Below are positions 1-19,637 of a stretch of 19,637 bases of DNA, piece after piece. The notes beneath the pieces were generated by a model. That model saw only the letters and a program-made list of their open reading frames with translations, searched no databases and had not been told where the DNA came from. Both the position numbers and the translations under genes were made by a program. Each line of letters begins with the position of its first letter. The stretch's first letter is position 1. Origin of the DNA: Bdellovibrionales bacterium (GTDB lineage Bacteria; Bdellovibrionota; Bdellovibrionia; Bdellovibrionales; JAMPXM01); assembly GCA_043739185.1 (NCBI GenBank), contig JAYUEN010000104.1, positions 1-19,637 of the forward strand, written 5' to 3'.

Positions 1-609
1 AATCAGCCCAATCATGAAAGCGTTATTGCCAAGGGTCTTGGGTGGGATCAAGGTACAGAGAGCGATAATATTGAAGCCGGCTTTATTGGCGAAAAGATAA
101 ACCTCATGGTCACTACAGATCTTGGTAGACCGGACAATTCAAATATCCGCAGCGAGCGTGGATTGGCAATAAATTTGGCTTATAATTTATTTACCACCGA
201 CAAACTTGGCTGGAGTATTTTTTCAGGCAATTCGAATGACAGCACCCGTCTGGTGACAGGTCCCTATGCGGTTTTAAGTTTTTTCCGCAAACTGGTACTT
301 CTCTCTCAGCTCGACCTTCAATTTAAAGATCCGAAGGATGCGAGTTCTGGTTCTGAACAAAAGGGCTTTGTGAGTTTCAACCGCCTGCAGTACGAATTGT
401 CAAAAGGTCTTCATCCCTACCTCATTCATCAGATTTCTTATCTCAACCAAAACAATGTGAGCTCTCGGTATGATTCGTATGGCGCGGGTATAATGTGGTT
501 TCCAAGGCCACATTTTGAATTTTGGACCGAATGGGACAAGGAGCGAAATATGTCTGTCTCTCCTGACTACAGCGATTCGGCCTGGCTTGTGCTTCACTAT
601 TATTTATAA
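1..609 (+). CDS. Putative outer-membrane beta-barrel protein, 5'-partial
   Basis: The frame is open from base 1 (NQPNHESVIAKGLGWDQGTESDNIEAGFIGEKINL-MVTT...), so the gene starts upstream of the window. It has alternating hydrophobic/polar strands rich in aromatics and a barrel-like C-terminal strand (AWLVLHYYL). Confidence 0.65.
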   Translation, partial: NQPNHESVIAKGLGWDQGTESDNIEAGFIGEKINLMVTTDLGRPDNSNIRSERGLAINLAYNLFTTDKLGWSIFSGNSNDSTRLVTGPYAVLSFFRKLVLLSQLDLQFKDPKDASSGSEQKGFVSFNRLQYELSKGLHPYLIHQISYLNQNNVSSRYDSYGAGIMWFPRPHFEFWTEWDKERNMSVSPDYSDSAWLVLHYYL

Positions 610-619
610 ATTAGTCAGT

Positions 620-1399
620 TTAATTTTTTGCACACGTATAGAGAACCTGATTTGTCGGAACCTCTATTGACACCTGCTCACCTAGCGTGAATCTTTTTGA
701 AGGCTCGGTCAATTTTGCTTTGTCAAGCAAAACACACTCTGCGCCTGACTGAACAAGCAAATCACTTTCCCTAAAACTAAATCCGACTGTTCCTGAAATG
801 CGAAGCTTATCATTCATTCTTTCGAAGTTTGCCGTCGAGGCAGGAACTCTCGCAATGTTCCAATCCATATCAACATCCCAAAAGGAGAGAACTGATTTAC
901 GCGGGACACTTATACTAATTTTTCGATTCCCGTCTTTGAGCAAAGACTTTGATTCATGATTGAGCCCAGACAATTCAATTCTATAAATGCGTTCTCCAAC
1001 TTGAACCATGGCTTCGTGTTCGATTGTTACCGGCAAAACTTCCCCAACTAAAATAATAACATCAGACAAGTCAGTGACGCTTGACCTGTTTTGCCAGAAA
1101 CTCATATTTATATTCTGAAGAGATTCTTTTTCTTCAAAAGTCCAACTACTTGCAATTACAGAGGGCTCGAATGTCAAATCAACTTGAGAACCAATTTGGC
1201 TCAATTTTGAATTTTGCTCTTTGGATAGTCCGGAGGTCCTTAACTGGTAGATTCGCGAATCTGTCTTTATGATTTTATATTGCTCATTAAACGAATATTC
1301 TGCCAATCCGACAATTTTGATATTACTTTCTGATGCAAAGTTTAAACAACCAATACACATCCCTAAAAATAACAAAAAGCATTTCATGACTTTCATCAT
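620..1399 (-). CDS. Secreted hypothetical protein with three internal ~60-aa repeats
   Basis: 259-aa ORF with GGGGAGGGG RBS upstream and an N-terminal signal peptide. Repeats lie at aa 27-87, 115-175 and 199-256, and the second linker contains RVPAS. Confidence 0.8.
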   Translation of the reverse strand: MMKVMKCFLLFLGMCIGCLNFASESNIKIVGLAEYSFNEQYKIIKTDSRIYQLRTSGLSKEQNSKLSQIGSQVDLTFEPSVIASSWTFEEKESLQNINMSFWQNRSSVTDLSDVIILVGEVLPVTIEHEAMVQVGERIYRIELSGLNHESKSLLKDGNRKISISVPRKSVLSFWDVDMDWNIARVPASTANFERMNDKLRISGTVGFSFRESDLLVQSGAECVLLDKAKLTEPSKRFTLGEQVSIEVPTNQVLYTCAKN

Positions 1400-1637
1400 A
1401 ACCCCTCCCCAAAAGATTAAATAAAAAACAATTCAATGCAAAGCTCTACAACTGCAAATCGAACGACCTCACCCAAAGGACTTTCAATTGATTAGACCCA
1501 TTCTTTGGGCGTCTTTAGCCCATACCAATGACAAAAGGTCCCGCCCCTACTAAAGCTAATCTCATCTTGAAACGTTTATCCCCCAGGTTCAAATTTTATA
1601 GAATCTAGACTAGAGTTTGCCTGCTTCTCGAGAGAAA

Positions 1638-2450
1638 ATGGCTATTATGGCAAAAACAAAATACCTTCATGGATTCACCAAAAAAGAGCAAATTCGACTC
1701 ATTCACCAATCAAAATTTTTAGAGAAATGGATCTATCAGGGCGTTGAATTAAAAAAATGTAAGAATTTATTAGAAGTCGGTTGCGGAGTGGGAGCACAGT
1801 CCAAAATAATTCTTAAGAGGTTTCCAAAAATACATATTGATGGTGTTGATTTTTCAGAAGCACAACTAAAAGTCGCAAATTCACTTCTTAAAAAAGAACT
1901 TGGTAAACGCATTGAGTTTCATCATCAAGACGCCCAAAAGTTAAAACTCAACAAGAAATTTGATGCGGCTTTTTTATGTTGGTTTCTCGAACATGTGCCA
2001 CAACCAGAACTTGCTTTGAAACAGGTACGCAAACATTTACGACCGGGAGCCAAAATTTATTGTACCGAAGTCTTCAACCATACTCTTTTTCTTGAACCCT
2101 ATAGTCCTTCGTTTTTAAAGTACTGGTCTATATTCAATGACTTTCAATGGACCATAAAGGGACATCCATTTGTCGGCGGACAACTGGGTCATCTTTTAAA
2201 ACAAGCTGGTTTTCGCAATATTGAAATCGAGTTTAGAAGTTTTCATTTCGACTCTAGAGATATCGATAAGCGAAATAGTTTCGTAGACTATTTTTTTCAA
2301 ATACTACTCAGCGCCGCTCCTGTCTTATTAAAGGCAGGGAAAGTGACTCCAACTTTAATTAAGAATATGAAGCGCGAAGTAAGAAAATGTAAATCTAAAA
2401 AAGAAGGCGTTTTTTACTATAGCTTTGCCCGGGCTACAGCCCAGGCTTAA
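1638..2450 (+). CDS. Class I SAM-dependent methyltransferase
   Basis: Motif I LLEVGCGVG, acidic GVDFS, DAQKL, FDAAF, LEHV and LRPGAK, plus N-terminal YLHGF..EQ.RL..Q. The start is likelier ATG 1638 or 1647 than TTG 1617. Confidence 0.9.
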   Translation: MAIMAKTKYLHGFTKKEQIRLIHQSKFLEKWIYQGVELKKCKNLLEVGCGVGAQSKIILKRFPKIHIDGVDFSEAQLKVANSLLKKELGKRIEFHHQDAQKLKLNKKFDAAFLCWFLEHVPQPELALKQVRKHLRPGAKIYCTEVFNHTLFLEPYSPSFLKYWSIFNDFQWTIKGHPFVGGQLGHLLKQAGFRNIEIEFRSFHFDSRDIDKRNSFVDYFFQILLSAAPVLLKAGKVTPTLIKNMKREVRKCKSKKEGVFYYSFARATAQA

Positions 2451-2476
2451 AGCTTCGTTCCTAAGCTAGCTAGGCA

Positions 2477-3469
2477 TCAATTCTTACCGAAAAGTCTTCC
2501 GACCATGGCTTTAATGATGACATTTTGTTTGCCGGTATTGGTGAGATAATCGCTGCCGGTATATCCCCACCAGTCCCAACAAGCATTTGGGTTGCCAATT
2601 GCAAAGCTCGCTGTTGGATATAGTACTACAATCGCATTCGACTCAGCCCACTCATTGTATCCTGCATGAGCGATATAGGCATCGCGCACATACTGAGGAC
2701 TTTGCTGGCAACCATGAAATGCAATATGAAGTCTGCAGCGAACATTTCCCGCAGTACAAACGGCAGGGGTATAAATATAGCCATCAGCACCCATTGAAGC
2801 CCCTGATGCTCCAAACTCACCCTGACTAAATGCTTTTAAATTACTTTTAATCATAGGAACTCGTGGATTAAGTTTACCATATAGCTGATTGAGGGTTTCG
2901 CCAGCGGCATCGTAGCCACAATTATTGAGCCAAGGAGCTCCTTCTTGATTGCATGAATTGCCATAATTTAAAGTCGGCATGCCATGACCACTTGGAATCT
3001 TAGCACGAATTCCGATTTGGTTTGCAGGCACTAAAGCTTGATACATTGAAAGCAATTTATTAGAGGCCTGAGGCAGAATAACTGTATCATTAGAGCCAGC
3101 AAAAATAAAAATACGAGAATTTTTCAAATTCTCAAGGGGATCAATTTTGCCATTCTTAGATGCCGTTGCAATCTTACTTACATAATCTTGAACATTTATT
3201 TGCTCAGGAGATTTCATACAAACTGAAAGTGCCCGACTTGAATCGCCATTGGCACAACCAAAAATTCCTCCTGCAATTGAGCCCATGCCGTGAATCCAAG
3301 AAGAATAAATGACATTCATTTGCACGGCCATCATGGCTCCGGCAGAAACTCCCGAGACACTGATTTGATTGGGGTCTAAAGAAAGTTTTTCAAGACGAGG
3401 CGAAGCTTGTGCTAAAGAGCCAGTTGCGATCAGAGCCGAAATCAATACAAACTTTTTCATTGGCGACAT
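2477..3469 (-). CDS. phaZ: Extracellular poly(3-hydroxybutyrate) depolymerase family esterase (catalytic domain type 2, single domain)
   Basis: Signal peptide (MKKFVLISALIATGSLAQA). Lipase box ISVSGVSAG near the N-terminus, Asp in GSNDTVI, His in SGHGMPT, HGCQQ oxyanion motif, GYNEWAESNAIVVLYP and NPNACWDWWGY. RBS AAGGGAG precedes ATG 3469. Confidence 0.85.
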   Translation of the reverse strand: MSPMKKFVLISALIATGSLAQASPRLEKLSLDPNQISVSGVSAGAMMAVQMNVIYSSWIHGMGSIAGGIFGCANGDSSRALSVCMKSPEQINVQDYVSKIATASKNGKIDPLENLKNSRIFIFAGSNDTVILPQASNKLLSMYQALVPANQIGIRAKIPSGHGMPTLNYGNSCNQEGAPWLNNCGYDAAGETLNQLYGKLNPRVPMIKSNLKAFSQGEFGASGASMGADGYIYTPAVCTAGNVRCRLHIAFHGCQQSPQYVRDAYIAHAGYNEWAESNAIVVLYPTASFAIGNPNACWDWWGYTGSDYLTNTGKQNVIIKAMVGRLFGKN

Positions 3470-3639
3470 GAGCTTCTCCCTTTTAAGTTTATTGCAGCAA
3501 GGCATAAGCATTAAAGCCTTAAATTTGCTTAAGCAAGTATTTCCGCATACTTTCTGCAATTAAATAAGAAGACGCCTTCATTTTGATTTCAAAAGCAATT
3601 GGGAGGCTCCTATGAGAGTTTTATAGATGTTTCTTTTAT

Positions 3640-3668
3640 TTGACCTGCCCCAATCTTTTCCCTAGATT
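3640..3668 (+). promoter_or_regulatory. Sigma70-like promoter of lplA
   Basis: TTGACC-N17-TAGATT ends 9 nt before GTG 3678 and is overlapped by an 8-bp inverted repeat. Confidence 0.55.
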
Positions 3669-3677
3669 GGGCCCATT

Positions 3678-4697
3678 GTGACCAAGCTCAAAGTCTTCTT
3701 ATCAGATAGTTTGAATCCCCATCTCAATCTTGCAACTGAAGAATGGATTTTTCATAATCTCGACCCCTCTTCACAAATATTATTTTTGTGGAGAAATGAA
3801 GAAACTGTCGTTATTGGTCGAAATCAAAATCCGTGGTCCGAATGCAATCTTGCTAAAATGAAGGACGATGATGTTCATTTAGCCAGAAGAACCACCGGTG
3901 GCGGCGCGGTTTTTCACGATCTCGGAAATACCAATTTTACTTTCTTATCACCCAAAGAAAATTATCGTAGAGAAAATAATATCGAAATTATTTTAGCCGC
4001 ACTTCGAAATTTTGGAATAAACGGATCGGCATCCGGCAGAAATGATTTGCTACTTGAAACTTCAGATGGCCCTCGCAAATTTAGCGGCAGCGCTTATCGG
4101 GAAAAAAAGGATCGCGCCTTTCACCATGGTACTCTACTGATAAACGCAGATCTAAGCCGCCTGGGGCAATATCTCACTCCGAATCCAAAAAAGCTTCAGG
4201 CCAAAGGAAAAGAGTCGGTACGCGCCCGCGTAGCAAATTTAAATGAGGTATCAGCTCAATTGAAACACGAAGTTCTGACTTCAGCCATAGTTGATTCTTT
4301 TGAAGAGTTTTATAAAGCCAAAGCTGAAATTGAAGAACTCAATATAACCAGCCTCAAAAATATTCCGGCATTGAAAGAGCAGTTTGAAAGTCTCAGCTCA
4401 TTTGATTGGCTCTATGGGCAGACGATGGCCTTCAATCAGCAGATGAATGAATATTTGTCTTTGGGCTTTTTTGAATTTCAATTTCAAGTTGAAAATGCAA
4501 TCATTCAAAACCTTAAGATCTTTAGCGATTGTTTAAATCCCAATTTAATTGATGAGCTCAGCACTGCGTTTAAAGAGCGGCCCTATCGCGCCGAAAGCGT
4601 ACGAGAAATTTGTCATCCATTAAAGACAAAGTATTCTGAAATGAGTGTAGGGATTTTTGAATTAGAAAACTGGCTCATTACGCAAATCGAGATTTGA
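3678..4697 (+). CDS. lplA: Lipoate-protein ligase A
   Basis: NLATEE, LFLWRN, VVIGRNQNPWSECN, LARRTTGGGAVFHDLGNTNFTF, GRNDL, KFSGSAY, HHGTLL and KLQAKG.ESVRARVANL, followed by the C-terminal LplA domain. Confidence 0.95.
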   Translation: MTKLKVFLSDSLNPHLNLATEEWIFHNLDPSSQILFLWRNEETVVIGRNQNPWSECNLAKMKDDDVHLARRTTGGGAVFHDLGNTNFTFLSPKENYRRENNIEIILAALRNFGINGSASGRNDLLLETSDGPRKFSGSAYREKKDRAFHHGTLLINADLSRLGQYLTPNPKKLQAKGKESVRARVANLNEVSAQLKHEVLTSAIVDSFEEFYKAKAEIEELNITSLKNIPALKEQFESLSSFDWLYGQTMAFNQQMNEYLSLGFFEFQFQVENAIIQNLKIFSDCLNPNLIDELSTAFKERPYRAESVREICHPLKTKYSEMSVGIFELENWLITQIEI

Positions 4698-4707
4698 GTT
4701 AGGGCCC

Positions 4708-5124
4708 TTAGGCCGCACTGTGCTCGGTCAAATCCTTACCAGATTTCACAATAATTCTTAAGACATTGCTTCTTGAAACGATGCCTTGAAGACGGCCGTT
4801 GCCGTCCATAATAATAATTCGGTGAACGGGCTTGGCAATAAACAGACGATATACATCAATAAAATTGTGAGATACTGAAAGGCTTATAAGTTGTTCGGTC
4901 TTCACTAAATGGCTCAAACAGCTCCCTATTTTTCGATCCAAAAGTTTTGCTGCCGCCATTTTCAAAAGGTCGCCTTCGCTGATGACACTGATTACTCGAT
5001 TATTTGCATCGATTACTGGTGCGCCACTAATTTTATGCAAGGTTAGCACTTCAATGGCTTCTCGCACGCTCATTTCTAAGTTGACAGTGTGTACATCCGA
5101 AGTCATAAATTTCTTTACATTCAT
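4708..5124 (-). CDS. CBS domain pair protein
   Basis: VKKFMT.DV.TV, ISGAPVID...VISVISEGDLL and VHRIIIMD.NGRLQGIVSRSNVLR define two CBS repeats. Confidence 0.92.
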   Translation of the reverse strand: MNVKKFMTSDVHTVNLEMSVREAIEVLTLHKISGAPVIDANNRVISVISEGDLLKMAAAKLLDRKIGSCLSHLVKTEQLISLSVSHNFIDVYRLFIAKPVHRIIIMDGNGRLQGIVSRSNVLRIIVKSGKDLTEHSAA

Positions 5125-5150
5125 TTTCGCCTCAGAATTTTAGTTTATTA

Positions 5151-5177
5151 ATTATCGAAAATTAAGATTTCGATAAT
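5151..5177. promoter_or_regulatory. Perfect 10-bp inverted repeat (operator or leader hairpin) upstream of the CBS gene
   Basis: ATTATCGAAA-N7-TTTCGATAAT. Confidence 0.45.
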
Positions 5178-5191
5178 ATTTACATAAGACT

Positions 5192-5218
5192 TTATCGGCA
5201 TTTCATTAAGAAGCCCAA
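5192..5218 (-). promoter_or_regulatory. Putative sigma28 (FliA) promoter of the CBS gene
   Basis: Exact -10 GCCGATAA on the minus strand (5192-5199). The -35 is poor (TTGGG-N14). Confidence 0.45.
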
Positions 5219-5600
5219 GATCCAAATTGAAAAAAAACTAAATAGTTCTGTATCAATTTGAGACATAGAGAGGCAGCTCAATTATAAAGACAGAGCCTTT
5301 ACTTATACTGCTCTTAACAGATATTTTTCCTTGGTGAGCCTCAAAATACGTTTTGAAATAAAGAGTCCCAGGCCCAAACCACTTTTTTTAATATTTTGAT
5401 TCGCTTGGCCTAGTTTTTTGCCGCTTTTTGGCCGCAATTATTCTTTCTAAATAAAATTCTAACTCCTCAATTTTTAGCATATACCGCTTAGGATGCAAAT
5501 TCTTCTAAATGAACTTGAGACCCACTGACAAGGGCCTTATCCCAAAAAGTCCCAAGTCCTCGATGCAATTCAACCTCAATTGAAGCTCGGTTGATTTAGG

Positions 5601-5616
5601 TTGGCTTAATCTTTGC
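5601..5616 (+). promoter_or_regulatory. Putative sigma54 (-24/-12) promoter
   Basis: TTGGCTTAATCTTTGC has exact GG-N10-GC spacing and lies about 50 nt upstream of ATG 5665, after a long intergenic region. Confidence 0.6.
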
Positions 5617-5664
5617 GAGTTCAATGGCGATATCAAAAATGAAGCTTTTTAAAGGAGTACTGCT

Positions 5665-6030
5665 ATGAAAAGGATTTTATATACAGTCATTGCTGCGCTA
5701 TGCATCGATTCGGTCGCAATTGCAGATCAACAGGCAGAGAAAATTTTGGGTTATACTGCGACTCAAACCGGCGTGATATTTCAAGTTAGCTCAGGTGGCT
5801 GCACTCATCCTGAAGACTTTGTCATGCAGGTCAATTTAGGCCAAGTTGCAGAAGTCACACTTTTGCGTATTAGGCCCGATACATGTTATTCTTATATTCC
5901 GACGGGAATCAAAATGAAAATTCCCTATTCAAAAATTGGGATTGAACCCGGCCAGGCCTTCATTGTAAAAAATCAAAATGGTGTGGTTCGTGGCTGGCTT
6001 TGGAAGGATCAAGATCTTTTGAGCCAATAA
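5665..6030 (+). CDS. Small secreted hypothetical protein (FQVSSGGCT...PDTC; likely one disulfide)
   Basis: 121-aa ORF with AAAGGAG RBS, a signal peptide ending VAIA and two Cys in the mature part. Confidence 0.8.
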   Translation: MKRILYTVIAALCIDSVAIADQQAEKILGYTATQTGVIFQVSSGGCTHPEDFVMQVNLGQVAEVTLLRIRPDTCYSYIPTGIKMKIPYSKIGIEPGQAFIVKNQNGVVRGWLWKDQDLLSQ

Positions 6031-6105
6031 AAGACGCCCTGGTCAATTTACTTGCCGCCGTTGAAAATAAAACTACAATATAAAGGAGCCTACCTGGGAG
6101 CCCCA

Positions 6106-6813
6106 ATGCCTACTGGATTCATATTTCAGCAACTTTTTGAGCACACCTCTTCAACTTATACCTATATTATTGCCGATCAAAGCACGCGTGAAGCTGCGAT
6201 CATTGATCCAGTTCTTGAAACACATGAGCGCGATCTCAAGCTCATTCAAGAGCTTAAATTGATATTGAAATTTTCCCTTGAAACTCATCTTCATGCAGAC
6301 CATATCACTGGCTCTGGCGAGATGAGAAAAGCTTTAAACTGTCAAACCGCAATCAGTAGTGAAGCGAACGTAGAATGCGTTGATCTGTTACTTAAAGATG
6401 GTCAAGAGTTGTCCTTAGGAAAGAAGAAAATAAAAGTGCTCGGGACTCCGGGACATACAAATACTTGTTTGAGTTTTCTTTTTGAAGGCATGATTTTTAC
6501 TGGTGACGCCTTGCTCATTAGAGGTTGCGGCAGAACAGACTTTCAACAGGGCTCATCTGAGAAACTTTTTAAGAGTGTGCACGAAAAACTTTTCACTCTG
6601 CCCGATGAGACTCTGGTTTATCCGGCACATGACTATAAAGGCTATACTTCATCTAGCGTCGGTGATGAAAAACGCTTAAATCCTCGACTGGGCGGCAGCC
6701 AATCTTTAGAGAGCTTTTCAAAAATAATGTCTGAACTTAAACTTGATAATCCAAAGAAAATTCATGAAGCAATACCGGCAAATTTAGCCTGCGGTCAAAA
6801 ACTAGGCCCTTAA
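6106..6813 (+). CDS. MBL-fold metallohydrolase, ETHE1-like persulfide dioxygenase
   Basis: FQQLFE..SSTYTY, IIDPV, ETHLHADHITG, TPGHT, FTGDALLIRGCGRTDFQQG, VYPAHDYKG, EKRLNPRL and AIPANLACG. RBS GGAG precedes ATG 6106. Confidence 0.92.
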   Translation: MPTGFIFQQLFEHTSSTYTYIIADQSTREAAIIDPVLETHERDLKLIQELKLILKFSLETHLHADHITGSGEMRKALNCQTAISSEANVECVDLLLKDGQELSLGKKKIKVLGTPGHTNTCLSFLFEGMIFTGDALLIRGCGRTDFQQGSSEKLFKSVHEKLFTLPDETLVYPAHDYKGYTSSSVGDEKRLNPRLGGSQSLESFSKIMSELKLDNPKKIHEAIPANLACGQKLGP

Positions 6814-6840
6814 GGAAAGCTGAGCACTAAGGGCCTTTTG
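6804..6840 (+). terminator. Possible intrinsic terminator between convergent genes
   Basis: AGGCCCTTA-N15-TAAGGGCCT is followed by T-rich sequence, but the loop is long. Confidence 0.4.
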
Positions 6841-6847
6841 TCTGTTT

Positions 6848-7969
6848 CTAAAATGCCACTCGCTCGGTTAATTTTTCAGTTCCTGAAGCATCGTAATACT
6901 TACTCGCGGTACGAAAAAAACGATACCGAATACGATAATCTTGACCCACCTCAAACTTACCGTCAATTTTAACCTTAAGCTGGTTGTTTAGCATAGTTGT
7001 TGTCACCCGAGTTGCATCAAGTGTTTGACAACCTAAAAACCAATTCGAGCAAAGTTCGTAATAAAGCATTAATTTTGAGCTCGCTTCGTTGGTCGCAAGA
7101 TAATTAGCATTGATTGCCAAGTCTCCTTCGAAGCCTGCATTGGTTCGCACTAAACTTCCCGAAATAGCATCTTCAGGAATATCAACTTTTCTTCGCTCTG
7201 CCACCAGCTGAATTTTGGCTGCTCCATTGCGATTGTCAGTAACCTGAGCCGTATAGTAATTGAATTCAGACGCGCGCTCGACTCGAGCAGAATTTACATC
7301 GTATGAAAGTATTATGTTAAAATTATCTTGCTCAAAACTTTGCAGAACCGGATTTAAAATTTGTATTGAATAATGTCGCGGCAAAATGCCCGCGGGCTCA
7401 TGAGCAATAATATTTTTTCGAACTTGGCGAGTTACATTATTCATGCGGCAATTTGAATCACTCCAAAAGCCAAGCGCATGCGCATTGTCAGAGCCAAATT
7501 GAATGCTTATCAAATCATAAAAATGAGTCGTATAGCCCATTTGCAAGAGTGCACTTTCAGCATTTCGCATTTGTTGTTCAAACTCAGACCAATAACGCGG
7601 CCGAAACATAAAGAGCCCGTGACGAACAATTAACAATGCCGATTCATGATCCATGCCTTTTATGGCCACACTCAAAGCCTGGGCTCGGACCTCTTCACTT
7701 GCGCTTAATTCATTCCAATAGTTCTTCCAGTCGCCACTACTTTGATCTACCGGTACATCTAGGCAAAGTGGCACATTAACGATTTCTTCGGTCACCACTT
7801 CACGCACAATTTCTCTTTGAAGCTTAAACTGCACTTCAAAGTCATTGAAGCGTGAATTAAACGCATCGACGTGAAGCGGATATCGTATAGCTTCAGCGCT
7901 TATTTCTCCGGGATATGAGTAGGCATTTAAAGAAATTCCCAATAGGCATACGGCAAGAAATGTTTTCAT
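6848..7969 (-). CDS. Secreted hypothetical protein
   Basis: Long ORF with GGAGT RBS before ATG 7969 and signal peptide MKTFLAVCLLGISLNAYS. It is beta-rich with a central helical insert. Confidence 0.82.
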   Translation of the reverse strand: MKTFLAVCLLGISLNAYSYPGEISAEAIRYPLHVDAFNSRFNDFEVQFKLQREIVREVVTEEIVNVPLCLDVPVDQSSGDWKNYWNELSASEEVRAQALSVAIKGMDHESALLIVRHGLFMFRPRYWSEFEQQMRNAESALLQMGYTTHFYDLISIQFGSDNAHALGFWSDSNCRMNNVTRQVRKNIIAHEPAGILPRHYSIQILNPVLQSFEQDNFNIILSYDVNSARVERASEFNYYTAQVTDNRNGAAKIQLVAERRKVDIPEDAISGSLVRTNAGFEGDLAINANYLATNEASSKLMLYYELCSNWFLGCQTLDATRVTTTMLNNQLKVKIDGKFEVGQDYRIRYRFFRTASKYYDASGTEKLTERVAF

Positions 7970-8008
7970 ATTGACTCCATTCAAGTTAAAACTTTTTGAT
8001 GCAGCTTT

Positions 8009-8038
8009 AACATAGAAATAGAGTCACAAAACTGTCAA
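8009..8038 (-). promoter_or_regulatory. Sigma70-like promoter of the 6848-7969 gene
   Basis: TTGACA-N18-TATGTT on the minus strand. Confidence 0.4.
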
Positions 8039-8039
8039 A

Positions 8040-9722
8040 TCAAATGCTGTCCCAACCACTATTATCGTCATCGTGGCTGCCTTCGCCTGATGCCTTTTTG
8101 ATTGGCATATGAGTCGTAAATGAATGCGACTCTTTTTTTAGCTTTAAAATATTTCCCGCTTGTGCGGAACCTTGCTCTCCGGGAGTTTTTCTTAGTGACT
8201 CCGAAGATTTTGAATTCTTAGCACCATCGACAATTGAAAATAACTCTTTGACTTCGATTTTAAGACTATCTGATAGATCGAACAAAATCGAACTGGCCGA
8301 GGCAGACATTTCAGCGCTTGCAGCATTTGATTGGGTTGACTTGTTTAGGGCTTCAACGCTGACACTAATTTGTCTAATTCCGCTGTTCTGTTCTTTTGAT
8401 GCACGATAAATTTGTTCACTACTGGCTAAAATTTGTTTTGTTGACGAAGTGACCTCTGCCATCTTGGCAGCCGCTTCGTGACAGAATGCAAAACCACTCT
8501 CGACTCTTTTTTTGGTATCGAGACTGACTTCTTGTGCAGATTTAATTGCGGTTTTGACAATGGCAAAAATTTCAATCGCAGATTTTCCGCTCATCTTTGC
8601 AAGGTTTCCTACTTCTTGAGCCACCACTCCAAAACCTCTTCCGTGCTCACCAGCGCGCTCTGCTTCGACCGACGCATTAAAGGATAGCAATTTAGTTTGA
8701 AAAACAATTTCATCAATTAAATCTGTTTTCTCACCAATCTCTTCAATGATTTTGGCAAGTTCTTCGACCTTGGCATTTGATTTTTTAATTTCACTCATAG
8801 ATTCCATCAAGGATCGAATCGTCTCATTGGTTTCGGCGGTCAGAGAAATCACAGATCTTGCAAGTTTGACGCTATCTTCGGTATTCTTTAGATTGCTTTC
8901 GACCATCCCGGTAATTTCTTGAAGTGAAGCCGAGCTCTCTTCTAATGCGGCAGCTTGTTCTTGTGAGGCGCTCGACAATTCTTGGGATGAAACCGCCAGT
9001 TGCTGCGATGATTGCGCCACCTCAACTGAAGAGCGATCTACTTTTTGGGTCACATTCTGCAATTTTTTTGAAAGACTAAATGCGATTGTCATCCCAAAAC
9101 ACCATAAAAACAAAATCGAAAGCAAAGCCACTAGCTGCATATTTTGCTCGGCTCGCTCGGCGCCTTCTTTAGATTCAATATTAAGCAAGCCAACCCGTCC
9201 CTCAAAGTTTTTTGAAATGGCGGCAAAGGATTCATCCATACGTTCAACTTCAGGTAGTAATTTTCTTAAAATGAGCTCGCGCACCCAACGATCTGATTCT
9301 GGCAAATTGTCTTTGTAACGGACCAAAATAGCGGCCAAAGTGGGTGCAAGCAGCGTCGATCTGTGTGAAATATCATCGAGCTGCTCTAAAGATTTAGCTT
9401 CGAGTCCAACACCTTTAAGCCGCGCGAGCTGTTGCGTGAAATCGATATAGGCATTTTCTGTTAAACTTATTCGCTTCAAACGAAAGCTCGCATCACCTTC
9501 GGCCAATAATCCCGAAGTCAAAAGTCTTACCATTTCATTCAAGCGTGTGGTTGCGGCCCCGATGGATTGCGCCTCGGGAATCTTCATCGAGATAAAACTA
9601 TTTATTGTTTTCGTTTGTTTATCTCGAATATCAAAAGCTGCAAATAATGAAATCTCGAGCGCCACTGAGCCGATCATGAGAATGATCAAAAGTTTCAATT
9701 TAAGTCCACGTAACCAACCCAT
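8040..9722 (-). CDS. Methyl-accepting chemotaxis protein
   Basis: Two TM segments flank a helical (4HB-like) periplasmic domain. The hairpin tip reads [40 protein letters not shown], the methylation helices include [18 protein letters not shown], and the C-terminus is GWDSI. RBS AAGGAG precedes ATG 9722. Confidence 0.95.
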
Positions 9723-9758
9723 GACTCGCTCCTTAAAAAGTGAAAGAATCTGCAATTC

Positions 9759-9786
9759 TCTTCGGCTTCATAAAGACATCGCTTAA
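9759..9786 (-). promoter_or_regulatory. Putative sigma28 (FliA) promoter of the MCP
   Basis: Minus strand TAAG-N15-GCCGAAGA versus consensus TAAA-N15-GCCGATAA. MCPs are typical FliA targets. Confidence 0.65.
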
Positions 9787-9914
9787 GACCTGAAATTACT
9801 AAATTTTTACTGAGAACTCGACCCGAAATGGCGAATCGCATCCCGACCAAGGTCGCAAAAAACTGCCGAGAGTCTAGTTTTCAAAAAACAAAACAATTTA
9901 AGTGCCTAGAATCT

Positions 9915-9942
9915 TTGAGCTAGGTGCAAATTTAACCGATAG
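9915..9942 (+). promoter_or_regulatory. Possible sigma28-like promoter of the cNMP-ATPase gene
   Basis: TTGAG-N15-ACCGATAG ends 7 nt before ATG 9950, which has no SD. A second candidate, CCAAG-N13-GCCGAGAG, lies at 9847-9872. Confidence 0.4.
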
Positions 9943-9949
9943 AAATATT

Positions 9950-12601
9950 ATGGGTGAAGCACCGATTGATCCTTCAATCATTCAACTTTTAAAATCAAGT
10001 CATCTTTTTGGTGACGCTGATGATGCTGTATTGAATTTGGTTGCGTCGCAACTCAAAGCGTTTTCATACAAAAAAGGCGAACCCATTATTTTAGAAAATG
10101 AAATTAGCGATCAAGTATATTTTATTAAAACGGGTGCAGTCGAAATCACCAAATACCGCCCCGAACTACAGCAAGTCACGCGTGTGGCTATGCTTTTGCC
10201 GGGCTCGCACTTTTCTGAATTTTCAGTAATCAACCACAGCTATAAATCTGCCTCCGCTTTTGCTTTCGAAGATACAGAACTTTATCAAATGCTCGGTGAT
10301 ACCTTTTTAAAAATTCTTTTGAAAACGCCCGCCCTTTCCTACAACTTGGCAATGATTCTGGCTGATTTGAACTTAAATTTTTCGCAAAGCCACACCTATA
10401 TTGAGTATTTTGATCCAGCCTCAATAAGCGTGAGTTCAGAGATTGCAAGTTTTTTCCCGCCCAATCTCTGGAAGAAATTTGGTGCTTTGCCCCTTCGGTA
10501 TTATACAAACAATATTTTGTTTGCAGCGAAAGACCCTTATCGCACAGAATTCTCTCAGTTTTGTCAGACCCAGCTGGCCAAGATTCAAGTTAATGTCGTC
10601 TTGATTGGCGAAGAAGATTTTGAATTGACTGAAAAAAAATTGAAACTCCTATATGCCGGCGGTCCGAGCAAAACGAAAAAATCCATTGAAAAATTTGAAG
10701 AAGAAGATATTAAAACCTCCCTAACTAAATCTCACTATTTTGATTCGATGAATCCCCAAGTCTTTGAACAATTGGCAGGAGTTGCAGAAAAAGTAACTTA
10801 TCAAGCTGGTGAAATTATTTACTCTCCAGGAGAAGTCAGTGAAACTTTTTATTTGGTGCAATCTGGCTCTGTGGAACTCTCAAAGCAAATCAATTCAAGT
10901 TCAAATTACTGCCAACTCATTGGCATCGGACAACGCCAAAGTCTCTCAGAAGTTTCTCTACTAACCAATACTCCTCATTCACACATCGCCAGGGCTTCAC
11001 AAACTACAAATATCATTAAATTGAAAAAAAATGTCTTCATGCAGCTCTTAAAATCAGGTGCATTTTGTTTAAATGTTTCAAAGGTTTTGGCAAAACGACT
11101 TGAGTTTGTTACCAGATTCAGTGGCGTGAAATTTGATACCAATCGCGAAGCGCCAAAAATGCAAGATGCGCTTAAAATTCTCTCAAAAGAGGTAATGCTC
11201 GAGCACCAGCTTATTCCATTAAAAGTAAATAATGAAGAAGTGACTCTTGGAGTTGTCAATCCTAACAGTGAATCGATTTGCTTTGTGGCCGCCCGATACT
11301 TGAGGGGATATCGTATTAATTTAGAAGCAATCCCTTTTGAAAATTTTAAAAAGTGGATGAGCCTGGGGGAAGCAGTGATGGCCTCAAATGGTCTGCCACT
11401 GAATACGAAGAATATCTCGATGGCCAAAACAGAAGGTACTGTTTTCGAACTCAATCGAATTTTAGTTGAAGGCTATGACTCGAGAGCCAGCGATGTGCAC
11501 TTTGAACCTTCTAATGACGGCTATTGTGTGCGCTACCGAATTGACGGAGTGATGATGGAAGTGGCCAATAAAATTCCCAAAGAAATTGGCATTGAATTGG
11601 TTTCACGAGTGAAGGTCCTTAGCCAACTCGATATTGCCAACCATATGGTGCCGCAAGATGGTCAACTCAAACTAGTTGCTGGCGACACACATATCACGGC
11701 GCGAGTTTCGACCGTACCAACCAAACATGGTGAAAACGCTGTATTGAGACTCATTCGAAACCGCAGCTCCACACAGCCCTTGAGTATGCTAGTTCCTGAC
11801 ATCTATTCAATTAAAATTCTAAAAGCTATAGCCCGTGCGAAACAGGGATTGTTTTTGGTCACTGGGCCAACCGGCTCCGGAAAAACCACAACACTCTATT
11901 CGTTGATTGCAGAACTCAATCATGTAGATGTCAAAATCATATCGCTTGAAGATCCCGTAGAGCTTGAAATTCCGGGTACCACACAAATTGAAATAAATGA
12001 AAAATCCGGAATGAGTTTCGCAAAGGCCTTGAAGAGTACACTCAGACAAGATCCTGATGTTGTAATGGTCGGAGAAATCCGTGATGAAGAGTCTGCTAAA
12101 ATTGTTTTTGAAGCCGCCATGAGTGGGCACTTGGTCATTTCAACTCTGCATACCAATAGCTCTTTTGGAATTCGCAATCGACTTCATGATCTCGGAATTC
12201 CTGCGGGAGTAGCGGCGAGTGGAATTATTGGCGCCATGGCTCAGCGCTTGGCCCGCGCCCTTTGCAAAAAGTGCAGTCGCCTCAGACCTACTACCGCAAT
12301 CGAAAAAGAATTTTTCGCAAAACGTCTTGGTCCGAATCAGGTCCCTTTAGAATTGAAGGCGGCGGTTGGATGCTCCGCCTGCAATGAGACTGGCTATCTA
12401 GGTCGAATTCCAATAATTGAAATCTGGAAGAAGACCCGAGAAATTGAAGAACTCATTTCAAGCAATGCAAAAACCGAAGACCTAATTCATGCAGCAAAAA
12501 AGTCAGGCTATATCAGCATTGAAGATTTTGGCCTAAAAATGGTTCTGTGCGGCCTCACCAGCATTGAAGAGGCCGAGCGCGTGACTGCCGGATATACTTA
12601 A
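9950..12601 (+). CDS. GspE/PilB-family traffic ATPase fused to two cyclic-nucleotide-binding (cNMP) domains
   Basis: C-terminal half: ASDVHFEP, VRYRIDG, LDIA...PQDG, RVST.PT.HGE.AVLRL, Walker A GPTGSGKTTT, LEDPVE, LRQDPDVVMVGEIRD, GHLVISTLHTN and the Zn motif CKKC...CSAC. N-terminal half: two cNMP folds (YKKGEPII...VYFIKTGAVEI; YQAGEIIY..GE....FYLVQSGSVEL), each followed by an N1D-like segment. Start is ATG 9950, or GTG 9902. Confidence 0.9.
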   Translation: MGEAPIDPSIIQLLKSSHLFGDADDAVLNLVASQLKAFSYKKGEPIILENEISDQVYFIKTGAVEITKYRPELQQVTRVAMLLPGSHFSEFSVINHSYKSASAFAFEDTELYQMLGDTFLKILLKTPALSYNLAMILADLNLNFSQSHTYIEYFDPASISVSSEIASFFPPNLWKKFGALPLRYYTNNILFAAKDPYRTEFSQFCQTQLAKIQVNVVLIGEEDFELTEKKLKLLYAGGPSKTKKSIEKFEEEDIKTSLTKSHYFDSMNPQVFEQLAGVAEKVTYQAGEIIYSPGEVSETFYLVQSGSVELSKQINSSSNYCQLIGIGQRQSLSEVSLLTNTPHSHIARASQTTNIIKLKKNVFMQLLKSGAFCLNVSKVLAKRLEFVTRFSGVKFDTNREAPKMQDALKILSKEVMLEHQLIPLKVNNEEVTLGVVNPNSESICFVAARYLRGYRINLEAIPFENFKKWMSLGEAVMASNGLPLNTKNISMAKTEGTVFELNRILVEGYDSRASDVHFEPSNDGYCVRYRIDGVMMEVANKIPKEIGIELVSRVKVLSQLDIANHMVPQDGQLKLVAGDTHITARVSTVPTKHGENAVLRLIRNRSSTQPLSMLVPDIYSIKILKAIARAKQGLFLVTGPTGSGKTTTLYSLIAELNHVDVKIISLEDPVELEIPGTTQIEINEKSGMSFAKALKSTLRQDPDVVMVGEIRDEESAKIVFEAAMSGHLVISTLHTNSSFGIRNRLHDLGIPAGVAASGIIGAMAQRLARALCKKCSRLRPTTAIEKEFFAKRLGPNQVPLELKAAVGCSACNETGYLGRIPIIEIWKKTREIEELISSNAKTEDLIHAAKKSGYISIEDFGLKMVLCGLTSIEEAERVTAGYT

Positions 12602-12981
12602 GGCTGATCCTTCGGTGATAAACAAATTCCGCTGAGCTTTCCATCGTGAGTTTCGAGAAAACCCCGCAAACCTCCACCCAAATAAACCAGAGAAAAGTTA
12701 TAGTGAGCACTCTTATACTGACTGGCATCGATGCCCATAAAACTTCTTGTTAAAAGCTCGTAGGTAAAAAGCGGATTTGGCACCACCGCTCCGGTTCGAA
12801 CGAAAAGCTCTTTTGTCCCGCTCAAGAAATTTGTCATCGAAACAACTGCGTATTGAGCTCCCACCAAAATATTGCCATCTTCACTCTTCATTGGTCCACA
12901 ATTCACCAAGACATTCTCTGCCCTTGAAAAGCTGGGCAAAGCAACGGCAGTAAACATTATCGCAATAAGAAAATTTTTCAT
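12598..12981 (-). CDS. Small secreted hypothetical protein
   Basis: 127-aa ORF with GGGAGAG RBS, a signal peptide ending SRA and one Cys near each end of the mature chain. Confidence 0.8.
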   Translation of the reverse strand: MKNFLIAIMFTAVALPSFSRAENVLVNCGPMKSEDGNILVGAQYAVVSMTNFLSGTKELFVRTGAVVPNPLFTYELLTRSFMGIDASQYKSAHYNFSLVYLGGGLRGFLETHDGKLSGICLSPKDQP

Positions 12982-13161
12982 ATGCTCTCCCTTTTTTTTT
13001 AAAAAAACCAGTAGAGAAAAAGACTATATTTAGACGTTCCGTAACGCCCCTTTTCTACAGAAGTTTGTTCTTTCACACAATTCATAACGCCATTAAATTT
13101 GGGTTAAGGACTTATACCTAAACAAGTGGCATAATTGAGCACTGTGGATTTTGAATATGCT

Positions 13162-13587
13162 TTACATTGCCAGGGCGATTACGGCCTGTTGTATTTCTTT
13201 CGTATATGCAAAAAACTCAATAGCAGATTTTAATGGAATCCAAAAGGTCCCATGATGGTAGTCAGCATCCGATACAGGTTTTGGATCGTGATATTCTTCG
13301 GCCAGAATTCCTCGGTAAAAAAAAGTTTTACAAGAATATTGAACTTGGTCCCAGTGATGTGAGTACGACTTAACGACTTCTGAATTTGGATCAATGATTA
13401 AGCGATAACTAGTCTCTTCAAGAGCCTCTCGCCGGGCGCACGCCCATGGCTTTTCGCCCGCCTCAATTTTCCCACCCGGCAAAAACCAGTACACTTGCTT
13501 TGACGAGGGATCAACGCCTTTAAACACCAGTAATTTATCTTGATATAGGCAAACAACTGAGGCTCTTTCTCGATATGCTTTTTTCAT
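13162..13587 (-). CDS. NUDIX hydrolase
   Basis: WFLPGGKIEAGEKPWACARREALEETSY matches the Nudix box GX5EX7REUXEEXGU, with the terminal G replaced by S. Confidence 0.92.
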   Translation of the reverse strand: MKKAYRERASVVCLYQDKLLVFKGVDPSSKQVYWFLPGGKIEAGEKPWACARREALEETSYRLIIDPNSEVVKSYSHHWDQVQYSCKTFFYRGILAEEYHDPKPVSDADYHHGTFWIPLKSAIEFFAYTKEIQQAVIALAM

Positions 13588-13772
13588 CTCTTAAACTCGT
13601 GATTGGATAGTTCTCATTAGTAGGCCTGTTCCTTTTTGTCTGTATTCAATGGAACGATATTATTCCAAAACCTAGACCAGGTCACTCCCTAGAATCTTGA
13701 CAAAAAAATGGCTCAAGCTTTCAATGAATCTGACTGTTTATTTGCCAATTAATTATTAACAGGGGGGCTTTC

Positions 13773-14492
13773 TTGAAAAAAATAGTTTTAGCTTTAATGC
13801 TTGTAACTTCCTATGCCTTTGCGCAAGGTCCAAGCGATCAAATTTTATCTGGTGATGTCATTTGCACAGACGGACAATCGAATCTCTCAGACCAAAGCTT
13901 TTCGCCAAATGCACAACCTGATGCACAAATAATTGAGGCACCTCGCCCAGGTCCGCAACCAGGTCCTTGGCCACATCCCCAACCAGCGCCACATCCTCAA
14001 CCACCACCTCATCCGCAACCGCCACCACATCCGCAACCGCCACCACATCCAGGACCATGGCCACATCCTCAGCCGCCACCGGTTCCGCATCCTGGTCCGT
14101 GGCCACAGCCGCATCCAGGACCATGGCCACAACCAAGACCTTATCCACATCCATATCCTGTGCCAGGACCATGGCCAAGACCTTATCCACATCCAATTCC
14201 GCCGCCAATTCCTCAGCCAATTGGGATTGTCACGATCTATCCAAATTTCAATTGTCTCGATAATTTGATGCCAGAAAATGCTTTTAACTTAGCAATGGAT
14301 GCAGCCAATTGTGATTCAATGAATCCGGACAGAATTGAATTAGATGCCTATTTGTGTTTTGAAGTAGAGCAATCTATTGATCGTGTGAAGGCCAATGAAA
14401 TCATGAGCCTTGCTACCACGCCAATGGGCTTAGATGACATACGAACTATTGAGCATGCTTCTAGTATTTTGTATTATCGCTGCGAATTATAA
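13773..14492 (+). CDS. Secreted Pro/His-rich repeat protein with Cys-containing C-terminal domain
   Basis: TTG start with AGGGGGG RBS and signal peptide MKKIVLALMLVTSYAFA. It has PHPQPP/PGPW/PRPYP repeats and is followed by a terminator. Confidence 0.85.
   Translation: MKKIVLALMLVTSYAFAQGPSDQILSGDVICTDGQSNLSDQSFSPNAQPDAQIIEAPRPGPQPGPWPHPQPAPHPQPPPHPQPPPHPQPPPHPGPWPHPQPPPVPHPGPWPQPHPGPWPQPRPYPHPYPVPGPWPRPYPHPIPPPIPQPIGIVTIYPNFNCLDNLMPENAFNLAMDAANCDSMNPDRIELDAYLCFEVEQSIDRVKANEIMSLATTPMGLDDIRTIEHASSILYYRCEL
13941..14219 (+). repeat. Coding degenerate tandem repeats (6-nt/18-nt periodicity)
   Basis: CCAGGACCATGGCCA occurs at 14049, 14115 and 14163. CCAAGACCTTATCCACATCCA occurs at 14133 and 14175. 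CATCCGCAACCGCCACCA is repeated in tandem. Confidence 0.9.
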
Positions 14493-14507
14493 AAGAATCT
14501 AATTTCG

Positions 14508-14541
14508 AAAGGCGGAGGTCAGTAGCCTCCGCCTTTTTTTT
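14508..14541 (+). terminator. Rho-independent terminator
   Basis: GGCGGAGG-tcagtag-CCTCCGCC followed by T8, just after stop 14492. Confidence 0.92.
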
Positions 14542-14575
14542 GAAAAAAAACCAATGATAGAAAGCTCAAACTAGA

Positions 14576-14866
14576 ATGAAAGCAATGGCCATTTTCCTCT
14601 TATTATTCAGCTCAGTCTCTGCACTTGCTCATAAAGAAAATGCCGGATGTAAAAAAATTCATGAAGCTTGTAGCGAAGCAAATCAAACCGGCAAAGATGC
14701 CTGGCACTGCGCCCACAATCTTATGAAGGGCGAAAAGGTCGAGGGAATAAACAAAGATTTAATTGAAGCGATCAAGGATTGTAAGAGCGCAAAAGGACTA
14801 CATCATCAAAAAGAAACCGCAGCTGATTCAGCCGCGGCTCATGATTCAAAATCAGAATCTAAATAA
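14576..14866 (+). CDS. Small secreted Cys/His-containing hypothetical protein
   Basis: 96-aa ORF with a signal peptide ending ALA and four Cys (CKKIHEAC...C...C). There is no CXXCH motif. Confidence 0.75.
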   Translation: MKAMAIFLLLFSSVSALAHKENAGCKKIHEACSEANQTGKDAWHCAHNLMKGEKVEGINKDLIEAIKDCKSAKGLHHQKETAADSAAAHDSKSESK

Positions 14867-15307
14867 TTACATGATATGAACTGGAAATGAGCAATACAAA
14901 GGTAGACTTGGCTCACTTGCTAATTGCAAATTAAGTTTTGCTTTTGAGTTTGGAACGAAAGTGAATACATTTGAATTTTGTGGTTGTGGGTTCAATTGCT
15001 GATCGATAACTAATTTAAAATATTCGCCAGCTGAACGTGTATCGACAATCGTTGTCTTTTGGCCCTTGGTAGTCATTTTCACTTCGATTGGTCCGGCGAT
15101 TTGCGTATTACCTACAACACCACCATGATAAATATTTGCAATATACTGAGGTGTTCCTTCGGTACTTGTAATTTGAATTGAATATCCATTTACCAAAGTC
15201 GTTGAACAAGAAACCACAGTGTCTACGCGGCCTGGTACGAAATTCGCGAAAGCGCTGCTAACTGAAAGTAGCGTAAGTGCTGCAAAAGCCATTGATAATT
15301 TTTTCAT
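14867..15307 (-). CDS. Small secreted hypothetical protein
   Basis: 146-aa ORF with AGGGG RBS, a signal peptide ending AFA and one Cys near each end of the mature chain. Confidence 0.82.
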   Translation of the reverse strand: MKKLSMAFAALTLLSVSSAFANFVPGRVDTVVSCSTTLVNGYSIQITSTEGTPQYIANIYHGGVVGNTQIAGPIEVKMTTKGQKTTIVDTRSAGEYFKLVIDQQLNPQPQNSNVFTFVPNSKAKLNLQLASEPSLPLYCSFPVHIM

Positions 15308-15399
15308 AAAAACCCCTATTAATTATTACTTGATTCAAATTCTTGAGCGACTCAGATTTGCGCCGCCTGCAGAATCAAGTATTGATAATGGGTCCACAA

Positions 15400-15416
15400 A
15401 GCAGAAAGCGTGCCAG
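15400..15416 (-). promoter_or_regulatory. Sigma54 (-24/-12) promoter of the 14867-15307 gene
   Basis: Minus strand CTGGCACGCTTTCTGCT is close to consensus YTGGCACG-N4-TTGCW. Confidence 0.8.
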
Positions 15417-15578
15417 CACGGTTTTCAGAAGATTTTGTTTATTCCTCTAGCAAAGCAGGCCCTGATTTCAAGAAAGATTGCTGATCAATGCCAAAGTGGG
15501 ATTTCTTCTGAAAGAAATTCATCGAAATCTGGGTCCACTTAGGCACTAGCAATGAGGGCGCTGAATAAGGGACAGCTA

Positions 15579-17411
15579 TCAAATCAATCTTTTTTTGGTA
15601 TTCATCCATTCGGTCATGACTTTTTCAAGTACATCCATCGGAAGAGCTCCGTGGCGCAAAAGTTCATCATGAAATTCGCGTACATCAAATTTTTCGCCCA
15701 ATGCGTCCTTTGCCCGCGTTCTTAACTCCAAAAATTTGAGTTGTCCCACTTTATATGCGAGCGCTTGACCCGGCCATGTAACATAGCGATCAATTTCAAC
15801 TTCAACTTCTAACTGAGATTTCGGAAGCAGAGTTTTCATATAATCAATAGCCTTTTGCCGTGGCCAAGACTTAGCGTGCATGCCGGTATCTACTACCAAG
15901 CGAACCGCCCGCCACATTTCATAAGTGAGCTCTCCGTACTTTGAATACGGGTCTTTGTAAAATCCCATTTCTTCACCCAAGCGCTCAGCATAGAGTCCCC
16001 AGCCTTCAATAAATGCCGTATAGCCACCCTCGGTTCGAAACTTCGGAATGTCTTTTAGCTCCTGAGCAATTGCGATTTGAAAGTGATGGCCCGGTACAGA
16101 TTCATGCATGGTAAGAGCTTCCATCGCCCATTTTGGCCGTGCATTTAAATCATATGTATTGGCGGTAAAGAATCCGGCTCGGCCAGACTCCAAACTTCCT
16201 TGTTCATAATAAGCGCCTGGGCTCTCTTTGGCCTTAAACTCTGGCATTTCACGAACTCCATAACTCAAGCGAGGCAGAGTCTTAAATAATTTTGGAAGTT
16301 CTGGATCAATCTTTTTCGCGATGCTTCGATAAGAATCAAGCAGTTCGTCTTTTTGTTTGAAATAAAATTTCGCATCGGTCAGCAAATATTTATTGAATTC
16401 TTCGCTACTTCCTTTGAATTTCATTTCTTCGCGAAGCTTCGTCATTTCTCCTGAAATTCTAGCAACTTCTTTTAGACCCAGATCGTGAAGTTGATCTGGA
16501 GTCAAATCAGTTGTCGTCTGTGTTTTCACATTATAAGCATACCAAGCTTTTCCGTTTGGCATTTCACTTAGCGCAATGTTTTCACGCGCACCAGGAATGT
16601 ATTCATCAACCACAAACTTTTTGAGCTCCCGCAGACTAGGATAAACTTTTGTTCTTATAGCTTCTTTTGCAAGAGCCTGAATATTTTGTTTTTCTGCTGT
16701 CGACAATGACGAATTGATTTCTTTGAAAACTTCATAGTAAGGAGAGCTTTCGATATTTTCAGTTAGCAAATGATCAAACTGCGCGGGCACTGATTTTAAA
16801 AACATCTTCACCGCAGTGATTTTCTTTTTTAAGCCTTCTTTTAACAATACTTCCTCTTGGCTGATGAGGCTAGGATAGGCATCCAATCGTGATATCATAT
16901 TTTGATAATCTTTAAAACTAGCAGCTGGCATGGTAACAAGTATATCAGCCAAAGCTTGATGAGGCCCGCCAAGCTGATCAAGTACCAAATACTCTGCCCC
17001 AAATTTTTGACCTTCAATTGAAACCTCAAGATTGCGCTTTGCCAGATCGAAATTGATTTTATCTTCACCCTTCAATTGATTCGCCGAAATTCCTCTTAAG
17101 ATTTCAAGCTGACAAAAGCTTTCTTTTTTTCGCCGAGCTATGGCTTCAAGTGACTGATCTGTCCAGCGGTCATTTTGACCTGGCTCTCCCGCATAGGTCG
17201 CCCATTCTGGATACTCATGCATCAGATACTTCCATTGAGTTGCGAGAAAGCGATTTAGCTTGTCGTGTGCACTCCCGTTGATTACCGAATTTTTAAGTTG
17301 CTCACATATTGTGGTATTTGCCTCTGCCCGCGCAGTGTTTGCGGCACTAGATAAAACAATTGAGAGACCTATGAGCACAGAAACCAGAAAGTGAGAAAGA
17401 AATGCTTTCAT
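15579..17411 (-). CDS. DUF885 family protein (putative exported metallopeptidase)
   Basis: PEWATYAG, LTPDQLHDLGLKEV, HESVPGHHFQ, AFIEGWGLYAE, MWRAVRLVVDTGMH, EIDRY..WPGQALAYKVG and FDVREFHD. Signal peptide and GGAG RBS are present. Confidence 0.93.
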   Translation of the reverse strand: MKAFLSHFLVSVLIGLSIVLSSAANTARAEANTTICEQLKNSVINGSAHDKLNRFLATQWKYLMHEYPEWATYAGEPGQNDRWTDQSLEAIARRKKESFCQLEILRGISANQLKGEDKINFDLAKRNLEVSIEGQKFGAEYLVLDQLGGPHQALADILVTMPAASFKDYQNMISRLDAYPSLISQEEVLLKEGLKKKITAVKMFLKSVPAQFDHLLTENIESSPYYEVFKEINSSLSTAEKQNIQALAKEAIRTKVYPSLRELKKFVVDEYIPGARENIALSEMPNGKAWYAYNVKTQTTTDLTPDQLHDLGLKEVARISGEMTKLREEMKFKGSSEEFNKYLLTDAKFYFKQKDELLDSYRSIAKKIDPELPKLFKTLPRLSYGVREMPEFKAKESPGAYYEQGSLESGRAGFFTANTYDLNARPKWAMEALTMHESVPGHHFQIAIAQELKDIPKFRTEGGYTAFIEGWGLYAERLGEEMGFYKDPYSKYGELTYEMWRAVRLVVDTGMHAKSWPRQKAIDYMKTLLPKSQLEVEVEIDRYVTWPGQALAYKVGQLKFLELRTRAKDALGEKFDVREFHDELLRHGALPMDVLEKVMTEWMNTKKRLI

Positions 17412-17489
17412 TTAATTATACTCCAATTCATTGAAAGGGACTTTGTTTTTCAAAAGCCTAATGAGGACATCACAACTTGTTAGGAGAGG

Positions 17490-18488
17490 TCAATTGTCAA
17501 AGTCTTGATTTTTTCGTTTACGCCTTTTGCCATGGGCTTGAGGCTTTGAATGGCTCGGACCATTCTGCCGTGGTGAAGCTCTATGAAGATTGTTTAAATG
17601 TTGCGGGCCTTGATTTCTTGGCGCCATATTTTGTGAGTTGAAACGGCCCCCATTTTGACTCGGCAGGGCTTGGGGCGGACGCTGTCTTTGCTCTGGTCTT
17701 TGCTCTGGTCTTTGCATTTCATGCCGACTAACGCCGTTCAAATTAGGCGGTCGAATGATGCGAGAGTGATTCGGAAAATTCGACCATACAATCGACCCAG
17801 TATGAAAAATTGGATTTTTAAGTTCCGAGCTCGAAATCACCTGAATACTTGGCGAAACCGCCGTAATAAATTTTTGGTTTTCAAGCGAATTAGGTGCAAA
17901 GGCATTAGGCCCTGACAAAACCACAATTTGCTTTTGGTAAGCCACATACTGCCGAGTTGCCAAAACGTAACTGCTCTCATCATCAGTTGCCGCTCGTTCT
18001 GGTGGTGGCGCAAACTGCTCAGGAGGTGTCACCTCTGCTAAATTTGCAACATTCGGAAGCTCACCGGTTTCAATGAGCTCTTGGTACTTTCGAAGCTGTT
18101 CGGTAAACGCTTGACTCGCAAGCTCCTGAATGTCTTTTGGTTGAAGGCTTTTTTTCGCGCTCTCGCAAATTTGAAATTCCAAACCAATTTTAATATAGGA
18201 GTAAAATATTCCCTTCTCAATTTCCTCACTATAGCGATCCTCAATGCGCGTGCCTTTTGGAATGATCGAACATTCATTCGCCAAATCCTCAAGAGCTAAG
18301 CCTTCTGCTTTGAATTGCGCTCGGTCGACGCTGCCTGAGCTCGCCTTTGCCACATACACCAAATAACCGCTGTCGACGCTTCTGGCGGGCTGATGAATCC
18401 AAGATGGAACTTCAGATACGACTGGGGCTTGAGCACAACTCCAAAGTATAAATTGAAAAAAACAGATTAGAGTGAAATTCATCTTCAT
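17490..18488 (-). CDS. Putative lipoprotein (LPP20-like N-domain) with disordered Pro/Gln/Arg-rich tail
   Basis: Lipobox-like LWSC followed by VPSW...YLVYVA.....AQFKAEGLALEDLA, with a low-complexity C-terminus. Confidence 0.65.
   Translation of the reverse strand: MKMNFTLICFFQFILWSCAQAPVVSEVPSWIHQPARSVDSGYLVYVAKASSGSVDRAQFKAEGLALEDLANECSIIPKGTRIEDRYSEEIEKGIFYSYIKIGLEFQICESAKKSLQPKDIQELASQAFTEQLRKYQELIETGELPNVANLAEVTPPEQFAPPPERAATDDESSYVLATRQYVAYQKQIVVLSGPNAFAPNSLENQKFITAVSPSIQVISSSELKNPIFHTGSIVWSNFPNHSRIIRPPNLNGVSRHEMQRPEQRPEQRQRPPQALPSQNGGRFNSQNMAPRNQGPQHLNNLHRASPRQNGPSHSKPQAHGKRRKRKNQDFDN
17684..17715 (-). repeat. 12-bp coding tandem repeat (QRPE)
   Basis: GTCTTTGCTCTG x2 followed by GTCTTTGC. 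Confidence 0.8.
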
Positions 18489-18670
18489 TTCTCAAGCCTA
18501 ACGTGAGAATAAAATTTGATCAAGATATGCGCGCGCTTTGCCGCTTATGAGAATGGTGAATAACTAATAAGAAATCCCATCAATGCAGTTGACATTATGC
18601 CAGGCCAACTCTATTTACAGACTTCTTTTTAGCCCTTCATTCTAGTTTTTCACCTTTCTTAAGGAGTCTT

Positions 18671-19637
18671 ATGCTCGGAAGCTTTGGCATTCTTTTAAGC
18701 TTGTGCCTGCTGATGTTTATGGCTTACCGGGGATTTTCGGTAATCTTTTTTGCACCGGTTTTTGCTTTGCTTGCTGCTGCCATCGCTGGCCTTTCAATTT
18801 TGCCAACCTATACTGAGATTTTTTTGCCGCAGTTAGCAGGTTACGTAAAAGTTTATTTTCCATTTTTTCTGTTGGGCGCGGTTTTCGGAAAATTGATGGA
18901 GCAGTCGGGTTCAGCCGACTCAATTGCTCATTCAATCACTTCAAAATTGGGCACCAAGCACGCTATGCTCGCGGTGGTTTTATCCTGTGCCGTTTTAACT
19001 TACGGCGGGGTCAGCTTGTTCGTTGTGGCTTTTGCGGTTTATCCTTTTGCAAATTCAATTTTCAAAGACGCCGATATTCCAAAACGATTGTTGCCTCCCA
19101 CCATAGCTCTTGGCGCTTTTACCTTTACCATGGATGCCCTTCCCGGAACTCCACAAATTCAAAACTCCATTCCCATGAAGTTTTTTAATACCGACCTCTA
19201 CGCCGCCCCCGTCTTCGGCTTGATTGGTGCCATTCTCATCTTTACTGGCGGCATGATTTATCTCGAATCGCAAAGACGAAAATTAAAATCGATGGGCGAG
19301 GGCTACGGCAAATCACTGGCAAGTGAGGCGACTTCTCTAAAGAAAAAAGAGCTCCCGCCAATTTACTTAGCCGCTTTGCCGCTCCTATGCGTATTGCTGG
19401 TGACTCTCATTCTACAAAAAGTGGTCTTTACTCATTGGAAGATCGCCGAATGGGCTACTCTTGCTCCCTATAAAATGAATCCAGAAACGCTTCAAGGGAC
19501 CATGAATAATTGGGCACTCATGATTGGTTTGGTGAGTGGCATTCTCCTTACTTCTATGTTGAATTTTAAGAGAATGAAAACCAGCTTCGCTGCCGCTATT
19601 AGTGCGGGTGCCACCGGCTCGCTATTAGCTGTGATGA
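18671..19637 (+). CDS. GntP-family permease, 3-hydroxybutyrate-permease-like subgroup, 3'-partial
   Basis: Not in the ORF track because it has no stop in the window. AAGGAG RBS precedes ATG 18671. It translates as MLGSFGILLSLCLLMFMAYRGFSVIFFAP...FLLGAVFGKLME.SG.A..IA...LTYGGVSLFVVAFAVYP...IPKRLLPPTIALGAFTFTMDALPGTPQIQN.IP. Confidence 0.9.
   Translation, partial: MLGSFGILLSLCLLMFMAYRGFSVIFFAPVFALLAAAIAGLSILPTYTEIFLPQLAGYVKVYFPFFLLGAVFGKLMEQSGSADSIAHSITSKLGTKHAMLAVVLSCAVLTYGGVSLFVVAFAVYPFANSIFKDADIPKRLLPPTIALGAFTFTMDALPGTPQIQNSIPMKFFNTDLYAAPVFGLIGAILIFTGGMIYLESQRRKLKSMGEGYGKSLASEATSLKKKELPPIYLAALPLLCVLLVTLILQKVVFTHWKIAEWATLAPYKMNPETLQGTMNNWALMIGLVSGILLTSMLNFKRMKTSFAAAISAGATGSLLAVM

Follow-up and report, generated by a model that had tools for sequence, protein, structure and literature searches.

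Extension ATPases of the PilB, GspE and MshE type (PDB 4KSS, 4PHT, 5TSG, 3JC8) share an N2D-CTD motor with Walker A and B motifs, Asp and His boxes and a tetra-Cys motif, and carry an MshEN_C domain before the N2D. As described in part of PMC11656802, c-di-GMP binds extension ATPases directly and cAMP acts through transcription. That a second extension motor can be an orphan is illustrated by TfpB of Acinetobacter baylyi, a phylogenetically distinct ATPase encoded outside the pilB-pilC synteny that serves the same pilus as PilB; the available part of its description names no cNMP domain (PMC8213720). Published examples of sensor domains joined to such ATPases, and of MshEN in tandem, are MshEN-T2SSE-cNMPbind (Desulfotalea DP2226), GAF- and REC-MshEN-T2SSE and (MshEN)2-4-T2SSE, all listed by Wang 2016 (Supplementary Table 4, PMC5013675).

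Here we analyzed a stretch of 19,637 nucleotides from a Bdellovibrionales bacterium (contig JAYUEN010000104.1), referred to as the window. It encodes a PilB/GspE-family ATPase with a (cNMP-MshEN_C)x2 N-terminus. Neither an N-terminal replacement by a cNMP domain nor tandem cNMP-MshEN_C is present in the table of Wang 2016; DP2226 retains MshEN and has its cNMP domain at the C-terminus, whereas in the tandem form the replacement is N-terminal. We found no paper on a tandem cNMP-MshEN_C ATPase in the full-text literature, with most subscription papers and supplements beyond that of Wang 2016 outside its reach. This agrees with an earlier note on this DNA, which knew of no characterized protein of this architecture.

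Architecture and relatives of the tandem ATPase

The gene extends from 9950 (ATG) to 12601 on the forward strand, as do all features given below, and encodes 883 amino acids. The ATG at 9950 is favored over an upstream GTG at 9902 because three close homologues also comprise 883 amino acids. Pfam detected two stretches of cNMP_binding (E 5e-28), two of MshEN (E 7e-13) and T2SSE (PF00437, residues 501-877, E 3e-108). The order cNMP–MshEN_C–cNMP–MshEN_C–N2D–ATPase proposed in the earlier note was thereby confirmed, together with HHalign, and the N-terminal stretches do score as the domains it had suggested searching for. Its proposed module duplication is supported by the alignment of module 1 with module 2 over 222 columns (HHalign 100%, E 8.5e-42). 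Each of the six domains, compared with the homologue L001, has a dN of 0.09-0.19 but a dS that exceeds 2 or is saturated, and is under purifying selection. This selection and the existence of 62 relatives rule out a pseudogene or a chance fusion.

The two MshEN-type stretches match only residues 60-140 of plain PilB, which form the alpha/beta MshEN_C subdomain of N1D. Copy 1 (10397..10657; PF05157, HHalign 99.0%) is the least conserved domain (0.41); a single-sequence PDB search with it gave no real match, and it was identified by Pfam and HHalign. Copy 2 (11123..11380; PF05157, HHalign 98.3%) adjoins the motor and carries a family-specific RYL..YR motif (residues 449-455, 11294..11314) that is missing from copy 1. 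Among the relatives R449 is conserved in 56/61, Y450 in 56/60, L451 in 52/60 and R455 in 52/61, and copy 2 is likely a docking domain for a PilM/GspL-type stator.

The N-terminus of the tandem protein did not align in HHalign to residues 1-55 of PilB, the c-di-GMP four-helix bundle. Moreover, the relaxed MshEN motif (Wang 2016, PMC5013675) was found in 0/30 tandem and 0/80 single-module proteins, and it was present in both controls, the PilB and the MshE-like ATPase of the same genome. A c-di-GMP receptor was therefore dropped as a reading, as the four-helix MshEN_N with its RLGxxL-type 24-residue motif is absent. The earlier note had likewise seen no such motif and had proposed that a cNMP domain replaced the sensor subdomain, and the cNMP domain indeed sits exactly at the place of MshEN_N.

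The motor half consists of the N2D (11432..11764), which was assigned from the T2SSE match and from hits to GspE and PilB in the PDB, and the ATPase C-terminal domain (11777..12598), also matched in the PDB. All motifs of the latter are intact: Walker A (11864-11887) and Walker B, the Asp and His boxes, and the tetra-Cys motif (12263-12382). The earlier note had likewise described the ATPase as intact. Walker A Lys, Asp-box, Walker B and His-box residues and the four Cys are retained in 58-60 of 62 relatives, the exceptions being 1-3 gaps from partial sequences and one degenerate protein, P0204, which has a dead Walker A. The zinc motif itself (C772, C775, C808, C811) is complete in 59/62 and the remaining three are gaps. 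The tandem protein is very likely an active ATPase.

Its bit scores stay below the NCBIfam cut-offs for PilB (TIGR02538, 420/676), GspE (TIGR02533, 396/630) and TfpB (NF053534, 341/850). In the ATPase maximum likelihood tree the tandem proteins form their own clade (support 100/100), tied to none of PilB, GspE and MshE; a union with the PilB of the same genome was not rejected (p-AU 0.08). A recent duplicate of the host PilB, GspE or MshE was rejected, given 32-40% identity and a long branch of its own. The clade comprises 62 non-redundant proteins, collected by a pattern scan that under-samples the His subfamily, and is patchily spread, with the gene in 9 of 401 Bdellovibrionota genomes; no carrier in culture was identified.

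A far larger, uncharacterized single-module family, cNMP–MshEN_C–T2SSE (Atlas clusters with 339, 57, 1307 and 169 members, most frequent in Myxococcota), forms the sister clade with weak support (89/62). It bears out the suspicion of the earlier note that further cNMP-GspE fusions exist, and the exchange of the bundle for a cNMP domain is not unique to the tandem form. The single-module proteins have canonical pockets (G 80/80, E 80/80, R 77/80) and a full capping helix, whereas the tandem form splits cassette and capping helix, both altered, between two modules. In the one single-module context covered (L090) the gene is an orphan as well, and the 1 of 64 metagenome parts scanned for further such neighborhoods yielded no member.

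Two unequal pockets in a predicted pseudo-dimer

Both sensor domains show the cNMP beta-barrel fold with hinge and C-helix (PF00027 twice; VIA Z up to 17.9). Domain 1 (residues 8-147, 9971..10390) was modeled with a pLDDT of mostly 80-94 and reaches a VIA Z of 17 to CRP-family chains; domain 2 (residues 254-390, 10709..11119) was assigned by Pfam and the model. Neither contains the canonical cassette Gly-Glu...Arg-(Ser/Thr/Ala)-Ala, and the description in the earlier note lacked this point. In cassette 1 (residues 88-105, 10211..10264), whose register was set against solved structures and a joint alignment, Ser89 stands for Gly and Lys99 for Arg, Glu90 and Ser100 are kept and Ala101 follows. 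Among the 62 proteins the Gly is replaced by Ser or Ala in 60 and retained in 2, and the Arg is retained in 8 with Lys or His instead in 52. The pocket keeps the Glu (60/62), a basic residue or His (60/62) and Ser/Thr (58/62), and Ser92 (60/62), Ser102 (61/62) and Arg78 (53/62) are conserved as well. Position 99 varies between K, H, R and T, and 19 members have His at the Arg position and mostly Thr at the Ala position. The mean column conservation of cassette 1 is 0.71, compared to 0.62 for the ATPase C-terminal domain, and the cassette is likely the ligand site of the protein.

Cassette 2 (residues 332-349, 10943..10996) is degenerate, with Ser333, Glu334, His343 for Arg and His345 for Ala. 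The phosphate-binding Arg occurs in 1/62 and is lacking in 61/62, the Ala position is bulky (Leu 24, His 20, Phe 5 and Tyr 3 of 62) and the mean conservation is only 0.51. Judged by these residues, cassette 2 probably binds no nucleotide. His at the Arg position is common in both pockets, so Arg was probably lost before the duplication took place.

The C-helices show the complementary pattern, so that the cassette is retained in module 1 and the capping helix in module 2. C-helix 1 has Leu140 in place of the capping Arg. C-helix 2 (11057..11119, from residue counts and VIA ranges), predicted to pack against domain 1, retains Arg383 (44/62), Leu384 (48/62) and Asn, Thr or Ser at position 388 (32, 13 and 7 of 62), the equivalents of R108, L109 and N113 of Bd1971 (Cadby 2019, PMC6717892). 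In the canonical single-module proteins R, L and N of this helix are found in 77, 67 and 52 of 80. The Ser128 of CRP has a role toward the partner subunit.

Residues 6-476, comprising the four N-terminal domains, were modeled as one unit (pTM 0.80, no control run; pLDDT 86) and are predicted to form a rigid sensor block; the full-length model is poor in the ATPase half and structural readings are drawn from the 6-476 model. Single chains of the CRP family, namely Clr (7pza), GlxR (3r6s) and Mtb CRP (4a2u), were aligned to positions 4-388 of the model (roughly 145 residues, 2.2-2.5 A) and therefore reach the C-helix of module 2. CRP-family dimers consist of cNMP barrels with long C-helices that pair with each other, as predicted for the tandem block, and the cassette spacing of Bd1971, in the part of its description available (PMC6717892), is identical. 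In contrast to these proteins, the tandem form has both halves in one asymmetric chain with a non-canonical cassette, and its output is a motor docking domain instead of a DNA-binding or EAL domain. According to the model, the two cNMP-fold domains probably form such a single-chain pseudo-dimer, and each subunit likely has one composite ligand site, which would give six sites per hexamer instead of twelve. The 12 sensor domains per hexamer of the earlier note did not hold, as pocket 2 is degenerate and the domains are predicted to act as one pseudo-dimer. A single VIA row, in which residues 5-115 of the Bd1971 chain (6hq5) align with model positions 30-385, gives a hint of ordinary CRP geometry, where Arg383 would belong to pocket 2 instead of pocket 1.

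Candidate ligands of pocket 1

It is fairly probable that pocket 1 binds a regulatory ligand. cAMP or cGMP is a reasonable candidate, though short of an even chance, and another ligand and no ligand at all are each clearly less likely. The explanation we tentatively prefer is that the protein serves a type IV filament machine, whose genes lie elsewhere, as an accessory extension motor, and that the composite site of its pseudo-dimer responds, likely only at high concentration, to cAMP or cGMP. Several observations speak against it: pocket 1 is without Gly in 60/62 and without Arg in 54/62 proteins while the single-module family keeps both, C-helix 1 lacks a capping Arg of its own, the Bd1971 row points to a different geometry and the ATPase tree gives no tie to PilB, GspE or MshE. 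Besides, part of PMC2791020 reports that R333K in PKA RIalpha raises the activation constant from 166 to >1500 nM and that Arg-to-Lys impairs cAMP binding. Of the direct gating by a different second messenger suggested in the earlier note, the cNMP-fold sensor stands, but a cyclic nucleotide as ligand is uncertain, given Lys or His for Arg in most members.

The same motor and pseudo-dimer could instead have a pocket 1 rewired for another small molecule, which we consider unlikely; candidates are dinucleotides, cyclic nucleotides beyond cAMP and cGMP, non-cyclic nucleotides, nucleosides and anionic metabolites. The changes are systematic and strongly conserved (Ser or Ala at position 89, Ser92, Ser102, Arg78) and do not resemble random decay, cassette 1 is better conserved than the ATPase, and structure titles show the same fold with 2-oxoglutarate (NtcA), inosine and guanosine (trypanosome PKA-R) and cUMP (PycTIR). 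However, the variation at position 99 would be odd for a new specific ligand, and no cognate cyclase or synthase gene was found as a conserved neighbor among the compared loci. Moreover, the canonical Arg recurs in a nested clade, and two of the eight genes whose product carries it (L009 and L014) are followed immediately by a gene for a K+ channel whose cNMP cassette is canonical; these are sister sequences, so the link counts as one event.

Equally doubtful is a block in which neither pocket binds and which serves as a structural spacer or protein-binding surface, with the motor controlled by expression or by a partner protein. The cNMP-homology domains of KCNH channels provide a parallel. 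Most members have the canonical Gly/Arg pair in neither cassette, and an early loss is suggested by the His that replaces Arg in either module; the weakening of the PKA site by Arg-to-Lys (PMC2791020, in part) fits as well. Nevertheless, ligand-free domains usually lose the polar residues lining the pocket, whereas in pocket 1 these are better conserved than the columns of the ATPase. Pocket 2 illustrates what decay looks like, and of the two helices only the one that would face pocket 1 in CRP geometry retains the partner-helix Asn/Thr.

Partner machine, mode of action and significance

No pilin, platform or secretin Pfam match was found among the 19 ORFs scanned in the window, as the earlier note had stated, and neither a filament-machine gene nor a prepilin motif lies within it. 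In 24 loci covering 339 kb there were 0 T2SS, T4aP or MSHA genes, hence no pilC neighbor or gsp cluster as expected of a PilB or GspE orthologue, and 0 prepilin motifs; no conserved operon was found among the compared loci. No riboswitch or other Rfam RNA was found in the window, and promoter and terminator matches were at chance level. The genome itself encodes T2SS, T4aP, MSHA-like and Tad systems in complete clusters, with pilB-pilT-pilC and gspC-L on other contigs, and each of five other carriers (5/5) encodes two or more additional GspE/PilB-type ATPases. Class III cyclases are present in 6/6 carriers tested; cyclases are common, so this says little. Action in trans, as the earlier note proposed, is plausible because the orphan gene sits in genomes carrying their own PilB/GspE, and the tandem motor probably works in this way on a type IV filament machine. 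A T4aP has about an even chance of being the partner, a T2SS is unlikely and an MSHA-like system improbable. The parallel with TfpB (PMC8213720, in part) offers a functional model, while the usual system-specificity of extension ATPases (PMC11656802, in part) counts against it. That the protein is a regulator instead of an independent motor, joining PilB/GspE hexamers, sequestering the stator or signaling via its ATPase, is improbable: the gene is never beside a platform gene, docking might be obstructed by the bulk of the 470-residue block, contacts between ATPases have been reported (PMC11656802, in part) and P0204 has lost its Walker A, but catalytic, arginine-finger-region and zinc residues are retained in nearly all members, as expected of a working motor.

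In the preferred reading of an accessory motor, ligand at pocket 1 would shift the paired C-helices and hence the attached MshEN_C domains, copy 2 with its RYL motif would dock on a PilM/GspL-type stator, and the hexamer would then drive pilin assembly. By carrying a cNMP-fold sensor of its own, such a motor would let another signal act on it directly. This touches on a question raised in part of PMC11656802, namely how N1D relays ligand binding to motor and stator. The canonical single-module proteins and the tandem His, Lys and Arg variants form a natural series for the retuning of a nucleotide pocket. Because the gene is so patchily spread, a core role in predation is unlikely. Should the duplication have split and rewired the site residues into an asymmetric single-chain pseudo-dimer switched by a ligand other than c-di-GMP or cAMP, which we regard as a minority possibility, some bacteria of predatory lineages would gain a second pilus motor answering such a signal.

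Anatomy and distribution of the tandem ATPase

The ORF at 9950-12601 (+) codes for an 883-aa protein in which Pfam matched cNMP_binding and MshEN at two stretches each, as well as T2SSE. Profile-profile alignment to plain PilB proteins placed both MshEN-type parts solely on PilB residues 60-140, the alpha/beta MshEN_C, and aligned module 1 (cNMP plus MshEN_C) to module 2 over 222 columns with 100% probability. Binding of c-di-GMP was assigned to the four-helix MshEN_N by Wang 2016 (PMC5013675). The relaxed MshEN motif of that paper was missing in 30/30 tandem proteins tested and was found in the host genome's own PilB and MshE-like ATPase. The domain anatomy proposed in the earlier note, cNMP modules in place of the c-di-GMP receptor, is correct. 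Compared with the nearest relative, locus L001 from a genome of the same genus, dN was 0.09-0.19, and dS exceeded 2 or was saturated in each of the six domains.

The homologue search retrieved 13 full-length homologues and a further search ~30 additional representatives; after removal of two duplicates from 64 collected tandem proteins, 62 were analysed. Among 79 loci returned from the GTDB species set, 19 belonged to the family, all titled Bdellovibrionota MAGs; both modules were visible in 17, the other two being truncated by contig ends. In 401 genomes of the same phylum we found 10 matches, nine tandem (including the host; five families) and one single-module cNMP-MshEN_C-ATPase of 664 aa (genome G119). 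Since the pattern scan of the GTDB set missed two His-type members recovered by the 401-genome search, and the range is drawn from named loci only, the divergent protein relatives being without taxa, confinement of the tandem family to Bdellovibrionota is likely rather than established. Atlas clusters holding the G119 protein have 339, 57, 1307 and 169 members, most commonly from Myxococcota, and our HMMs collected 112 proteins of single-module architecture (three being fragments of tandem proteins). The sensor swap predates and outranges the tandem form.

A maximum-likelihood tree of 38 ATPase domains recovered nine tandem (100/100) and 15 single-module sequences (100/99) as clades and, with weak support (89/62), as sisters. 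FastTree on 116 rows did not unite them, and grouping with the host PilB was not rejected by the topology test (p-AU 0.08). cNMP1 and cNMP2 formed sister clades (0.94, FastTree; long branches may attract), which fits an internal duplication.

Related architectures were also seen. Atlas clusters from Myxococcota and Hydrogenedentota contain cNMP/MshEN proteins of 221, 300 and 467 aa with no ATPase domain listed; they are either fragments or sensor-docking modules that stand alone. Another group of about 50 proteins (P0052-P0140, P0190-P0208), each some 1000 aa long, carries two GspE/PilB ATPase domains per chain; a source labels two of them Candidatus Falkowbacteria and Minisyncoccia.

Binding residues and predicted structure of the sensor block

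CRP S128 acts from the partner subunit, and we take G71, A84, P110 and L124 as further CRP reference numbers. Pockets were compared by aligning 80 single-module domains together with the two modules of each of the 62 tandem proteins, with CRP E72, R82, S83, R123, T127 and S128 as reference (PMC6717892). At the Gly/Glu/Arg/Ala positions of the phosphate-binding cassette (residue, then count), single-module domains have G80, E80, R77 and A76, tandem module 1 has S43/A17/G2, E60, K33/H19/R8/T2 and A31/T16/G13, and module 2 has G36/S19, E45, H36/S10 (R 1) and L24/H20/F5. The C-helix positions equivalent to Bd1971 R108, L109 and N113, named by Cadby 2019 (PMC6717892), are R77, L67 and N52/S14/T9 in single-module domains, L43, N37 and variable in module 1, and R44, L48 and N32/T13/S7/G10 in module 2. 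The binding residues are thus divided between the modules, the cassette lying in module 1 and the capping helix in module 2. Of the three regions compared, cassette 1 has the highest column conservation (0.71), with 0.62 for the ATPase C-domain and 0.51 for cassette 2. Arg-to-Lys exchange impairs cAMP binding in PKA RIalpha (PMC2791020). A tree built with the pocket columns removed, its root unsure, parts 19 His proteins from 41 others by one branch (0.81), and 7/8 Arg proteins are nested among Lys ones. P0204, a tandem-family member in which the cNMP1 pocket is retained and both Walker motifs and the His box are degenerate, is likely a pseudo-ATPase.

The model of residues 6-476, folded with 19 sequences, reached pLDDT 86 and a pTM of 0.80, a value that four independent domains would probably fall short of. 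Its best matches in structure matching (VIA, which states first and last residues only) were the CRP-family chains Clr, GlxR and Mtb CRP (Z 17-18), aligned over ~145 residues at 2.2-2.5 A, the matched range of the model running from residue 4 to at least 388. Such ranges would put the module 2 C-helix beside barrel 1. Other rows (4ev0) match inside module 1 alone, that of Bd1971 hints at the usual CRP geometry, and the tandem arrangements of PKA/PKG are a poor fit (rmsd 11-20 A). Whichever pocket Arg383, the capping Arg of module 2, faces, a usable cassette is present in pocket 1 alone. An RYL..YR patch (residues 449-455) is conserved on MshEN_C copy 2 and lacking on copy 1; its helix presumably corresponds to the stator contact helix. 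The N1D-stator contact itself was inferred from 4PHT and 2BH1 in a review (PMC11656802).

Genomic context

We compared 40 ORFs of the host T2SS, T4aP, MSHA-like and Tad clusters with 24 loci (339 kb; several short). Apart from ABC ATPases, the sole match was a Tad platform gene ~7 kb off in L005. The prepilin motif, which detected the host's own pilins, was absent from the same loci, and outside close kin the tandem gene had no conserved neighbour. The host genome holds gspE inside a gsp cluster, pilB-pilT-pilC, an MSHA-like cluster and Tad genes, and 5/5 other carriers code at least two further GspE/PilB-type ATPases. Gene content therefore points to an additional, orphan motor, as proposed in the earlier note. 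A precedent for an extra orphan extension motor exists in TfpB of A. baylyi (PMC8213720), but extension ATPases are described as mostly system-specific (PMC11656802), which counts against action in trans.

Directly after the tandem gene, 3-7 bp 3' of it, the sister sequences L009 and L014 carry a K+ channel gene of cyclic-nucleotide-gated type (10660-11913 and 10698-11951, respectively) with Ion_trans and a canonical cNMP cassette; pocket 1 has the canonical Arg in both. In the window, a methyl-accepting chemotaxis protein gene (8040-9755, -) lies divergently, 194 bp away, and was not found beside the tandem gene in other loci. Downstream, 12598-13587 (-) holds a NUDIX gene and a 127-aa ORF that has no Pfam match and overlaps the stop codon of the ATPase gene; neither occurs at the corresponding place in the near relatives L001 and L004. 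They separate the ATPase from a Pro-rich gene at 13773-14492 (+), whose secreted-looking product has an 18/24-nt Pro-His-Pro-Gln repeat array (13941-14212), replaced by a Gly-rich stretch in L004.

Elsewhere in the host, G000:C14:1657-2850 codes for a short 397-aa GspE-like ATPase that sits on a long branch and has no N1D; its operon resembles a conjugative element. In the T2SS cluster, the gene at the GspL position (G000:C155:8922-10574) matches PilM_2 (E 2e-20), suggesting a PilM-like stator within the T2SS.

Proposed function

We tentatively favour an accessory extension motor, most likely serving T4aP, in which every subunit would have a single composite cAMP/cGMP site with a high threshold; on ligand binding, this site would shift the docking domain. 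Class III cyclases, present in 6/6 carriers tested, permit the cAMP/cGMP reading yet do not speak in its favour. It is rather doubtful that the sensor responds to a different ligand, and just as doubtful that it binds no ligand. A regulator instead of a motor is improbable.

B. bacteriovorus predation was reported to need T4P (PMC4237445). With a presence in only ~2% of the genomes sampled, the tandem gene is unlikely to have a core role in predation. Our literature search returned no paper on a tandem cNMP-MshEN_C ATPase; Supplementary Table 4 of Wang 2016 contains MshEN-T2SSE-cNMPbind, where the cNMP domain is C-terminal, and not the tandem N-terminal form. The tandem ATPase is real and uncharacterised, and this analysis adds the complementary split of binding residues, a predicted pseudo-dimer of cNMP domains, His versus Lys/Arg subfamilies, the K+ channel neighbour and the RYL patch.
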